In this document: positions 1 to 64,000 of the stretch, one piece after another
Layout of the letters: every line of letters begins with the position of its first letter
Position numbering within the stretch: the stretch's first letter is position 1
NCBI RefSeq assembly: GCF_006345805.1
Contig: NC_043020.1
Span: 25,234,001-25,298,000, forward strand
Source of the DNA: Octopus sinensis
Lineage: Eukaryota
Reading direction: 5' to 3'
DNA: 64,000 nt
Made by a program: the position numbers and the translations under genes
Notes under the pieces: generated by a model
Told to the model about the DNA's origin: nothing
Database searches by the model: none
The model's input: the letters and a program-made list of their open reading frames with translations, nothing else

Positions 1-541
1 TAGATAGATAGATAGATATGATATGATTTTTACGTGTTTCGTTCATTCGAATACGCCATCATGAAACACCGGTTTGGAAACTGCTTTAGTCAGCTACATA
101 AACCCCATACTTATTTTTGTAGCGCACATATTGATATCTATTGCTGCCGAACAGCTATCTCGCAATACTGCATGGTATAAACTTATGCTACATAAATATT
201 TTGAAAAGCTGGGCTTCTCAAAACCAGAAAGGAGAAAGCAAATTGGAAGACTACAGATCCAATCTAGCACTGGAACTGTAAAAATCTGTAAAACTTTCCA
301 GAGGTTCATCACTTAGATATATAGAAGAATGTTTAGACATGCTGCTATATGCATGAGAATACATATATAAAGCAAAACATACAAATGTGCACATATACAT
401 GAATGCAAATATACCCTGTTGATATTGTCGAAATTCCAATGAAGGATTCTTGGATCTAAGTTAGAAACCGGCTCTTCCTCTATTGGCAAGAAATCTGGGC
501 AGCTAATTAAATATATAGACAGCTTCCAACGTATATATATA

Positions 542-610
<69 letters not shown>

Positions 611-615
<5 letters not shown>

Positions 616-1080
616 GTAAAAAGTGAAAAAACTACAGAAGGCTTGTTTTAAAAGTTAAAAAATATATATTTGAGTCAATATGTCTGAAGAATGTTATCAA
701 TTTTTCTTACAATGACATAGTTTAGAAGAAATGACCGGTTTCGCGTCAGCTTTTCAAATTCCTTACACATCGTTATGTTTATGTTGGAGAGAGTTATCGT
801 TATGTTATGTTGAAGAGAGTTCCAAATAAGGGGAGGTAATAAGTGATTTCTTCCGGTGTAAGGGAGATAATCGCTTAAGTTTTTGTCTTTCCTTTGGAGT
901 GAATTTCTCTGTATAAGTATGTTGGAATGGTTAAGTCTGGGCTTGTACTTTTCATCTATGTCGTTGTAAGAAAAAAATTGATAACATTCTTCAGATATAT
1001 TGACTCAAATATATATTTTTTAACCTTTTAAAACAAGCCTTCTGTAGTTTTTTCACTTTTTACTATTTTCTATATATTCA
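611..1080 (-). mobile_element. Penelope-like element 3' end / pseudo-LTR with a short inverted copy
   Basis: 611-715 is the reverse complement of about 962-1075. The minus strand near 925-960 reads ..DEKYKPRLN, like the PLE ORF end IKKFRPSLN at 56.8 kb. Contains an HHR at 727-763 and is flanked by (TA)n. Confidence 0.65.
727..763 (-). ncRNA. Minimal type I hammerhead ribozyme, U3-A8 core variant
   Basis: Minus strand: AGGAAU UUGAAAA GC UGAC GC GAAAC CG GUC AUUUCU. Stem I 6 bp, stem II 2 bp, palindromic stem III ACCGGU, GUC cleavage triplet. Confidence 0.7.
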
Positions 1081-1139
1081 ACCACGTGCTGTCACAAACC
1101 AACTTTCTCATCTATATATATATAAGTAGTGCTAGCAAT

Positions 1140-1443
1140 AATATTAACAGCAATCATAACAATAAAAACTCCGTCTTAGTCTCGGAGGTAAACCCTAACA
1201 GATTAAAGTTCTTGTCCAGTAATTCCAAACTTAGAAATTCCATTTACCAGTGTCAAATTTCTTCCGGTACCGGTGTCTTCTTCTATATTGGGGCGACTAC
1301 TTCTAAATTATCCCAGAGGATTTCCAATCATTATTCAACTTTCCGAGATAAAAGAAAACAACAGAGTACAGGACTAAGTAAATTAGTTTGGCGTCTTAAG
1401 GACAGCAATATAACTTTCAAGCTGGAATGGTCCATATTTGTCT
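1140..1443 (+). pseudogene. GIY-YIG endonuclease fragment of a Penelope-like element
   Basis: NSIYQCQ...FYIGATTSKLSQRISNH...STGLSKLVWRLK..LEWSI is a GIY-YIG motif with the conserved Arg/His. Truncated by the N gap. Confidence 0.75.
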
Positions 1444-1543
1444 NNNNNNNNNNNNNNNNNNNNNNNNNNNNNNNNNNNNNNNNNNNNNNNNNNNNNNNNN
1501 NNNNNNNNNNNNNNNNNNNNNNNNNNNNNNNNNNNNNNNNNNN
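1444..1543. other. Assembly gap (100 N)
   Basis: Run of N; unrelated elements on each side. Confidence 1.
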
Positions 1544-3020
1544 AGTCCACTGTTTGCGCCTCGGCACCTGGAGGAACAAGCCGATATCGTCCAGTGTTGT
1601 TTTGGACACTGGACAGATGGTCCTGTTAAATTGCTTGGAGTTTGGGTTGGTTCAGACTCCCAGACGGAGAAAAATTGGAGCGAGGTAGTGACCAGGTAGA
1701 GCCATAGTTTGGGAGTGGTCCGAAGGCATCTTTTCTTGAAAGGGAGGGCGGAGGTGTACAGGTGTTTATAGCATCTGTAATCACACTAGCGCTCGACTGT
1801 CGTGCCTTGCCCCCGATTTTGTGGCTAAGCAAGTTGGATTCGACTCCTTTTCCGCTTTTGTGGAGGGAGGAAAGCCACTTGTAAGGCGCTCCGTGTGTTG
1901 CCAGGAACCACTAAAGGGTGGGCTGGGGATGCCTTGGTTAATGATGCGCAGGCATGCGCTGAGACTGAGACATCTCTGGTTTCACCTGGAAGGTGATAAG
2001 GTGGGGAGTCCGCTGGCAGATAATTTCTTCCCGCAACCGGACTCTATGGAGAGATTTAAACCCGGTTTCATTAAAAGACGGAACCTGACTTTATGGCAGA
2101 AAGAGTGCCGACAGGCACTCTGGCTGATCCACAAGATAGGCAAAGCCGGCTGGGAATACCACCTCGACATTTTATAGAAGGATGGTAGAGGCAAAAAATG
2201 ACGACGTCCTAAGAGGGGCTCTGGGGTTCGATGAGGATCAACTATCCGACCTGTTTAAGAAGACTTTCAAGCCGGGGTATTTGGACAATTACCAAAAATC
2301 CCTGACTTGGCAGTGCTATAGGAATGCTCTACCTGTTCGCGATAAGTTATATAGGCATGGAATGTCAGTGCCACCGACATGTCCAAGATGTGGGTTGGAC
2401 GATGAAACCGTCCAGCCGTTTTGTACATTGTCAGGAACTGTCAGGCTTAATAAGTTACGTAGAACACGTGTTGTCGCATCTGGACGAGTACAGCTATCGG
2501 CTGGTTATCTATATAAAGATGATACCGCCAGCTGGACTCTCAAAGAAGGTGAGGCTTGTTTTCACTGCTACGGTGGCAGTAACTGAAAAGGTGTGTGTGG
2601 AGAACTAGATTGGAAGGTTTGGTGTCAGGAACCTTTGTCTCTGGATATGGTATGTTAAAATACTTCAGATACCATCTAAAGAGCAAGATGGATTTAGAGA
2701 AGAGGAACCTGACACAGAAAAAGTATGTGAATCGATGGAAGGATGTGATAAAAAAAGGTGGGTGTGAGTAACCTGCTTGGTCATCATGAAGGGAGAAAAT
2801 AGTCTCTGGGCTCTTAGGCTGTCGGGTAAGAATCCTGACTGTGATATACCTAGCTGGCCAAATTCATTTTTAATTTAAAAAAAAAAGGAGAAAAGTAAAG
2901 TCTAGTATCATAATCAATAATCAACATATGTAAATATCAAACGAACAACGTAAACTTTTTGTAATTATGTTTTGTTGTAAGTCTATCTCTGTAAGATTTT
3001 ATAATCATAATAAAGATTAG
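1544..3020 (+). mobile_element. Tx1/L1-clade LINE 3' portion (ORF2 C-terminus, frameshifted)
   Basis: VKLLGVWVG, PLKGGLGMP and WQCYRNALPVRDKLYRHG..CPRCG..DETV (zf-RVT-like). Homologous to the ORFs at 22503-23129 and 59133-59894. AATAAA at 3009-3014. Confidence 0.85.
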
Positions 3021-3680
3021 GAAGCGACACCTACTGGCTGGCTACGCTGCATTGAAAAGGGGCAATACTCCGAAACGCGTCTGTAGCTGCCGGTCAAGTA
3101 GTGTGGAGCGACTGACCTCCTTGTTCGAAGGTTATATGGATACAGTTTGTGTATCAAATAGCTAAATTAAGGCGATGGCTCATGGAGCTAATAAGCGGAC
3201 AGCTTTTTTCTTATTTTTATAAGAATGCCATATTAGTATGGCGATAACTATTATTTCCGGGAACGCTGCCGCTGTTCTCTTTTAGAGAGACTTAGTTATT
3301 TTAATATTCTATTATTGAAAACAAGTGGATGTATTCCACCGAAACTAGGTAAATAAAACCATCGAACAGAGATGTCGGAAGCGACACCTACTGGCTGGCT
3401 ACGCTGCATTGAAAAGGGGCAATACTCCGAAACGCGTTGTAGCTGCCGGTCAAGTAGTGTGTGCAGCGACTGACCTCCTTGTTCGAAGGTTATATGGATA
3501 CGTTTGTGTATTCAAATAGCTAACTTAAGGCGATGGCCTCATGGAGCTAATAAGCGGACAGCTATTTTCTTCTTTTTATAAGAATGCCATATTAGTATGG
3601 CGATAACTATTATTTTCCGGGAACGCTGCCGCTGTTCTCTTTTAGAGAGACTTAGTTGTATTTTAATACTGATATTATAT
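3021..3680 (+). repeat. About 1.8 units (period about 357 bp) of the HHR-containing retrozyme-like repeat
   Basis: Same sequence as the 49989-51463 units. HHR motifs at 3046-3087 and 3403-3443. Ends in (TA)n. Confidence 0.9.
3046..3087 (+). ncRNA. Type I hammerhead ribozyme, U3-A8 variant
   Basis: GCUGCA UUGAAAA GGGG CAAUA CUCC GAAAC GC GUC UGUAGC. Confidence 0.8.
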
Positions 3681-3684
3681 ATAG

Positions 3685-3735
<51 letters not shown>

Positions 3736-3781
3736 ATATATATTATAGATATATATATATATTATCTATATATATATACAT

Positions 3782-3830
<49 letters not shown>

Positions 3831-3904
3831 GTATATTTATTAAATTTTATGGATTGATTAGTCTTTCCTTGTTGTTTTGCCAAATAGTGGTTTTGTCTCA
3901 AATA

Positions 3905-3937
<33 letters not shown>

Positions 3938-4732
3938 TTGTCTGTTCTGTGTGTTTGTGTATATTTGCACGCATAAAAATTTGTCTGTGTTTGTGTGTGT
4001 GTGTGTGTGTTCTTTAAGAACTAATGTTGAAAATTCCGAATTAAAGTGTGTTTATAATCTTTTACAAAAGACAACACTCCAAAATGGAAGCAACAAAATG
4101 TTTCAATGATTTTCAGCGTTGAGATTAGGCTGTGAAAAATTGAGATGAAATCATCTCCACGCGTTATCATCGCCATCATATTTCATGAAAATTTGGATGT
4201 GAAATGGCGAAAATACTATTTTGAAGTGGGGCGGGTAGATTAATGTTGTTGGGAGGTGGAGTGTTAGTGGTGAGTGTATGTTTCAAATAAATGAACTTTC
4301 GTTCCGTTTGCTTACCTTCGTTCTAATTCCTGATCCTGGTTACATAAGCACTTAAATGAAGACGTTGCTGCCTCGCAATTGTTATATTTACCGAAGTGGC
4401 ATTCGGATGAAGACCTCTGAAATATCCATGACCCAACTTTGATTAGATTAGAATACAACAGATGCTGAAATATAAGTACACACATATATACACAGTGTAT
4501 GTATATATACGTAAATGCGTATACACATACATACATGTGTCCGTGTGTGTGCATGCATGGACACAGACATATTTTTGTATAATTTTTGTCAGGATAATGA
4601 GCAAAGCTTCCAAGCAGACATACTTACGTACACATATATATCCATGTATATATATATATATATATAATGTTTTTCAGAATGAGATACAAAAAAACCAAGG
4701 CTGCGAAGATTTTAGGACATTTATAAATAGAA

Positions 4733-4782
4733 GGTCTTACAGCTGTTTCCAGGATACTTCTTATATCCCTTCATCGGAGACG
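4733..4782 (-). ncRNA. Minimal type I hammerhead motif (U4C, probably decayed) in a PLE terminal remnant
   Basis: Minus strand: GUCU CCGAUGA A GGGAUA UAAGAAG UAUCCU G GAAAC AGCU GUA AGAC. Confidence 0.65.
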
Positions 4783-4926
4783 GTTTGAGAAGATGGTTAA
4801 GCAATAGTTAATTTAGATAAGATACGAAATAGAGAGTGAAGTGGAAGAATGAAAATAGATGTGAGATATGCAGGGATGATATTGCATTAGTAATTTGGGT
4901 CTTACTAACACCATTACTTCTCATAA

Positions 4927-4960
<34 letters not shown>

Positions 4961-4961
4961 C

Positions 4962-4998
<37 letters not shown>

Positions 4999-5456
4999 CC
5001 CATATATATATATATATGCATATGCATGTTTTTATATAGATAAATAGATAGATAGGTAGACATTTATAAACATGTATATATATATATATACATATATGTG
5101 TACATGTCTATTGATTTGCACATGTGTACATATGTACGTAGTAGGTATGTACTTACATTCATAAAGATATACATATTTAGACTTAGTGAATGTAAAACTG
5201 TTGTCTGTCCTGTCATTTCTACACTCCCCTGATGATGCGTACAACCATAATGGGGAAACGTACGTATGAACTGTAATATAAACCAACGTTTATCCTTATT
5301 TCTGGTACATTTGCTCTGTAGTTTATAACTAGTAATACTACTCAGTGTAGTAGTTAATTAAACAAATATACAGGAGACAGACTGGATGATTCCAACCACG
5401 TAGAGCTCTAAACATAACAGAAGCAGTCGTACAATTTCTATTATATGTACATACAT

Positions 5457-5518
<62 letters not shown>

Positions 5519-5588
5519 ATGCACACACTACATACATACATACATACATACATACATAACATACATACATCATACATACATACATATA

Positions 5589-8155
5589 TTAGGGTTATGA
5601 CTTTTTCACAAGCTAATACTGTAATTTGATGAATAATTTCCTAAAAATAAACTAACATTTATTTTGCTTCATTTCAAAAAGCACCAACTTAAGAATTCAG
5701 TCACTGTTTTTGACCCCAATCATGCAATATTCTAGTGGGGTTCATAATGCCTGTTCAAGTTTTTACCAAACTTGATGTCCTGACTCAATGCAATGCAGAA
5801 AGAGTATATCTGAAATTTCAGCTTTCTAATTGAAGTAGTTTCGGTGTTATGGAATTTTAAAACTATAATCACCAGGTGGCGCTTGATTAACACTTCAGTA
5901 TTTCTGTTGCCTAAATCCTTGTAAACGCAAGAGAGATGTGGAATAAAAGTGTATTTATACATTTTAAAAATTACTGAATTGAAATTGCTTTATGCAAATG
6001 TTCAAAACTAGACTATTTTAAGACAGAGGCCACTACAAGCATTCGATAACATAAAAATTAACAACAATACATATTTTTAACTTTATAGGTTTAATTCCAA
6101 TTTTATATAACTGTGTAAGAAAAAGGGTGCTGAATGTTAGGAAATGTTTAAACATGACAAAGAATTAAAATGTTTTGTTAGATAATATAGATCGTAGCTG
6201 AAGTTTCTCCTACTAATTACAAACACCATAAAAATCTTGAAGGCACTTGATTGCCCGTTCTGCATCCTGATTTGTTCTGGAAATTTCCAGTTTTGATGGT
6301 TGTCGACTCAAAAGTTTTTTAAAGAGTTCAATGTTTTTTCATGAACTTGCAGGCTACCACATAACTCCTGATAATCATGTGCATTGAACATTTGGTCAGT
6401 AAACCAAATATCTGCCCAGAGATAATCGACTAACATTGAGAAGCAAAAATCTTTCCTCTGGTAGAAGAATAAACGCCAAAAGAGCTGGTATTGCATGATA
6501 ATTCCATTTTGCATTACTTAGGTTGGGTATTTTTTGAAACTTTACAGTAGGAAATTTGCTGGTTTCTTCAAAAAAACGAAAAATTTTGGTCAAATGAAAT
6601 AGAAATGTCATGTCATCTCGCCATCCTGCTGATTCAGTAATCTTTTCTTCACCGTTGTTGAAATTAGCCTGGAGTTTCTTGAAATCATTTAGAAGCTCTG
6701 GGATGAATGTATATTCAATATTGGGAGATTACTTTTTTCTCTGAGTTCCTTATCCATTACAACACGAAGATTTCCATCAAGGATATGATGCTGACAACCA
6801 ATAAATTGTGGTTCTTTCAAACCCTTTTGAGCAAACTTTTTGCAACTGAATGATAATGCCATTTCTTTTCCTAGTTTTCGCACTCATTACATCAGCGACA
6901 ATCATCTTTACACAGTTCCATAAATTATATTCATCTAAAACAGCTGTTATTTCTTTCACAACAGTATCGGCTTTTCCGTTTGGTAATTGGAGTGCTTCTA
7001 ACTTAACTTCTCACTGTTCGTTCTTTAAAACTAGCGCTTGGTATTCTTGGTAACCAATACGTTTACCATCAAAATGCAATGACCAGTTTTCTAAATGTAG
7101 TGGTTTCTTCATCTTCTTTTTTAGTTTAACATCTTCTTTGATAGTCGATCTGTAAATACTAGATTGGGAAGGAGTCTCGACATTGATTCCATCTTGAGAT
7201 AATTGTCGACAAACTGTTGCTGCTTTTTGGCTTGATAGCTTGGAAGATATTACCAACTTGGTTGCAGTTCCAGTTTTGCTATACTTCCTCCTTGTTTGTA
7301 TAGATTCTTCGTCTCATTTTTCGGACTCTTGATATTCACATTCAGTCTTTGCTTCAGACGTTGACGGTGACACTGGAGTTGCTCTGGTTGAAGTTGACAT
7401 TAAGGACACTTTTCTTCTTTTGGATGGATGAATAGCTTTGGAACTGGCTGCCTTTCCAGTTGCATACCCAACCTGCCCCTTGCTTTCAATCTGAAGATAA
7501 TATAACATTCTATCCTCACTGCACAGCCATTCACCGTTTTCCTTTGTGGTGTCAAAAATTCCTTTAAATGTTTCCTCGTTTCACACATTTGCCGTAGCAC
7601 TTTTCTACTTTTTCATGATAAATATGAGAAATTTGGTTTCTTTTACCATAAAAAGTTACTTCTTTCGAAATTTCCTTTGTTCTTTTTTTCCTTCCTTTGA
7701 CAGAACCTCCAAGGAATAGGTAGCGACAAACAATTTGAAGTTTCATTGGAATCCTGAAGTTGTTTTCCAAAGAATGATCTTCTAGAAGAGCAGTTCTTCT
7801 TTTTCTATGTGAGCTTGAAATTGTACGAGATTCTTCGTCCAGATTTTTTTTTTGCTTCTTTGAGTGACACAAACACTTCACTTGTGAGACAATATTTTAG
7901 ATACTCTAGTTGGATAGGCCTACTATTCTGAAAAACAGTTGATATAGTCAGTCAGAGTTTTTAGTGTCACAGAAATAAAAAGGAGAGGAAGAGAATATTT
8001 CCTAAAGTAGGGCCTAAGTGGTAATAAATTAAAAACTCTATAACTCACAAACTGCTTAAACTTGAAAGCTGAAATTTGAGATATCCTGCTTCTGCTTTGC
8101 ATTAAGTCAGCACACCAAGATCTTCCCATTCAGTGTCAGTTGCTTAAAAGCTACA
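5589..8155 (-). mobile_element. Decayed hAT-superfamily (hATm-like) DNA transposon
   Basis: Minus-strand fragments WSLHFDGK, IVADVMSAKT (degenerate DTTxxNT), FIGCQHHILD (CxxH), SNAKWN. Left end TTAGGGT. Subterminal inverted repeats at about 5770-5860 and 8030-8120. Many frameshifts. Confidence 0.7.
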
Positions 8156-9884
8156 TACTAGCAAATACATACATACATACATACTTACATACATACATAC
8201 TTACATACATATATATAATATATATATATATACACATATATATATATGCATATATATATACATACATATATATATTGGTAAAACGGTAAGATAACAAGAT
8301 ATATATATATATGATGTGTATGTGTATATGTATATGTGTAGAGTAGAAATATATATATCGATTCTCAATTAAACCTCATATTCTTGTTTATTCTCACTGG
8401 TATACAAGTGGCTAAAAAATGTCATAAGAAGGGTATCCAGGCTAAAATATGTCATAAGAAGGGACCTGGATGCAGCCCGGCCCCATTAGAGTTAAGAAAT
8501 TAAAGGCCGAAACACTAACCTAAGTGGGGGGTTTCTTCTCTGAATACCGTCTGCTGTTCTGCGCTCTTCAGAATTTCTTACTCCGGTGGAAAGCTATACC
8601 AATGTTGTCAATACCAATAGATATCTGTCTATCTTTTTTATTGCTTATTCGAGAGGGAAGACAGGGCCCATTAAACATTACAGAACTTGAGTGAGACTAG
8701 AGGGAGGGGAAGAAAGAGGGGGAGGAAGGAGGAGATTTCGGTATTCTCAAACCGATGTTTTGGGGCAATTGCAAGAACCAGAGAAGACTCTGTTAAGGTC
8801 ATTCAATGGTCGACTTGAAAAAAGAAAAGCAAAGGAGAAGGAAAAAATAGAAGAAATGAAATGAGGAATAAACAAGAAATAGAAAGAAAATGGAAAGCAG
8901 CAGAGCTAGAAAAACGAATGAAAAGGGAGTCAAAGAACGAAGAAGAATAAAAAGGAATGAATCTGTAATAGAACAGGGATTGAAATGGGATGACGAAGAA
9001 TTCACGAGAAAAAAGGAAAATATTGAAGAAAATGTAATGAAAGATAATGATGTGAAAGAAAAATCAAAAAGAAAGAAAAGGGAAAGAGAAGATAAAAGAA
9101 TGCAAGAAAGAAGGAAAGGAAGATAGGAAGATTGAAAGAAAGAAAATAGGAGACAGAGATAGGAAAGAAGGAAAGAACGAACAAATTCAAAAAAAAGGAA
9201 AAGGAACGAATTCCAGAACGAAGAAAACATAAATGACTGAGTTAAAGAATGAGAAAAGAAAAAGAAAGAAAGAAGTAAAAAAGAAGCCAACAAAGGAAAG
9301 AGGAAAACATTGAACGTAAGAAAGAAAGAGAGAATGATCGAATGGAAATGCAGAAAAATAACACTTGACAAGGGAATGAAGAACGATAGAAGATAAAGGA
9401 AGGAAAATAAGCAAATTAAAGTAAAATAAAGAAACGAGAAAAGGTTTTTATGTTGGAGCGAACGCCTCATGTTTCATTAAAGCAGACGACATGGCTGTTT
9501 ATTGACCAAACGACGTCCTTAGCAGACGATAGTTTCGTTGATTTCAATCTAAAAGAATTGTTTTACAATGGCGATACAAGATGGAGGGAGTTTCGTTTTG
9601 TAACATGTTTACTAAGTAAATATCAGTTGCCAACATTGAAACGGTGGCCTGTAAAGGCTACCGTTTTTTTTTTTCTCAAACATTTGCTCACTGCCAACAT
9701 TTCTTTCTAAAACATTTTAATCAAATATGATGGCGGATATTCTATTCATTTCATTTCTTTTCTCGAAAATTCTTTTGTACTTTGTTTTTAAATTCTGTGC
9801 ATTCTGACAGGCTGGGTGGAAAACACATCAAAATCTGTTCTATTACAGTAGTTATCATATTCGACTCGTTAGCAAACTCCTTAT

Positions 9885-9900
9885 TATTATTATGAGTAGT

Positions 9901-9961
<61 letters not shown>

Positions 9962-9991
9962 CAGCAGCAGCAGCAGCAGCAGCAGCGCAGC

Positions 9992-10037
<46 letters not shown>

Positions 10038-10095
10038 AGAATGAAGAAAAAGAAAGCGGTCTTTGAATAATTATTATTGCAAGTATTATTCTTAC

Positions 10096-10159
<64 letters not shown>

Positions 10160-10215
10160 AATAATAATAATAATAATGATGATGATGATGATGATAATGA
10201 TGATGATGATGATTT
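9885..10215. repeat. Compound trinucleotide microsatellite (TAG)n(CAG)n(ATT)n(GAT)n
   Basis: Direct reading. Confidence 0.95.
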
Positions 10216-10441
10216 CATTTATTTGCCGCCAGGGCGAAGGATAAGAATAATAATAATATGAGTTGGAAGTTTGTAGTTATTTTTTTTCATTTTTTTATGC
10301 GTTTCCTGCTATTTACACCTTATGTGAACGGTTCATTCTATCAGTCAAATGTGTGTGTATCTCTGTGTGTATGTATGTGTGTGCATGTTTGTATGAGCAT
10401 ATATGTATGCATGTATGAATGTATGTGTGCATGTATTCATG

Positions 10442-10620
10442 CAGGCGTGGCTGTGTCGTAAGAAGTTTGCTTCTCAACAACATTGCTCCAAGTTCAATTC
10501 CAATGCACAGTGATCATATGGTCAAGTGTCTTCTACTGTAGCCTGGGGCTGACTTGAGCTTTTGTGAGTAGATTTGATAGGCGGAAACTGTAAGATACGT
10601 GCTGCATATGTGTCTGCGTG
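10442..10620 (+). mobile_element. tRNA-derived SINE, family A (degenerate)
   Basis: AGGCGTGGCTGTGTCGTAAG...AGTTCAATTCC...GTGAGTAGATTTGATAGGCGGAAACTG; homologous to the copies at 37388 and 43639. Confidence 0.75.
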
Positions 10621-11079
10621 TGTCGGGGGTATATTGTCTCAATATCTAAATATAGTCCTATGTCTCATTTATGTGCATATATTTATATATATATATATGT
10701 GTGTGTGTGTATATGTATATATGCATGTATGTGTGTTTGTGAGTGTATATGTGTTTGTGTGTGCTTCGCAGGGTGTATGCGTTCGCAATTAGTTTATTTC
10801 TATTTACTTTGATTGCATTTAATAATCATTCTTTTATTTCAAATAATGCTGTTTAATGAAAGGTAATTAGAAATGTTACTTCATTAAAATAAAATAAAAA
10901 AAGAAGACAACAAAAAAATACAGATGGGGATAAACAAACAACGAAAAAAGACCGAGACATATAGGAGCAAAAAAAAACACAAACAAACAAAACACATAAT
11001 AGAAATTCGAATATCTATTGTTTTACCGGGGATCAAATATTGATCTTAATGTTTTACTGTAATATAAATATATATACAC

Positions 11080-11120
<41 letters not shown>

Positions 11121-11198
11121 TATATATATATATATATATATATATTTAAGTAGGTGAATGAATTTTGTTAACATCTTCGTTCGACTCCATTCTTTCAT

Positions 11199-11239
<41 letters not shown>

Positions 11240-11300
11240 CATGCTTATATATATGTGTATGTATGTATATATATATAAATATATGTATGTATATATATTA

Positions 11301-11335
<35 letters not shown>

Positions 11336-11439
11336 TTATATATGTATGTGTGTGTAATGAATATATATATATATATATATATGCAAACTTATGTATTATG
11401 TGTATAGATAGATATATAGATAGATAGATAGATAGATAT

Positions 11440-11474
<35 letters not shown>

Positions 11475-11716
11475 TATAGATAGATAGATAGACAGATAGA
11501 TAGATATACATACATATGTGCGTGTATGTGCGTGTGTGTGATTCTCACACACGTGTATATATATACACTTTCAAATTCCTGAGAATATCGCTTTTTTCCC
11601 CATGTATATTTATACTCACTTCTTTTGCATCTACCTTTGTTCCATGATTATATAAAAAAGAACGGGCATTTGCTTTGCTGTACACATGAACACATACACG
11701 CATACACACACACACA

Positions 11717-11757
<41 letters not shown>

Positions 11758-11840
11758 TATATATAATATATATATATATATTTAAGTAGGTGAATGAATT
11801 TTGTTAACATCTTCGTTCGACTCCATTCTTTCATTATATA

Positions 11841-11874
<34 letters not shown>

Positions 11875-11930
11875 CATGCTTATATATAATGTGTATGTAT
11901 GTATATATATATAAATATATGTATGTATAT

Positions 11931-11971
<41 letters not shown>

Positions 11972-12070
11972 GTATGTGTGTGTAATGAATATATATATAT
12001 ATATATATATATGCAAACTTATGTAATTATGTGTATAGATAGATATATAGATAGATAGATAGATAGATAT

Positions 12071-12111
<41 letters not shown>

Positions 12112-12319
12112 CAGATAGATAGATATACATACATATGTGCGTGTATGTGCGTGTGTGTGATTCTCACACACGTGTATATATATACACTTTCAAATTCCTG
12201 AGAATATCGCTTTTTTCCCCATGTATATTTATACTCACTTCTTTTGCATCTACCTTTGTTCCATGATTATATAAAAAAGAACGGGCATTTGCTTTGCTGT
12301 ACACATGAACACATACACG

Positions 12320-12352
<33 letters not shown>
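11080..12352. repeat. Direct tandem duplication, unit about 636 bp
   Basis: TTTAAGTAGGTGAATGAATTTTG at about 11144 and 11780; CACTTTCAAATTCCTGAG..GCTGTACACATG at about 11566 and 12185. Confidence 0.9.
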
Positions 12353-12356
<4 letters not shown>

Positions 12357-13131
12357 TTTCATGTAAATATATACATACATGCATACATGCATGTATATAT
12401 GCGTGTGTGTTGTGTGTAATGCTGTGTGTATGTGGTATGTGTGTGTGTGTGTGTGTGATGGGGGCGAGGTGTCTTCACCATTCTCATCTTTCGTAGACGT
12501 CGGTAAATATTGTCACATTGTCGGAATCTCTACGAAAAAATTTCATTTGGTCAAATGGAGAACAAATATATACATGTGTGTGTGTGTGTGTCCTCACACC
12601 AAACAAGTATGATCCTGTGTTTTTGTATGCATATATATATACATATATATATATATTTGTATATATATGTAAGTGTGTGTGTGTGTGTGTATGAGTGTGT
12701 GTGTGCCTGTGCATGCTCTTGTGTGTGTGTTGTACATACATACATGCAAGCCTATATACAAACACACCCACACGCATACACACATACACACATACGTGCA
12801 TATGGGTATACACATATGTATATATGTGTGTGTGTTGATATATATAGATGTATGCATATATAGATAAATTTATAGATAAATATATATATATACACACAAA
12901 GACATATACATATATATGGACATATATGTGTAAATATATATATATATATATATATGTGTATATATATATATATTTAATGAAATGGATAAATGAATTATCT
13001 TGTTACGGATTATTCAAAATTTAACCGATACCTGTGTAGCAAAAAATCACACCAGAAAAGACACGGTTGAGCTTACGACCATGGGGTTTCGCCCCCGTGC
13101 TTTAGCGCGGATAATTGAAGTTTTATATATT

Positions 13132-13212
13132 TAGTGAAGGGAAGAAATGGAGCCGAACGAAGATTCTACAATAAAAAGGAATTTTGTAGAATCTTCGTTC
13201 GGCTTCTTCCCT

Positions 13213-13219
<7 letters not shown>
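13132..13219. repeat. Inverted repeat (arms about 35-40 bp)
   Basis: TAGTGAAGGGAAGAA..GCCGAACGAAGATTCTACAA / TTGTAGAATCTTCGTTCGGCTTCTTCCCTTCACTA. Confidence 0.85.
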
Positions 13220-13246
<27 letters not shown>

Positions 13247-13248
<2 letters not shown>

Positions 13249-13875
13249 TAATAATATAGGGTGAAATTAATTAATTTGGAATAATCATTAATTTCACCAA
13301 GTAGATTTCGGCATGTAAAAGCCTCATTCGAGGAAAGTTTAAGTAATACTAAGTAATTAAGGGTTTAGCAACGATTTGCCTCACCACACACCGAAATTTA
13401 GAAATAGCAGTCAAAGAGTTATAGCTATTCTTTCTACTAAAAGGGAGATCTCAGTAAAACCACAGGACTTGAAAGGCAAACACAGACAGGCAAGAGAGGA
13501 AGAAATGACGGCAATCTATCATACAATTTTAAGTCACCTACGGACGTACGTTTCGAAATTAAGTTTTAGGAAAGCATAAGAATTAGATAATTATGTCTTA
13601 CCCAACTTCTTTTCTCATCAGCGTAGGACACTACAATTATGAATAATTGTATATTAAATTTCGAGGTACTAGAAGGCATCATCTCAACTCAGTATCAGAG
13701 CGAGCTAAAGCCGTTACCAGTATCACCAAATTCAAAGTGTGAATGAAAGTTTGTGTCACCAACCCCTTCCCACCAGCGTGTAGCCAAGACAAGATGTTGT
13801 GGTCATTTACTGGGATGAAATATGGTTATCAGTAATAATATAGGGTGAAATTAATTAATTTGGAATAATCATTAA
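13247..13875 (-). mobile_element. PLE pseudo-LTR-like non-coding unit with partial tandem terminal repeat and HHR
   Basis: AGTAATAATATAGGGTGAAATTAATTAATTTGGAATAATCATTAAT repeated at about 13247 and 13831. HHR at 13537-13627. Abuts (TA)n. Related to the element at 17355-17880. Confidence 0.65.
13537..13627 (-). ncRNA. Canonical type I hammerhead ribozyme with long stem II
   Basis: Minus strand: CCUACG CUGAUGA GAAA [about 50 nt] UUUC GAAAC GUAC GUC CGUAGG. Perfect 6-bp stem I; palindromic stem III ACGUACGU. Confidence 0.85.
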
Positions 13876-13890
13876 TTATGAACTTGTAGG

Positions 13891-14232
13891 ATGATCCCAG
13901 TCATTTCGGCCATGAATGACCATGGGATTGCACCTCGAAAGTTACCCTCCCAAGCACAAGTCCGGGCAAGGTTGTTTGTGGAAGGCCAGCAGTCGCCCCT
14001 ACATACCAGCCTCCCACTCTCCACACTACCAACGTTATCCAATGGAAAGGCAAAGACCAATACAGCTTAGCACCAGTGACGTCGCAAATCTTTCTTACAG
14101 CTGAGTGAACTGCAGCAACGTGAAATAAAGTTTCTTGCTCAAGAACACAACACGCAGCCTGGTCCGGGAATCGAACTCACAACCTCACGATCGTAAGCTC
14201 GACGCTCTAACCACTGAGTCATATGCCTTCAC
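13891..14232 (-). mobile_element. tRNA-derived SINE, family B
   Basis: Minus-strand head GTGAAGGCATATGACTCAGTGGTTAGAGCG...GAGTTCGATTCCCGG (Pol III A/B boxes). Homologous to 40829-41193. Confidence 0.85.
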
Positions 14233-14344
14233 TAATGAGTTGTAGGTACGTGGTATTTCATTATGCAACCATACTATCCTATAAAGTATATTAAATGTAT
14301 TTTATAAGTCAACACCACGTTCTACTGAGTTAGCAGTGCGTTTT

Positions 14345-14527
14345 ACATTATTTTGTTGAGTTTATTTCTACAGATTTTCTACAGAGATTATAACCAGCAC
14401 TGAGATTTTGCTACAACGTTTCGTATCGAGACGTCAGGTGTAAACAAACAATGAGATCGAAGACAAAATCCACTGTGACTGTAATTTCTAAAGAATTTCT
14501 GTAGAAATAACCTCAACAAAATAGTGT
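14345..14527. repeat. MITE-like inverted repeat
   Basis: ACATTATTTTGTTGAGTTTATTTCTACAGA ... TCTGTAGAAATAACCTCAACAAAATAGTGT. Confidence 0.7.
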
Positions 14528-14569
14528 TCTAGATTTCTGTTATTTATTAAATGGAAATTTGATAAACGA

Positions 14570-15100
14570 TGATCAAAATGGGATCGTCAAGCAGAATTGG
14601 AAAACAGAGAATGCAGAAATAGACCGAAGAGTTTCAAAGACCAACTGCGTCAAGATTAACTGTTTATAGAATACGTGACAACTCTGAGCTGACCGGATAT
14701 CAGCTGCAATGCACAGAAAAGTGATCGACCGGTCATTGTTACAACAGAAGGAAATGAAATGCTTGTGGCCCAAGCATTCACCCAAAGACCCCAGAAATCA
14801 ATAAAGAAGTCTTCTAATGCACTATGGTTCCCCGCAAACTTCCTGGTCGACTTATGAATCGCTTGGAGTTAAAAAGAAATAGAGAATTTAAAAGAACATT
14901 CCACACATACAAAGCAACTGTATACCTACTTATGTGTACCATTGTATTAGTAGACTCTCCCTCAAACCACAGCTACCTTCATAAATTTTTTAAAGTATTG
15001 CGACCGTTTAAGTTGTCGATTTCAACGGCTGCTGCTTCTCTCGGGGCTGATCGCTGTAGATAAGTTTATTTCCAAACATCCTTTTCGTTCAGTAAACTTT
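14570..15100 (+). mobile_element. Possible Tc1/mariner remnant
   Basis: Only a degenerate LWPKHSP (WPxxSPDL-like) motif near 14765. Confidence 0.3.
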
Positions 15101-15178
15101 TATAGCATTTCTACACTACTTCCTCTTCGGTGTGTGTTTGTAAGGCGGGCAACCGGGATGGTATAGATAGATAGATAA

Positions 15179-15244
<66 letters not shown>

Positions 15245-15874
15245 GTGCAGAATGAGCAGAAAAAAGAGTGATTGATATGCGTTTATGTGTGTGTGTGTAT
15301 GTGTGTGTGTGTGTGTGTATTTGCGTATACATGTGTGCATGTATGTTTAGTGCTTATTTATTGAAAGTCTTTCTCGTGACATCAATTTTGTGCACTCACG
15401 ATCTTCAGGCGAGAACTGTTACAATTTTGCTTCATTCTACATTTATATTTACTGGTGTACGTGTTTGCGTGTTTTATTTCTTAGATTTGTCGCCATGTAT
15501 TGCTGTGGCCAGTGGTTTCCTTTCCTTTATATTTCTTAATGGAAGCACTTTCTTAAATTATTTCAGGTGTTTTATTATCATCGACTTCCATAATTAACGA
15601 ATTTAATTCTTACTCTAATTAAGGCTATTCATGTGTTTCTTGGTAATATTTTGTTCACTTTTGTTTGTTTCTAAGGTCACCCTTTTGGGGGGGTCGATTG
15701 CGTTTGCACATATCGAGTCATGGTAGAAGAGGATGGTTGGAGGATTTTTCCTTCTTTTTCTTTTTTGGCATTGTTACGAAATTTTCAAGACTTCTTTGTT
15801 TCTATATTTTGTTCCTTTTATTATTGGTTTCATCATTTTAACGGCAAAACTAATTGAAGAAATCTTTTATCTCC

Positions 15875-16310
15875 TATGCTTTACTTGTTTCAGTCATTAG
15901 ACTGCGGTCATGCTGGGGCACCGCTTTGAGTTTTTAGTCGAATAAATTGACCCCAGTGCTTTTTTATTAAGCTTGTTACTTATTCTATTGGTCCATTTTG
16001 CCGACCGCAATATCATAGGGACGTAAACACACAAACACCGGTCGTCAAGCGGTACTGGGACACAAGCATGGACGATGATATATACACATAAATGCATACG
16101 CACACACACACACACACACACATACACACACACACACATACACACACACATATATATATACGATGAGTTTCTTTCAGTTTCCGTCTACCAAATCACTATA
16201 GCCATGGTCAGTCATGGCTATAGTAAGAGACACTTGCCTTAGTTGTCAAGCAGTAGGACTGAATCCGGAAGCATATGGTTGGGAAGCAAGCTCCTTACCA
16301 CGCGGCTCCG
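15875..16310 (-). mobile_element. SINE family A with internal (CA)n and tail
   Basis: Reverse complement of the 37388-37770 element (TTCTTTCAGTTTCCGTCTACCAAATC; TTACTTGTTTCAGTCATT). Confidence 0.85.
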
Positions 16311-16511
16311 CCAGTGCATTGTTTAATGTAACAGCTTAGGGGTATCGCATATTGTGAAAGGTGTTTCATGACCGAGTTGATTTTACAAAAAGGTTTTCAA
16401 TTTTGTTTTGGTGTAAAGAATTTGTCTGTGAGGCTACATGAATGTTTATACTTGTTTATTTCATTGAAAAGCATGTTTTTTGAAAAATCACTTTTTAGGT
16501 GTTTGTTTGTG

Positions 16512-16790
16512 TGTATGTATGTATGTATGTATGTATGTATGTATGTATGCATGTATGTATGTATGTATGTATGTATGTATGTATGTATGTATGTATGTAT
16601 GTATGTATGTATGTATGTATGTATGTGTGTATGTATGTATGTATGTATGTATGTATGTATGTATGTATGTATGCATGTATGTATGTATGTATGTATGTAT
16701 GTATGTATGTATGTATGTATGTATGTGTGTATGTATGTATGTATGTATGTATGTATGTATGTATTTATGTATGTATGTATGTATTTATTT
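16512..16790. repeat. (TATG)n microsatellite
   Basis: Direct reading. Confidence 0.95.
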
Positions 16791-17244
16791 ATGCACTATG
16801 TAAGTATACATGAGTTTTATACTGTTTTCTCATCAGATGGCCAATTGCTACATCCCTTCTCTCCTCGGAGGTGTATCATGCACATGTAAGCTTCTACCCC
16901 CAGAAGCATAGAAGCCACGGAAATCGGAACATGATCCGTCTTAAGGAATCGCTCGGCGGGTAAAACAGGGAGACTCTAAAAACTGTGCGAGGGAAAATAC
17001 GCATTCTTAATAAACGAACGAATTCTCTCATTCCCTCTCTGCCCCATCTCAGCCTCTCTATCTCGGGGAGGAGTTGGGCGGGGGCTCGATGCGGAATATT
17101 GACTTCACCGACATTCAGCGTTTTGCAACCGACCTCTGTCGGAGATACGCGAATCTCATTAATTTGTATAACAGTTTAAAAATGACCAACAAGAATTAAT
17201 TATCAGAGAGCACAGCATAGGGACGTCCTACACAAATACACACA

Positions 17245-17299
<55 letters not shown>

Positions 17300-17354
17300 T
17301 ATATATATATATAGATATATATATATACATATATATACATATATGTATTATATA

Positions 17355-17880
17355 AAAATATGGTAAAGTAAAAAAATTCACTTTACCACACACCGAACTT
17401 TTCAGAAATAGCAGCCAAAAATATGGCTATTTCTTCAACTGCAAATAAAAGTCTCCAGACAATGCATACTCAGAAAATAACTCACATAGGTATAAGGGAA
17501 AAACAATGAAAGATCACATCCATATACGATACCCGAGGACAGTCTGTTCTGGATTGTGGGTAAAACGCCACTTTTCCTTCATCAGCTCAGAGATTTCTTC
17601 TGATTTAGATTTGAAAATACTAAGAATCAACATACCCGTCCGATATCTGTAACATCGGACAAACCATGCCAGACACCCAGTACTAGCGAATCCAAAAATA
17701 CGAATGAGATCTATTATTCTCCCTGTCCACCCACGTGAGTCATAGAGCATTACATTTTTTACTTTACCATATTTTTATAAATTAATACTTCAAATACACC
17801 GTAAATGGTCTTTACATACCGAATACTGCTTGGTCGAATTTATTAACAATTAATTAATTCTACCCCCTTTTTTGATGACT
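17355..17880 (-). mobile_element. PLE terminal remnant with a degenerate HHR (17533-17590) and an inverted terminal segment
   Basis: Similar to 13380-13450. Minus strand CUGAG CUGAUGA ...GUGG..CCAC.. GAAC AGACU GUC CUCGG. TATAAAAATATGGTAAAGTAAAAAA (17351) is inverted at about 17755-17779. Confidence 0.55.
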
Positions 17881-17887
17881 ATAGTAT

Positions 17888-17936
<49 letters not shown>

Positions 17937-18157
17937 TATATATATTATTTTCATTATATACGCGTGTGATTTAAATAAAAGCAAAGATAAGCTTAGCTGT
18001 GATATTGAATTAATTAATTAAATGACGTTACTAATGTTTGCACTGTTTGAAATTTAGACAACCAGCTTAGATCTGACAGGGATTGGATATAAAGTATTGT
18101 TTGTGTGTGTGAGAGTGCGTGCGTGTGTGCATGTGCGTGTACATTCATACATATGTT

Positions 18158-18227
<70 letters not shown>

Positions 18228-18787
18228 TAGATATACATTTGCATATATATATGTATGTGTATGCATATATATATATATATATATATATAAACATATTGAG
18301 AGACATAAAGAGAGAGAAACACATATGTATGAGTGCATGCATATATACACACACGCATACATATATGAATAGGTATATATATGTATATACTTATGTGTAT
18401 TAGTATGTGTGTGTGTGTGTCTATGTATATAATCATATAGACTATGTACGTATAAAAATTTCCATGCAAAGTTAAATTTCCCGAAATGTAATCTTAAATG
18501 AAGTGTGAATATCGAACCCGGGACCGTTCACTTCGTGAAATCAATCTTTTTATACATTTATTATATTTCTATATTGGTTGTCAGTCATAGAAAATCAAAG
18601 CACGCACGCACACATTCATATACTCGTGCGGACATATATTTAGACAACTGCATAGAGATATATGCGTGTGTGCGTGTGTATTTGAGCGTGTAGAAATATT
18701 TATGCATGCGTATGTATGTATTCATGTGCATTTATGTAATTATTTACAAACACGACACACATATATGTGTATATATATATACATACA

Positions 18788-18838
<51 letters not shown>

Positions 18839-18874
18839 CATATATATGTATATATATATATATATATAATATAT

Positions 18875-18929
<55 letters not shown>

Positions 18930-19072
18930 TATATATTATATATATATATATATACATATATATGTGTATATATATATATATATTATATATATATATTATA
19001 TATATATATACACATATACAAATATATATGTAAAGATATAAATACATTATTTCGTGTGTTTGTGAGTACGTA

Positions 19073-19114
<42 letters not shown>

Positions 19115-19862
19115 CAGTGCGTACGAGAAATACACGAGTAAAATAAAAAGAAAACTCCAATAGAAAATACTAAAACCAAGATAAATAAGAGAAGCACACA
19201 CAGCAAAAAAGAAAAGCCGCAGTAATATCTCGATAATGAGTCACGAGACACTATTTCCAGTCAAGCAGGAGAACTTCATTAAAAGTGCTATGATGACGGC
19301 AATAAGAACAACAACAACTACGATGACGGAAACAACAACAACAACAATAGTCGAGTTACATTAAAGTGATGTGAAATTCTTTTAAATTATCTTCCTTTTG
19401 AAATATAAATATAGATTGGTAATTTTAGAGTGTTTGAGGAGAGGTTGGTTTTTTATTTCAATATTTTAATATGTATTTATTTATATACGCATATACGCAT
19501 ATATATATATATAATATATATCATATATAATATATAACATATGCGTGTGAGTTTGAGTGATTGAGTGTTTGTGTGTGTATGTGCGTGTGGTTTTTTTAGG
19601 TTATCTTTCCTGGCTGGCCGGCCGGTTAGGTGGATGTTTGGTAGAGTGGACGGTTCAGTTTGCGCATGTGTGTGTGTGCGTGTGTGCATATGTGCGTGTG
19701 TGTGTGTGTGAGTGTGTGTGCGTGTGTGTTTGTGTGTGTGTGTGCGTGTGAGGATGGGCAGGTGTTTCAAATATAAAGTAAAGCATAAATATATGTGTAA
19801 GTATGTATAACTATACGTCAGTAAGTAGATAGACAGACAAACAGACAAACAGGCAAACAGAC

Positions 19863-19905
<43 letters not shown>

Positions 19906-19909
19906 TAGA

Positions 19910-20036
<127 letters not shown>

Positions 20037-20719
20037 GCGTATGTAGTTATCTTTGTAATAGCATATATGTGCTTGTATTTCTTAACACACACACACACTC
20101 ACGATGGCTTGCGTATTCTATGAATATCTCTATATAGGACAATCTCAATATTTTTCGATGACAAGATCAATCATGGCGTTGTTGATGATGATAGTGATGA
20201 TGTCGAGGAGGAAGCGGAGGAGGAGATAAGAAAGCAAGAAGAAACGGTAAAGAAATTTTCAAAGGTTTCTATTAATTTACGAAGAAGGCCAATTAAATAT
20301 TTATATTAAAAGTAAGAAATTAAAATGCTAATAATAATAATAATAATAATAATATTAATAATAACAACAACAAAAAGAATAATAATGGTTATAACTGGTA
20401 TTATTATCATTAATAATATTATTACTTATGTTTTAATAACCATTTCTAAATAAAATTTCTTACTTAATAATACTATCATGAATTTTTAAAAATTAAACTA
20501 ATAATTCTAATTAGAAGAAGAAGAAGAAGAAGAAGAAGAAGAAGAAGAAGAAAATCAGTAAGGATTGTATCAATTTTCATTTTATTGAATTTTCCCGAAG
20601 ATCAAATGTATATTTTAAAACAAATGAAAAATCAGTAGTAGTAGTAGTTGTAGTAGTAGTAGTAGTAGTAGTAGTAGTGTAGTAGTAGTAGTACTAGCAG
20701 CAGCAGCAGCAGCAGTAGT

Positions 20720-20767
<48 letters not shown>

Positions 20768-21260
20768 CCAGCAGCAGCAGTAGTAGTAGTAGTGGTGGTG
20801 GTAGAATAAAACTAAGGGCGAAAAGCACAAAGACACGAAGTAATAAATGAAAGCCGAAGACAAAATAATTGAGATCGGAAGAAATATAAAAATTTTTAAA
20901 AATCATATATTTTCTAAAAATAGGGACATGCAGACCCTTTATACATACATACTTACACACATACATGTGGGTGCTCGAGTGTTAAGCGTATCTGTGTGTG
21001 TATATATATATATATATATACGTATATTCAGAGACGCTTATCCACGTATGTATGTGTACTATAAATGCTTGCATATACACTGTATATACATTTATGATAT
21101 GCATTAACGCATATATATAAATATTGATAACAATATAGGTAAATGCATACAGGCATATGTGTGCGAAAATATATACACCTGTGTATATCTTTATTGACAT
21201 ATATGAATATGTGTGCATATATATCTGCATATATTTATATTTGCCTGCCTCTCTCTCTCC

Positions 21261-21323
<63 letters not shown>

Positions 21324-21409
21324 CACATACGTATATATTTATATATACACACACATATATATAGTAACAATAAGATATTATGATATATATATATTTACAT
21401 ATATCTATG

Positions 21410-21443
<34 letters not shown>

Positions 21444-22008
21444 CCTACATGTGTATACACACACACATATATATACACACACTAAAATGAGCTCGAAATA
21501 TAAAAGCAGAAATATAGTTTGAAGTCATTAGTCCTTTGAATTTTGTATGAATCCCTTTGACAATCAAACAGGAAGAACGATGCTGCACCGCATTTAAAAA
21601 AATGGCGGATATAAATTAATAGTTGTGGTTTTGAATTTAATGGGTATAAATTATTAAAAAAATAGACAACAGAAGGAAAATAAGGAATCATCGTTGTTAA
21701 AAATAGAGGGAAGAATGTGAAGAGATGGATACGAGGAAAATTGAAAGACGCCTCTTTTACCGCAAAACACAAAACACACCTTGGTATAAAAATGATCATT
21801 TGATTGAGGCAGACGATACGATACGGCAGATGATTGGAAAGTATGCTATTTTGCTCTCCTTTGTTCTTCATAAGTGTGCGTATGTGTGTACGTATATATG
21901 CGTGTGTGTGTGTATAATGAGTATATATACATTGTTTCTCACTAACACACAGATGTGTATGAGTGAGAGATAGTGTGTGCATATATATGTGTATATGTCT
22001 ACGTGTAA

Positions 22009-22048
<40 letters not shown>

Positions 22049-22185
22049 ACGAGCGTTTGCGTGCGTGTGTGTCTGTGTGTGTACATATGCAGAAAGAACG
22101 GGGAGAAAGAAATGAGAAATATCGTGCTAATAAAAATGATAGAGTTATAGTGGACAAATAACACTCATTGATAGATAGATAGATA

Positions 22186-23185
22186 TGTTTCTTTATTAGC
22201 CACACAGATTACAAAGTAGAGCTTTTCTTTATGGGGAGAATAAAAAAGGGGGGTAGGTTTTCGATCAGAAGGGATCGTAAAAAGGAAAGAAAAAAAGAAA
22301 AAAAAGCAAGAAAAGAAAAAACAGAAAAGAAAAAATGATTAATAGGAATCGTGTATCACAGAAATGTCATGATGTAAAGTGTAAAGGGGGAAGCAGATAG
22401 GGTTTATCCGTGGAAAGAAAAGCCTACTGAAAAGACCACGGTAACCTCGGTCAATAATGTCACATGTTAACACATTTGTTTGCAAGTAGGTAACCCTCTG
22501 TTTTAAATTTTTCCGGGTTCATAGGATTTGCTCAACGTGGTTTCGTCATTCAAACGTGCCATCCTTGCTACATTCACCCATCTTTTTTTTAAACATTCGC
22601 TAGACAAAACTTGCCTCTCTACTCTCACTTTCCCTTTCAGGTGATACTTGAAGATGAGGGATTGACCAGAGAGGAAAGTGTTTGTCTCCAATCCTTTCAG
22701 ACGCGTCCACCAAATACATTCTTTCGCCATAGCCACAAGAATGATGAAAATAGCTCTTCCTTCCCGTTTGAAGGAAGAAGGCGTGACAATATTGACGATA
22801 GACTCGGCTGATAAACCGACTCGTCCCACACGTGACAGCAGTCGTTCGACATAATCCCACAGGTCGGAAATTGTTGGACACTGCACGAGTGCGTGCAGAA
22901 CGGTTTCGTTGCTCTGACCGCATCTCAGGCAGGTCGGCACCGTGTTTCTCGAGCTGTGTCTGTAGAGTTTATCCTGAACGGGTAGCGCTTCTCGGTAGCA
23001 CTGCCAGGCCAGGGATCTCTGGAAGTTGTCCATGGGTCCTGGCCCGAAAGTCGTCCTGAACAGGCGGGTCAGGTATTCCTCGTCGACGTCCAGGTTCGCC
23101 CCGAGCTCGTCGTCGTACCTTCCCTCCACTAATCCCCTATAGAATGCTCAAGGTCGATCCGGGACGGCATAGTTGCTTGAGAGCG
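22186..23185 (-). mobile_element. 5'-truncated Tx1/L1-clade LINE flanked by (GATA)n
   Basis: ORF 22503-23129 has WQCYREALPV..CLRCGQSNETVLHALVQC (zf-RVT). Near-identical to 58750-60057. Confidence 0.9.
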
Positions 23186-23200
23186 TAGATAGATAGATAA

Positions 23201-23336
<136 letters not shown>

Positions 23337-23389
23337 GGAGGAAATAAACACATGAGAGCAAAGTGCTCTCTCTCTCTCTTACGATTTAC

Positions 23390-23537
23390 AGGATCATGCT
23401 CAAAGTGGTTTCGTCACTCGCACGCACCATCTTTGCTACATTCACCCACCTTTCTTTCACGAGACAAAACCTGCCTCTCCATTCTCATCTTCCTTTTCAA
23501 GTGGTACTTGAAAAAGTTGATGAACGATAGGCCAGAG
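23390..23537 (-). mobile_element. Short Tx1 ORF2 3' fragment of a related subfamily
   Basis: Similar to 59135-59290; abuts (GATA)n. Confidence 0.75.
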
Positions 23538-23544
23538 ATAGATC

Positions 23545-23647
<103 letters not shown>

Positions 23648-25878
23648 GTGCAGACATATAGAGTTTTAGTGATGAATTAACGATTTAAAATATGTTCTCT
23701 GATATTCTTTTAAAATGCAATAAAAAAAAATTTACTGGTTCATTATGAGGGAGCTCATCTCAGGCCGAGGTGTATACTCGACTGTGAGTACATGAAACCC
23801 TCCCCGGACAGGACACCAGGACATTGCAAGTTCAATTTCCACTGCAACTGCTGCTGCTGTTGTTGTTGTTGTTGTTGTTCATTTTCAGGGATGTAGCTAT
23901 CAGATACATTAAATGAAAATGTCTTGCGCAAGGACACAACTACCCATCCGAACTGAGATTCAAGCTCGCGACCTCTAAGCTCGTAAACACAGTGCTTTAT
24001 CCAGAAGTCTATGCATCTAAGTCTCCGTAGACAAGGGCTAAACTTACAACACTGCGAAGAACTAATTTATATGGTGCATGGCATGTTGTGAAATGAATTT
24101 CCCTGCAAAATATGTATACAATCCCCATCGTATTTTTATTTAATTTATATTTTGATTCCATTAAAGCAAATAAAACAAGAGGAAAATTTTTCACCGTTAT
24201 TTTCAAAAAACAAATTGATGAATGATTTTTATCTTCACAATCCATCGTAAGAGCTGTTCAGTATGAGTAAAATAGTGCTTCGTAGATGAGGACTAATAAG
24301 GCCGAAATAAGTACTTTCCAAAGAAGTGACTGCCTATTCACTGCCTGCTTCTATTAATAATTCATTTCGCTTTCTGAATTTTCTCCTTTACATTTCATCT
24401 AAAAAATTACCATTAATGCCTATGATAATTTTATCTTTCTATTCATTAAGTAATAAATTAAATTTAATAATCGTTTTTGTTATTAATATTGCAACCCATA
24501 TTGGTATTGGTTATTTTGCCATGGATCATATCTTATAAGGTGTAGAGTGTCTGTGAGTTGTTGTGCAAGCCTTATTGTACCTAAAATTCTAGGTTGCGAG
24601 ATTATCGGCGTGGAGACTTTTCCGATACCCGATTCAGTGGCTTCTATGTTTAATATATAGACATTCTGACTGATAAACCATTTCTTGTTCTAACCGCTAG
24701 AAACATAAAAACTGAACAACAAAGACGAAAACGCCACTACATACATACATACATACTGTTATGTCGCAATACTACACAGTGGCTGTGTGAGCTACGAAGT
24801 CCTCGTCGCCATTGTTATGTCGCATGTTCGGATACCTTCTACTCAACCTACACTGCTCGACGGCTAAGCTTCTCCCTATATATCTACGTATTGGGCTAGA
24901 CCACTTCATCGTCTGGGGGCGTCCACACAACACATACATACATACATACATATACACATACATACATACATACATACAAATATACATACATACATACATA
25001 TACACATACATACATACAATTATACATACAAACATACATACATACATACGTATGCATGAGAATACATACATAAAATATACATACATAGGTACATAATGTG
25101 ACTGTGTGTGTATACATATTAGCTTTCTCAGCGTTTACCGCCGTCTAGGGCGGTAAACGAATATTTCCCGACACATACTAATTGCCTCCTATGTGCTTTT
25201 TTTCTTTTTGTCGCTAATAGCTAATCTATTCACGGCCCACCTGCTTTTCGCGACATTACTGGCTCTTTAGCCAGTGTAAATTATATCGGTTTAAATGATT
25301 TTTGATCTGGCGTTCGATGTTTAGTTGACTGTGGCTGACGATCCGTAATATGGTAAAATCGTGTGGTATAACAGTATCATCCGCTGATGCTGCAAAACTA
25401 TGTTCAACTTATATCTGTGCTTTTTTAGCATTTGTCCTCTCCGCGAGATGATTGCTCGGGATGCAAACGAAGTCCTAGGCATTATAAACAATACATCCAA
25501 GCTTGGTTGAATGTGCTAATATATATATATATATATATATATTAGAGTTTTCGTTTCAGATGCAATGATTTTAGTTTGTTATCCTATATCAGCAACGACG
25601 AATTTTGCTTAGCTAACGGTTGCCAGTGGAAACGTGCTAACGACAAAACCCAAAGTAATACGTCCAGCATTGTCACCGCCGTTCCTGCACGATTTTCAGC
25701 TGCTACTGATATTTTTGTGCTTTTTTTACACCGTACGTTCATAAAAGACATTATCACTAGAGGAATGCCACAGTTAATTTGACTTTACTTGATGTATTTG
25801 GAGTACGTATAATACACAACTGGTTATTACATACTCTGAGTATGTATATATGTATATGCACATATATATATGTATATG

Positions 25879-25919
<41 letters not shown>

Positions 25920-25925
<6 letters not shown>

Positions 25926-26230
25926 TTTAATCCAAACGGGAAAACAGAAAAAACAACAACACGTGGAACAATTACAGTATTATTATTAATAGGCGCTCAG
26001 GAAAGATGGAAGCAGGAAGGTATGACGTTTCGAGCGGAGCTCTTCGTCGGAAACATAGAGAAGGAAGAGAGAGGAAAGAAAGATCCCAAAGTAGGCAACA
26101 AGAGGGAGAGAAAAGAAAAACGACTGGTGTTTACGAAGTACACATGGTGAAAGGCAGAAGTTTACGATAACAAGAGCAAAGTAGGTTTTTAAAGCCAAAA
26201 GAGTGGAGGGAGACAGGGTTGGTAACGCAA
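25920..26230 (-). mobile_element. PLE terminal remnant with a minimal HHR motif (26020-26057)
   Basis: Minus strand: UAUGUUU CCGACGA A GAGC UCC GCUC GAAAC GUC AUAC. Lies downstream of the minus-strand GIY-YIG at 28600-29160. Confidence 0.55.
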
Positions 26231-26829
26231 CGGATGTGTGTGTATGTGTGAGTGTGTGCGTTGTGTGTGTGTATGTGTGGTGAGGCGAGATAAAAAAAAC
26301 AAAAAATATATGTATATGTTAGTGTGTGCGTCTGTGTGTAGGCGTGTGAGGTAGGGCGAACAGTAGTAGGCAGCAGACAGTGGTCAGTAGTAAGAAAATG
26401 AAGGAAGGAGGAAGGGAGGGAGGGGAAGGGAGGGAGGGGAAGGGAGGGAGGGGAAGGGGTGGGGGCGTATGTAACGTGGCAGCGTGTGTGTTGAGTAGTA
26501 GTGTGTGTGTGTGTCCAGTGTCGTAGTTGTATTAATGGCGAGTAGATTTGAAGTGTGTGTAAGAGTAATGTATATATTTAAGCAATGTGTGTGTGTGAGT
26601 GGGTGTATGTATGTGTGCGCGTGTGTGTAACAAAAAAGGGGGGGTTATAAGGAAAAAGGACTCCAGCTGAGGGGAAGATGGAAGAGTGGTCCCGCGGAGA
26701 CGGGCGTGGGAGAACCCAACGACAGGCGAGGGCCCCAGGAACGAGCGGGAGGTCTCGTCGGGTCCAAGAGCGAGGTGCATGCATGCGCGTATGCGTGCGC
26801 GAACCGGCGCAAGCGCGTGTGTGCGCGCG

Positions 26830-28560
26830 ACTGCGAGTGTGTGTGTAAGTATGTATGTGTGTCGATGTGTGAGTGTGTCTGTGTGTATGTCTGGGTGTCA
26901 GTGTGTCCGATGAATGTATGTGAGTATGTGTGTATATATGTGTGTGCATAGATGTATGTCCGTGTGTGTATGTGTATGAGTGTGTATGTATGTACGTGTG
27001 GGTGTGTGGAAGTGTGTGTATGTGCATGTGTGTGCGCGTACATACAGGTGTGTGAGTGAGTGTGTGTATGTGTATGTATGTGTGAGTGTGTATGTATGTG
27101 TGTGTAGGATGCAGTATGTGTATGGGTGTATGTATTTGTGTGTGTATATATGTATGTGTACGTGCGTGTGGTGTGTGTATGCTGTATGCATGTATGCGTG
27201 TAGGTGTGCGCGTGTGCATGCATGCATGCATGTGCGTATGTGTGTGTGTGTGCATGTGTGTGGGTATATGTATGTGCGTATATGTGTGTGTATGTGCGTA
27301 CATGTGTGTGTGTGTATGCATGTGTGTGTATGTAGGTGTGTAGCGTGTGTTGTATAGGTGTGAGTATGTAAGTATGTATGGGTGTGTCCGTGTATGTGTG
27401 TGATGTATGTGTATGTAGGTGTGTGGGCGTGTGTTGTGTATAGGTGTATGTATGTAAGTATGTATGGGTGTGTCCGTGTATGTGTGTGTATGTATGTGTA
27501 TGTAGGGTGTGGGCGTTGTGTGATAGGGTATGTATGTATGTCTGGGTGTGTCCGTGCGTTTGTGTGGTGTGTATGCATGTGTATGTAGGTGTGTGTGTAC
27601 GTGTGTATGTGTGTAGGCGTGTGTGTGTAGATGTATGTATGTATGGGTGTGTGTCTGTGTGTGTTGTGTGTGGTGTGTAGGTAGGTGTGTGTGTCTGAGT
27701 GAGGGTATGCTGTGTGTAGGTGTGTGTGTGTATGATGTAAGTGTGTGTGTGTACAAGTGTAATGTATGTATGTGGGTGTGTGTGTGTGTATGTGTACGTG
27801 TGCGTGTGTATGTGTGTGTATGCGTGTGAGTGTGAGTGTATGGATGTATGTCTGTGTGTGTGTGTGCGGGTATGTGTGTGTGTGTATGTGTGTGTGTGAG
27901 TAGGTGTGCGTGTATGTATGTGGGTAGCGATACATGCGAGTGTGTGGGTATGTATGTATACATACGCACGCACACACCCGAAGCAAGCCCACACGCACGA
28001 AGCGCGCTCACGCACACAACACACAAGCAATACAACGCAAGCTCATGGGGCCGACCAAGCTCCCAGCGCGCGCCAAGGCGCGCGCGCCAAGGCGCGCGAG
28101 CGCAAAGGCCCTCGAACGACCCGCTACGCGGGAACCGAGGATCCATCAGCCAAAACCGGAAAGCAGAAAAGAGGGGGGGCTGCCTGGATGCAAAAAGGTG
28201 TATGTGTGTGTGCATTCAGTGTAAGGGTGTGCATGTGTGGGTATGTATGTATGTGTGTGTGCCTACATGTATGTGTGCATGTGTGTGTATGTGAAGTATG
28301 TACGTGCGGTGTGTGTGGTGAGATGTGTGGTATGTATGTGCGTATGTATGTGTGTATGTAGTGTGTATGTATGTCTGTGGTTGTGTTGTAAGTATGTATG
28401 TGTGTGTGGTATGTATGTATGGTGTGTGTATGTGCATGTTGGTTTGTATGTTAGTGTGTGCATGTATGTCTATAAGTGTGTGTGATTGAATGTATGTACG
28501 TAGATGTGTCTACGTATGTGTGTGTGTGAACAGGCGTGTGGGAGGTAGGTAGGTGTGTGT
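26830..28560. repeat. Degenerate (TG)n/(TATG)n low-complexity tract
   Basis: Direct reading; source of the spurious His/Thr-rich ORFs. Confidence 0.9.
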
Positions 28561-28599
28561 GTGTGGGTGGTGTATCCGGGAAAAAAAAAGTAGAGGACC

Positions 28600-29160
28600 T
28601 CAAGAGGAGGGGGCTGTGTTAAGTCCGTGTGGGGTAGTAGTTTGTAGGGTGAAGATGTAGCGTTGCTCCAAGTGGAGCCTGGAAAGTGGGCGACCATTGT
28701 GGGGGGCGAGACCAAACACTGAGATGTCATCTAGGGAATGGCCGGCCGAGCGAAAGTGGCGTGCGACGGGAGAAAATGAGTGTAGGCGAACGTCCCTCAA
28801 ATGTTCTGTGAATCGGTCGGACAACCGGCGTCCCGTCTGTCCTACATACAGCATCCCGCATAGGTTGCATTTAATGCAGTAAATAAGGCCAGACGAGGTG
28901 CACGTAAAAGAGTGCCTAATGCGTACAGTATGCCGGTTGGAGCCGGTGACAGCGGTGGTGTTGGTGATGAAGGGGCAAGTGTTGCAGCGGGATCTAGAGC
29001 AAGGGAATGATCCGTGTGGGGATGAGGGGGAAGGAGAGAGGGTGCTGTGGACCAGGAGGTCACGCAGATTGTGGGCTCGTTTGAAGGAGGACAGGGGTGG
29101 GTTAGGGAAAATGGGGCGGGTGGTGGGATCAAGCTGGAGGCGACGGAAGGCACGTAGTAT
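28600..29160 (-). pseudogene. Penelope-like element C-terminal CCHH linker + GIY-YIG endonuclease
   Basis: NLRDLLVHS, CSRSRCNTC, FTCTSSGLIYCIKCNLCGMLYVGQTGRRLSDRFTEH, VARHF, RLHLEQRYIFTLQT..PHGLN. Confidence 0.9.
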
Positions 29161-29179
29161 CATATATATACATATATAG

Positions 29180-29322
29180 GACGGGCTTCTTTCAGTTTCT
29201 GTCTATGTGATTCACTCACAAGACTTCAAGACTTTTGCCTTTTGGTGCCATGCAGTAGGACTGAACTTGGAACACTGTGGTTGGGAAGCAAGATTCTTAC
29301 CCTACAGCCACGCCTGCACCTC
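29180..29322 (-). mobile_element. SINE family A fragment
   Basis: ACGGGCTTCTTTCAGTTTC...CTTACCCTACAGCCACGCCTGCACCT. Confidence 0.8.
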
Positions 29323-29472
29323 CACACAATCACACGACGGGGACGAGCAACATCGTAAGTAGAAGAACGGTCATGATTTATACATACACATGAATATATT
29401 TAAAGATATATATACATACACTCAATAAGTTTGTGTATGTGCGCGTGCGCGAGTCTGTGCGTGTATGTGTAT

Positions 29473-29760
29473 GTGAAAGTAGGTGGCCTAGTGGTGAGGC
29501 GTGCTACTCTCACGATCCTGGTTTCGATTCCCAGACAAGCTGTCCGTTGTGTTCTTGACCAAAAAACTTTCATTTCACATTGTTCCAGTTCACTCACCTG
29601 TGAATGGGTTACCCTACGACAGACTATCCTTCCGACCAAGGGGGTTGTTGGCTTGCTCGCCTAACCTGCGGGGCTGGCATCATTCGTAAGCAAAAACTAT
29701 ACAAATTGCATTGTGACCAGCAATGTATAACAACATCCAAAAGTTTAGTCTATCACATGA
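29473..29760 (+). mobile_element. tRNA-derived SINE (family B-related)
   Basis: GGTGGCCTAGTGGTGAGGC (A box) and GGTTTCGATTCCC (B box). Confidence 0.75.
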
Positions 29761-30039
29761 TATACAGAAGTATGTATAAATAATATATATATAAAGTAAA
29801 GTGTGTGTGTGTACAAGTGTAATGTATGTATGTGGGTGTGTGTGTGTGTGTATGTGTACGTGTGCGTGTGTATGTGTGTGTGTGTATAAAGTAAAGATTA
29901 TTTGCCAACATAATGTGGCAGTCCAGGTTTGGATGAGTGTTACTGTTGTTTTAACACCCCCCTCGTTGAGAGATTTCGAAATAATAAAGTCCGTCGTGTG
30001 TGTGTGTGTGTGTGTGTGTGTAAATATATATAAAACTTG

Positions 30040-30345
30040 GATAACTTAGATTGGTTTCGGCCATGACAAACACAATAGCACCACCTGGAAAAGTCTTTTA
30101 GTTAATTATTTCGGAACAATGAACCACGCAAGCAGAGAGTTGTCGTTGGTTGGGACGTATCGAGATGTAGGTGCTTTATCTGTATTTCCTGGAGGAATTT
30201 GTCCAAGTATCGTTTCTTTCGGGATAACATTGAAAAGTGCAGGACCATTTGCAGTGAAGAAATTGTGTCGCAATGTTCTTATGTAATGTGATCTCGACCT
30301 TTGTAGGGGACGCATTGCACGGGAGCCTGGTCTTGGGTGAATTGT
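30040..30345 (-). mobile_element. CR1/L2-type LINE 3' end fragment
   Basis: RHNFFTANGPALFNVIPK...NSLL, typical of the ORF2 C-terminus of this group. Confidence 0.6.
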
Positions 30346-30431
30346 AAACGTAATACCAAAATCATTTGGATAATATTGGTGGAATATTTATCATATCGGT
30401 GGGAAAAGAATATATATATATATATATATAT

Positions 30432-30475
<44 letters not shown>

Positions 30476-30534
30476 AATGTGAGGATAAAATTCTTTTCGA
30501 AAAAAAAAATTTTCTCGAAAAAAATTTTATCAAT

Positions 30535-31082
30535 GGCCAGCATATTAAAAAATACCTTTAACGGTTAAATTTATAAACAATTCATAAATGAGGGCAAAGG
30601 AAAAAAATTCTAATGCCAAATATGCCGAAAAATTGGACATATTGTCCATTAACCATATAATTTTTTTCACAATACGCACGCTACTCGAAAAAAGGTCGAC
30701 AGAAATTTCTAAAAAATTCCATTATTACCATATCGGGCCGATTTCAGAGTTAGCTACTAAGAGCCCTCTCTTCATCAGTGATACATGTGGCAAAAGAAAT
30801 AAATGAGATACTTACTCACACCCATGGAAGAAGTCATGGGCACAACTACATCCAAATACATCCAAAATAGAAATACTCCAGCCCATTCGAGGCACGTGCG
30901 ATTTATATATGTATAACTCTGAAATCGGCCCGATATGGTAATAATGGAATTTTTTAGAAATTTCTGTCGACCTTTTTTCGAGTAGCGTGCGTATTGTGAA
31001 AAAATTATATGGTTAATGGACAATATGTCCAATTTTTCGGCATATTTGGCATTAGAATCTTTTTCCTTTGCCCTCATTTATG

Positions 31083-31087
<5 letters not shown>
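30535..31087. mobile_element. PLE pseudo-LTR pair in inverted orientation
   Basis: About 30578-30751 is the reverse complement of about 30915-31087. Complete HHR on the minus arm. (TA)n tracts lie on both sides. Confidence 0.75.
30726..30783 (-). ncRNA. Canonical type I hammerhead ribozyme
   Basis: Minus strand: UAUCA CUGAUGA AGAG AGGGCUC UUAG UAG CUAA CUCU GAAAUCG GCC CGAUA UGGUA. Confidence 0.8.
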
Positions 31088-31124
<37 letters not shown>

Positions 31125-31669
31125 TATACATATCTATGTGTGTGCTTGTGTATGTATGTGTGTATGTATGTGTATATGTAGATGTGTATGTAAGAAGCCA
31201 TTTAGAATGCTCGAAATGTTACGGAGTTTAGATTGTACGAAATAGTGATGTATTTGAACAGGGCAGCTGTATTCTTCACCTGAAAGTTAGAAGTCACCTC
31301 TAAGATGATTCACTTTGCTTTAAAACTCGTTAAGAACTTGCTGAGAGCTATATGAACAAGGATGCCTCTCTCAATCTCTCTCTCTCACACACACTCTCTT
31401 TCTCTCTCTCTCTTCTCTCTTATGTTTGTGTGTGTATTTATATATATGTATGTATGTATATAAGTATGTATGTATGTATGTATATCTTTCATTATTGGTT
31501 AAGCTCACTAGTTTTGCATTACTCGACGTCTTCGTCGAGTAGACGTCTGAAATCTAGCATATTAACATCCAAGTAGCTGTGTTATGTATTGTGTGCCGTA
31601 TTTGTATTACTACAAGCGTATGTGAGTGTGTGCGTGTGTGTGTGTGTGTCAGTGTTTGTGTATGTAGAT

Positions 31670-31724
<55 letters not shown>

Positions 31725-31730
31725 ATGATG

Positions 31731-31768
<38 letters not shown>

Positions 31769-31781
31769 ATGATGGATAGAC

Positions 31782-31869
<88 letters not shown>

Positions 31870-32417
31870 GTTTGAGAAGACATTATTTTATTTCATCATT
31901 CTATAAAATTTCTTCGGTTCGAAGAAAAAAATTCGTGAACTATATATTTTTTTTTTCAAGAAATCACATGAAAAATTTTCGGTGCAACAAAATATAATGA
32001 TATTTGATATCCCAGATTGAAATATTCAAATATATGTTCACTTACTTTTATATGAAAAATGTTCAAAAAGGTTTACAAAATAATAATAATAGCAATAAAA
32101 ATAATAATAATAATACCAACAAAACCAACAACAACAATAATGCAAATGAGGAAAGATTTAATGTATATTTTCCAATATGGACGCCAAAGTATATATTCTT
32201 ATATTCTTGTATTCCTTTAAGTATGTTCGTTCCAGAAAAGTCATTTTTGTGAAGGAAATTAATCTTCCTTCCTAATCAGTTTGGAACCAAGGAATTAATA
32301 CTCTAAACTATTGTTGGTGATATGTTTTGTTGTATCTATGTATATATGTATGTATGTACATATGTATATATATATATAATATATATATATATAAATATAT
32401 TATATATATATATATAT

Positions 32418-32453
<36 letters not shown>

Positions 32454-32546
32454 GTTTGTGTATACATATATCTATATACATACATATGTACATATATGTA
32501 TATATAGACAGACAAATAGATAAGTGAACTGAGAAAGATATACAGG

Positions 32547-32594
<48 letters not shown>

Positions 32595-32932
32595 GAAAGA
32601 AATGAAAACAATTATTTTCATCATTCTATACTTACGTTTTATTCGATTCGATTCCTAATATTAAACAAAATTTGTAAAGGCAAAATAGAGATTTTATATA
32701 CACACACATAGCAATATATATATATATGCTTATGTAAGTATATCTGTGTGTGTACATAAAAATATATATATATATCATATATGTACATATATATATGCTT
32801 CTTAATATATATATATATATATATATCTATATATATATATACATAGATACATATATATATGTATGTATATATATATATGTATATAGATATATAACTATAT
32901 ATATACACACATATACACACATACATACATGC

Positions 32933-32975
<43 letters not shown>

Positions 32976-33351
32976 AATATATATACATATATATATATAA
33001 ACGTGGAGGCCATTTTGTGTGCGCGAGAGCGGTTGTGCATTTGTGTGTGTATATTTATATATAATGGTATGGTGTGTGTGTGTAGCTGCGTATGTGCATA
33101 TGTGTGTGTGTGCGTATGCACAGTTCAAGCCAATGCCATCTATTGTCAGCTGCATAGAATGAAATATTTAGATATACTCTACCATACAATACCTGTGTTT
33201 ACTACCGATAATCGTGCTGTTACGAGGTCTATGTATTACGTGACTGACACAACTTCTAGAAATCCTGTCTGATATTCATGGCATACGCTTATACAAGACA
33301 TACGTAGTTATGTATTGCATCTCTCTCCCCTCTCGCTATATATATATATAT

Positions 33352-33409
<58 letters not shown>

Positions 33410-33612
33410 ATGATATATATATATTATGTATATGTATAATATATGTATATATATACATAATAGTGTATATATATATAATATGTCTATATATGTATATATA
33501 TAATATAAATATATATATATGCGTATATAATATATATACATACAAATATATATATATGTATATATTATATATGTATATAATATATATGGATATATATATA
33601 TATATATATATA

Positions 33613-33658
<46 letters not shown>

Positions 33659-34199
33659 TATATACATATATATACAGATACAAATATATTTATATTCATA
33701 TAAATTTATATACATATATATATATGTTAAATATATATATATGTTTAAATGTATGTGTGTATACTCATAATACTTATATATTTGCATATATATATGTGTG
33801 TGTGTGTATGTATTATTGTTACATGTGTATTTATTCATATAAATATGTGTGTGTTTGTGTGTGTGTACATTTATACTATATATATATATACACATATACA
33901 TATATAAAGATACACACACGCACACACACACACATATATATATAAAGAGAGAGGAAGAGAGAGAGAGAGATCATATATCCACATATATTCTCACGTATAC
34001 ATTCAAAGACTTCAAGGATTTAACCAAAAGAACTCCTAAGAACGCCTTCCCCATAAACGTATCGTGAACATAATAAAAAACATAATAAAAAACGTCCAAA
34101 ACCACTTGACTGGAGGTTTTCCTAAACAAAAGACTTGCAGAGGGTTTTTATAAAGAAACCTCATAAACTACCCGGAAGATTTATTTAACTCTTTCCCAA

Positions 34200-35780
34200 G
34201 TTTAGAAACAATATTGCTAAAATTATCGTATAAAAATGCGCGCAACCCTCTGTTGGTTTGGAAACATGGACGTTTACTTAGCAACTTTTGGTCATTAGAC
34301 GATTATGAGGAGCATGTATGTCTTAGTCGGATTGGAATCAGAAAAGGGGCTGTATTGCTTCGAAAATATTTGACTATCGATGTACGACTGGATTTCCTGA
34401 ATTGAGACATGATGCAAAGGATTTGTTTCATCCGGGCATTTATTAAATCAGTATTAAATGTATAGCCTGTCGGTTATACATTCCACAAATTTGTGATTCT
34501 GCTCAGTGGACTTCGAGAATTTTAGCAGACTGGGACCCGATTGCTAGAAGCTAAACATGTCTTTCCCAGCGTGAAAAAAAAATTATGGAGAGTGGATTAG
34601 AATCTAAGTAAACTGGCGGTTGATGGTGGCAAACGTCAACGGCCGGTGATGGAATACTTTGCAGAAAGCAATTAGAGTAGAATCGATAAGTTTTATCAAT
34701 TAAATTAGAGGGCATTGAATGAGTAAATTAGAGCAGATGATTAGGTGTCACGATTGACGCGCAAGCGGTAAGAGAGCGGTGAGAATGACCCTCAAATATT
34801 TCTTCAGTGGGAACATGAAGGTTACGTTAGGTGAGAACTAAGGTATGTGCTCAAAGACGCGAAGGAATGAAAACCGTTTAAATGACCTGTGTAACAAATG
34901 CATGATATACAAACAATGCTGGAATTTGGCCTTTAACGGCCCAGTTTGAGTGCGTTTTACATGATTCCGAGCAGATGCATGCGGCTTCCACAAGGACTTC
35001 GCTCAACTTTTGGTGGAAAGTGGTGGGACAGAGACGGTAATAGATTTGGCACTTATTACGTTGGTCTGTCGCAACTCTCGGGTGAGCAATGCTGCAAAAA
35101 GCCGCTCATAGCAAATGAAATGCTGGCAACGTTATACAAAAATGTACACAAAGAATCTGGTGTCCGATGAAATTTATATATATTTATCAAATTTGTTCGC
35201 CGGATGCAGGGATCAATATTTTGGCTAAGGTGTTGATGCTTGTCGAGAGAAAGAATTGTCCATAGGATGGAAGGATGAAATACAAATTTAATTTTTTTTC
35301 ACTCGATAGACAGAGAGACAGACAGATGCTTAGGATTGGTCGATGATTCCTGCATTCAGCAGAGGTATGAGCCAGAAATAATGAAATCCCTTTTGTTCGC
35401 CTTCATCCTTGATTAGGGAGATCACTCCTCGGCTTACGGAACTGGGAAGTCTTTTGTTTTGTTGCTTGCTGCAGTAGACGCCATCTGCCAAGAGGTTAAC
35501 GAGCCTGACAAATATGAATGAAGCTCATAACGTAGACCATCCAATCCAGGTGCTTTGTATAATAGCTTAACTTTGCCAGTATTTCAGTTGCTATGACTGG
35601 CATTTTGTAGCACTCCAAGCCGAGATTTGCGACAGACCAACACAGTAGGCGCTAAATCTATTACCATATCCGTCCCACAGTCTTCCCCCACGAAAGAAAA
35701 AAAATTGACTGAAGCCCTGTTGGAAAGCTGGATGCATCTGCTTGGAACCGTGCAGGACAACCTTTGAGTGAAATTGGGCC
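34200..35780 (-). mobile_element. Highly decayed L1/Tx1-type RT fragment
   Basis: Minus strand APGLDGL (about 35530-35555), LAKIL (about 35215-35230) and an NWRPI-like segment (about 34930-34947); no open frame. Confidence 0.5.
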
Positions 35781-36078
35781 CTGGACCCGTGGAAATTGTA
35801 TAGAGACAGATATTGCCTTTAATTCACATGTGCAGGTTTGTCACTCACCGTGTCACTCTGATACAGTTTGAGAATTACACTAAAATGACATGCGTGCCTG
35901 TGGAGTACTGAGCTACTTACAGGTTAGTTCAAAAATTCAAACAACTGAATGGCCGACATCGAAACTGATGTGAAAGCATCATTTCGCATACACGTACATA
36001 CACACACGTACACACAAGTACACAGAAACGCATGCACATACACGGACGTATATGTACATGTATATATATATTATATAT

Positions 36079-36138
<60 letters not shown>

Positions 36139-36169
36139 TAATATGTGTTATATTATATATTATATATAT

Positions 36170-36898
36170 ATTAATAGTTATCGCCATACTAATATGGCAG
36201 TCTAAATATAAGACTAAAGCTGTCGCTGATTAGCTCCAAGAGGCCACCGCCTCTAGCTAGCTATATGACACACGAACCTGCGTCCATTATAAACCTTCGA
36301 ACAGGGGAGGTCAGCCGCTTCACCTTGCTAGTCAGACATCTGCAGATATGTGTCAGGGTTGTTGCCCTTTATCAATGCAGCGTAGTCAGAACCAGCAGGT
36401 GTCGCTACTGACGTCTGTTCGAAGGTTTTATTTACCTAATTACAGTGGAATATTATTAGTATGGCGATAACAATTAATATCCAGTAACGCTGGATATTAA
36501 TCTCCTTTAGAGAGACTTAGTAATTTTAATATTTCTATTATTGAAAACAAGTGGATGTATTCCACTGTAACTAGGTAAATAAAATCTTCGAACAGATGGT
36601 CAGTAGCGACACCTGCTGGTACTGACTACGCTGCATTGATAAAGGGCAACAACCCTGAAACATGTCTGCATATGTCTGACTAGTAAAGGTGAAGCGGCTA
36701 ACCTCCCCTGTTCGAAGGTTTATAATGGACGCAGGTTCGTGTGTCATATAGCTAGCTAGAGGCGGTGGCCTCTTGGAGCTAATCAGCGACAGCTTTAGTC
36801 TTATATTTTGACTGCCATATTAGTATGGCGATAACTATTATATCCAGTAACGCTGCCGTAATCTCCTTAGAGAGACTTAGTAATTTTAATATTTCTAT

Positions 36899-36900
<2 letters not shown>
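36170..36900. repeat. Divergent subfamily of the retrozyme-like repeat: inverted partial copy (36170-36455, minus) joined to about 1.2 direct units (36455-36900, plus)
   Basis: Shares GCCATATTAGTATGGCGATAAC, AGAGAGACTTAGTAATTTTAATATTTCTATT and GAAAACAAGTGGATGTATTCCAC with the 50 kb array. (TA)n on both sides. Confidence 0.9.
36631..36671 (+). ncRNA. Type I hammerhead ribozyme, U3-A8 variant
   Basis: UGCA UUGAUAA AGGG CAACAA CCCU GAAAC AU GUC UGCA; stem III palindrome ACAUGU. Confidence 0.8.
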
Positions 36901-36941
<41 letters not shown>

Positions 36942-37387
36942 TATATAATATACATGTTATATATGTATATATATACATGTGTATAAATATATAAATATAT
37001 ATATATATATTGTTATATAAATAAATAATAATATATATAATCATGTGTATAAATATATAAATATATATATATATACATGTGTATAATATATAAATATATA
37101 TATATATATATATACATGTGTATAAATATATAAATATATATATATACATGTGTATAAAATGTATATATGTATATGTATATATGTATATGTATATATATAT
37201 GTATATATATATATGTATATATGTACATATATATAAGGTATATATATATTACTATATATATATATCTATACACATAAATATATAAATGTATATATGTATG
37301 CATATATATATATATATATATTATATATATTATATATTTATATATATATATATATAATATATTAATATATATATATATATAGATATA

Positions 37388-37547
37388 TGCGCCAGTGGCT
37401 GTGTGGTAAGTGCTTGCTAACCAGCCACATGGTTCCGGGTTCAGTCCCACTGCGTGGCATCTTGGGCAAGCATTTTCTGCTATAGCCCCAGGCAGACCAA
37501 TACCTTGTGAGTGGATTTGGTAGACGGAAACTGAAAGAAGCCTGTCG

Positions 37548-37578
<31 letters not shown>

Positions 37579-37772
37579 GTGTGTGTATGTGTGTGTGTGT
37601 GTGTGTGTCTGTCTGTGTTTGCCCCCTGGTGTGTTTACGTCCCCGTCACTTAGCAGTTCGGCAAAAGAATAAGTCCTGGGCTTACAAAGAATAAGTCCCG
37701 GTGTCAATTTGCTCGACTAAAAAGGCGGTGCTCCAGCATGGCCGCAGTTAAATGACTGAAACAAGTAAAAGA
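37388..37772 (+). mobile_element. tRNA-derived SINE family A with internal microsatellite and tail
   Basis: GTGGCTGTGTGGTAAG (A box), GGGTTCAGTCCC (B box), 3' ...AATGACTGAAACAAGTAAAAGAG. Confidence 0.9.
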
Positions 37773-38690
37773 GAAAAAGAGAAAGAGATATAAATATGTG
37801 AGTGTGAGTGTGAGTGCATGTGTACGTGTGCTGGTATTTGTAAGTTCAATAAATCGTGCTTTAAAAATAATCCTTCGGAAAGGGGAAGGAGATGCGGAGG
37901 GAGGAAAGAGAGGGAGAGGTGGGAATGATGGGAGGGAAGGGAGTAGATGGGGCTGCACAAAATATCTTTCTTCACTTTCAGATTTCTTAGAATCTATGAG
38001 TGATGTTGTTGTTGTTGATGTAGATGTGGATAGGTCTATCTGTGTATTTGTAAATGTGTCCGTGTGTTTGTGGATGTGGGTGTATATGCGTATTATAGTT
38101 GTTATTGTTGATGTTGGAGGCGGTATCTTGTTTTGGCTTTTGTCTTTGTTTTTTTCTTTCCTTTGTTTTTCTTTATATGTTTTCCTTTTGTTTTTCTTTA
38201 TTCCTTTGTTAATTTTAGCTTTTCTTTCCGTTTTATAAATGTTTTTCGTATTTTTTCTTCTTTGACAAAAAAGTATTTTTTCTTGATATATATTTGGACG
38301 AAAGAAGAAAGGAGATGGAATCATACTATATTTAGGAAAAACCTAAAATTTATATACATTTCGGCTGATTCCATTTTTTCCTCTTAAATTTTAACTTTAT
38401 CCTGTCTTCTCTCAAACCTGCATTTTCTCTCGCTCTCCGTATGTATTTATCTAATCATTTATTCACCTAGCTAGCTATCCGCATAGCTATGTCTCTCTCC
38501 CTCCTCTCTCTCTGTCTCTCTCTCTCTCTCGCGCGCGCGCTTTTATAAAACTCAATCTTATTTTCTATATTTTGAGGAATTTTTTTATGTTCGTGTTAGA
38601 AGAAATTCACATTCACATAAACATTTATTTGTGTATGTGTACTATATATATATGGACATACATATAGCATATATACTTTACATATATATA

Positions 38691-38757
<67 letters not shown>

Positions 38758-38925
38758 GTATGTAGGTATATATTCTTATGTTAATATGTGTATATGAAAA
38801 CCGTCTCAGTATAAAATTTGTGCAAATGTAATATTCATATGCGAATAAGCATGTTGGAATTAGCCCGAGTTATACATAATATTTAGATATATATATATAT
38901 TATATATGTGTAATATATTAATATA

Positions 38926-38963
<38 letters not shown>

Positions 38964-40013
38964 ATATATATATTATATGCACACATACATGCATATTTAT
39001 ATATATATATTATCTAATATAAATATATATATATATATTTCTGCTCAGTGTGATGAATATCTACATCCGGTCTGTATGGTCATAGATCCGATTTGCAGAC
39101 TGCGCACCTGTCACATTGGGCCCTTGAGCAAGTCACTTTATTTCAGTTAATTTCAACACAGATAAAAAAAAAATGAGTTACGTCTCGAACAGAACGACGC
39201 CTTGCAGACTCTTATACCTCTATTATCTCGAATTCATTATACCAAATCGCATTTATTTACAAAATAGCTTTCTGGCTTTGTCAATATATACTTGTTCTAT
39301 GTAAATATATGTGTGTGTGAGTGTGTGTGTGCGCGTATGTGTGTGTATGTGTGTGCGTGTGTGTAAAGGTGAGATCCAAGAATCAAGGTGTAGGAAGTTA
39401 GTAAGCTTTGGACTGCCCGTACAAGATATAATAAACGACGTTCAGGAACAATAGTGGTTTGTTGACGCAGAGGGTTGTGAATGTTGTCCGTACGGAGTTT
39501 GAAAAGCTGAAAAAAAAAGCTGGGATTGCTGTGTTTACAAATAAAATCCAAAATTAGAAATGGAGCCGATAAAATTCAGACCATATATGTTTCATATCTA
39601 TCAGAATCTCGGAAGTAGTAATTACCCAAACGAGGGTACTCGTCGGGCCAAAGATACCTTAAAATAAAAAGAAGTTTACATCGTCGTCAAGGGATCCTGT
39701 GTTAACTCGCAGGAGATTTGATCGAAAATGCGTGGAAAGGACAAAGTGAGAGAAGAAAAGGGAAAACTTATTTGTGAAGAAATAATGTGTGCGAGTGTTA
39801 AGGAAAAGAATAAGAATATGAATAAAGACAAAAAGAGGGGGAGAATAGGGGAGAAAAATTTGGTATTGCTGAAGCTCGCTAGAGGAATATGAATATATAT
39901 AAAATTAGTGTACATTTATACACAAAAGAGGTAACCCCAATAGGGCACCTTACATGTTGTCTATTGACTATTTTATACATGATAGTCACTTGTAGAAAAT
40001 ATCTCTAAATTTT

Positions 40014-40067
<54 letters not shown>

Positions 40068-40828
40068 GTGTGTGTGTGTGTGTGTATCTAACACAAGAAA
40101 AAGCTCCTCTTATAAGGATGTTAAACATCCATTTTCACTGGTTAGCTGTTCAATACATATATGCATACATATATATATATATTTATATGCATATATACGT
40201 ACTTGGATATATACATGCATACATATATGCATAAATATATATGCATATATATATATATATACATATATATATACATACATATTTATATGCATATATGTAT
40301 ATGTGTGAGTGTGTGTGTGTGTGTGTGAGAGTTAGAGGTTAAGAAACCAACTAAGGGATATTAAATATCAAATATACTACTGGATGTATACCTACGTATT
40401 TATAACCAAGTGCTAACTATTGCAGGGCAATATCGCAATTGCATACTAGGTATGAGTGGGGGGTAAATTAGAAATTTACCCAGGATTTATAAGGCAAATA
40501 AGAAAATGGACTGGATAAACAATCGTCAAACATCAGCCAGTAAACATATGTGTAAGGGATTCAAGTAAACGAATGAAAGAAGCCAATAAATACGTAAACA
40601 GAAATATATACAGAAATAAATTAATAATAGGTGAGTGTACAAATACTAAACTGTTACAGCCGTTTCTACCATCAGGCTGCCAAATCTTCCAAGTTATCCT
40701 CATCACGTCAGTGATACACAGGGATGAACAAACATTGGACAGGGATTGGACAATGGTTGAGCCCCAAGGCTTCTTCAGAGAGTCCACATGTTAGGAAACT
40801 AACATGTGGGAAAGTAAGTTAAAATAAT

Positions 40829-41193
40829 GCTGAGAGCTGAGACCCCCTTCGGTCATGACTGACCATGGGATTGCACCTAGGAAGTTACCCTCCCAGGCAA
40901 GGTTGCTTATGGTTGCTATGCCCTCCGGGTGAGGTTGTTTCTGGAAGACCAGCGGTTGCCCATGCATACCAGCCTCTCCTTTCCATGCCACCGATGTTAT
41001 CCAAGGAAAGACAAAGGCCGATACAGTTTGGCACTTGTGACGTCGCAACTCATTTCTACAGCTGAGTAAACTGGAGCAACGTGAAATAAAGTGTCTTGCT
41101 CAAGAACACAACACGCGGCCCAGTCCGGGATTCGAACACACAACCTGGCGATCGTAAGCTCGACGCTCTAACCACTGAGCCATGAGCCTTCAC
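40829..41193 (-). mobile_element. SINE family B with 13-bp target-site duplication
   Basis: AAGTTAAAATAAT at 40816-40828 and 41194-41206; A/B boxes on the minus strand. Confidence 0.9.
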
Positions 41194-41413
41194 AAGTTAA
41201 AATAATAGAGTAGGTTAAAATAAAATAAAGTAAAAATAATGTAATAAAAATAGTAAGGAATTGTAAAAATTTCATTTTAAGGTGCTTTTATAATTCATGG
41301 TATTGTAAATAAATAAAGTCACTCTCACTCTCGGAAGATTTGGCTGCTTCATGATAGAAACGGCTGTAAGAGTTAAGTATTTGTACACTCATCTAATATT
41401 CATTTATTTCCAT

Positions 41414-41450
<37 letters not shown>

Positions 41451-41580
41451 CTTACTTGCATATTTCATTCGTTTATTTGGATCACTTACACGTATGATTG
41501 TAATCAATTAATAAATAGATATAATTGAATATTTACAGGATGATGTTTGTCGATTATCTTCTCCATTTTCTTATTTGCCT

Positions 41581-41611
<31 letters not shown>

Positions 41612-41745
41612 TATATATATATTATAATATATATATATATAAATATGTGTGTGTGTGTGTGTGTAATCGGTAAAACTAAACACGTGTGTCTGTTTTGGCA
41701 CAGAAAGCTGGGTTAGTTTTTACGGATTGCATTTACACTGAACGA

Positions 41746-41818
41746 TTGTACTGATGAGGCCACGGACATTTGAATTATGTAAGTAATTCTTTTGTTAAAG
41801 GCCGAATTTTTTATATAA
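41746..41818 (+). ncRNA. Degenerate type I hammerhead motif
   Basis: UUGUA CUGAUGA GGCC [39 nt] GGCC GAA UUUUUUA UAUAA; stem III damaged. Confidence 0.45.
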
Positions 41819-41952
41819 ATTTTCATCTGTCCTGCCCGCCAAATTTCGTTCTGGTGTTCGCTGAATTTTTCCTCTAGAGAACTTTCTTTGTAGTTTGATC
41901 GTTGATGATCTATTTCTAGCATGCGGCAGACTACCTAGCAGTCTTGCCCTAT

Positions 41953-41989
<37 letters not shown>

Positions 41990-42476
41990 GGAGTAAACAC
42001 ATAAATGTGAAACAAGGTGCAAAACTGTTCGATGAATGGCAACGGGAAACTCAGAGTAACAGGTTTTGTTGAATTTTCAGCTGCTTTAAATAAAGTATAT
42101 ATATATATATATAGATGGAGGTATGATCTAAGCTATATACCTTTGAACCACATTTGCATATTCCAGAACTCGGAAATTTTATGTAGATATTATTATATTG
42201 TAAGGTATACATAAGTGTCAAAAAATAGTGGAAAATATTTTTTACAGAATAATTACATATTTGATATAAAGTTTTTGGCATTATTTATTCACCATTACAC
42301 GTGTTTCATTTGCTAACAGAACCTACAAAATTGCACAAGTAGGCGAAACATGAGAAATGTCTCTTATTAAAAATGTGAAACAGAGAATCACTATTATTTG
42401 ATTCTTAGAAAGGGAATCAAATACTTCTCCGGAAAATATACATGCCACAGAAATATGGGAAACAGCTTTATAACTC

Positions 42477-42579
<103 letters not shown>

Positions 42580-42830
42580 TGCCCATATACGTGCATATGC
42601 TTGTGTGCCCATATTTTTTTGTATGTATCTAGACACGTAATAAAGAGTTGTTATGCGAATTATTCGTTGACCTATTTTAGAATATGAAAATAGTTTAGTT
42701 GTGTCATCTGAATCTATTCATGTGTCTATTTTTACCAAATTTTTCGACCATTTTAAGCAATAAATATAGTACCTTTGTATTATTTTTAAATGAGAGTATA
42801 ACCGCACGGATAGGTGTACGCATGTAAGTG

Positions 42831-42887
<57 letters not shown>

Positions 42888-43013
42888 GTGTGTGTACGTA
42901 TATATGAAAACATATATGCGATATATTATCCATACATATGTAATTCTATTCATATGTATATATTTGTATGCATTCATATCGTTATGTCTGTCTACATGTG
43001 TGTATATATATAC

Positions 43014-43078
<65 letters not shown>

Positions 43079-43638
43079 TGTGTGTATTTGTGTGTGTGTG
43101 TGTGTGTGTTATTGTACGCATGCTCAGAGATGACTATAGCTTTTCTTTATGTTATTACAGCAATAAATATAGTACCTTTGTATATTTCCTCGCAGTTAAA
43201 TATGGTATCTTGTTGTGATTCTTCAGAAATTACCATCGTACCTTTGTTTCTTTGTTCCAACATTCCAATAATGGATCCATGTTTTTAGGCGTGTTAACAT
43301 GATTGTGTGTTTGTTGTTAATGAGGCGCGTGTTTCTAGTTTTAAACATCGTAATTAAATTGCCAACAAATAGCACAAGGGCGAACGTTTTTTATATTCTG
43401 TAAGTCTATTGAGTGTAATAGAAATAGGATGCGTGTGTGTATATATATGTGTGTGTATGTATGTGTGTGTATGTGTGTACCTGTGTGTATGTGTGTGTAC
43501 ATGTGTGTGTATGTAAGTGAAAGTGTGTGGTTTTGTGGATAGAGTATTCGGCTTACGAGCATAAGGTTAGGAGTTCGGTACTTGAGCAAGATACTTTATT
43601 TCTCGTTGGCCCACTGCATTCAGCTAGCAAGTGTATAT

Positions 43639-43800
43639 AGGCGCAGGAGTGATTGTGTAGAAAGAAGCTTGCTTACCAGCCACATGGTTCTGGGTTCCGT
43701 CCCACTGCGTGGCACATTCGGCAAGTGTCTTCCACTATAGCCACAGGCTGAACAAAGTCTTGTGAGTGGATTTGGTAGGCGGAACTGATAGAAGGCTGTC

Positions 43801-43803
<3 letters not shown>
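43639..43803 (+). mobile_element. SINE family A
   Basis: AGGCGCAGGAGTGATTGTGTAG...GGGTTCCGTCCCACTGCGTGG...GGCTGTCGTATA. Confidence 0.85.
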
Positions 43804-43849
<46 letters not shown>

Positions 43850-44136
43850 AAAATGGGACAAGAACGCAAAACATCCAGACAGGTGATAAAAAAAAGGGAC
43901 AACAAAGCATCCAGACAGACGATAGAAAGAAAATAAGGAAGTGTCATTCGGAGTTCGGCTGATTATACTCGAGATTGTTCCAATCTGGCCAGCCCCAAGA
44001 AAAAACTAAGCTAAGAGCGCTATATTCCTTGCAAGAAAGCGGCGAATGTACACGAAAACAACGACGGAAAAAACGGAGAAATGGTTCACAAATACAGAAA
44101 CAAGACATTACAACAGGTGTCTTTCGACTAAGGACG

Positions 44137-44178
<42 letters not shown>

Positions 44179-44514
44179 ATATATATTATCTTTATATATT
44201 TAATATCAAAACCTCGGACTAAATTGAACTTGGACATGGAGTTTAAGTTACCACTATGTTTTTTAAAATTAAATTTATTTGATTATGCAGATGTATTAAC
44301 TTTAATATCCATATAACAGGAATGTAAACACTGTGAAATCTAATATGCATATAACGGGGACTTATATTTTGTGGAACTGACCTTACCTGGACTTGTAATT
44401 CGGACTGAATGTTTTGGATGCTAAAATTTAACTTATTCGTGTTAAGCGGATGCGTTAAGTATTATTTAGATTATGTTTGTATAACATATTCATACGCAAA
44501 TATCTTGTTTGTGC

Positions 44515-44554
<40 letters not shown>

Positions 44555-44962
44555 CTGTGTGTATGTGTGAACATTTATACTTGGTACATTGTTTCATGAA
44601 TTTTTGTGACGTTGTTTAGTATTACCGTTAAAACAACATTACTGTTGGTATTGTTGAAAGTGGTAGTATATTACGTTAGAATGCATTTACTGAACTATAC
44701 AAAGCATGATAATCCAAAGTAATGTGATATACTGTTCAATATTGTTCTTTATGTTTTTTGCACATGTGATTAATATGTACGATTTCCCTATGTATGTATG
44801 TATATTTGTATATTTTATATGTATATATGTGCTTATGTGTGTGTGTGTGTATGTGTGTGTTTTGAATATCTGTCTTATTTATTTTCTTGTTTTTATTGGA
44901 TAGTATGTGAAGCGTGTTTTTCATATATCAATATTGTTATTATACTTTTCTAGTTATGTATA

Positions 44963-45094
44963 TCCTCTGACGAGGCCTTTGGTTATTTAAATATACAAAT
45001 ATAATCTTTAATGCCTAGGACTATATTACAATGGCATCTATGGGCAATTTAAGTTGAATTGACTCTTGACCATAGGCTGAAACAGCTGTAAGGA
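44963..45094 (+). ncRNA. Canonical type I hammerhead ribozyme with about 100-nt stem II
   Basis: UCCU CUGACGA GGCCUUUGGUUA ... UGACCAUAGGCU GAAAC AGCU GUA AGGA. Confidence 0.85.
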
Positions 45095-46584
45095 GCGGTT
45101 GTATTATTTTTATTATTATTTTACATGTTGATGTATATTGTTTTGTTCGATTTTCATGTTCCCATTTGTATAATTAATAAACAATGTGAAATTGTAATAT
45201 CCGTAAGTTGATGATCGAAATGAATTTGTTTCTCCATTTTCTTATTTGTATTATGTATATATATATATATAAATATTTATCATGCGGTACTAAAAAGTTC
45301 CTAGCTTTCGGTTAAAGAAAATACACGAGGATCAGTTAGTTATGATTTTCTTCAACATCACTTAGATATCTTATGGCCATTGTATACCGCTTAGAGTGAG
45401 AAAAATATCAACTTGAGTCTCTCAATAAGGATCACTCACAGTGGGGTGAAAACACAACAACCCTACGCCTATCTACATTGGTGATCCTAACCCTGGCATC
45501 GATGCTTTCTACAGGTTGTCGGTTGTTTCGTTAGTCATTCAAAAAATACACATCTACTCTGAAGGTATTTATGTCCGTAATTATAACAGTACAACTGCTA
45601 TAAGTATACCAGCGAGACCCAGGGAACTGCGCCACAGAATTCGTGACTCTTCACCAACCGATGTAGTGTCACTAGCAAGTAATAGGCAATAGCTTTATTA
45701 ATATCTATTTGTGTGTACGAGTGTATGTGCGCCAAACCATGCGTATGTGTGCGCTTGGATGCGCGTGTGCATTTATACCAGCGAGTGTGTGTGCGCCAGA
45801 CCACGTATGCGTGGGCGTTTATACATCCATTTCTACTTACGGTTATATCTAATATTGTTTCCGCTGTATTGTGTATTTTCTTTTCTTTTTCTACCTATTT
45901 GTTATGGAATTTATATAAGTATGAAGCTGTATACCTTAATTTGCCATTTATATTTAGGAAGACCAAGAAAAAATCTTGCGAAACAGAGTTTATTTTAACG
46001 AGACGCCCCTTAAAATCACCTGAGGAGACACATCTACACCAACGGATACACCTAAACCAGATGTTCAGGATCCCACCTGCGAGGGATCGATGCTAGATGG
46101 CTCGAAGCAATTGTAGTAATCAATTTTTGTATCTTCCATCTTCCGTCTCATTAATCAAATACCCAACGAAGACTGAACCAGTGAACGTGCTTAACCGGCA
46201 AACTACCAGGTGTATACCATACGATTTATTAACTATTAGTATTACATATATATTAATCACTGATATTTAAATTTGATTTCTCTTTATAAAACAGTTTTAA
46301 ATTTCTATCAGATGATTCAGTTCATTTTAAAACTGAAGAGGTACTAAATGGGACCTTTTGTTTTTGGTATTTTATTGTTAAACTGTTTGCTGCTGTCACA
46401 AAAACCAGTCCTGTGACATAAACAACAGCAACTAGCATATCTGTGTTCAAATCTGCTGGAAACTGTTGAGAATCAACTATGACCGTATGTGTATGTCATG
46501 TAAACATGGTGGTTTTATGTTCTAGCAATGATCCTAACGATTTGTTCCCTCCAACCCAATAACAAAATTATTGCCACCGACCAG

Positions 46585-46755
46585 ATCGGCAGAGCGTCGG
46601 AAAAGCGATTCAGCGGTTTTTGTACCGGCTCTTTACATTGTGAGGTGAAATTCCACTGGGCAAATTGCTTTCATCTTTCGGGGTCGATAAAATAAAGTCA
46701 AGTATTGAGTCGATCCCATCGACTAACCTCTTCTACTCAAAAATGTTGACCTTGT
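46585..46755 (+). mobile_element. SINE family C (degenerate)
   Basis: Homologous to 54370-54550 (AAATTCCAC...GCTTTCATCTTTCGGGGTCGATAAAATAAAGT). Confidence 0.6.
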
Positions 46756-46757
46756 GC

Positions 46758-46830
<73 letters not shown>

Positions 46831-46889
46831 GCCATCAACATCATTTTCTCTTTTGTTGTTGCCTTATTACGGCAAGTAATTGTGCAGTA

Positions 46890-46946
<57 letters not shown>

Positions 46947-47445
46947 GTAACTCCTTATAACGAAGACGCAATAATGAGATTAATGATAATAATAGTAATA
47001 ATTACAACAACGACGATGATGATGATGATTAAAAAGAACAACACAAAAAATATATAAAACAAAAAGATTACGCCATACCAAGACACAAAACACAATTTAC
47101 CAAAACCATAGCACATACATCAGTGTAGCACACCAACCGCAACAACAATAGCAACAATAACAACAACCAAAACACAAATAACAAAGGAATAAAATAAACA
47201 ACATTTCGAAATAAGTTTTCGGTTTGCTGCAGGTAATTCCACTTCTGCTGTCATAGAATATAATTACTAATTGACGTGACTGCTCTTAAAGAATGGTTTT
47301 CTCGGTTCCTGCAATCAGTTTGCAAATTTACGGTAAAGTAATGAATGTGCAGATTTACAACCGGAATATTTATGTATGTGTGTGATAGATAGATGTACAT
47401 ATAAACATATGTATGTTTGTATGTTTGTATGTATGTGTATATATA

Positions 47446-47488
<43 letters not shown>

Positions 47489-47500
47489 ATATATATATAT

Positions 47501-47531
<31 letters not shown>

Positions 47532-47571
47532 TAGGCGCAAGAGTGGCTGTGTGGTAAGTAGCTTTGCTTAC

Positions 47572-49604
47572 CTCACTGACAGAAGAGTTCGCATTTTTCA
47601 AGCTGCTTGTAAATCACGTCTTGCGACGTGAAAACTGTACATTTGAAGCACGACTACATGTAGGCGTTTATTTTATTTTGGAGGCGCTTAGTGGAGTTTG
47701 TTGCTCTGTAATTAATAAATTTTGTCGAGCAATAGAACTCTACTCTGTTCCAGACATTTGCCTGCCTGTGGTTCTGCAAAAAGACTCACTTTGCAGTGAG
47801 ACTAGTGATTTCCCTCCACGAAAAATTTTTGTCTGTTTTTTGCTGTGTTCGTGCCTCTACCTCTGGATTTACCATTCTGGCAAGGAGAGCGAGGACGGCG
47901 GAGAATTTAATTTTTGTGCTGCGGATAGCCTGAGTAGCAGAATTTTGTTGCCAGTTGAACAGTGTTCCTTCATTCCTTTTTTTTTTCATGTCTGTCTTTC
48001 CGTTCTTTCTTTGTGTTATATTATTGACTTTTATTTGAACATTTTTGGACTTTTTGTTTTTGGATTATTTTTATTTTATTTTTGGGAAAAAATGGCATCA
48101 AAGAATAGCGCTTTGGAGTGGCGAATTGTGGCCCCCCAAAGATTGGCTCAAAAATTATACTGAGAGAATGGTGGTGTTAAGGACCTACTCTAGGGTCCTG
48201 GAGTTCTCTCAGTCTGACATTGAGGAAGATTTGGCAAAGTACCTGCTAACTTTTCGATTTATTCGTAGGGGTACAAAGTACGTAACTGTGTGTGTTCTTT
48301 TTGACACCCCTACGGAGGCACAAGGGTTTGCGTGCCAACCGGTCGAATGGGAGAAGATTTTGTTTCTCCCCACATACGGTGGGCGAAAATTGACGAGAGC
48401 TTGGGTGTGTGGGCTTCCACCCGGAATTGAGCCCGAGTGGATAGAGGATACCATCCGACGGGGTCTGGGTGGCAGCGGAGCCAAGCTCTTAAATGTCAGA
48501 ATGCTTCCTGTGGCTGATTGGGTGGGGTCGAAAGCAATTTTTACCCTATGGACCCAATCAGCCAAAGAACTGGTTTTACCAGATGTTTTGACAATGGCCG
48601 GTTCCAAGTACCCGGTGATGGTTGAGGGACGCCCCCCCACCATGTGTCACCTGTGCCTGGAATCGGGTCACATCAAGAAAAACTGTCACCGGGACCAGGC
48701 AAAGGTCCTGGAGCAGTTAATCGAAGAGGTGTCCCCTGTTCCCCCAGTGGAGGAAAAAGTTGAGGATGAGGTAACTTCCTCAAAAAGAGGAGGAAGAGGA
48801 AAAAGGGGGACAACAATGGTTGCCCACCCATGGATCCTGAGACGGCGGGGGCGAGGGAGGGTTTTCTGAAGATGCCGGAGGAGCTCCACCCTCCCGTTGT
48901 AAAAGGAAAGAAGAAAAAGAAAAGGAAGAACGGGGTATTGCTGGTGACGGCATGGCCCGAAGCCCCTTCGGTGGGATGTGTGCCACCGGAGGGGGGAAAT
49001 ATGACCTCGCCGGCGGGATGTGTGCCACCGAGTGAGGGACATGAGGCCCCTCCTAGTGAAGGTAGTGAGGAATGTATGTTCTGCTATCTCAAGGGAGGGG
49101 CTATCGACAGTTTTGTCGAAAATAAGATGGACAGTCGGATCCTAAGGGAACTGAATTGCATTGACAGCTCAGAGTGGCCTTCGCAGGTGGCTGCTCTGGT
49201 GCTGGAATGAAAACAATGCAATATGATAATCTACTCGTGTGGAGGCGAGGTTTTCAGAATTCTCCATTGGAACCCCAGTTTTCACTGAAAACAGTGCCTG
49301 CAAGTTGCACGAGATTTGCTGGGGGAGGAAGTGTAAAAGTTTATTGCCTCTAATTGGTGTATAGACTGTATTTTGATTGTATGGACTTATGGTCCAAGAA
49401 ATTGTATTTTTTGTATTTTTTACCTCAGTTAATGCATTTTTGGGGGAAAAAAATAATAATTTAGAGAAGCAGAGGGTCAGCGGGCGCCTTTTGCCTTCTC
49501 CCATCTTTATCATTTTTCATCATAATCATCCGCTTCATTAATGTTTATGTCTAACCCGCAAGCTACTCTGTGTAATGCCTTTATGGCAAATTTCTATGAA
49601 GAAA
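47572..49604 (+). mobile_element. Non-autonomous Tx1/L1-type element with 5' UTR, ORF1 and 3' end, no RT
   Basis: ORF1 from ATG 48092, frameshifted, to 49210, with VEGRPPT-CHLCLESGHIKKNC (CCHC knuckle). The 3' end CTGTGTAATGCCTTTATGGCAAAT resembles the Tx1 end CTGTGTGCAGCCCTGTGTGGCCAAT (58760-58785, minus). Confidence 0.7.
48092..49210 (+). pseudogene. LINE ORF1 (gag-like RNA-binding protein with zinc knuckle), two frameshifts
   Basis: Overlapping ORFs 47564-48163, 48045-48869 and 48830-49210; CX2CX4HX4C motif. Confidence 0.75.
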
Positions 49605-49749
49605 AGTAGCTTAACAACCACATAGTTCCGGGTTCAATCCCACTGCGTGGCCCTTTGGCCAAGTGTCTGCTACTGTAGCCTCTGGCCGACCAAAGCCTTG
49701 CGAGTGGATTTGGTAGACGGAAACTGAAAGAAGCCCGTTATTTATATAC

Positions 49750-49803
<54 letters not shown>

Positions 49804-50104
49804 AGTATGTATGTATGTATGTATATGTCTGAGTTTTTCCCCCCAACATCACTTGATAACCGATGCTGGTGTGTTTACGTCCCTGTAACTTAGTTCGGCA
49901 AAAGAGTCTATAGAATAAGTACTAGGCTTACAATGAAATTAGTCATGGCGTCGATTTACTCGACTAAAGGCGGCGCTCCAACATAGTTACTTAGTAATTT
50001 TAATATTTCTATTATTGAAAACAAGTGGATGTATTCCACCGAAGCTAGGTAAATAAAACCTTTCAACAGAGATTGTCAGAAGCGACACCTACTGGTCTGG
50101 CTAC

Positions 50105-50146
50105 GCTGCATTGAAAAGGGGCAATACCCCGAAACGCGTCTGTAGC
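50105..50146 (+). ncRNA. Type I hammerhead ribozyme (U3-A8), copy 1
   Basis: GCUGCA UUGAAAA GGGG CAAUA CCCC GAAAC GC GUC^UGUAGC; predicted cut after 50140. Confidence 0.85.
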
Positions 50147-50466
50147 TGCCGGCCAAGTAGTGTGGAGCCACTGACCTCCCTTGTTCAAAGGTTATATGGA
50201 TACAGTTTGTGTATCAAATAGCTAACTTAAGGCGATGGCCTCATGGAGCTAATAAGCGGTCAGCTTTATTCTTATTTTTATAAGAATGCCATATTAGTAT
50301 GGCGATAACTAATATTTTCCGGAACGCTGCCGTTGTTCTCTTTTAGAGAGACTTAGTAATTTTAATATTTCTATTCTTGAAAACAAGTGGATGTATTCCA
50401 CCGAAGCTAGGTAAATAAAACCTTTGAACAGAGATTGTCAGAAGCGACACCTACTAGTCTGGCTAC

Positions 50467-50508
50467 GCTGCATTGAAAAGGGGCAATACCCCGAAACGCG
50501 TCTGTAGC
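50467..50508 (+). ncRNA. Type I hammerhead ribozyme (U3-A8), copy 2
   Basis: Identical motif; predicted cut after 50502. Confidence 0.85.
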
Positions 50509-50829
50509 TGCCGGCCAAGTAGTGTGGAGCCACTGGCCTCCCTTGTTCAAAGGTTATATGGATACAGTTTGTGTATCAAATAGCTAACTTAAGGCGATGG
50601 CCTCATGGAGCTAATAAGCGGTCAGCTTTATTCTTATTTTTATAAGAATGCCATATTAGTATGGCGATAACTAATATTTTCCGGGAACGCTGCCGTTGTT
50701 CTCTTTTAGAGAGACTTAGTAATTTTAATATTTCTATTCTTGAAAACAAGTGGATGTATTCCACCGAAGCTAGGTAAATAAAACCTTTGAACAGAGATTG
50801 TCAGAAGCGACACCTACTAGTCTGGCTAC

Positions 50830-50871
50830 GCTGCATTGAAAAGGGGCAATACCCCGAAACGCGTCTGTAGC
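50830..50871 (+). ncRNA. Type I hammerhead ribozyme (U3-A8), copy 3
   Basis: Identical motif; predicted cut after 50865. Confidence 0.85.
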
Positions 50872-51192
50872 TGCCGGCCAAGTAGTGTGGAGCGACTGAC
50901 CTCCCTTGTTCAAAGGTTATATGGATACAGTTTGTGTATCAAATAGCTAACTTAAGGCGATGGCCTCATGGAGCTACTAAGCGGTCGGCTTTATTCTTAT
51001 TTTTATAAGAATGCCATATTAGTATGGCGATAACTAATATTTTCCGGGAACGCTGCCGTTGTTCTCTTTTAGAGAGACTTAGTAATTTTAATATTTCTAT
51101 TCTTGAAAACAAGTGGATGTATTCCACCGAAGCTAGGTAAATAAAACCTTTGAACAGAGATTGTCAGAAGCGACACCTACTAGTCTGGCTAC

Positions 51193-51234
51193 GCTGCATT
51201 GAAAAGGGGCAATACCCCGAAACGCGTCTGTAGC
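51193..51234 (+). ncRNA. Type I hammerhead ribozyme (U3-A8), copy 4
   Basis: Identical motif; predicted cut after 51228. Confidence 0.85.
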
Positions 51235-51459
51235 TGCCGGCCAAGTAGTGTGGAGCGACTGACCTCCCTTGTTCAAGGTTATATGGATACAGTTTGTGTA
51301 TCAAATAGCTAACTTAAGGCGATGGCCTCATGGAGCTACTAAGCGGTCGGCTTTATCCTTATTTTTATAAGAATGCCATATTAGTATGGCGATAACTAAT
51401 ATTTTCCGGGAACGCTGCCGTTGTTCTCTTTAAGAGAGACTTAGTAATTTTAATATTTC

Positions 51460-51508
<49 letters not shown>

Positions 51509-51565
51509 TAGATAGATAGATACACATATATATGCATATATATATATACATATATAAACATATAC

Positions 51566-51629
<64 letters not shown>

Positions 51630-51995
51630 CACATCTGTATACGTATATATAATATATATATGTGTGTGTGCGTGTACTATATATACACGTATAGTTGCGG
51701 CTGTGGGCAATTAACTTCTTCAAATGAACATTATGTAATAAAATTTGTTGTTGTTGTTGGTGGTGGTGTGGTGTTACTGATATTGCTTTGATTTTATTGT
51801 TCTTGTTGCTGCTGTTGTTATTTTTATTGCCACAATTGTTATTGTTGCTGTTGCAGTTCATGCTTTTTTTCTCATTTTATTTTTATTGACATTGTTATTG
51901 TTTTTGTTATTTTTTTGTTGTAAATTTTGTAATTTCTTTTAACCTTTAATTCCAGTAGCATTTCTAGCTAATCCTTCTTTCTTAGTAGTACTAGT

Positions 51996-52076
<81 letters not shown>

Positions 52077-53091
52077 GCTGTTGTTGTTGTCGTCTCTTGT
52101 TGGTGGACGATAAGGACGAAGTGGAAGATGGCTACAAAAGAAACGCCAGAAAACGGGAAATTAAAACTGAAGGGAAGACAAGAGAACCTTACTCCATCGG
52201 CCATTATCGTAAAATTGATTATTGCAAGACAATGAGGCCAAGCACACACACACACACAATCAGTTTGTTAACAAATTTACACACTTTAACGAAACCCTAT
52301 ATATTCAAAATCACATATGCATATATATATATATAGGTATGTATGCATGTATATATATGTGTGTATGTATGTGTGTACATATGCATATATGTTTGTATAC
52401 GCATTACATGTACGTGTGTATATATGTATAAATATATATATATGTGTGTGTTTGTACATATACATATATATATATATATATTATTATATATATATATATA
52501 TATATATTTACATATATAGGAATATGTATGTTAGTCCCACAGAAACCAACACGCATACTTATACACACACACGCACGCACACGTGACCGAGGAGATTATG
52601 TATGCGACTTATTTCATTGTGAAAGATGCGCACGACACTTTAACTAATGCTATGAAAGATCTGTAGTCTGTTTCTGGTTCTGAGAGATTCCAGTCTTGTA
52701 CAGGAAGCAAAAAGCAGTTGGATGCAAAAAGAAGAGAGAAATAACAACGCACCGAATCCTTTTTTTTCTTTTATAGCGGGGAAAAACCTACGATTGAGAG
52801 GGTTATGTCATGGCACTCCTATTAGGGGCTTTTCGGAATAGTGTATCTAGGACTACATCATCTCTCAGTCCTCGTTATAAGAGAGTTTGGTGTGAGTTGA
52901 AGATTTGACAGTTATGTCTAGCAGGTTTAGCAACCGACTCTCCGTCACCTTATGTTCGATGTTCATCAAAATGGAAGCCAATACATATGGACGTTACCAT
53001 GGCAACTACTAACTTCAAAAACGTACACGCTCACCCTCATCACCGCAACAAGTACCAGCATTAAGGATTAAAAAAAAAAAGAGGTAAGCGT

Positions 53092-53318
53092 CTTCCCTAG
53101 TTATATAGACCCATAAGGGCCAAGTTTCCCGGTCTCCGTGGAGTTTATATTCCCCACTTGGATGGGACGCCGGTCCATCACAGGTTTAACTCGTTTTTAC
53201 TACCTGAATGGATTGGGCGCAACACCAAATGAAGTGTTTTGCTCAAGAAGAACAACGCGTCGCCGGGTCCAGGAATCGAAACCACAATCTTACGATCTCC
53301 AACTATACTGCATTAACC
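53092..53318 (-). mobile_element. SINE (family B-related, degenerate)
   Basis: GCTCAAGAAGAACAACGCGTCGCCGGGTCCAGGAATCGAAACCACAATCTTACGATC. Confidence 0.7.
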
Positions 53319-53379
53319 AATAAATACTACAATTAATACTACTAATTGTGTTGCAGCTATTATTAATGGTGCCAATAAC

Positions 53380-53446
<67 letters not shown>

Positions 53447-54160
53447 CAACACTAACATCAACTACTACCAGGGCAACTACAACTACTACTAAAACTAATA
53501 CTTCTGCTGTTGCTGCTGCTACTACTACTACTACTACTGCTACTGCTACTGCTACTACTACTACTGTGATAATAGCTTTACCCGGCAGACATTTTTCCAC
53601 TTTGGGCGAAACCGGAAATACCGATACAACCGGAAATACCGGTAAAACTCAGTTAAAACTTTGATTTCCGGAAAATACGATTAAAAAAATGGATAACATG
53701 ACAGTGAGGAAGATGATGGGGTGGGGATGGTTGATGGTTATGGTAGGGGAATTGATTGTTGTTGTTGTTGTGGTGGTGGTGGTGGTGGTGGTGATGTTGA
53801 TGGTTTTTGTTGTTGTGGTGGTGGTAGTGGTGGTGGTAGTAGTGGTGGTAGTAGTGGTGGTGGTAGTGATGATTATGATGACAATGACGGTAGTGACATT
53901 GATGCTTTTGGTTGCAGCGGAGGTAATGATAGTGGTGGTGGTGGTGGTGGTGGTGGTGGTGGCGGTTCTGATGTGGTAGTGGCGGTGATGACGATGGTGG
54001 TGATAATGGTGGTAGTGGTGGCATTGGCAGCGGCGACAGCTGCGACGGCGGTGTCGATAGCGATGGTGATGATGATGGTCATGGTCGTATGAAAGTGGTG
54101 GTGGTGGTGGTGGTGGTAGTGGTAGTAGTGGTGGCGGTGGCGGCTGTGGCAGTGGTGATG
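53380..54160. repeat. (TAG)n/(CTA)n/(GGT)n/(GAT)n low-complexity tract
   Basis: Direct reading. Confidence 0.9.
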
Positions 54161-54369
54161 ATAATCTTGTATTCTTTTTAAAGAAATTACTATCATTTGA
54201 GGGAGAGTTTGTAACTATTTCTAGAAGCTCGAGTGATCGTACAAACAACACATCTTTGACCCTTCCGCATGATGATGTTGACAGTGATGTTCATGGCAGT
54301 GTTGATGTTAATGGTGGGTGGGTGAGGTGACAGTGGACAATTGATTATAATAGTAACAGTGGTACTTTA

Positions 54370-54552
54370 AGTGGGCCAAGTGGCAGAATTGTTAGCACAC
54401 CGAACGAAATGCTTAGCGGCATTTCGTACGCCTTTACGTTCTGAGTTCAAATTCCACCGAGGTCGACTTTGCCTTTCATCCTTTCGAAGTCGATTAAAGT
54501 AAGTACAAGTTGCATACTGGGGTCGATGCAATCGACTTACCCATCCCCCATC
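54370..54552 (+). mobile_element. tRNA-derived SINE family C
   Basis: TGGCAGAATTGTTAG (A box) and GAGTTCAAATTCC (B box). Confidence 0.75.
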
Positions 54553-55269
54553 GGTATTAACAGGGGTACGGTTTGCGCTGTTGTTGTTAGTGGTGGCGGC
54601 GGTAGTAGTGGTGGAAGTGGTGGTAGTGGTGGTGGCACTAATGTTGTCATTTAGAGCCAGATTAAATGATTAAATACATTCCACCACCACCACAAGGTTA
54701 TCTTAGGGCTCTAGTTTGTCGCTCGGCTAAAGATAAACTTAGTTATCACTGGTTTCAGTTACATCAAGGGTCTGCCTTCACCTGGGCCTTGCTGGATTAA
54801 ACGGTCACCTTTGGATTACCAAGAGATTCAGAAATGCTAGACTCAGCTGCCTTAAAGGAACCTCGCTACATTTGGAGATTTGATAATGGCTATTGACCCT
54901 TGATTGAGTTCAGATATTTTTGGTGGTAGACTCCCCCCCAACCAAGGTGGGACTTTATATTGGGTTGCTAGTGTAATCGTCGCCGGCACAACCAAGAAAC
55001 AAGGAATTATTGGTTTACGTAATTCACCTGTAGCTTGGAAAACATATTTTAATAAGATGGCTGGAAGTGAATGGCAGGAATGATGGCTGCTAGTGCTAGT
55101 AGGTCAAATGACCACAAAGAATACATTCTTGTTCGATGGTGCTGGATGTAGTTTTAGTTTTTCTGTCTTGTCCAAAGAGTGATGACTAAAGAATTAGGTG
55201 CGAACGGTTTTCATTCTTAGCTCCTTCACGCAACAAATTCTACCTTGTTTTGCACACATATGCTAACCT

Positions 55270-56886
55270 GTACGTATGTATGCATACTCATCAAAATCCC
55301 TTCACCAAATGATCTTAAACTAAGACCGATAATAGCAGGGCCAGCATGTGAAACTCACCGCCTCAGCAATTTCTTAGACACACTGCTTAAACCTTTCCTA
55401 AAACACATCAAAAGCTACGTAAGAGACGATATAGATATGCTGAACCACCTCCCTAAAACAGTCAATGAGAAAACCCTTCTAGTATCATTCGACGTAGTTA
55501 ATCTTTATTCTAACATCCCTCACAACCTAGGAATAGAAGCGATCACCTTCTGGCTGAATAACTACCCCTTTGAACTCCCAACTCGCATAAACAAAGACCT
55601 TATATAGAAGGACTTAGATTCATTTTAGAGAACAATTATTTTATTTTTGACAATGATTTCTACAGACAAAGATCGGGAACAGCGATGGGCACGCGTACTG
55701 CACCATCTTTTGCCAACCTAGTGATGGGATACCTCGAGAAAATACTATACCGGATAACACTCGAGAAATATGGAAACACCTTCGCCACCTATATCCATAA
55801 CAACTGGAAAAGATACCTCGATGACTGTTTCATCATCTGGGACAAAGGTATAGAGAAACTTGAGGAATTTAAAATACTATTAAATGGAATAAATGACAAT
55901 ATACAATTCACGATGGACCACAACGAAAAAGATTACCATTTTTAGACATCCTCATTAAGAAAACCGGCAACAAAATAGAGACAGATATCTACTATAAACC
56001 GACAGACTCTAAACAGTACCTACCCTTTGATTCATGCCACCCACGACACACTAGAATGAATGTTCCTTTTTGTTTAGCTAGAAGGATTTGCACCATAATA
56101 TCAGACACAAACACCCGACACACACGTCTCCAGGAACTTAGAACTACACTCACAAATAGAAACTATCCACAGCCCCTAATATACAGTGCAATCCAACGGG
56201 TACTTAAATTAAGTATAGAAGACCTGAGACAAACAAAACTAAAAAAGAAAGAACAATTAAAAACCCTTCCCTACATCTCTACACACAACACACTCAACAA
56301 TGAGGCCTTCAACACCATACTACAAAGCACAGCCCTACTAAAGGGAGACCCAAAGATGAACCGGATCCTCGAAACACACACCATCATTAAAAGTAAACGG
56401 CAACCAAAATCCTTGAAAAGGATTTTAACCCAAGCTACACTGCACTCAACATCAACCACAAAACCAGCAGTTAGAAAATGTGGAAGGCCCAACTGCGGAA
56501 TCTGTGTCATCTTGAAAGAAGGATCAGAATTTATACTGGAACAAAGCCACCAGTTCACCATTAGAACAAACTTCACCTTCGCATCAGAAAACTTAATTTA
56601 CGTCATAACATGCGCAGGCTGCAATAGGCAGTATATAGGCCATACAAAAAATAGCTTACGTAACAGGATGGCGGTGCATAAATCACAAATTAGAAACCCT
56701 GATTACCGCAAAATACCGGTCAGCGGACACATAGATAGATGTGCTGGAAATGTAAATCCGAAATTTACAACTAACCCGCTCTATAAATTCAGTGACAACG
56801 CAACCTTCACACAACGCCAAAATAAAGAACTGTATTTCATAAAAAAATTTAGACCAAGTTTAAACACCCTGGGCCAGGAATATTAA
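55270..56886 (+). pseudogene. PLE reverse transcriptase / GIY-YIG polyprotein (disrupted)
   Basis: ORFs 55245-55607, 55685-55945 and 56056-56886 joined across frameshifts. Confidence 0.9.
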
Positions 56887-57039
56887 AACAAAAGATAAGT
56901 CCTCCGAAAAGGAGAAGCAAAATTCCACCACGGCCGCTACCTTAAACAGTCACTCGCACTGACGGAAATATGCCTTAGTAAAAAAGGAAACAAATTCTTT
57001 CGCGCAAATCTGACCCTGATGGACTGACCACATACGATA

Positions 57040-57728
57040 CAGCTAAGGGTCAGACCCGATTCTGATTGGTCAACACGCTGATGACATCTAGTTCTGCTAG
57101 AATGGACAGGATACAAACAGGGGGCAGAGATTAGTCAGAATATTGATGACGTACCTTTCTGCTTGACTAGTCACCTAACAAAATACAGACAGGGGGCAGA
57201 GCTAATGCAGCTATAAGCCGTGATTGGGCAGAATCTTGATGACGTCCCGTTCTGCTTGACTAAGCCACCTAACGAAACGACTGGTCAAAACAGGATACAG
57301 ACAAGAGGCAGTTATAATACAGCGATAGGTCACGATTGGTCAGAATGTTGATGATGTCCCGTTCTGCTTGACTAAGCCACCTAACGAAAAGGGGCAGATC
57401 TAATACAGCTATAAGTCGTGATTGGTCAGAATCATGATGACGTACCGTCCTGCTTGACTAAGCCACCTAACGAAAAGGGGCAGATCTAATACAGCTATAA
57501 GTCGTGATTGGTCAGAATCATGATGACGTACCGTCCTGCTTGACTAAGCCACCTAACGAAACGACTGGTCAAAACAGGAAACAGACAAGAGGCAGTTATA
57601 ATACAGCGATAGGTCACGATTGGTCAGAATGTTGATGACGTACCGTTCTGCTTGACTAAAGCCACCTAACGAAACGATTGGTCAAAACGTTGATGACGTC
57701 ACGCTACGCTGGACTGACCACCTAACAG
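57040..57728 (+). repeat. Tandem 80-110 bp repeats with ATTGG (CCAAT) and TGATGACGT motifs
   Basis: About 8 copies of GATTGGTCAGAAT..TGATGACGT..CTGCTTGACTAAGCCACCTAAC. Confidence 0.9.
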
Positions 57729-57732
57729 GCAT

Positions 57733-57765
57733 TATAAAACCCGAACAATTCACAAAACTCACTAG
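57733..57765 (+). promoter_or_regulatory. Putative Pol II core promoter (TATA + Inr) in the PLE pseudo-LTR
   Basis: TATAAAA at 57733-57739; TCACT with the A at 57761, 28 nt after the TATA start. Confidence 0.5.
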
Positions 57766-58041
57766 AATCACCCAGCGAACACCTACCATGGGTCATCACA
57801 ATTGCTCAAGGTAAAAATGAATTCCTCGCTCTTTCGGGAACATCAATCTTCTGTATTGACTGCTTTCCACCACTTTGATCTGTTTTTTTGTATTGAATAC
57901 GTATCGCCACTGCATCGAACACTTTGAACATATAGCATGAATGAACTTACTTCAAACTATATTTGAACTTTAAGATGTCTGACTCCGTTGTGTATTATAA
58001 ATGAATTTCTTGTGTTTGACGGCATGAGCTGTCTTTTTTTA

Positions 58042-58100
58042 TATATAACTTTTTTTGATAAGGTTCATTTCAGGAACTGAAACATGTTATAATGTATATA
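58042..58100 (+). ncRNA. Minimal type I hammerhead (U3-A8) in the PLE pseudo-LTR
   Basis: UUGAUAA GGUUC AUUUCAG GAACU GAAAC AU GUU AUAA; stem I weak and AU-rich. Confidence 0.65.
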
Positions 58101-58192
58101 TAAAACTTAAAAATTGTATAATATAGCAGCATTTTCGAACTTCATTTTTTACAAATATATACCTATTCGTATACGAGCTAATCCTATTATAA

Positions 58193-58225
<33 letters not shown>

Positions 58226-58302
58226 TAAGGGTAGAAATTGATATTTATCAATTAAGACCAGTGGTCTAGCATATTAAAAAAGAATCCGAAGATTAAAATA
58301 TT

Positions 58303-58602
58303 TATATATACCAATTAAGGACTGAACACGAAAAGTGGACAGTCAACATGCTAGATAAAGACGTCAAATCGCCATTCACCACAAAAGATTCTGTTCTCAG
58401 ATCAAACTCAACACAAAACCATAGCAATAAACAAGTGAAAAATATACGAATTTTATTTCGTATATTTTTCACTTGTTTATTGCTATGGTTTTGTGTTGAG
58501 TTTGATCTGAGAACATAATCTTTTGTGGTGAATGGCGATTTGACGTCTATATCTAGCATGTTGACTGTCTACTTTTCGTGTTCAGTCCTAAATTGGTATA
58601 TA

Positions 58603-58603
<1 letters not shown>
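58303..58603. repeat. Near-perfect palindrome, arms about 148 bp, 6-nt loop (58451-58456)
   Basis: ATACCAATTAAGGACTGAACACG...TATACGAA TTTTAT TTCGTATA...CGTGTTCAGTCCTAAATTGGTAT. Confidence 0.95.
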
Positions 58604-58653
<50 letters not shown>

Positions 58654-58662
58654 TAGATAGAT

Positions 58663-58749
<87 letters not shown>

Positions 58750-58750
<1 letters not shown>

Positions 58751-60056
58751 GTTTCTTTATTGGCCACACAGGGCTGCACACAGATGGGACAAGTTACAAG
58801 GTAGAGCTTTTCTTTTGGGGGATGAAAAAAAAAACACAAAAGAAAAAAAAAATAAATAAATAAAATAAAAAATAAAAAGAATAAAAAGAAAAATAGAAAA
58901 AGAAAAGGAACAAAAGAAAAGAGAAATGAAAAAAGAAGAAAAAAGGGGAAAAAAGGGGAAGAGGAAAAAAAAAGAACGATCAATAGGGATCGTGTATCAC
59001 AGTGTTATGATATATGGTGTAAAGGGGAAAGCAAGTAAGGTTTATCCGTGGGAAGAAAAGCCTACGAAAAAGACCACGGTAACCTTGGTCAATATTGTTA
59101 TATGTTACCACATTTGTTTTCAATTTCTGGGTTCATAGGATTATGCTCAAGGTGGCTTCGTCATTCATACGTTCCATCCTTGCTACATTCACCCATCTTT
59201 TTTTAAAACATTCGCTAGACAAAACTTGCCTCTCTACTCTCACTTTTCTTTTCAAGTGGTACTTGAAGAAGTTGATGAGAGATTGACCAGAGAGGAAAGT
59301 GTTTGTCTCCAATCCTTTCAGACACGTCCACCAGATACATTCTTTCGCCATAGCCACAAGGATGATGAAAATAGCTCTTCCTTCCCGTTTGAAAGAAGGA
59401 GGCGTGACAATATTCACGATAGACTCAGCTGATAAACCGACTCGTCCCACACGTGACAGCAGTTGTTCGACACAAGCCCACAGGTCGGAAATTGTTGGAC
59501 ACTGCACGAGTGCGTGCAGAACAGTTTCGTCGCTCTGACCGCATCTCGGGCAGGTCGGCCCCGTGTTTCTCGAGCCGTGTCTGTAGAGCTTATCCCGAAC
59601 GGGTAGCGCTTCTCGGTAACACTGCCAGGCCAGGGATCTCTGGAAGTTGTCCATGGGCCCTGGCCCGAAAGTCGTCCTGAACAGGCGGGTCAGGTACTCC
59701 TCGTCGACGTCCAGGTTCGCCCCGAGCTCGTCGTCGTACCTCCCCTCCACTAATCCCCTATAGAATGCTTTGGTTGTGTTGAAGTCACTCAAGGTCGACC
59801 CAGAACGGCAGAGTTGCTTGAGAGCAACGCGACACTCGCGGTGCCATTCGCCCTTCCTCGGCCTCTTTTTGATCCACGACTGCAGTTCGGTCATGGAGAC
59901 GAACTACGGGAAAGCGTGCCTCACAAACGGCGACCACACCTGTTCACCGTCGTCTACATAGAGCCAGAGATGTCGCAGTCTCAGCGCGTGTCTGCGCATC
60001 ATCAACCACGGCATGCCCAGCCCTCCTTTTAACGGGTGTTGACAGCAAGGTCAACC

Positions 60057-60057
<1 letters not shown>
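58750..60057 (-). mobile_element. 5'-truncated Tx1/L1-clade LINE flanked by (GATA)n
   Basis: ORF 59133-59894 has CPRCGQSDETVLHALVQC; PLKGGLGMP upstream; AATAAA followed by (TATC)n on the minus strand. Confidence 0.92.
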
Positions 60058-60120
<63 letters not shown>

Positions 60121-60162
60121 AAGATAGATAGATAGATAGACAGACATACACACATACATACA

Positions 60163-60398
60163 TTTTTATATTTTTATATTTTTAAATTTTAAATTTATAA
60201 ATTTTTAAACTTTAATTTTTTATTTAATTTTTTTTATACTATCAAAATACTTATTTACTTATTATATTATATTAAACTTTTTAGTACTTTTTGATAGTAT
60301 AAAAAAAGAAAATTAATTAATTAAAAAATTAAAAAATTAAAAAATTAAAGTTTAAAAATTTATAAATTTAAAATTTAAAACATATAAAAATATGAAAA
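60163..60398. repeat. AT-rich imperfect inverted repeat
   Basis: TTTTAAATTTATAAATTTTTAAACTTTAATTTTT..TATACTATCAAAA versus TTTTGATAGTATA..AATTAAAGTTTAAAAATTTATAAATTTAAAA. Confidence 0.75.
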
Positions 60399-60562
60399 TT
60401 TATAAGTAAAAATTTTAAATTTTAAATTAAATAATTTAAATTTAAAATTTTATATTTTATTTATTTTGTATATTATATTAATGATATTTATTTTTATGTT
60501 TTGGTTTACGTCTTTCACTGTTTGATTTGCCTAATAGTGGCTTTATCTCTAATTTAATTTGT

Positions 60563-60612
<50 letters not shown>

Positions 60613-60726
60613 TATATATATATAGGCAAATCGAAAATTAAAAGACACAAATAACAGAAATTAAAAAGGTATACCCATGGAATGTATTAGGATGAGGCTC
60701 AGTATAATAGGGAAAAAAGAATGGGA

Positions 60727-60760
60727 GTCTAACGTTTCTAGCATGGCTCTTCTTCAGAAC
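60727..60760 (-). ncRNA. Minimal hammerhead motif in a PLE terminal remnant (60623-60790)
   Basis: Minus strand: GUU CUGAAGA A GAGC CAU GCUA GAAAC GUU AGAC. Confidence 0.55.
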
Positions 60761-60854
60761 GAGGAGAAACTAAAGGTCCGGAGAATTATGTGTGTGTCTA
60801 TGTATTATATATGTATATGTATATATATATACATATATATAATATATATATATA

Positions 60855-60889
<35 letters not shown>

Positions 60890-60891
60890 TT

Positions 60892-61420
60892 GATGGAGTA
60901 CTTTCTCCATGGCGCAAGCCTGGGCGGTAGGAACGAAGACACTGGGCTGCCCAGACACCAGAATCTCCCTCTCGGCCCCCCCAGACATAATCCAAAGGAA
61001 TGCAGTGCAGTACGTTTGGAGTCTGGTTGGCTGCAGGAGTTGCCGGAAAAGGGTCGAGATTCGACACCCTACCGCCTTCGGGGCTCCACTCTGGATTTTC
61101 TGTCTGGGTTTACTCCCATAGCCTTTCCCTCTCCCAAGAGCATCCGCAAGGCAGCGGAGCGAGGGTTTGGAGTCAGAGTTTTCCTTCTCCTAGACTGGCT
61201 GCCAACCAAGGCTAACGAGCCCAGTCTGCCCACCTGGTTATACCGCCAAGCACCCGGTCGCGCCACACAGCAGGCTCAGTGAGAACAGGGGGTACCGCGT
61301 GAAGGTGCTGCTGTGGACACAGTAGTGCAGGAGAGGCCATAAGCAAGAACTTTCCGCAAGGCGCAGCCAGGTAGAAGTTCTGCAGCGATCATTACACCTG
61401 GAGAGGAGAGGCTATGAGAG
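60892..61420 (+). mobile_element. GC-rich segment resembling the 5' UTR of an RTE-clade LINE
   Basis: TTTTCCTTCTCCTAGACTGGCTGCCAACCAAGGCTAACGAGCCCAGTCTGCCC recognised from memory as an RTE 5'-UTR-type motif; not database-checked. Confidence 0.45.
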
Positions 61421-61424
61421 ACGC

Positions 61425-64000
61425 AATCACTTTCCTTTGCCCCCTGGAAAATATGAAGGCCGACCTAAGCGAGGAGATCCAGCGAGCTATCACCAACCAT
61501 CTATGCAAATCACAAGGACCACTCACCCATTACCAACTTCCCTTACCTCGACATTCCTGTTAAATGTACGTGGCATCAACCCATCAATTATTGCCCAAAA
61601 ATGGAAGATCCCATATATAGAGAGTTGGCTTGCCGAAATGGCACATTGCTTCCCTTTCTTTATCCTTACCGAGACTCACCTGAACAACACCCATATGGAC
61701 GCAGAGGTGAAAATAAAAGATTTCACCATTGTTCGTGCGGATCGCACAGACCGAAATAAGGGAGGGACAGCCATCTTCATCCATGACTCCTTTTCACTTG
61801 ATACCAAGGACATATTTTCTAATGGCTGCTGTGAATCGGTATCACTATACAACAAAGCCAAGGACATAACCATTGTTGGTCTTTACAGGCCTCCCCAGAC
61901 ACCTCTAAAGTACTTTGAAGAGTGCCTTAGCAAAGTCAAGTCCTTCCTTCGGAAGTACCACTCCGGAAACATACTAGTGATGGGTGATTTTAACCTCCCT
62001 CATGTGAACTGGCCCACAAATACTCTGATGTTAGGCAAGTGCTCTACATCAGATAGAGCAGCAGCAGAACTGCACTTTAATCTGATGGATGAGTATTTCC
62101 TGACTCAGCTAGTGCTTGAACCAACGAGACAGAATAAAACGATCTTGGATCTGGTATTGACCAATCACTCTAGCTACGTTCACAGTATTTCAGTCGAAAA
62201 AACTCTCCTCTCAGACCACGACATGGTACTCTGCAATCTTAATTCCCGACATATAAAAACCAAACCAGCCAATCCCACTCCATGGCACCCATTTGACAAC
62301 ATAGACTTCCACAAAGCGGACTGGGGAACAATCAGAAAGGATCTGTCTTCCATCGACTGGTCTTTTACTCTCAATTCCTCTCATATTGAGACCGCGTGGC
62401 AGCACTTTGAAAACATTATCACCTATACATGCTCTAAACACGCTCCCAAGAAATCTACTAACACAAACATAAACCGGCTCCCTAAAAAGAAAAAAACACT
62501 CATCAGGCGCAAAAAAATCAACCAATTAAAATATTCCCACATACAACATCCACATTCAACAACAATGAAAAGACTAGAGCTGGAAAAACTTCATCTGCAG
62601 ACTAACATGAAAACCTCCATTGAAAATCAAAGAGCTGTGGAGGAACAATGGGTAATCAAAAACATCAAACAGAACCCAAAAGTGTTCTATTCTTATGCAA
62701 ATAAGCATAGAACCACTGTCTCACCCATTGGGCCATTGATTGATGATAACGGCATTCCCCAACACGATGCTAAAGAAATGGCAGAAATACTGCAGAAACA
62801 ATACTGCTCTGTCTTTAGTGTTCCCACTGATATTGACGTAAGGGAAAGGAACGAAGTTGACTCCCAACACAAAATCTTAGACATAACCTTCACTGCCACC
62901 GACATCGTAGCAGCAATAAATGAGGTCAAACATTACTCTGCTGTAGGCCCTGATAGATTTCCCGCTAGTCTCCTGAAGGAATATAGATATCAACTTGCAG
63001 ACCCTCTGACCAACCTCTGGAGAAATTCGTTAGACGCAGGTTATATACCGAAACAGTTTCTATCCCAGTTGGTCATCCCGGTTTTCAAACAGGGAAACAG
63101 ATCCCTCGCAGTCAACTATCGCCCAATCTCACACACCTCCCACATCATTAAAGTGTTTGAAAGAGTGTTCAGATCAAGGATAGCTGACTTCCTGGAGACC
63201 CACAAACTCCTAAATTCAAATCAGCATGGCTTTCGCTGTGGCAGGGACTGTCTAACACAGCTCTTACACCACATTGATGATGTACTCAAAGCCTTGGGAA
63301 CAGGTTCGAACTCTGACGTCATATATCTTGACTTCAGTAAAGCGTTCGACAGGGTAGACCATAACATCCTACTCTCAAAATTGGCAAATGTTGGAATCCG
63401 TGGAAAAGTTCTACACTGGATTAAGTATTTCCTAGCGAATAGAACACAACATGTTGTAGTTGATGGAGTTCACTCAAACCCAGCAAAAGTCACCAGCGGT
63501 GTTCCCCAGGGAACTGTTTTGGGTCCGCTACTCTTCATAATCTACGTAAACGACCTTTCCAGTGTCGTACATTACTGCAAAGTGAAAATATTCGCTGATG
63601 ACACTAAGCTCCAGCAAATCGTCAATGAAGAAGCAGACCGAACTCAACTCCAGTCTGATCTATATGCTGTGAGTCAATGGGCAGACAGAAACAAAATGCA
63701 ACTGAATGAGGGAAAATTTGAGCTGATGCATTTTGGAAGAAATTCCTCACTAAAACAACCATACTCTCTTCCTTCAGGGGAACCACTCACAGCCTCTAAC
63801 AATATGAGAGACCTGGGTGTAATTGTTGATGACGATCTCAGTTGGAGTGCACACATCAACAAGAAGGTCGATATAGCTCGTAGGATGAGTTCCTGGATCT
63901 TAAGAACTTTCCGGTCCAGAGAACAAGGTGTCATCATACCACTTTTTTCCTCCTTTGTACGGCCACACCTTGAATACTGCTGCCCACTGTGGTCTCCTCA
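61425..64000 (+). mobile_element. CR1/L2-group LINE, ORF2 (APE endonuclease + RT) from about 61550, running off the window
   Basis: LNVRG, ETHL, RADRTDRNKGGTAIF, GLYRPP, MGDFNLPHVNW, PTR..ILDLVLTN, SDHDMV, NYRPIS, QHGFR, DFSKAFDRVDH, SGVPQGTVLGPLLF, FADDTKL, RPHLEYC. Confidence 0.93.

Follow-up and report, generated by a model that had tools for sequence, protein, structure and literature searches.

The described elements closest to the locus analysed here are non-LTR retrozymes and Penelope-like elements (PLEs). Mussel retrozymes of 350–390 bp self-cleave and accumulate as circles, and PLEs were named as their likely mobilisers (PMC7229834); arguments on the identity of the mobiliser have hitherto come from co-occurrence (PMC7229834) and from trees (bioRxiv 2026.07.22.740005). 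The hammerheads of PLEs have the U3-A8 variant of the core and a palindromic helix III, depend on dimers and show low activity in vitro (PMC4209133). PLE insertions combine 5' truncation, a partial tandem, a head-to-head inverted copy and a tail on one arm, as illustrated in PMC8557442 (including the legend of its Fig. 2) and PMC3846280. AT-rich DNA is the substrate cut by a purified Penelope enzyme, which then extends both strands; synthesis begins at two neighbouring sites of the RNA, and the stretch between them is the “tail”. In this purified system, mutation of the hammerhead did not prevent insertion, and the ribozyme depended on protein (PMC11167929). Insertion into transposons, RNA genes, microsatellites and satellites is known for LINEs of the Tx1 clade (PMC4494074), which also become relevant below.

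The locus lies in the window, i.e. the whole 64,000-nt stretch of Octopus sinensis DNA that was analysed, and consists of a minus-strand arm (36172–36452) placed head-to-head with a plus-strand arm (36454–36901), with a single extra base (36453) between them. The arms are identical at 271 of 283 positions (96%) and are bordered by (TA)n on both sides, at 36049–36171 next to the short 3' end of the inverted arm and at 36899–37388 next to the long 3' end. The plus arm comprises 1.2 units: an 88-nt partial tandem unit (36454–36541, unit positions 281–364) and a full ~363-bp unit (36538–36901) of the subfamily which we call B, reaching the long fixed 3' end. The inverted arm is 5'-truncated and covers unit positions 21–303. 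A previous sequence-only reading recognised this arrangement together with its TA flanks, but took the minus copy to be simply partial; in fact, its outer end is the second fixed 3' end of the family, ~60 nt short of the long one. The full unit has a GC content of 0.41 and its longest ATG-started frame is 58 aa. We consider that the locus is probably an insertion of a non-autonomous Penelope-like retroelement (a non-LTR retrozyme with predicted self-cleavage), copied by PLE enzymes into (TA)n. The unit is called non-autonomous because it is devoid of an ORF for reverse transcriptase (RT) and GIY-YIG endonuclease.

The plus-strand unit contains a type I hammerhead motif (36631–36671) composed of the U3-A8 core UUGAUAA (36636–36642), the 4-bp stem II AGGG/CCCU (36643–36656), GAA (36657–36659), the stem III palindrome ACAUGU (36660–36665) and C17 (36666), with cleavage predicted between 36666 and 36667; in the predicted fold it occupies the tip of a long rod (36582–36721). 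The core, stem II and palindrome were found exactly as first described, and the unit is 81% identical to the other subfamily of the window. The mutated core reported for the inverted copy was likewise located: its minus-strand motif (36340–36380) carries two core substitutions, A14>C (36352) and G16.2>A (36347). In the plus copy, stem I is shortened by a private G>T at 36671, and its predicted probability is 0.01 compared with 0.87–0.96 in 24 of the 26 subfamily copies scored, making this copy one of the two exceptions in which the value does not exceed 0.5. With substitutions in both hammerheads the locus copy is probably dead, and the cleavage assay earlier proposed for 36600–36700, a monomer with the private stem I substitution, would probably yield a false negative. 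There is one motif per orientation at the locus and no two consecutive complete ones. A search of the whole window against Rfam at the gathering threshold gave no match, which is not evidence against an atypical hammerhead.

The unit represents a dispersed non-coding repeat family of ~363 bp that includes several subfamilies. The genome, which comprises 2.72 Gb and is rich in microsatellites, contains 1637 exact matches to a degenerate hammerhead pattern of the family (0 for the reversed control) and 176 to the exact subfamily B motif (control 0), while two further short motifs of the family, downstream and upstream of the hammerhead, gave 3452 and 2126 matches, respectively. Two other family insertions are present in the window, 79–82% identical to the subfamily B locus and both composed of plus-strand subfamily A units: the first (3020–3681) starts at a LINE target duplication (3020–3036), and the second (49989–51468) has 4.1 tandem units, the long 3' end and then (TA)n. 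Subfamily A forms tandem arrays, reaching seven or more units in our maps; subfamily B is mostly 1–2 units long, with three same-strand motif pairs 358–362 bp apart among the 100 matches listed. Two or more consecutive units with complete hammerheads are present in the family in both forms, as subfamily A arrays and subfamily B pairs. Three further hammerhead families are distantly homologous to the locus unit and can be aligned with it; their cores are UUGACGA, CCGAUGA/CUGAUGA and CCGACGA (loci L386, L388–L397, L365, L420–L424, L427, L430, L441, L442 and L449), and the F2 unit measures ~345–375 bp. As to RNA, assembled contigs of four runs cover 28–30 of 30 bins and were given no weight, such contigs being unable to reveal ends, strand or circles. 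A literature search of incomplete coverage found no report of this retrozyme family, which may already be catalogued.

Some observations stand apart from these results. A conserved hairpin at 36824–36853 of the window, as well as its subfamily A equivalent, includes an ATG that in subfamily A opens a 38-codon frame across the tail and the unit junction (read by eye) and in most B copies meets an early stop; this frame is possibly a relic of a PLE ORF start. At another locus (L003:1100–1900), the two flanks are reverse complements of each other beyond (TA)n, owing either to inverted duplication of the flank or to an assembly artefact. A tandem repeat of complex build (86/112/284 bp), in which CCAAT-like and TGACGT motifs recur, occupies 57129–57740 of the window and may resemble an LTR enhancer array.

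The anatomy of insertions was mapped in the first 50 listed on contig C1, picked by the motif downstream of the hammerhead, one fragment shorter than 30 bp being dropped. Head-to-head copies combining one long (~364) and one short (~303) end make up 32 of the 50, other head-to-head copies 4 and single-orientation copies 14. In this sample, 81 of the 86 outer 3' ends fall at unit positions ~364 or ~303, and a TA run follows the 3' end in 55 of 86 cases vs 3.6–4.5% of background 20-mers; the 5' starts are scattered over unit positions 1–338, which indicates variable 5' truncation. Among the best 30 matches to subfamily B, 18 are single-orientation and 12 head-to-head (7 long plus short); TA was seen at 24 of the 41 3' ends but at none of the 18 5' ends. 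Candidate target site duplications (TSDs) of 10–14 bp accompany 8 of 126 insertions. The family thus displays 5' truncation, partial tandems, head-to-head inverted copies, a tail on one arm, a (TA)n or AT-rich target and an occasional TSD; fixed symmetric terminal inverted repeats of the MITE or class II kind were not seen in the insertions mapped. The suggestion that an inverted 5'-truncated segment with a partial tandem is of the Penelope type is therefore upheld by the two fixed 3' ends and by the 32 long-plus-short copies. DNA-transposon or satellite junctions and randomly mutated cores were looked for as well, and the copies show Penelope-type junctions and conserved cores. By analogy with the purified enzyme, the long and short arms may be products of its two start sites.

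For analysis of the hammerhead, we took the first 100 listed matches of the upstream motif and dropped 10 that were interrupted (judged outside the motif), obtaining 90 copies in six subfamilies of at least two members, picked without regard to the ribozyme; core conservation in loci fetched by the hammerhead pattern or by best identity is selection-biased and was excluded. None of the 12 core columns differs between the six subfamilies vs 56 of the 190 columns outside (Fisher p 0.018), p values being indicative only since copies within arrays and subfamilies are not independent, and sliding a mask of the same shape gave 1 of 130. The U3-A8 pair is present in 90 of 90 copies. N7 takes all four letters, according to subfamily, and the stems stay paired as they change from one subfamily to another: G-U, A-U or G-C is seen at pair 3 of stem I, and G-C, G-U or A-U at pair 1 of stem II. 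Across 15 distinct motifs from the four distantly homologous families, stem I is paired at 87 of 90 positions (0.60 with swapped partners) and stem II at 57 of 60 (0.75 with swapped partners). Stem III is palindromic at 56 of 56 positions at lengths of 6, 8 and 10; in this comparison, its length was the one that paired stem I best, and two letters at either end of it were constrained. The 3-8 pair is C-G, U-G or U-A, in five motifs each. These data indicate that the unit contains a type I hammerhead conserved beyond chance.

Folding of the circular unit gives z-scores of −4.9 (B) and −6.8 (A); since the antisense strands fold nearly as well (−5.2 and −4.8), this score gives no choice between strands. 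In the predicted fold of the monomer, stem III consists of 2 bp and 2 nt only. Between subfamilies A and B, the stem III swap and the swap on one side of stem II represent CpG-type transitions, and at 5 of the 14 CpG sites present in subfamily A, subfamily B has TG/CA; the comparison of A with B alone is weak because part of the covariation is of this type. The independent support for the ribozyme that had been claimed is consequently weaker in the two subfamilies of the window than was stated, and the strong support comes from the panel of six subfamilies and four families.

The same genome possesses elements with frames of ~780–800 aa in which RT motifs (read by eye) are combined with a GIY-YIG domain and which we take to be Neptune-like. 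Similar to the retrozyme, these autonomous elements have two fixed 3' ends, ~110 nt apart (~60 nt in the unit), and (TA)n flanks; long and short terminal arms in opposite orientation occur at 5 of 20 long-ORF loci. Pfam did not recognise the RT of the long-ORF relatives, and Atlas gave leads only (PF26215, 38%). They carry a C3-G8 hammerhead-like motif, and their long 3' UTR is their own. The retrozyme unit adjoins the endonuclease in 1 of its 30 nearest copies and in none of the 20 long-ORF copies, and in the other 29 of the 30 the sequence goes on into another 3' UTR. No match to the autonomous termini was obtained with a profile of the four retrozyme families, and no homology to an autonomous pseudo-LTR (pLTR) was found in 50 loci of one endonuclease lineage (the genome has 19,456 candidates). 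Machinery for mobilisation is present in the genome, and the master of the retrozyme was not identified among the lineage examined. The proposal of PLE-mediated mobilisation is therefore sustained as far as junction anatomy goes, and it rests on that anatomy because no autonomous PLE with a homologous end was found.

The exceptional case is L081:868-1335 (G000:C1:41653937-41654404), where a GIY-YIG end is joined directly to a 5'-truncated subfamily A unit, resulting either from a template switch or from an insertion. An endonuclease joined to subfamily A was considered as the master element and rejected as a one-off, with 1 of the 30 nearest copies. Three other loci (L123, L124 and L125) have Penelope-like ORFs with long asparagine-rich linkers and 3' UTRs of 1–1.8 kb that end in a C3-G8 hammerhead-like motif with a long stem II. 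Asparagine-rich inserts are described in rotifer PLEs (PMC3846280).

Two interrupted copies of the family run into the same foreign sequence, a LINE. It is ~5.35 kb long (intact in L333) and has an ORF1 with a CCHC knuckle and a 1140-aa ORF2 frame in which Pfam finds APE endonuclease, RT and zf-RVT domains. Its best solved relative is LINE-1 ORF2p (E 3e-66 vs 4e-23 for R2), and by its domains and this structural match it would be an L1-group, Tx1-like element. The window retains the 3' part of such a LINE on the plus strand of a subfamily A unit (1544–3019), its 5' part being cut by an assembly gap (N, 1444–1543). Among the best 30 LINE 3' ends, 28 pass into a retrozyme unit, always at an identical base, and the remaining 2 pass into another LINE after the same duplication; the best 30 5' ends are distributed likewise. 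With six more copies, three on target and three off, 33 of 36 are on target in all. The target is fixed 32–38 nt upstream of the hammerhead core and used in the same orientation, and the duplication comprises 16–17 bp; among 21 full copies, 20 have the 16-mer in duplicate. In the locus under study this site is empty in both arms (36601–36616 on the plus strand, 36395–36410 on the minus strand). Independent insertion of the LINEs is indicated by three observations: a 5'-truncated copy (L364) has the same junction, LINE–LINE tandems share one duplication, and LINE variants in one array are mixed and are not each other's closest relatives.

Sister LINEs (~85% aa identity) have a target or unit of the three other hammerhead families at the 3' end in 18 of 19 cases and at the 5' end only in the remaining one, and a tree of the ORF2 3' region, from which L396, L354 and the ORF1-only loci were left out as too short or non-matching, groups the LINEs by host retrozyme family. 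Hammerhead targeting was found in none of seven distant LINEs (~78%) with a located 3' end, one more end not being located. These distant families have 17-bp duplications other than the retrozyme target (L402 and L405) and tandem copies (L401 and L403), and they appear to be site-specific too, in a repeat without a hammerhead. On either side of one distant LINE (L398, oriented ~797 and ~6494) stands the same C3-G8 hammerhead motif in antisense. A head-to-head array on another contig (G000:C3:72500900-72529900, L366–L369) carries a full LINE in each of its five retrozyme units, in mixed variants, and so is saturated though only about 40–70 LINE 3' ends were found genome-wide. Spreading of the LINE and unit as one composite is not supported in this array, given the mixed variants. 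Some LINE variants share host variants between loci, and partial co-mobilisation or conversion may have taken place. A literature search, again incomplete in coverage, found no report of a LINE targeting retrozymes.

Subfamily B is occupied by a different element. Genome-wide, 51 junctions join the LINE end to the target, 36 of A-type and 15 of B-type, which rules out that subfamily B escapes the LINE by its two target-base differences. All 15 B-type junctions are preceded by an ORF1-only element (one by only ~70 bp of it) and none by LINE ORF2. This element is ~1.7 kb long, has a single frame of ~450 aa and no ORF2, shares the last bases of the LINE and is surrounded by the duplicated 16-bp site. 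Its frame is 28% identical to LINE ORF1 over 235 aa (E 3e-31), and no nucleotide match was found to the seven LINE copies tested; because of these two values it is not a recent deletion derivative of the tested LINEs. Of the best 30 3' ends of the ORF1-only element, several rows of which share a locus, 17 lie at this family's target, including 4 tandem ones. Other hammerhead families account for 5, a target-like 16-mer and then a sister-LINE 5' end follow another 4, and 4 are off target.

According to the mechanism which we favour for the retrozyme, tandem copies would be transcribed, and cleavage after C17 would be brought about by two hammerheads joined at their palindromic stem III; the 363-nt monomer set free in this way would be circularised. 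A Penelope enzyme would nick both strands of AT-rich DNA, and on each strand reverse transcription would start at one of two fixed sites that lie ~60 nt from each other, which would account for the long arm and the short one. Copies of more than one unit would arise when the enzyme carries on past a full turn of the circle. The LINE endonuclease would select its fixed site in the unit, and the ORF1-only element may borrow this endonuclease. More tentatively, we suggest as a possibility that a LINE lineage with an ORF1-only hitch-hiker has become specialised on retrozymes, given its sense insertion at a homologous site in four families, which tracks their divergence; it might rely on transcription of the host and be excised from the co-transcript by the flanking hammerheads, in the manner of R2, which uses its own ribozyme in rDNA. 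If true, this would be a four-tier system running from the Penelope enzyme through the retrozyme and the LINE to the ORF1-only element.

Other origins have to be weighed against this one. The same element could be mobilised by the Penelope enzyme from an uncleaved linear multimer, the hammerhead being protein-assisted or serving another step and no circle being formed. This agrees with the lack of effect of hammerhead mutants on insertion in vitro and the need of cleavage for protein (PMC11167929), with the low in vitro activity of minimal PLE hammerheads (PMC4209133) and with the short stem III of the monomer (just 2 bp and 2 nt), and insertions of 1.2 units with any start fit a circular template, but also a multimer. 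We nevertheless hold it to be unlikely, as the core is conserved and the stems covary across four families, the palindromic stem III of three lengths suggests dimer cleavage, and the mussel repeats of 350–390 bp self-cleave and form circles (PMC7229834). It is very improbable that the copies are solo pseudo-LTRs, i.e. extreme 5' truncations of an autonomous PLE yet to be found. Such an origin would explain the one locus joining a GIY-YIG end directly to subfamily A units and would accord with the derivation of retrozymes from pLTRs in bioRxiv 2026.07.22.740005, but the different 3' UTR following 29 of the 30 nearest endonuclease copies is against it, and copies that extend past the unit start enter the end of the previous unit, in arrays of up to seven or more.

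Viewed in isolation, the two 281-bp arms of the locus look like the long terminal inverted repeats of a MITE-like DNA transposon placed in a TA run, and the tandem arrays of subfamily A recall a locally amplified satellite. The unequal outer ends (long vs short), the inversion point that varies between copies, the single orientation of 14 of the 50 insertions, the shortness and fixed ends of arrays and the scattering of copies over many large contigs leave very little room for either origin. Hardly any credence can be given to the L1-group LINE as a mobiliser of retrozymes (a SINE–LINE partnership) rather than their parasite, even though the association is tight (33 of 36 LINE copies, and a LINE in every unit of the five-unit array). 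The LINE is situated within the unit and bordered by a target duplication in 20 of 21 cases, and the unit ends are unlike the LINE 3' end. LINE variants in one array are not each other's closest relatives, the 5'-truncated L364 has the same junction, and LINE–LINE tandems share one duplication. Penelope-mediated copying of a retrozyme, with the LINE as its parasite, remains the preferred reading.

Compared with known systems, the family shares with non-LTR retrozymes a non-coding monomer within 170–400 bp (363 here, 350–390 in mussels), a GC content below 45% (0.41 here), a type I hammerhead in each unit, tandem arrays and co-occurrence with PLEs (PMC7229834; bioRxiv 2026.07.22.740005). It differs from them in the U3-A8 core and palindromic minimal stem III, which are those of PLE hammerheads, and the full PLE junction signature of its insertions is not described for retrozymes in the available parts of the same two sources. 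With endonuclease-positive PLEs it shares the 5' truncation, partial tandem, head-to-head inverted copy and tail on one arm, as well as a bias towards (TA)n, a TSD in some cases, the U3-A8 core and a helix III that is palindromic (PMC8557442, PMC4209133, PMC3846280, PMC11167929). Unlike those PLEs, as far as these papers portray them, the unit has no RT or endonuclease frame and its tail is ~60 nt vs 30–40; its hammerhead lacks the extra base after A9 and has a 4-bp stem II. It is also distinct from the autonomous PLE family of this genome, to the termini of which it has no detectable homology. The family shows the features of a non-LTR retrozyme with Penelope-type insertions and predicted self-cleavage, an element of a known kind, and is not an autonomous PLE, MITE or satellite. 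Its junctions carry the two-start-site signature known biochemically from the Penelope enzyme (PMC11167929), so an assay of trans-mobilisation becomes straightforward, and the families offer a natural C-G / U-G / U-A series at the hammerhead 3-8 pair with stem III palindromes of three lengths.

The LINE resembles Tx1-clade elements (Tx1L in Tx1D, Tx1-Mar, Keno, Kibi/Koshi; PMC4494074) in its two ORFs, CCHC knuckle, APE-type endonuclease, RT and zf-RVT, and in one-site insertion into another repeat with tandems that sandwich the TSD; what sets it apart is the target, a homologous position of hammerhead retrozymes in four divergent families. It adds retrozymes to the targets of site-specific L1-group elements, and related endonucleases acting on different 16–17-bp sequences at one homologous position form a usable system for studying change of target specificity. 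The ORF1-only element is similar to HAL1 (half-L1) in its ~1.7-kb length, single ~450-aa ORF1-like frame, lack of ORF2 and possession of the last bases of the LINE, and unlike HAL1 (PMC5753468), it is site-specific for retrozymes. Taken alone, the retrozyme copy is ordinary for its kind; the new part is the pair of parasites, LINE and ORF1-only element, which occupy a fixed site in other copies of the family.

What the first reader, a model, noticed from the sequence alone, without database searches (positions are those of the whole stretch)
49989..51463. Retrozyme-like tandem array with a non-canonical U3-A8 hammerhead in every 362-363 bp unit
Seen: four identical motifs GCUGCA-UUGAAAA-GGGG(CAAUA)CCCC-GAAAC-GC-GUC-UGUAGC, spaced 362/363/363 nt apart in a non-coding array. 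Established: the hammerhead core CUGAnGA needs a C3-G8 Watson-Crick pair, and here both bases are changed to U3-A8, preserving the pair. Metazoan non-LTR retrozymes are tandem units of a few hundred nt with type I HHRs that yield monomeric and circular RNAs. Inference: read-through transcripts self-cleave after 50140, 50502, 50865 and 51228 into about 363-nt monomers that can circularise. Searches requiring CUGAnGA would miss this family, so it may be undescribed.
Basis: partly seen in the sequence, partly recalled or inferred. Interest (0 to 1): 0.93.

Follow-up and report, generated by a model that had tools for sequence, protein, structure and literature searches.

The report
Variant-hammerhead retrozyme with its own parasite
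This repeat is one copy of a young, widespread jumping element whose units each carry a predicted self-cutting RNA with a rare but already known base swap, which inserts with the footprint of Penelope-type retroelements and is itself the precise landing site of a second retrotransposon.

Summary
Confirmed: a 4.1-copy, 363-bp array (49989-51463) with four type I hammerheads carrying U3-A8. It is a dispersed animal non-LTR retrozyme: 1004 exact copies of this core genome-wide, and U3-A8 cores outnumber C3-G8 cores 5485 to 1983. Related subfamilies, including a C3-G8 sister 60% identical over the whole unit, covary in stems I and II, the 3-8 pair and a palindromic stem III, so it should cleave as a dimer. 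U3-A8 itself is published (2011, 2014). Cleavage, circles and the helper element are inferred, not shown. Two ideas were tested and not supported: amplification of LINE-plus-unit circles, and transfer of upstream units by the LINE. Verdict: new variant of a known kind; interest 0.6.

The parts
49989..51463 (+). Retrozyme array, family A: 5'-truncated first unit (from unit position 211), three full 362-363-bp units, last unit ending at the fixed long end (position 235)
50099..50150 (+). Hammerhead 1 (type I, U3-A8, UAC bulge / CAAUA loop, palindromic stem III); predicted cut after 50140
50461..50512 (+). Hammerhead 2; predicted cut after 50502
50824..50875 (+). Hammerhead 3; predicted cut after 50865
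51187..51238 (+). Hammerhead 4; predicted cut after 51228
50078..50093 (+). Empty target site of the site-specific LINE (unit positions 300-315, duplicated on insertion); repeated at 50440-50455, 50803-50818, 51166-51181
51404..51463 (+). 60-bp Penelope-type tail between the short (position ~175) and long (position ~235) 3' ends
51464..51510 (.). (TA)n microsatellite at the 3' junction (insertion target)
49830..49988 (+). High-copy SINE-like repeat cut off at the 5' junction of the array; no target-site duplication seen
   Evidence: loose ends show other copies continue differently after 49984; the SINE label is inference
3021..3676 (+). Second family-A array (91-95% identical) whose first target site is occupied by the LINE
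1544..3018 (+). 3' part of the site-specific L1/Tx1-like LINE (97% to the intact copy in L149); 5' part lost in an assembly gap
36172..36899 (+). Subfamily B copy (82-85% to A) with inverted 5' arm; hammerhead core at 36636 with U3-A8, N7=U, stem II AGGG/CCCU, palindrome ACAUGU
612..960 (-). 3' end of Neptune-like Penelope family P with a minimal U3-A8 hammerhead at 757-734; candidate helper
55221..58190 (+). Neptune-like Penelope element N1 (RT, CxxC linker, GIY-YIG) with a U3-A8-like core at 58055-58087 near its (TA)n end; candidate helper

Best explanation
The array is one insertion of a young non-autonomous Penelope-like retroelement of the animal non-LTR retrozyme kind. Steps: (1, inferred) read-through RNA of tandem units folds so that neighbouring hammerheads share a 6-bp palindromic stem III and cut after GUC, releasing ~363-nt monomers and some multimers whose ends are held together by stem I; (2, inferred from PMC7229834) a host ligase closes them into circles; (3, anatomy shown, enzyme inferred) the RT and GIY-YIG endonuclease of a Neptune-type Penelope element nick (TA)n DNA and prime reverse transcription not at the ribozyme cut but at two fixed points 175 and 235 nt downstream of it, one per target strand, run on through several units and join the two 5'-truncated cDNAs head to head; (4, shown) the 3-8 pair switched from C-G to U-A in this lineage while every helix kept pairing, so the ribozyme was under selection during amplification; (5, shown) an autonomous L1/Tx1-like LINE uses a 16-bp site just upstream of the ribozyme as its specific target and leaves the downstream hammerhead intact.
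For: Dispersed and young: 1004 exact 37-nt cores, control 0; 96-99% unit identity on many contigs. Covariation on 31 chosen hammerheads: 95.4% of cells paired against 75.2% shuffled and 27-49% for slid partners, 14 of 17 pairs with changes on both sides, pair 3-8 UA 20 / CG 10 / UG 1, centre of stem III UA 12 / GC 9 / AU 5 / CG 3 / other 2. Unselected genome counts: U3-A8 5485 (control 461), C3-G8 1983 (343), all four combinations 8584 (1337), so mismatched combinations are 1116 (533) by subtraction. A C3-G8 family is 60-61% identical to the four window units over ~380 nt (E 1e-15 to 1e-17). Dimeric hammerhead is the minimum-energy fold. Penelope anatomy in 20 distinct loci: 15 have arms on both strands; of 34 3' ends 17 lie at ~235, 15 at ~175, 2 elsewhere; 27 of those 32 abut (TA)n; this matches the tail, inversion and (TA)n signature in PMC8557442 section 6. 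Two Neptune-type families here carry U3-A8 cores near (TA)n ends. Units of one array are nearly clonal: neighbours 0.80% apart, different arrays 2.55%; 24 of 30 arms show no variant shared by a subset of units, and one arm alternates a-b-a-b over 7 units, as expected from repeated copying of monomer or dimer circles. LINE: 39 of 40 3' ends and all 37 visible 5' ends join the unit or its duplicated site.
Against: No cleavage, RNA end or circle was observed; contigs from three runs only guessed to be RNA bridge position 50140, which fits circles, uncut RNA or DNA alike. In the 2026 preprint only 1 of 9 predicted Xenopus dimer elements cleaved, so prediction does not guarantee activity. No autonomous element with a terminal repeat homologous to the unit was found; the only shared terminal feature is a CTATT pentamer. 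Family P copies are 92-95% alike, older than family A. The focal array has a block pattern a-a-b-b at three positions, and 3 other arms have block or irregular patterns, which one monomeric circle does not explain; local duplication or gene conversion would also give clonal units. The 31 aligned rows were picked from 62, and single copies with a broken 3-8 pair (L007, L064) were among those left out.
Confidence: 0.78

Rival explanations
1. Same element and same Penelope helper, but the template for reverse transcription is an uncut or partly cut linear multimer; the hammerhead only trims precursor RNA (or is slow), and circles are not needed.
For: Contigs bridge the cut site. Block patterns such as a-a-b-b in the focal array and different haplotypes in the two arms of L199 fit linear templates or template switching. 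Minimal Penelope hammerheads cleave poorly in vitro (PMC4209133).
Against: Arrays of up to 11 near-clonal units with array-private variants, and a strict two-unit period in L189, arise more simply from a circle; relatives in coral, mussel and axolotl accumulate as circles (PMC7229834).
Confidence: 0.15
2. The tandem units are a satellite made by DNA-level duplication of a dead Penelope terminal repeat; the hammerhead is a relic that no longer cuts, and U3-A8 is drift.
For: The 2026 preprint considers local tandem amplification from a terminal repeat and found 8 of 9 tested elements inactive. Higher-order periods can come from unequal exchange (established for satellites).
Against: Hundreds of dispersed short arrays with the same two 3' ends and inverted arms; 68 of 69 family-A and 23 of 24 family-B cores keep U3-A8; compensatory changes between subfamilies in every helix; mismatched 3-8 combinations are rare genome-wide.
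Confidence: 0.04
3. The unit is mobilised by the L1/Tx1-like LINE found beside it (a SINE-LINE pair) rather than by a Penelope element.
For: The LINE is young, intact (ORF2 1132 aa from the first Met, APE + RT + zf-RVT) and almost always next to the unit.
Against: The LINE sits inside the unit between two copies of a 16-bp site, i.e. it inserted into it; only ~38 LINE copies against 1004 cores; retrozyme insertions lack poly(A) and target duplications and end in (TA)n with a tail and inversions; the unit upstream of the LINE matches its own array (0.71%).
Confidence: 0.03

Closest known systems
Animal non-LTR retrozymes (Cervera and de la Pena 2020, PMC7229834): coral, mussel (350-390 bp) and axolotl (330/350 bp) families
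   Same: Non-coding tandem units of 150-450 bp, GC below 50%, one type I hammerhead per unit with loop 1-loop 2 contact motifs, weak palindromic helix III as in axolotl HHR_Amex1 that needs the dimer, self-paired monomer.
   Different: Core is U3-A8 in a whole lineage that outnumbers canonical cores in this genome; insertion anatomy (two fixed ends, (TA)n, inverted arms) is not described in the parts I read; no RNA data here.
Penelope-like elements, Neptune clade, and their pseudo-LTR hammerheads (PMC4209133; PMC8557442)
   Same: Partial tandems, 5' truncation, adjacent inverted copy, tail at one end, (TA)n preference, type I hammerhead near the 3' end; U3-A8 variant already reported in Schistosoma Cercyon elements.
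   Different: No ORF; tail is 60 bp rather than 30-40; hammerhead is of the canonical size with bulge and loop contacts, not the minimal type; no sequence homology to a local autonomous element found.
Retrozymes as non-autonomous Penelope derivatives (bioRxiv 10.64898/2026.07.22.740005)
   Same: Same conclusion on the helper class.
   Different: That work rests on co-occurrence and homology to terminal repeats in 31 vertebrates and 4 invertebrates (3 insects, 1 coral); here the evidence is the integration footprint. Its search used canonical and minimal descriptors; whether these allow U3-A8 could not be seen (supplements closed).
Target-specific Tx1-clade LINEs: Tx1L (in Tx1D), Tx1-Mar (in Mariner-N4), Keno (U2), Kibi/Koshi (microsatellites) (PMC4494074)
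   Same: Two ORFs (gag-like CCHC; APE-RT-zinc finger), one fixed site in another repeat, ~16-bp duplication, tandem copies sandwiching a duplication.
   Different: Target is a ribozyme-bearing retroelement, beside the catalytic motif; 35 of 37 copies are full length; Tx1 membership not tested by a tree.

Membership tests
Type I hammerhead ribozyme | Core N3-U-G-A-N-N8-A ... GAAA ... UH with a Watson-Crick 3-8 pair | tested here: met
   (UA 20, CG 10, UG 1 of 31 chosen rows)
Type I hammerhead ribozyme | Three helices around the core, helix I open, with covariation | tested here: met
   14 of 17 pairs change on both sides; helix III forms only in the dimer
Type I hammerhead ribozyme | Match to an Rfam hammerhead model | tested here: not met
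   no match at E<=10; expected if the models penalise U3-A8 (inference)
Type I hammerhead ribozyme | Site-specific self-cleavage | not testable with these tools
   needs in vitro assay; U3-A8 reported active in other contexts (PMC3088659 passage citing Przybilski and Hammann 2007)
Animal non-LTR retrozyme | Non-coding tandem repeat of 150-450 bp with a type I hammerhead in each unit, dispersed in many loci | tested here: met
   (no ORF of 120 aa or more inside the array)
Animal non-LTR retrozyme | Monomer predicted to be strongly self-paired | tested here: met
   z = -5.67
Animal non-LTR retrozyme | Expressed as linear and circular monomer RNA | tested here: inconclusive
   only contigs of runs guessed to be RNA; they cannot show ends, strand or circles
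Non-autonomous Penelope-like element | 5' truncation, inverted adjacent copy, tail at one end, microsatellite target | tested here: met
   against PMC8557442 section 6
Non-autonomous Penelope-like element | 3' end homologous to an autonomous family of the same genome | tested here: inconclusive
   none among the few Penelope 3' ends in hand; loci of the GIY-YIG search could not be read
Tx1-clade target-specific LINE (the inserted element) | ORF1 with CCHC knuckle and ORF2 with APE, RT and C-terminal zinc finger | tested here: met
   (shared with the L1 clade, so not diagnostic)
Tx1-clade target-specific LINE (the inserted element) | Same repeat at more than 20% of flanks (criterion in PMC4494074) | tested here: met
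   39 of 40 3' ends, 30 of 30 5' ends read
Tx1-clade target-specific LINE (the inserted element) | RT groups with Tx1L/Keno/Koshi in a tree | not tested
   no reference set in hand; among 39 homologues only two were named (Ciona pol-like 27%, a green-algal RT 25%)

The most novel reading that the evidence does not exclude
A three-tier parasitism in which the LINE does not merely shelter in the retrozyme but borrows its ribozymes: co-transcribed with the array, its RNA is cut out 315 nt upstream and 62 nt downstream by the two flanking U3-A8 hammerheads acting as a dimer, so that both RNA ends are target sequence. This would explain the precise junctions, the missing poly(A) tail and the 35-of-37 full-length copies, and would be a case of a retrotransposon processed by the ribozyme of its target (R2 uses its own). 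An older LINE relative at a nearby site in the C3-G8 sister family would make it a long-lived partnership.
Probability: 0.2. Interest if true: 0.85.

Novelty: new variant of a known kind. Interest (0 to 1): 0.6.

Why it matters
If right, it gives footprint-level evidence on an open point, which enzyme moves animal retrozymes and where reverse transcription starts: at two fixed sites 175 and 235 nt past the ribozyme cut, in (TA)n, the Penelope way. A 363-bp donor with both ends defined and young intact Neptune ORFs (781-aa open frames) in the same genome make a trans-mobilisation test and a test of the unexplained Penelope tail practical. It shows that descriptor or Rfam searches can miss most hammerheads of a genome (about 5000 U3-A8 against 1600 C3-G8 above control), and supplies a natural homologous pair of C3-G8 and U3-A8 ribozymes for kinetics. 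The LINE adds a ribozyme-bearing retroelement to the known targets of sequence-specific APE retrotransposons and is an intact, precise, mostly full-length integrator.

Tried and rejected
1) Composite circles: the 30-kb locus C3:72.50-72.53 Mb has a LINE in all 5 units and Penelope-type ends, suggesting rolling-circle copying of a 5.7-kb LINE-plus-unit circle. Not supported: its 5 LINEs differ by 7-22 substitutions, outsiders lie as close (7, 7, 9), and neighbours in C13093 differ by 91; mosaic haplotypes leave assembly polishing or conversion open. 2) Transfer of the upstream unit by the LINE: upstream pieces differ 0.71% from their own arm, like ordinary neighbours (0.80%) and unlike other arrays (2.55%); not supported, though annealing without conversion would leave no trace. 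3) A U3-G8 intermediate family: L099 is a single copy. 4) A close C3-G8 twin of family A with the same stem I: one unrelated hit. 5) Autonomous parent: no Penelope ORF leads into the unit in 50 A/B loci; no homology of the unit to the Penelope 3' ends in hand; loci behind the GIY-YIG search could not be read, so this stays open. 6) Expression: no RNA holder listed; table of molecule ends empty, contigs cannot show ends; depth not used. 7) Rfam: nothing. 8) Isolated folds of the N1, B and P ribozyme regions are not better than shuffles (z -0.90, -0.20, +0.83), so the N1 motif is only a core match; its cleavage triplet and stem I are imperfect in the one copy seen. 9) Bacterial promoter/terminator scan uninformative. 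10) Earlier findings for this genome or this sequence: none. 11) Papers not held: Przybilski and Hammann 2007, Luense et al. 2017; supplement of PMC7229834 unreadable.

Full report
Observation. Each motif is a type I hammerhead with U3 and A8 in place of C3 and G8; the window holds 9 such cores against 0.08 expected. Stem I has a UAC bulge and loop II reads CAAUA; that these resemble the Schistosoma loop-bulge contact is recalled, not from a call. Stem III is the palindrome ACGCGU; a transcript spanning two motifs folds, at minimum energy, into the dimeric hammerhead, the arrangement described for amphibian repeats that cleave poorly as monomers and well as dimers (PMC7229834). Rfam has no match. 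The host is an animal with a 2.72-Gb, microsatellite-rich assembly; my guess that it is an octopod cephalopod is recalled from the look of its SINEs and was not tested.

A dispersed, radiating family. The unit has 226 matches in the 40 scored of 1012 candidates and its 37-nt core 1004 exact copies. Subfamilies at 66-95% identity share the U3-A8 core but vary N7, stem II and the stem III palindrome. A family with the canonical C3-G8 core (E) is 60-61% identical to the window units over about 380 nt and has the same long 3' end. I aligned 31 of the 62 distinct motif rows, leaving out unrelated chance motifs, inversion junctions and single-mutant copies (among them two with a broken 3-8 pair); on these, 14 of 17 pairs change on both sides and pair 3-8 is UA 20, CG 10, UG 1. 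That selection inflates the figures, and two rows (family F) are not shown to be homologous outside the ribozyme. Unselected checks agree: 68 of 69 family-A, 23 of 24 family-B and 19 of 19 family-P cores keep U3-A8, and genome-wide U3-A8 counts 5485 (control 461), C3-G8 1983 (343), the two mismatched forms together 1116 (533) (the U3-A8 count includes autonomous Penelope elements).

Insertion footprint. In 20 distinct family-A loci (the best-scoring ones, so young), 5' ends are scattered, 15 have arms on both strands, and 32 of 34 visible 3' ends fall at unit position ~235 or ~175, 27 of them against (TA)n. Of 14 two-armed loci with both ends in view, 13 pair a 235 end with a 175 end and one pairs 235 with 166 (read); in subfamily B several loci have two long ends. 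Truncation, adjacent inversion, a tail at one end and (TA)n targets are the described signature of Penelope-like elements (PMC8557442). The focal array is a one-armed copy with the long end. Two Neptune-type autonomous families in the same window carry U3-A8 cores about 110-130 nt from their (TA)n ends, and one has many near-identical copies with 781-aa open frames. Neither shows homology to the unit beyond a terminal CTATT, so the helper class is inferred and the helper family is not identified.

Template. Because integration ends lie 175 and 235 nt past the ribozyme cut, the cut monomer's own 3' end is not the priming site; multi-unit inserts need a circle or an uncut multimer. Among 30 arms of three or more pieces from 20 long arrays and the window, 24 have no variant shared by a subset of units; L189 alternates two unit types over seven units, L201 alternates at one position, L190 has a rough four-unit period, and L191, L192 and the focal array have block patterns. 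Neighbouring units differ by 0.80%, arrays by 2.55%. This favours repeated copying of mono- or oligomeric circles but does not exclude linear multimers or local duplication, and the focal a-a-b-b pattern needs a template switch or later conversion.

RNA. No run on record as RNA holds the unit. Contigs of three runs guessed to be RNA, from three studies, cover it, and pieces in X1 and X5 bridge 50140 with more than 31 letters on each side; this fits circles, uncut RNA or DNA. X2 has A>G differences at seven places in 50220-50280, three of them absent from the deep run X15: a hint of edited plus-strand transcripts, not evidence, without DNA of the same individual.

A parasite of the retrozyme. 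The second array in the window (3021-3676) starts directly behind a LINE 3' end. A pattern made of LINE sequence alone gives 38 copies; in the 30 loci read, all continue with unit position ~300 (29 by string test, one with a substitution): 28 into the hammerhead and 2 into the duplicated site and a second LINE. Over 40 copies mapped, 39 have the target at the 3' end, 35 are full length (5364 bp) with the 5' junction exactly after position 315, 2 are truncated but joined to the unit, and 3 run into assembly gaps. A pattern for the 5' end gives 35 copies; the 30 read are all preceded by the target (29 by threshold, one with a 1-nt deletion). The duplication is about 16 bp, 18-33 nt upstream of U3, and both copies carry the same allele at position 300. 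L149 has intact ORF1 (CCHC) and ORF2 (APE, RT, zf-RVT). An older relative (44-57% in the C-terminal ORF2, L150) lies in family E at a site about 9 nt closer to the core (two loci with both junctions, one more with the 3' junction). Two attractive readings were tested and not supported: amplification of LINE-plus-unit circles and co-transfer of the upstream unit. The LINE therefore inserts by itself into existing arrays, often repeatedly at one locus. Whether its RNA ends are made by the flanking hammerheads is open.

What is known. Natural U3-A8 hammerheads: PMC3088659 (passages) and PMC4209133 (parts 1-2 of 4). Retrozymes, circles and the proposed Penelope helper: PMC7229834 (parts 2-4 of 6; supplement unreadable, and it may list molluscan families). 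Penelope origin: bioRxiv 10.64898/2026.07.22.740005 (parts 1-3 of 5; supplements closed). Tx1 targets: PMC4494074 (passages); PMC5753468, PMC8869645, PMC6155905 (passages, little bearing); PMC6962438 reports 235 Rfam Hammerhead_1 loci in giant squid (passage). Searches that did not find this family, a U3-A8 retrozyme lineage or a LINE targeted to a hammerhead element; the library lacks most subscription journals, Repbase and Dfam. Two unchecked AI notes from other genomes describe Tx1 elements targeting hammerhead-bearing Penelope ends, so the targeting may be a recurrent, unpublished pattern rather than unique; I did not test them.

Verdict. Real and well supported as a U3-A8 retrozyme lineage with Penelope-type integration (0.78); activity unproven. 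New variant of a known kind. Interest 0.6.

Noticed in passing
window 30494-31080, minus strand: A further non-coding element with an inverted arm, partial tandem and (TA)n ends, carrying a canonical C3-G8 type I hammerhead with a longer stem III (core at 30778); no similarity to family A seen.
   Followed up: no
window 58220-58600: Another short head-to-head inverted element between (TA)n runs whose two arms end at different points, Penelope-like in layout; no hammerhead looked for.
   Followed up: no
L098 and L104 (family F); C1:103756475, C1:123152437, C1:153945627 (listed): A hammerhead family with U3-A8, stem II GAGG/CCUC and palindrome ACCGGU that does not match the family-A unit by BLAST; cores with C3-G8 and the same stem II and palindrome occur, suggesting a second, independent 3-8 switch. 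The C3-G8 loci could not be read.
   Followed up: partly
G000:C3:72499500-72531500 (L159-L162): A single two-armed array in which all five units hold a full-length LINE of different haplotype, against roughly 4% occupancy overall; strong local clustering, unexplained.
   Followed up: partly
window 50220-50280 (run X2): Cluster of A>G differences in contigs of one run guessed to be RNA; could be adenosine editing of plus-strand, strongly paired transcripts.
   Followed up: no
L189 (C1:28.19 Mb): Two-unit period in which both hammerheads carry a helix defect (one in stem I, one in stem II); would fit copying of a dimer circle made by slow cleavage.
   Followed up: partly
window 48039-49210, 22503-23147, 59133-60047: Fragments of other L1/Tx1-like LINEs (ORF1 26%, ORF2 about 50% identical to the site-specific one); their targets were not examined.
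   Followed up: no
window 56990-57740: The 3' UTR of Penelope element N1 contains a long internal array of imperfect repeats of about 60-120 bp.
   Followed up: no
window 1032-1442: GIY-YIG fragment of a different Penelope clade (related to frames in L032, L110, L115) next to the family-P end.
   Followed up: no

Follow-up and report, generated by a model that had tools for sequence, protein, structure and literature searches.

The question raised by this locus is whether a hammerhead ribozyme with a very short helix III cleaves only when two copies pair with each other, and whether these copies must lie in adjacent units, as an earlier note on the same DNA had proposed. The window analysed is a stretch of 64,000 nucleotides of microsatellite-rich animal DNA, located on one contig (G000:C24) of a 2.72-Gb assembly (G000). 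Our main reading, to which we give a probability of about 0.65, is that the window holds a young, non-coding, mobile tandem repeat, probably a non-LTR retrozyme that depends on a Penelope-like enzyme for its movement, the hammerhead of which would cut only when two copies pair the palindrome ACGCGU. The features of the array and of its relatives in the window are as follows.

49990..51463, + strand, tandem array of four 362-363-bp units and a 24-bp end
50077..50174, + strand, extended helix I arm round hammerhead 1 (predicted fold: a long imperfect rod, with some covariation in two distal helices)
50105..50146, + strand, hammerhead 1 (helix I 5' strand 50105-50110; core UUGAAAA 50111-50117; helix II 50118-50130; GAA 50131-50133; palindrome 50134-50139; C17 50140; helix I 3' strand 50141-50146)
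50134..50139, + strand, palindrome ACGCGU, helix III of unit 1
50467..50508, + strand, hammerhead 2 (palindrome 50496-50501, C17 50502)
50830..50871, + strand, hammerhead 3 (palindrome 50859-50864, C17 50865)
51193..51234, + strand, hammerhead 4 (palindrome 51222-51227, C17 51228)
51403..51463, + strand, family tail of ~61 bp, carried by family insertions at one end only
3021..3650, + strand, same-family copy of two units, 92-95% identical, with the ribozyme at 3052 intact and the second lacking C17
36172..36899, no single strand, older subfamily copy, 79-81% identical to the array unit

The four array units are 98-99% alike, with a GC content of 41%, and are non-coding. No frame of at least 100 amino acids lies within the array, save two frames entering from the flanking (TA)n, and no frame with reverse transcriptase (RT) and GIY-YIG domains, as in an autonomous Penelope-like element, was found there. 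The 5' end of the array is truncated and its 3' end abuts (TA)n. In the older copy, 36172-36452 (- strand) is an inverted 5' copy with a decayed ribozyme, followed by a direct unit with ACAUGU at 36660-36665. Contigs from four runs (of four studies, the run type being guessed) covered 27 of the 30 bins of one unit, a result that is silent on transcription, ends and circles.

Every array unit contains a type I hammerhead, in which helix I (GCUGCA/UGUAGC), the core UUGAAAA and helix II (GGGG-CAAUA-CCCC) are followed by GAA, the palindrome ACGCGU and C17. Thus, three helices surround a conserved core with a 3-8 pair, GAAA and a UH cleavage site, and the ends lie in helix I; the 3-8 pair is U3-A8, replacing C3-G8. 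The helix sizes fit canonical loop 1-loop 2 contacts, and the loops presumably resemble canonical ones. The self-complementary stem III, AC-GC-GU, described in the earlier note was confirmed as ACGCGT in all four units, and the interval given there, 50131..50502, begins at G12 of the first ribozyme and ends at C17 of the second. Rfam covariance models gave no hammerhead match in 49900-51500 at E values up to 10, and none for the whole window among the matches listed (150 of 237); the Rfam microRNA matches were rejected as microsatellite artefacts.

Most metazoan hammerheads have a helix III of 1-2 bp with a palindromic loop of 2-4 nt, and their tandem copies fold as an active dimer, according to PMC4209133 (Cervera and de la Pena 2014). 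The array hammerheads have this form, with a helix III of 1-2 bp and a conserved palindromic loop. ACGCGU can alternatively be drawn as one pair with a palindromic tetraloop, the form of the axolotl hammerhead HHR_Amex1, which as a monomer cleaves to 6% per hour and as a dimer far more efficiently (PMC7229834, Cervera and de la Pena 2020). According to PMC4209133, dimer folding would permit multimers to cleave while leaving monomeric circles uncut, so both dimer cleavage and the idea of a "sensor" of multimers versus monomers are already in print. The same paper reports low activity even for dimers, and the U3-A8 variant; we found no cleavage rates for a U3-A8 core in the open-access literature.

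The A-U and C-G pairs of helix III are fixed by the ribozyme, and 4 of the 16 possible loop dinucleotides are self-complementary and complete a palindromic 6-mer. One palindromic site therefore proves little, and the weight falls on the family. A census of G000, in which exact flanks were required and the loop left free, gave 2,141 matches, compared with 0 for the reversed pattern. The loop was GC in 1,430, AU in 537, pyrimidine-purine in 119 (UA in 99 of the 100 listed) and GU in 29; by subtraction, 16 were AC and 10 all others. Approximately 2,085 of the 2,141 loops (~97%) are thus self-complementary. However, family copies are not independent, and the real evidence is therefore the number of loop switches, about four. 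To count them we used a tree of 72 units with rough supports, for which 124 near-full-length units were kept from 161 anchors (37 being dropped as short or unrelated) and 65 young GC copies were thinned to 13. AU copies occur in several branches. GC copies form a clade, apart from one that sits among AU copies, and a UA clade contains one CG copy. GU loops are found only at tips, in the young GC clade, and five of the seven come from one array. No subfamily with a loop other than GC, AU, UA or CG was seen among the 72 units, CG being one copy. A switch between self-complementary states takes two changes, and the crude chance that four distinct states all fall among the four self-complementary ones is 1 in 1,820, with CG represented by one copy only. 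At two loci (L109, L110), UA-loop units are also arrayed in tandem, the period being longer there (513-567 bp).

Covariation extends to the other helices. Across subfamilies that are 73-84% identical, the letters of the core do not vary, and there is covariation in all three helices. In a set of 21 copies hand-picked across subfamilies, two-sided changes were found in 3 of the 6 pairs of helix I, 3 of the 4 pairs of helix II and 9 of 22 pairs overall; the 100% pairing of the loop in this set reflects the choice of copies. A census of fetched loci with a hammerhead descriptor found 105 of 124 to be palindromic, compared with 1 for a reversed control, and carries no weight because these loci were fetched by palindrome-bearing patterns.

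A generic pattern crossing family boundaries gave 10,894 matches in comparison with 620 for the control, and by hand count 83 of the 100 matches listed have self-complementary loops. Seven of the 100 have GU loops, and we rejected these as a counter-example: the six examined lack helix I after the supposed site, and the usual form of the family behind them is a 4-nt palindrome. The 4-nt-palindrome hammerhead family (L115-L121) is itself very abundant, with 4,311 matches in G000; by hand counts on the 100 matches listed, approximately 61 are intact and 13 are three bases shorter. The shorter form removes the normal cleavage register, and possibly represents a subfamily that spread with a dead ribozyme.

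The earlier note also held that other hammerheads in the window keep palindromes of different sequence. This was borne out, as all six cited sites have the letters given for them in hammerhead-shaped contexts, two of which have decayed. The hammerheads at 36660 and 734-739 (minus strand) pass the hammerhead descriptor, and that at 734-739 is intact. The sites at 13544-13551 and 45082 (44963-45094, + strand) carry 8-nt palindromes. Loss of the core at these two sites was ruled out, because the cores sit beyond long inserts in helix II: by eye, a full core follows an insert of ~60 nt at the former, and the core of the latter stands at 44967 beyond an insert of ~105 nt. The 8-nt palindromes are weaker evidence for dimers, because monomers can form 2 bp with a tetraloop. 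At 4739-4746, this copy has a U4-to-C change and its relatives are intact; a pattern for these relatives, which covers more than one family, gave 1,825 matches versus 2 in the control. The hammerhead at 58082 (58055-58088) has U3-A8 and a decayed helix I. Two further members of the window had been absent from the earlier list: at 3021-3650 a copy of the array family, and at 30778 (30731-30783, - strand) a hammerhead. The latter has a helix III of 4 bp with a 3-nt loop, not a perfect palindrome, and could work as a monomer.

Several observations accompany these sites. The minus-strand hammerhead at 727-764 is flanked by a 93% inverted repeat (602-728 / 948-1077), and a nearby frame (1032-1442) resembles a Penelope endonuclease fragment, with no Pfam match. 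The hammerhead at 30731-30783 lies between inverted repeats (30566-30752 / 30914-31099). A frame at 28600-29202 (- strand) is like a GIY-YIG fragment, again with no Pfam match. A frameshifted Penelope-like RT/GIY-YIG frame at 55221-56886 (+ strand) is located 1.2 kb upstream of the 58082 hammerhead, and another locus (L061) has a Penelope-like frame and a hammerhead in the same order. Two related frames with a zf-RVT match (22503-23147 and 59133-59903, - strand) are likely 3' fragments of a LINE-type element. The site at 13217-13878 (- strand), together with L097-L106, represents a second tandem hammerhead family of ~598 bp, with a helix II of 60-70 nt and an 8-nt palindrome, and with up to four or more units per site and inversions.

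Folding predictions bear on both parts of the question. For a single ribozyme, the predicted pairing probability of A15.1-U16.1 is 0.0, in a model that forbids loops of <3 nt by assumption, and the circular monomer is predicted as a rod with helix III open. For two ribozymes with flanks of ~35 nt, the unconstrained fold is a strand-swapped double hammerhead (-168.3 kcal/mol), which is predicted to be 7.7 kcal/mol more stable than two local folds (-160.6 kcal/mol). With 59 pairs of natural neighbours, the dimer fold was reached by 41 of 41 GC/GC pairs, 6 of 10 mixed GC/GU pairs and the single GU/GU pair not at all; among older-subfamily neighbours, it was reached by 0 of 3 AU/AU and 0 of 4 UA/UA pairs. 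Of 49 choices of transcript ends, 10 placed the dimer fold no more than 1 kcal/mol from the free ensemble, and 12 no more than 3 kcal/mol; in the others it was mostly 6-9 kcal/mol above it. With two full units, the dimer fold was not populated in the model, and with three or four units, the equilibrium fold pairs the first ribozyme with the last and not with its neighbour. These predictions thus show that the dimer is possible in the model; they show neither its preference nor its restriction to neighbours.

Because the model often disfavours the dimer fold, one may consider an explanation in which the monomer already cleaves usefully, through loop 1-loop 2 contacts or with the help of proteins, and the palindrome does no more than make it faster. 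In addition, the sizes of helix I (6 bp) and helix II (4 bp) are canonical by the account in PMC4209133, and most of the invertebrate retrozymes described in PMC7229834, including a mussel repeat of 350-390 bp, are efficient monomers. However, helix III of this monomer can only be one pair with a palindromic tetraloop, the poorly cleaving axolotl type, and the loop of the family has switched only between self-complementary states; we regard this explanation as rather improbable. Dimeric cleavage, on the grounds of these loop switches and of published experiments on equivalent motifs (PMC4209133, PMC7229834), is likely.

The part of the earlier claim that called for two adjacent units fares worse. 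Adjacency is not shown, because the model pairs non-adjacent units in longer arrays, and with two ribozymes the dimer wins in only 10 of the 49 end choices. The partners in dimeric cleavage might instead be any two ribozymes, whether far apart within the same multimer or carried by separate RNAs, and cleavage would then respond to local concentration rather than to tandem units. The pairing of ribozyme 1 with 3 or 4 would fit such a process, as would the -7.5 kcal/mol predicted for the palindrome duplex alone and the many older-subfamily copies with one intact ribozyme per strand. On the other hand, with short flanks the neighbour dimer was the best fold for all 41 young pairs, and sequential transcription should favour neighbours; we therefore consider cleavage without adjacency unlikely.

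The spread of the family can be read from its insertions. A DNA search gave at least 172 matches on many contigs (40 of 981 candidates scored), and most full units are 96-99% alike, a young set of near-identical copies. The anatomy was taken from the top 20 loci, representing 14 sites, all of them best-scoring. A 3' end at unit position 24-27 is common to all 14, with a TA-rich flank in 13. Eleven sites have an inverted copy, and in ten of these the opposite end of the insertion falls at 317-329, ~61 bp earlier. The fixed 3' end is 235 nt downstream of the predicted cleavage site, and copying therefore does not start at an end made by the ribozyme. Divergence between units is 1.2% within arrays and 3.05% between them (85 units from 22 sites; 0 of 2,000 permutations as low), which fits repeated copying of one circle, and also a homogeneous source array or later homogenisation.

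The insertions end away from the cleavage site. This would fit an explanation in which the ribozyme, slow or dead, was inherited from a Penelope terminal repeat as a passenger, while the element spreads through uncleaved read-through RNA and its arrays grow by unequal crossover. The U3-A8 variant of the core would fit as well, as would the local spread of variants in a 20-unit array; in frogs, where retrozymes have been linked to Penelope terminal repeats, only one of nine retrozyme dimers was cleaved in vitro and eight were not (bioRxiv 10.64898/2026.07.22.740005). An invariant core with covarying helices I, II and III is nevertheless not expected of a passenger, and we consider this explanation improbable.

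On the reading that we prefer, the array would be transcribed as a multimer. A lone ribozyme could not close helix III, and two of them would exchange helix I strands and form a shared helix III of 6 bp. The paired ribozymes would cut at two C17 sites and free a unit-length RNA, which would be circularised, the lone ribozyme in the circle staying inactive. A Penelope-like RT/GIY-YIG protein, acting in trans, would nick (TA)n, and copying would begin at the fixed position, 235 nt away from the cut site, and run round the circle to produce arrays of like units. As we propose, self-complementarity would be conserved because the units of one insertion share one haplotype and the partner of each ribozyme is its twin.

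Among known systems, the class that suits the element best is that of the non-LTR retrozymes / non-autonomous Penelope elements, of which it would be a new and young family. Like the animal non-LTR retrozymes defined in PMC7229834, it is a dispersed, multicopy, non-coding tandem repeat with units in the range of 150-450 bp, GC below 45%, one type I hammerhead per unit and a rod-like predicted circle. In contrast to those described there, it has a U3-A8 core; and whereas most invertebrate retrozymes are efficient as monomers, this family looks dimer-dependent. The short palindromic helix III and the dimer model are shared with the hammerheads of Penelope-like elements (PMC4209133; Lunse et al., via PMC6765202); among these, the U3-A8 covariant is found in Schistosoma Cercyon and the 2-nt palindromic loop in Drosophila virilis Penelope (PMC4209133). 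However, the array has no RT/GIY-YIG frame, its helices are of canonical size and not of the minimal motif, and helix I is extended and long. In the double hammerheads of newt satellite 2 and avocado sunblotch viroid (Forster et al. 1988, via PMC4209133 and PMC6155905), two tandem ribozymes share an elongated helix III, and cleavage is proposed in multimers and not in monomeric circles, as for the array; here the host and the sequence differ, and the double fold is only predicted.

As in non-autonomous Penelope derivatives (bioRxiv 10.64898/2026.07.22.740005; Craig et al. 2021, PMC8557442), the best-scoring sites have partial tandems, an inverted 5'-truncated copy, a one-sided tail and a microsatellite target with a (TA)n bias. 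Unlike in the accounts of those derivatives, the tail is ~61 bp instead of 30-40 bp, and a parent Penelope terminal repeat was not found among 134 loci. Coding Penelope-like elements are present in G000, but none of those examined shares sequence with the array unit: searches by tblastn with five Penelope fragments of the window and by blastn with two unit types gave no autonomous partner sharing the unit sequence among 114 + 20 loci. A description of the family was not found in the main texts of the open-access literature.

The dimer mechanism was published as early as 1988, and its application to animal repeats followed in 2014 and 2020, so it will be no surprise to specialists. A stronger version of our reading, to which we give somewhat less than even odds, is that this invertebrate retrozyme family has been active recently and is strictly dimer-gated, although its helix sizes are canonical and its core is U3-A8; that its loop has naturally scanned all four self-complementary dinucleotides; and that its insertions preserve a record of Penelope-type priming, which took place at a single fixed position inside a circular RNA and led on to rolling reverse transcription. 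If true, such priming and rolling copying would be direct genomic evidence for the mobilisation of an animal retrozyme. The insertion ends bear on the question of how non-LTR retrozymes are mobilised, for which the 2026 preprint states that invertebrates were not examined (bioRxiv 10.64898/2026.07.22.740005). Furthermore, the family is a good test system, with young near-identical copies and natural loop variants that serve as compensatory mutants.

In two arrays, L107 (G000:C20:2595500-2603500; 20 units) and L111 (10 units), variant units recur with a higher-order period, which suggests local expansion after insertion. Elsewhere in the assembly, on G000:C1, four loci (L131-L134) contain Penelope-like elements that appear to be young and lie between inverted terminal repeats, the latter carrying U3-A8 hammerheads with a CG loop. 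One of these loci (L132) has a 748-amino-acid frame with RT and weak GIY-YIG matches.

What the first reader, a model, noticed from the sequence alone, without database searches (positions are those of the whole stretch)
55270..58195. Candidate autonomous partner: a Penelope-like element whose pseudo-LTR carries the same U3-A8 hammerhead
Seen: downstream of the RT/GIY-YIG ORF, on the same strand, is UUGAUAA-GGUUC(7 nt)GAACU-GAAACAUGUU (58055-58088), with the same core and palindrome as the 36.6 kb retrozyme. The element also ends in (TA)n. Established: PLE pseudo-LTRs carry minimal type I HHRs. Inference: a PLE lineage with U3-A8 HHRs gave rise to or mobilises the non-coding arrays. This copy is disrupted.
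Basis: partly seen in the sequence, partly recalled or inferred. Interest (0 to 1): 0.7.

Follow-up and report, generated by a model that had tools for sequence, protein, structure and literature searches.

The report
Penelope retrotransposon beside hammerhead RNA repeats
A broken copy of a young Penelope-like retrotransposon carries the same ribozyme core variant as nearby non-coding repeats, but it shares no other detectable sequence with them and is only one of at least three such families in this genome that could be copying them.

Summary
Window 55283-58195 is a 5'-truncated, twice-frameshifted copy of a young Neptune-type Penelope-like element (family F1). The U3-A8 hammerhead motif at 58055-58088 is family-wide (597 genome matches, control 0), F1 copies end in (TA)n, and intact copies exist.

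The specific link to the retrozymes is weak. A retrozyme profile finds no F1 pseudo-LTR; its nearest relative is a C3-G8 retrozyme family in the same genome. U3-A8 is scattered over the PLE RT tree and was already described in Schistosoma PLEs. A second PLE family (F2, 1029 matches) also has U3-A8 and (TA)n ends, and a Hydra-like family with C3-G8 also ends in (TA)n.

So 'gave rise to' is not supported. 'Mobilises' is plausible: the retrozymes show PLE-style (TA)n ends and inverted 5' pieces, and F1 looks youngest. But nothing singles F1 out (about 45%). A PLE-retrozyme partnership is already proposed in print. Side finding: a slippery U-UUU-UUA/G site sits in the ORF1/ORF2 overlap in 10 of 10 two-ORF elements examined, predicting a -1 frameshift.

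The parts
55283..56886 (+). 5'-truncated RT-GIY-YIG reading frame (ORF2, residues ~225-765 of the intact 765-aa protein), broken by two 1-nt deletions near 55605 and 55933
   Evidence: intact relative P0001 from L040
56478..56510 (+). CX4CxxC linker motif (KCGRPNCGIC) before the GIY-YIG domain, as in Neptune/Nematis PLEs
   Evidence: compared by eye with Fig. S2 rows of PMC8557442
57129..57720 (+). Imperfect tandem repeats with ATTGG (CCAAT) and TGACGT motifs; likely promoter region of the pseudo-LTR
   Evidence: promoter role inferred
57733..57739 (+). TATA-like box (TATAAAA)
   Evidence: function inferred
57808..57812 (+). Likely splice donor AAG|GT
   Evidence: contigs of runs X3 and X13 leave the homologous copy L162 exactly at this site (position 1167) for 255 and 178 unrelated letters; RNA status of those runs is a guess
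58055..58088 (+). Minimal type I hammerhead motif with U3-A8 core, 5-bp stem II, palindromic stem III (ACAUGU), predicted cut after GUU at 58088; weak proximal stem I
58162..58195 (+). Optional 34-nt tail: family copies end either at 58161 or at about 58195, both into (TA)n; in 5' pseudo-LTRs the sequence runs on into ORF1
36172..36901 (.). Non-coding retrozyme insertion: ~361-nt unit on + (hammerhead at 36636) preceded by an inverted piece, (TA)n on both sides
49989..51463 (+). Retrozyme array, 4.1 units of 363 nt, U3-A8 core UUGAAAA, ends in (TA)n
3010..3680 (+). Retrozyme dimer of the same subfamily as the 50 kb array (hammerheads at 3052 and 3409), ends in (TA)n; ends approximate

Best explanation
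This is a broken, 5'-truncated copy of a young Neptune-type Penelope-like family (F1) with a family-wide U3-A8 hammerhead motif; it is likely not the parent of the nearby retrozymes, and is one of at least three (TA)n-ending PLE families that could copy them in trans. Shown: intact F1 copies are pLTR-ORF1-ORF2(RT-EN)-pLTR, end at two sites 34 nt apart, and sit in (TA)n. Inferred from known PLE biology: the RT-endonuclease nicks (TA)n, starts reverse transcription inside the RNA, and leaves truncated, partly inverted copies. Inferred for the retrozymes: a separate ~360-nt RNA lineage with a strong hammerhead is cut and likely circularised, then inserted by some (TA)n-cutting PLE protein, which gives more-than-unit copies, inversions and (TA)n ends. 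My odds for the mobiliser: F1 45%, F2 30%, Hydra-like or unsampled PLEs 20%, non-PLE 5%. The shared U3-A8 pair is most likely a repeated switch at a position that only needs to pair.
For: PLE identity: Pfam RVT_1 and GIY-YIG; Neptune-like RT and linker motifs (by eye). Both frames intact in L163 and L166. No descent: retrozyme profile (40 stretches) hits 5 of 30 C3-G8 loci at E 1.9e-11 to 8.2e-6 over 140-280 profile positions and none of 7 F1-type PLE targets at E<=10; F1 pLTR profile (42 sequences) has best E 1.2 on 45 retrozyme stretches. U3-A8 is scattered: 6 of 27 labelled outside loci are U3-A8, 20 C3-G8, 1 A3-U8, mixed within supported clades; 3 of F1's 4 nearest labelled relatives are C3-G8. 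Rivals: F2 (about 45% protein identity to F1) has U3-A8, 1029 matches and (TA)n ends; F3 has C3-G8 and (TA)n ends in 3 of 3 printed copies. PLE-style retrozyme insertions: (TA)n at two preferred ends in 11 of 15 hits (some share an array); both strands present in 6 of 10 and 17 of 29 loci, F1 3 of 11.
Against: F1 and the retrozyme account for about 2900 of the 4036 hits of the generic U3-A8 pattern, and F1 looks youngest (nearest-neighbour identity 0.99, against 0.97 retrozyme and 0.92 F2; n = 13, 15, 12), which favours F1 for recent copies. With the core masked, the C3-G8/U3-A8 retrozyme similarity falls to E 0.002-0.24 in one direction and to 0 of 40 at E<0.01 in the other, so that kinship leans on the hammerhead region. 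An old origin from an F1 ancestor could have decayed beyond detection. The tree is a quick one (SH-aLRT only) on labels from my own motif scan.
Confidence: 0.72

Rival explanations
1. F1 is the dedicated mobiliser of the U3-A8 retrozymes, and the shared core reflects co-adaptation, for example recognition by the F1 protein or heterodimer formation through the ACAUGU palindrome.
For: Same 7-nt core and palindrome as the 36.6 kb subfamily; both abundant and young; both have CTATTAT just before (TA)n at one or more ends; a Poseidon hammerhead needed its own protein to cut (PMC11167929).
Against: The 50 kb subfamily has another N7 and palindrome; ACAUGU is also the commonest palindrome among listed C3-G8 hits; F2 shares UUGAAAA with the 50 kb subfamily; no direct F1-retrozyme junction in 238 own-genome loci, and the two adjacent cases are split by microsatellite.
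Confidence: 0.15
2. The retrozymes are derived from the pseudo-LTR of F1 or its ancestor, as reported for Xenopus retrozymes.
For: 24 of 57 Xenopus retrozyme families match TEs, nearly all PLE termini (10.64898/2026.07.22.740005); shared core and target here.
Against: No match by blastn at word size 7 (best E 0.62, AT-rich) or by profile; the retrozyme lacks the repeats, TATA and donor of the F1 pLTR; its nearest relative has C3-G8.
Confidence: 0.07
3. The F1 motif is a decayed or non-cutting relic, and the match to the retrozyme says nothing about function.
For: Weak proximal stem I and a GUU site; fold no better than shuffles; uniformity among young copies reflects recent expansion; PLE minimal hammerheads cut poorly in vitro (PMC4209133).
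Against: Sister families keep stem II with different sequences (GGUU/AACC in L158, GGUUUU/AAAACC in L157), and the core recurs at the same place in outside relatives.
Confidence: 0.25

Closest known systems
Neptune-clade Penelope-like elements (rows DrerioNep1, XtropNep4, Neptune1_Nv in PMC8557442 Figs S1-S2; killifish Neptune of PMC12602865)
   Same: RT followed by a cysteine linker and C-terminal GIY-YIG with CCHH; pseudo-LTRs; microsatellite targets; the killifish element also has an upstream ORF1.
   Different: New family sequence (best database protein 58% identical). ORF1 is 466 aa and overlaps ORF2 in the -1 frame with a slippery heptamer. Clade assigned by motifs read by eye, not by a tree with named references.
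Cercyon PLE minimal hammerheads of Schistosoma mansoni (PMC4209133)
   Same: Minimal type I hammerhead in the pLTR, including the U3-A8 core variant (about 1,300 hits reported there).
   Different: F1 has a 4-nt palindromic insert in stem III (ACAUGU), a 5-bp stem II and a mismatched proximal stem I.
Metazoan non-LTR retrozymes (PMC7229834; bioRxiv 10.64898/2026.07.22.740005)
   Same: About 360-nt non-coding units with a type I hammerhead, as monomers to arrays, in a genome with PLEs; PLEs already proposed as mobilisers.
   Different: Here the retrozyme shows no homology to the pLTRs of the three PLE families examined, unlike many Xenopus families, and exists in both U3-A8 and C3-G8 forms.
Poseidon element PAc of Anolis (PMC11167929) and Penelope of Drosophila virilis
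   Same: Two internal end points that define a 30-40 nt tail (34 nt in F1); promoter and splice donor in the pLTR.
   Different: Those have one ORF and no cysteine linker; PAc has a C3-G8 core.

Membership tests
EN+ Penelope-like element | RT plus C-terminal GIY-YIG endonuclease with CCHH motif | tested here: met
EN+ Penelope-like element | Pseudo-LTRs, partial tandems, inverted 5' pieces, optional tail | tested here: met
   L091 partial tandem; tail and inversions
EN+ Penelope-like element | Intron at the pLTR / 5' UTR | tested here: inconclusive
   donor apparently used toward outside sequence; no joint inside the element seen in 4 runs of contigs
Neptune clade | CX2-5CxxC linker between RT and EN, C-terminal EN | tested here: met
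   KCGRPNCGIC against Fig. S2 rows
Neptune clade | RT groups with named Neptune references in a tree | not tested
   no named reference proteins were available as tool sequences; the tree holds unnamed relatives only
Minimal type I hammerhead | Core N3-UGA-N-N8-A with 3-8 pair, stem II, GAAA, palindromic stem III, UH site | tested here: met
Minimal type I hammerhead | Stem I of 4-5 bp next to the core | tested here: not met
   pattern |.||.||. from the core, with an AU-rich distal stem of -7.6 kcal/mol
Minimal type I hammerhead | Self-cleavage | not testable with these tools
   only assembled contigs were available
Autonomous partner of the retrozymes | Shared terminal or cis sequence beyond the ribozyme core | tested here: not met
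Autonomous partner of the retrozymes | Same target and insertion signature | tested here: met
   (TA)n and inversions in both; (TA)n ends also in F2 and F3
Autonomous partner of the retrozymes | Only candidate in the genome with these features | tested here: not met
   F2 and F3
Autonomous partner of the retrozymes | Mobilisation in trans | not testable with these tools
   needs biochemistry or a cell assay

The most novel reading that the evidence does not exclude
F1 protein mobilises in trans a circular hammerhead RNA that never came from its own pseudo-LTR: a viroid-like freeloader on a Penelope element, recruited by target microhomology or structure rather than shared ends. With intact F1 copies and thousands of retrozyme copies in one genome, this would be a directly testable PLE-retrozyme pair, in a PLE group whose RT is made by a conserved -1 ribosomal frameshift.
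Probability: 0.3. Interest if true: 0.6.

Novelty: new member of a known kind. Interest (0 to 1): 0.3.

Why it matters
Which enzyme inserts animal retrozymes is proposed but, in the papers read here, not shown experimentally. This genome offers intact PLE frames and abundant young retrozymes with PLE-style insertion scars, so it could serve as a test system. It also warns against using the hammerhead 3-8 pair as a pedigree marker: the pair flips repeatedly in PLEs and within the retrozyme lineage itself. The window copy is one dead insertion among hundreds.

Tried and rejected
Rfam on the whole window gave only microsatellite-driven miRNA hits among the 150 of 237 rows shown; on the pLTR nothing; on the 36.6 kb element no hammerhead family. 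Sequencing runs: no RNA holder on record (the query also held about 450 nt of flanking DNA). Contigs of 4 guessed-RNA runs showed no joint inside the pLTR-ORF1 stretch and no pile-up of ends; on the retrozyme, contigs in 2 of 4 runs join unit end to unit start, which tandem DNA or circles would both give. Neither bears on cleavage. Chimera search in 238 own-genome loci: no direct F1-retrozyme junction. Folding of the 3' ends gave no structure above shuffles, so I dropped the idea of a shared end hairpin; the shared CTATTAT is short, AT-rich and next to the target. Age matching did not separate F1 from F2: best-hit identities are 98-99% for F1 ORF2, 92-96% for its pLTR, 94-97% for the retrozyme, 93-97% for F2, 88-97% for F3, each against one query copy. 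The L157/L159 sister family has U3-A8 but is old (best 87%). ORF1: one weak Pfam hit below cut-off and no Atlas hit. The ORF1 translation was one base out of frame, so it is used only to show where ORF1 DNA occurs. No earlier findings of the scan were returned. The Terminon paper was not held.

Full report
Observation. The window holds RT and GIY-YIG reading-frame pieces at 55283-56886, then a repeat-rich region, a TATA-like box, a splice-donor-like site, the motif at 58055-58088, and (TA)n after 58195. A scan for hammerhead cores found that motif and the cores of three non-coding insertions at 3.05/3.41 kb, 36.64 kb and 50.1-51.2 kb. Genome-wide, the generic U3-A8 pattern has 4036 matches against 351 for the control, and the C3-G8 pattern 1668 against 121.

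The element. Family copies join the window at 55283, so this copy is 5'-truncated. It has two single-base deletions against the intact copy L163. Intact 765-aa RT-EN frames occur in L036, L040, L043, L049 and L050 among the 36 loci scanned, and L163 and L166 carry an intact upstream ORF1 too. L091 is a partial tandem: ORF end, pLTR, ORF1, ORF2, pLTR. Copies end at two sites, window 58161 and about 58195, both into (TA)n; in an unselected set, 11 of 13 end there. That is the PLE tail described for PAc (PMC11167929, parts 1-2 of 4 read) and for rotifer Penelope (PMC3846280, passages). The RT and linker motifs match the Neptune rows of Figs S1-S2 of PMC8557442 (supplement part 54; compared by eye). 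The best database protein is 58% identical. I call this family F1.

The hammerhead. The F1 form has 597 genome matches, control 0, and 36 of 37 anchored sites in the 30 closest loci have UUGAUAA. Sister families keep stem II with other letters. Against activity: stem I next to the core is mismatched, the site is GUU, and the region folds no better than shuffles. The retrozyme hammerheads have 4-6 clean proximal pairs and arms of -16 to -25 kcal/mol. U3-A8 in a PLE hammerhead is not new: it was reported for Schistosoma Cercyon elements (PMC4209133, parts 1-2 of 4 read), the only paper returned for 'hammerhead' plus 'U3-A8'.

Did F1 give rise to the retrozymes? No sign of it. Blastn finds only (TA)n or short AT-rich matches. 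A profile of 40 retrozyme stretches finds none of 7 F1-type PLE targets at E<=10, but finds 5 of 30 C3-G8 loci at E 1.9e-11 to 8.2e-6. Those five are one non-coding family with a similar 3' end, and 4 of 5 end in (TA)n. The reverse search hits 37 of 40 U3-A8 retrozymes at E<0.01; with the core masked it hits 0 of 40 at that level, best 0.023. So this kinship leans on the hammerhead region, though the alignments run far beyond it. An F1 pLTR profile of 42 sequences gives at best E 1.2 on 45 retrozyme stretches. The simplest reading is that the 3-8 pair switched inside the retrozyme lineage.

Is U3-A8 a lineage marker? No. Of 87 outside loci, 27 had a sense-strand motif I could label (four further loci with opposite-strand or doubtful motifs were left out, as was L157 for short overlap): 20 C3-G8, 6 U3-A8, 1 A3-U8. 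On a quick RT tree (careful search unfinished, SH-aLRT only) they are mixed. In F1's clade (support 100) three relatives are C3-G8 and one U3-A8, and a C3-G8 row is sister to a U3-A8 row at support 95 elsewhere.

Could F1 mobilise them? The retrozymes carry PLE-style scars: more-than-unit copies, two preferred ends in (TA)n (11 of 15 hits), and pieces on both strands in 6 of 10 and 17 of 29 loci. The retrozyme hammerhead has 2315 matches. But F1 has company. F2, about 45% identical in protein, has its own U3-A8 motif (UUGAAAA), 1029 matches, and (TA)n ends in at least 6 of 12 loci. F3, Hydra-like by RT motifs, has C3-G8 and ends in (TA)n in 3 of 3 printed copies. F1 is the youngest by nearest-neighbour identity in small samples and the only one where I saw both frames intact, but I examined only 10 F2 and 6 F3 long loci. 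No direct F1-retrozyme junction was found in 238 loci; one F2 fragment abuts an inverted, diverged retrozyme-like piece with no microsatellite between (L322).

Mechanism and what is known. Shown: anatomy, counts, ends, lack of homology. Inferred: target-primed insertion at (TA)n by a PLE protein, cleavage and circularisation of retrozyme RNA, use in trans. PLEs as retrozyme mobilisers were proposed in PMC7229834 (passages), and pLTR origin was argued for Xenopus in bioRxiv 10.64898/2026.07.22.740005 (parts 1-3 of 5 read; supplements not seen). Searches returned no description of this family pair; most subscription papers and Repbase are not covered.

Side finding. In 10 of 10 two-ORF elements examined (F1, F2 and 8 outside relatives; a ninth relative, L177, lacked a clear ORF1 and was left out), ORF2 lies in the -1 frame and an in-frame U-UUU-UUA/G heptamer sits 30-69 nt before the ORF1 stop. 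In 7 of the 9 that could be scored there is no Met before the first conserved ORF2 motif; F1 has one. No shared downstream structure was evident. This predicts a programmed -1 frameshift. The legend of Fig. 1 of PMC8557442 already notes an ORF1 separated by a frameshift for some PLE type (figure not seen), so it may be known.

Verdict. A real feature, a new member of known kinds, with the specific partnership unproven. Interest 0.3.

Noticed in passing
L163:3532-3613, L298, L168-L171, L174, L178, L192, L248: In-frame slippery heptamer U-UUU-UUA/G in the -1 overlap of ORF1 and ORF2 in 10 of 10 two-ORF Neptune-like elements; predicted programmed -1 frameshift.
   Followed up: partly
L322:1216-1640: An inverted, diverged retrozyme-like piece joined to an F2 3' fragment with 11 nt and no microsatellite between; a possible template-switch fossil pointing to F2. 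Single case.
   Followed up: partly
L127, L134, L137, L143, L153: C3-G8 retrozyme family related to the U3-A8 retrozymes, with similar 3' end and (TA)n targets.
   Followed up: yes
L162:1140-1167 (window 57780-57810): Contigs of two runs leave the pLTR exactly at the AAG|GT donor into unrelated sequence, suggesting pLTR-driven chimeric transcripts with host DNA.
   Followed up: no
L307:1849-5180 (reverse-complemented), L309, L311: Hydra-like PLE family F3 with an asparagine-rich insert before the endonuclease and a C3-G8 hammerhead with a very long, branched stem II.
   Followed up: partly
L299, about 5761-5811 (reverse-complemented): A further U3-A8 hammerhead-like motif with an ACCGGU palindrome, present as an inverted pair; family not identified.
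   Followed up: no
window 59133-60100 (-): 3' end of a LINE-type element (zinc-finger region, 256-aa frame) close to the PLE; type judged from recalled motifs.
   Followed up: no
window 58280-58600: Near-perfect inverted repeat of about 140-nt arms just after the PLE, MITE-like, followed by (TA)n.
   Followed up: no
window 30778 (-) and 15408 (-): Two C3-G8 core-like motifs with long stem II candidates; not examined.
   Followed up: no
L248-L253 and proteins P0030, P0039, P0060, P0074: PLE relatives filed under bacterial symbiont or MAG names, likely host-animal DNA in those assemblies.
   Followed up: no
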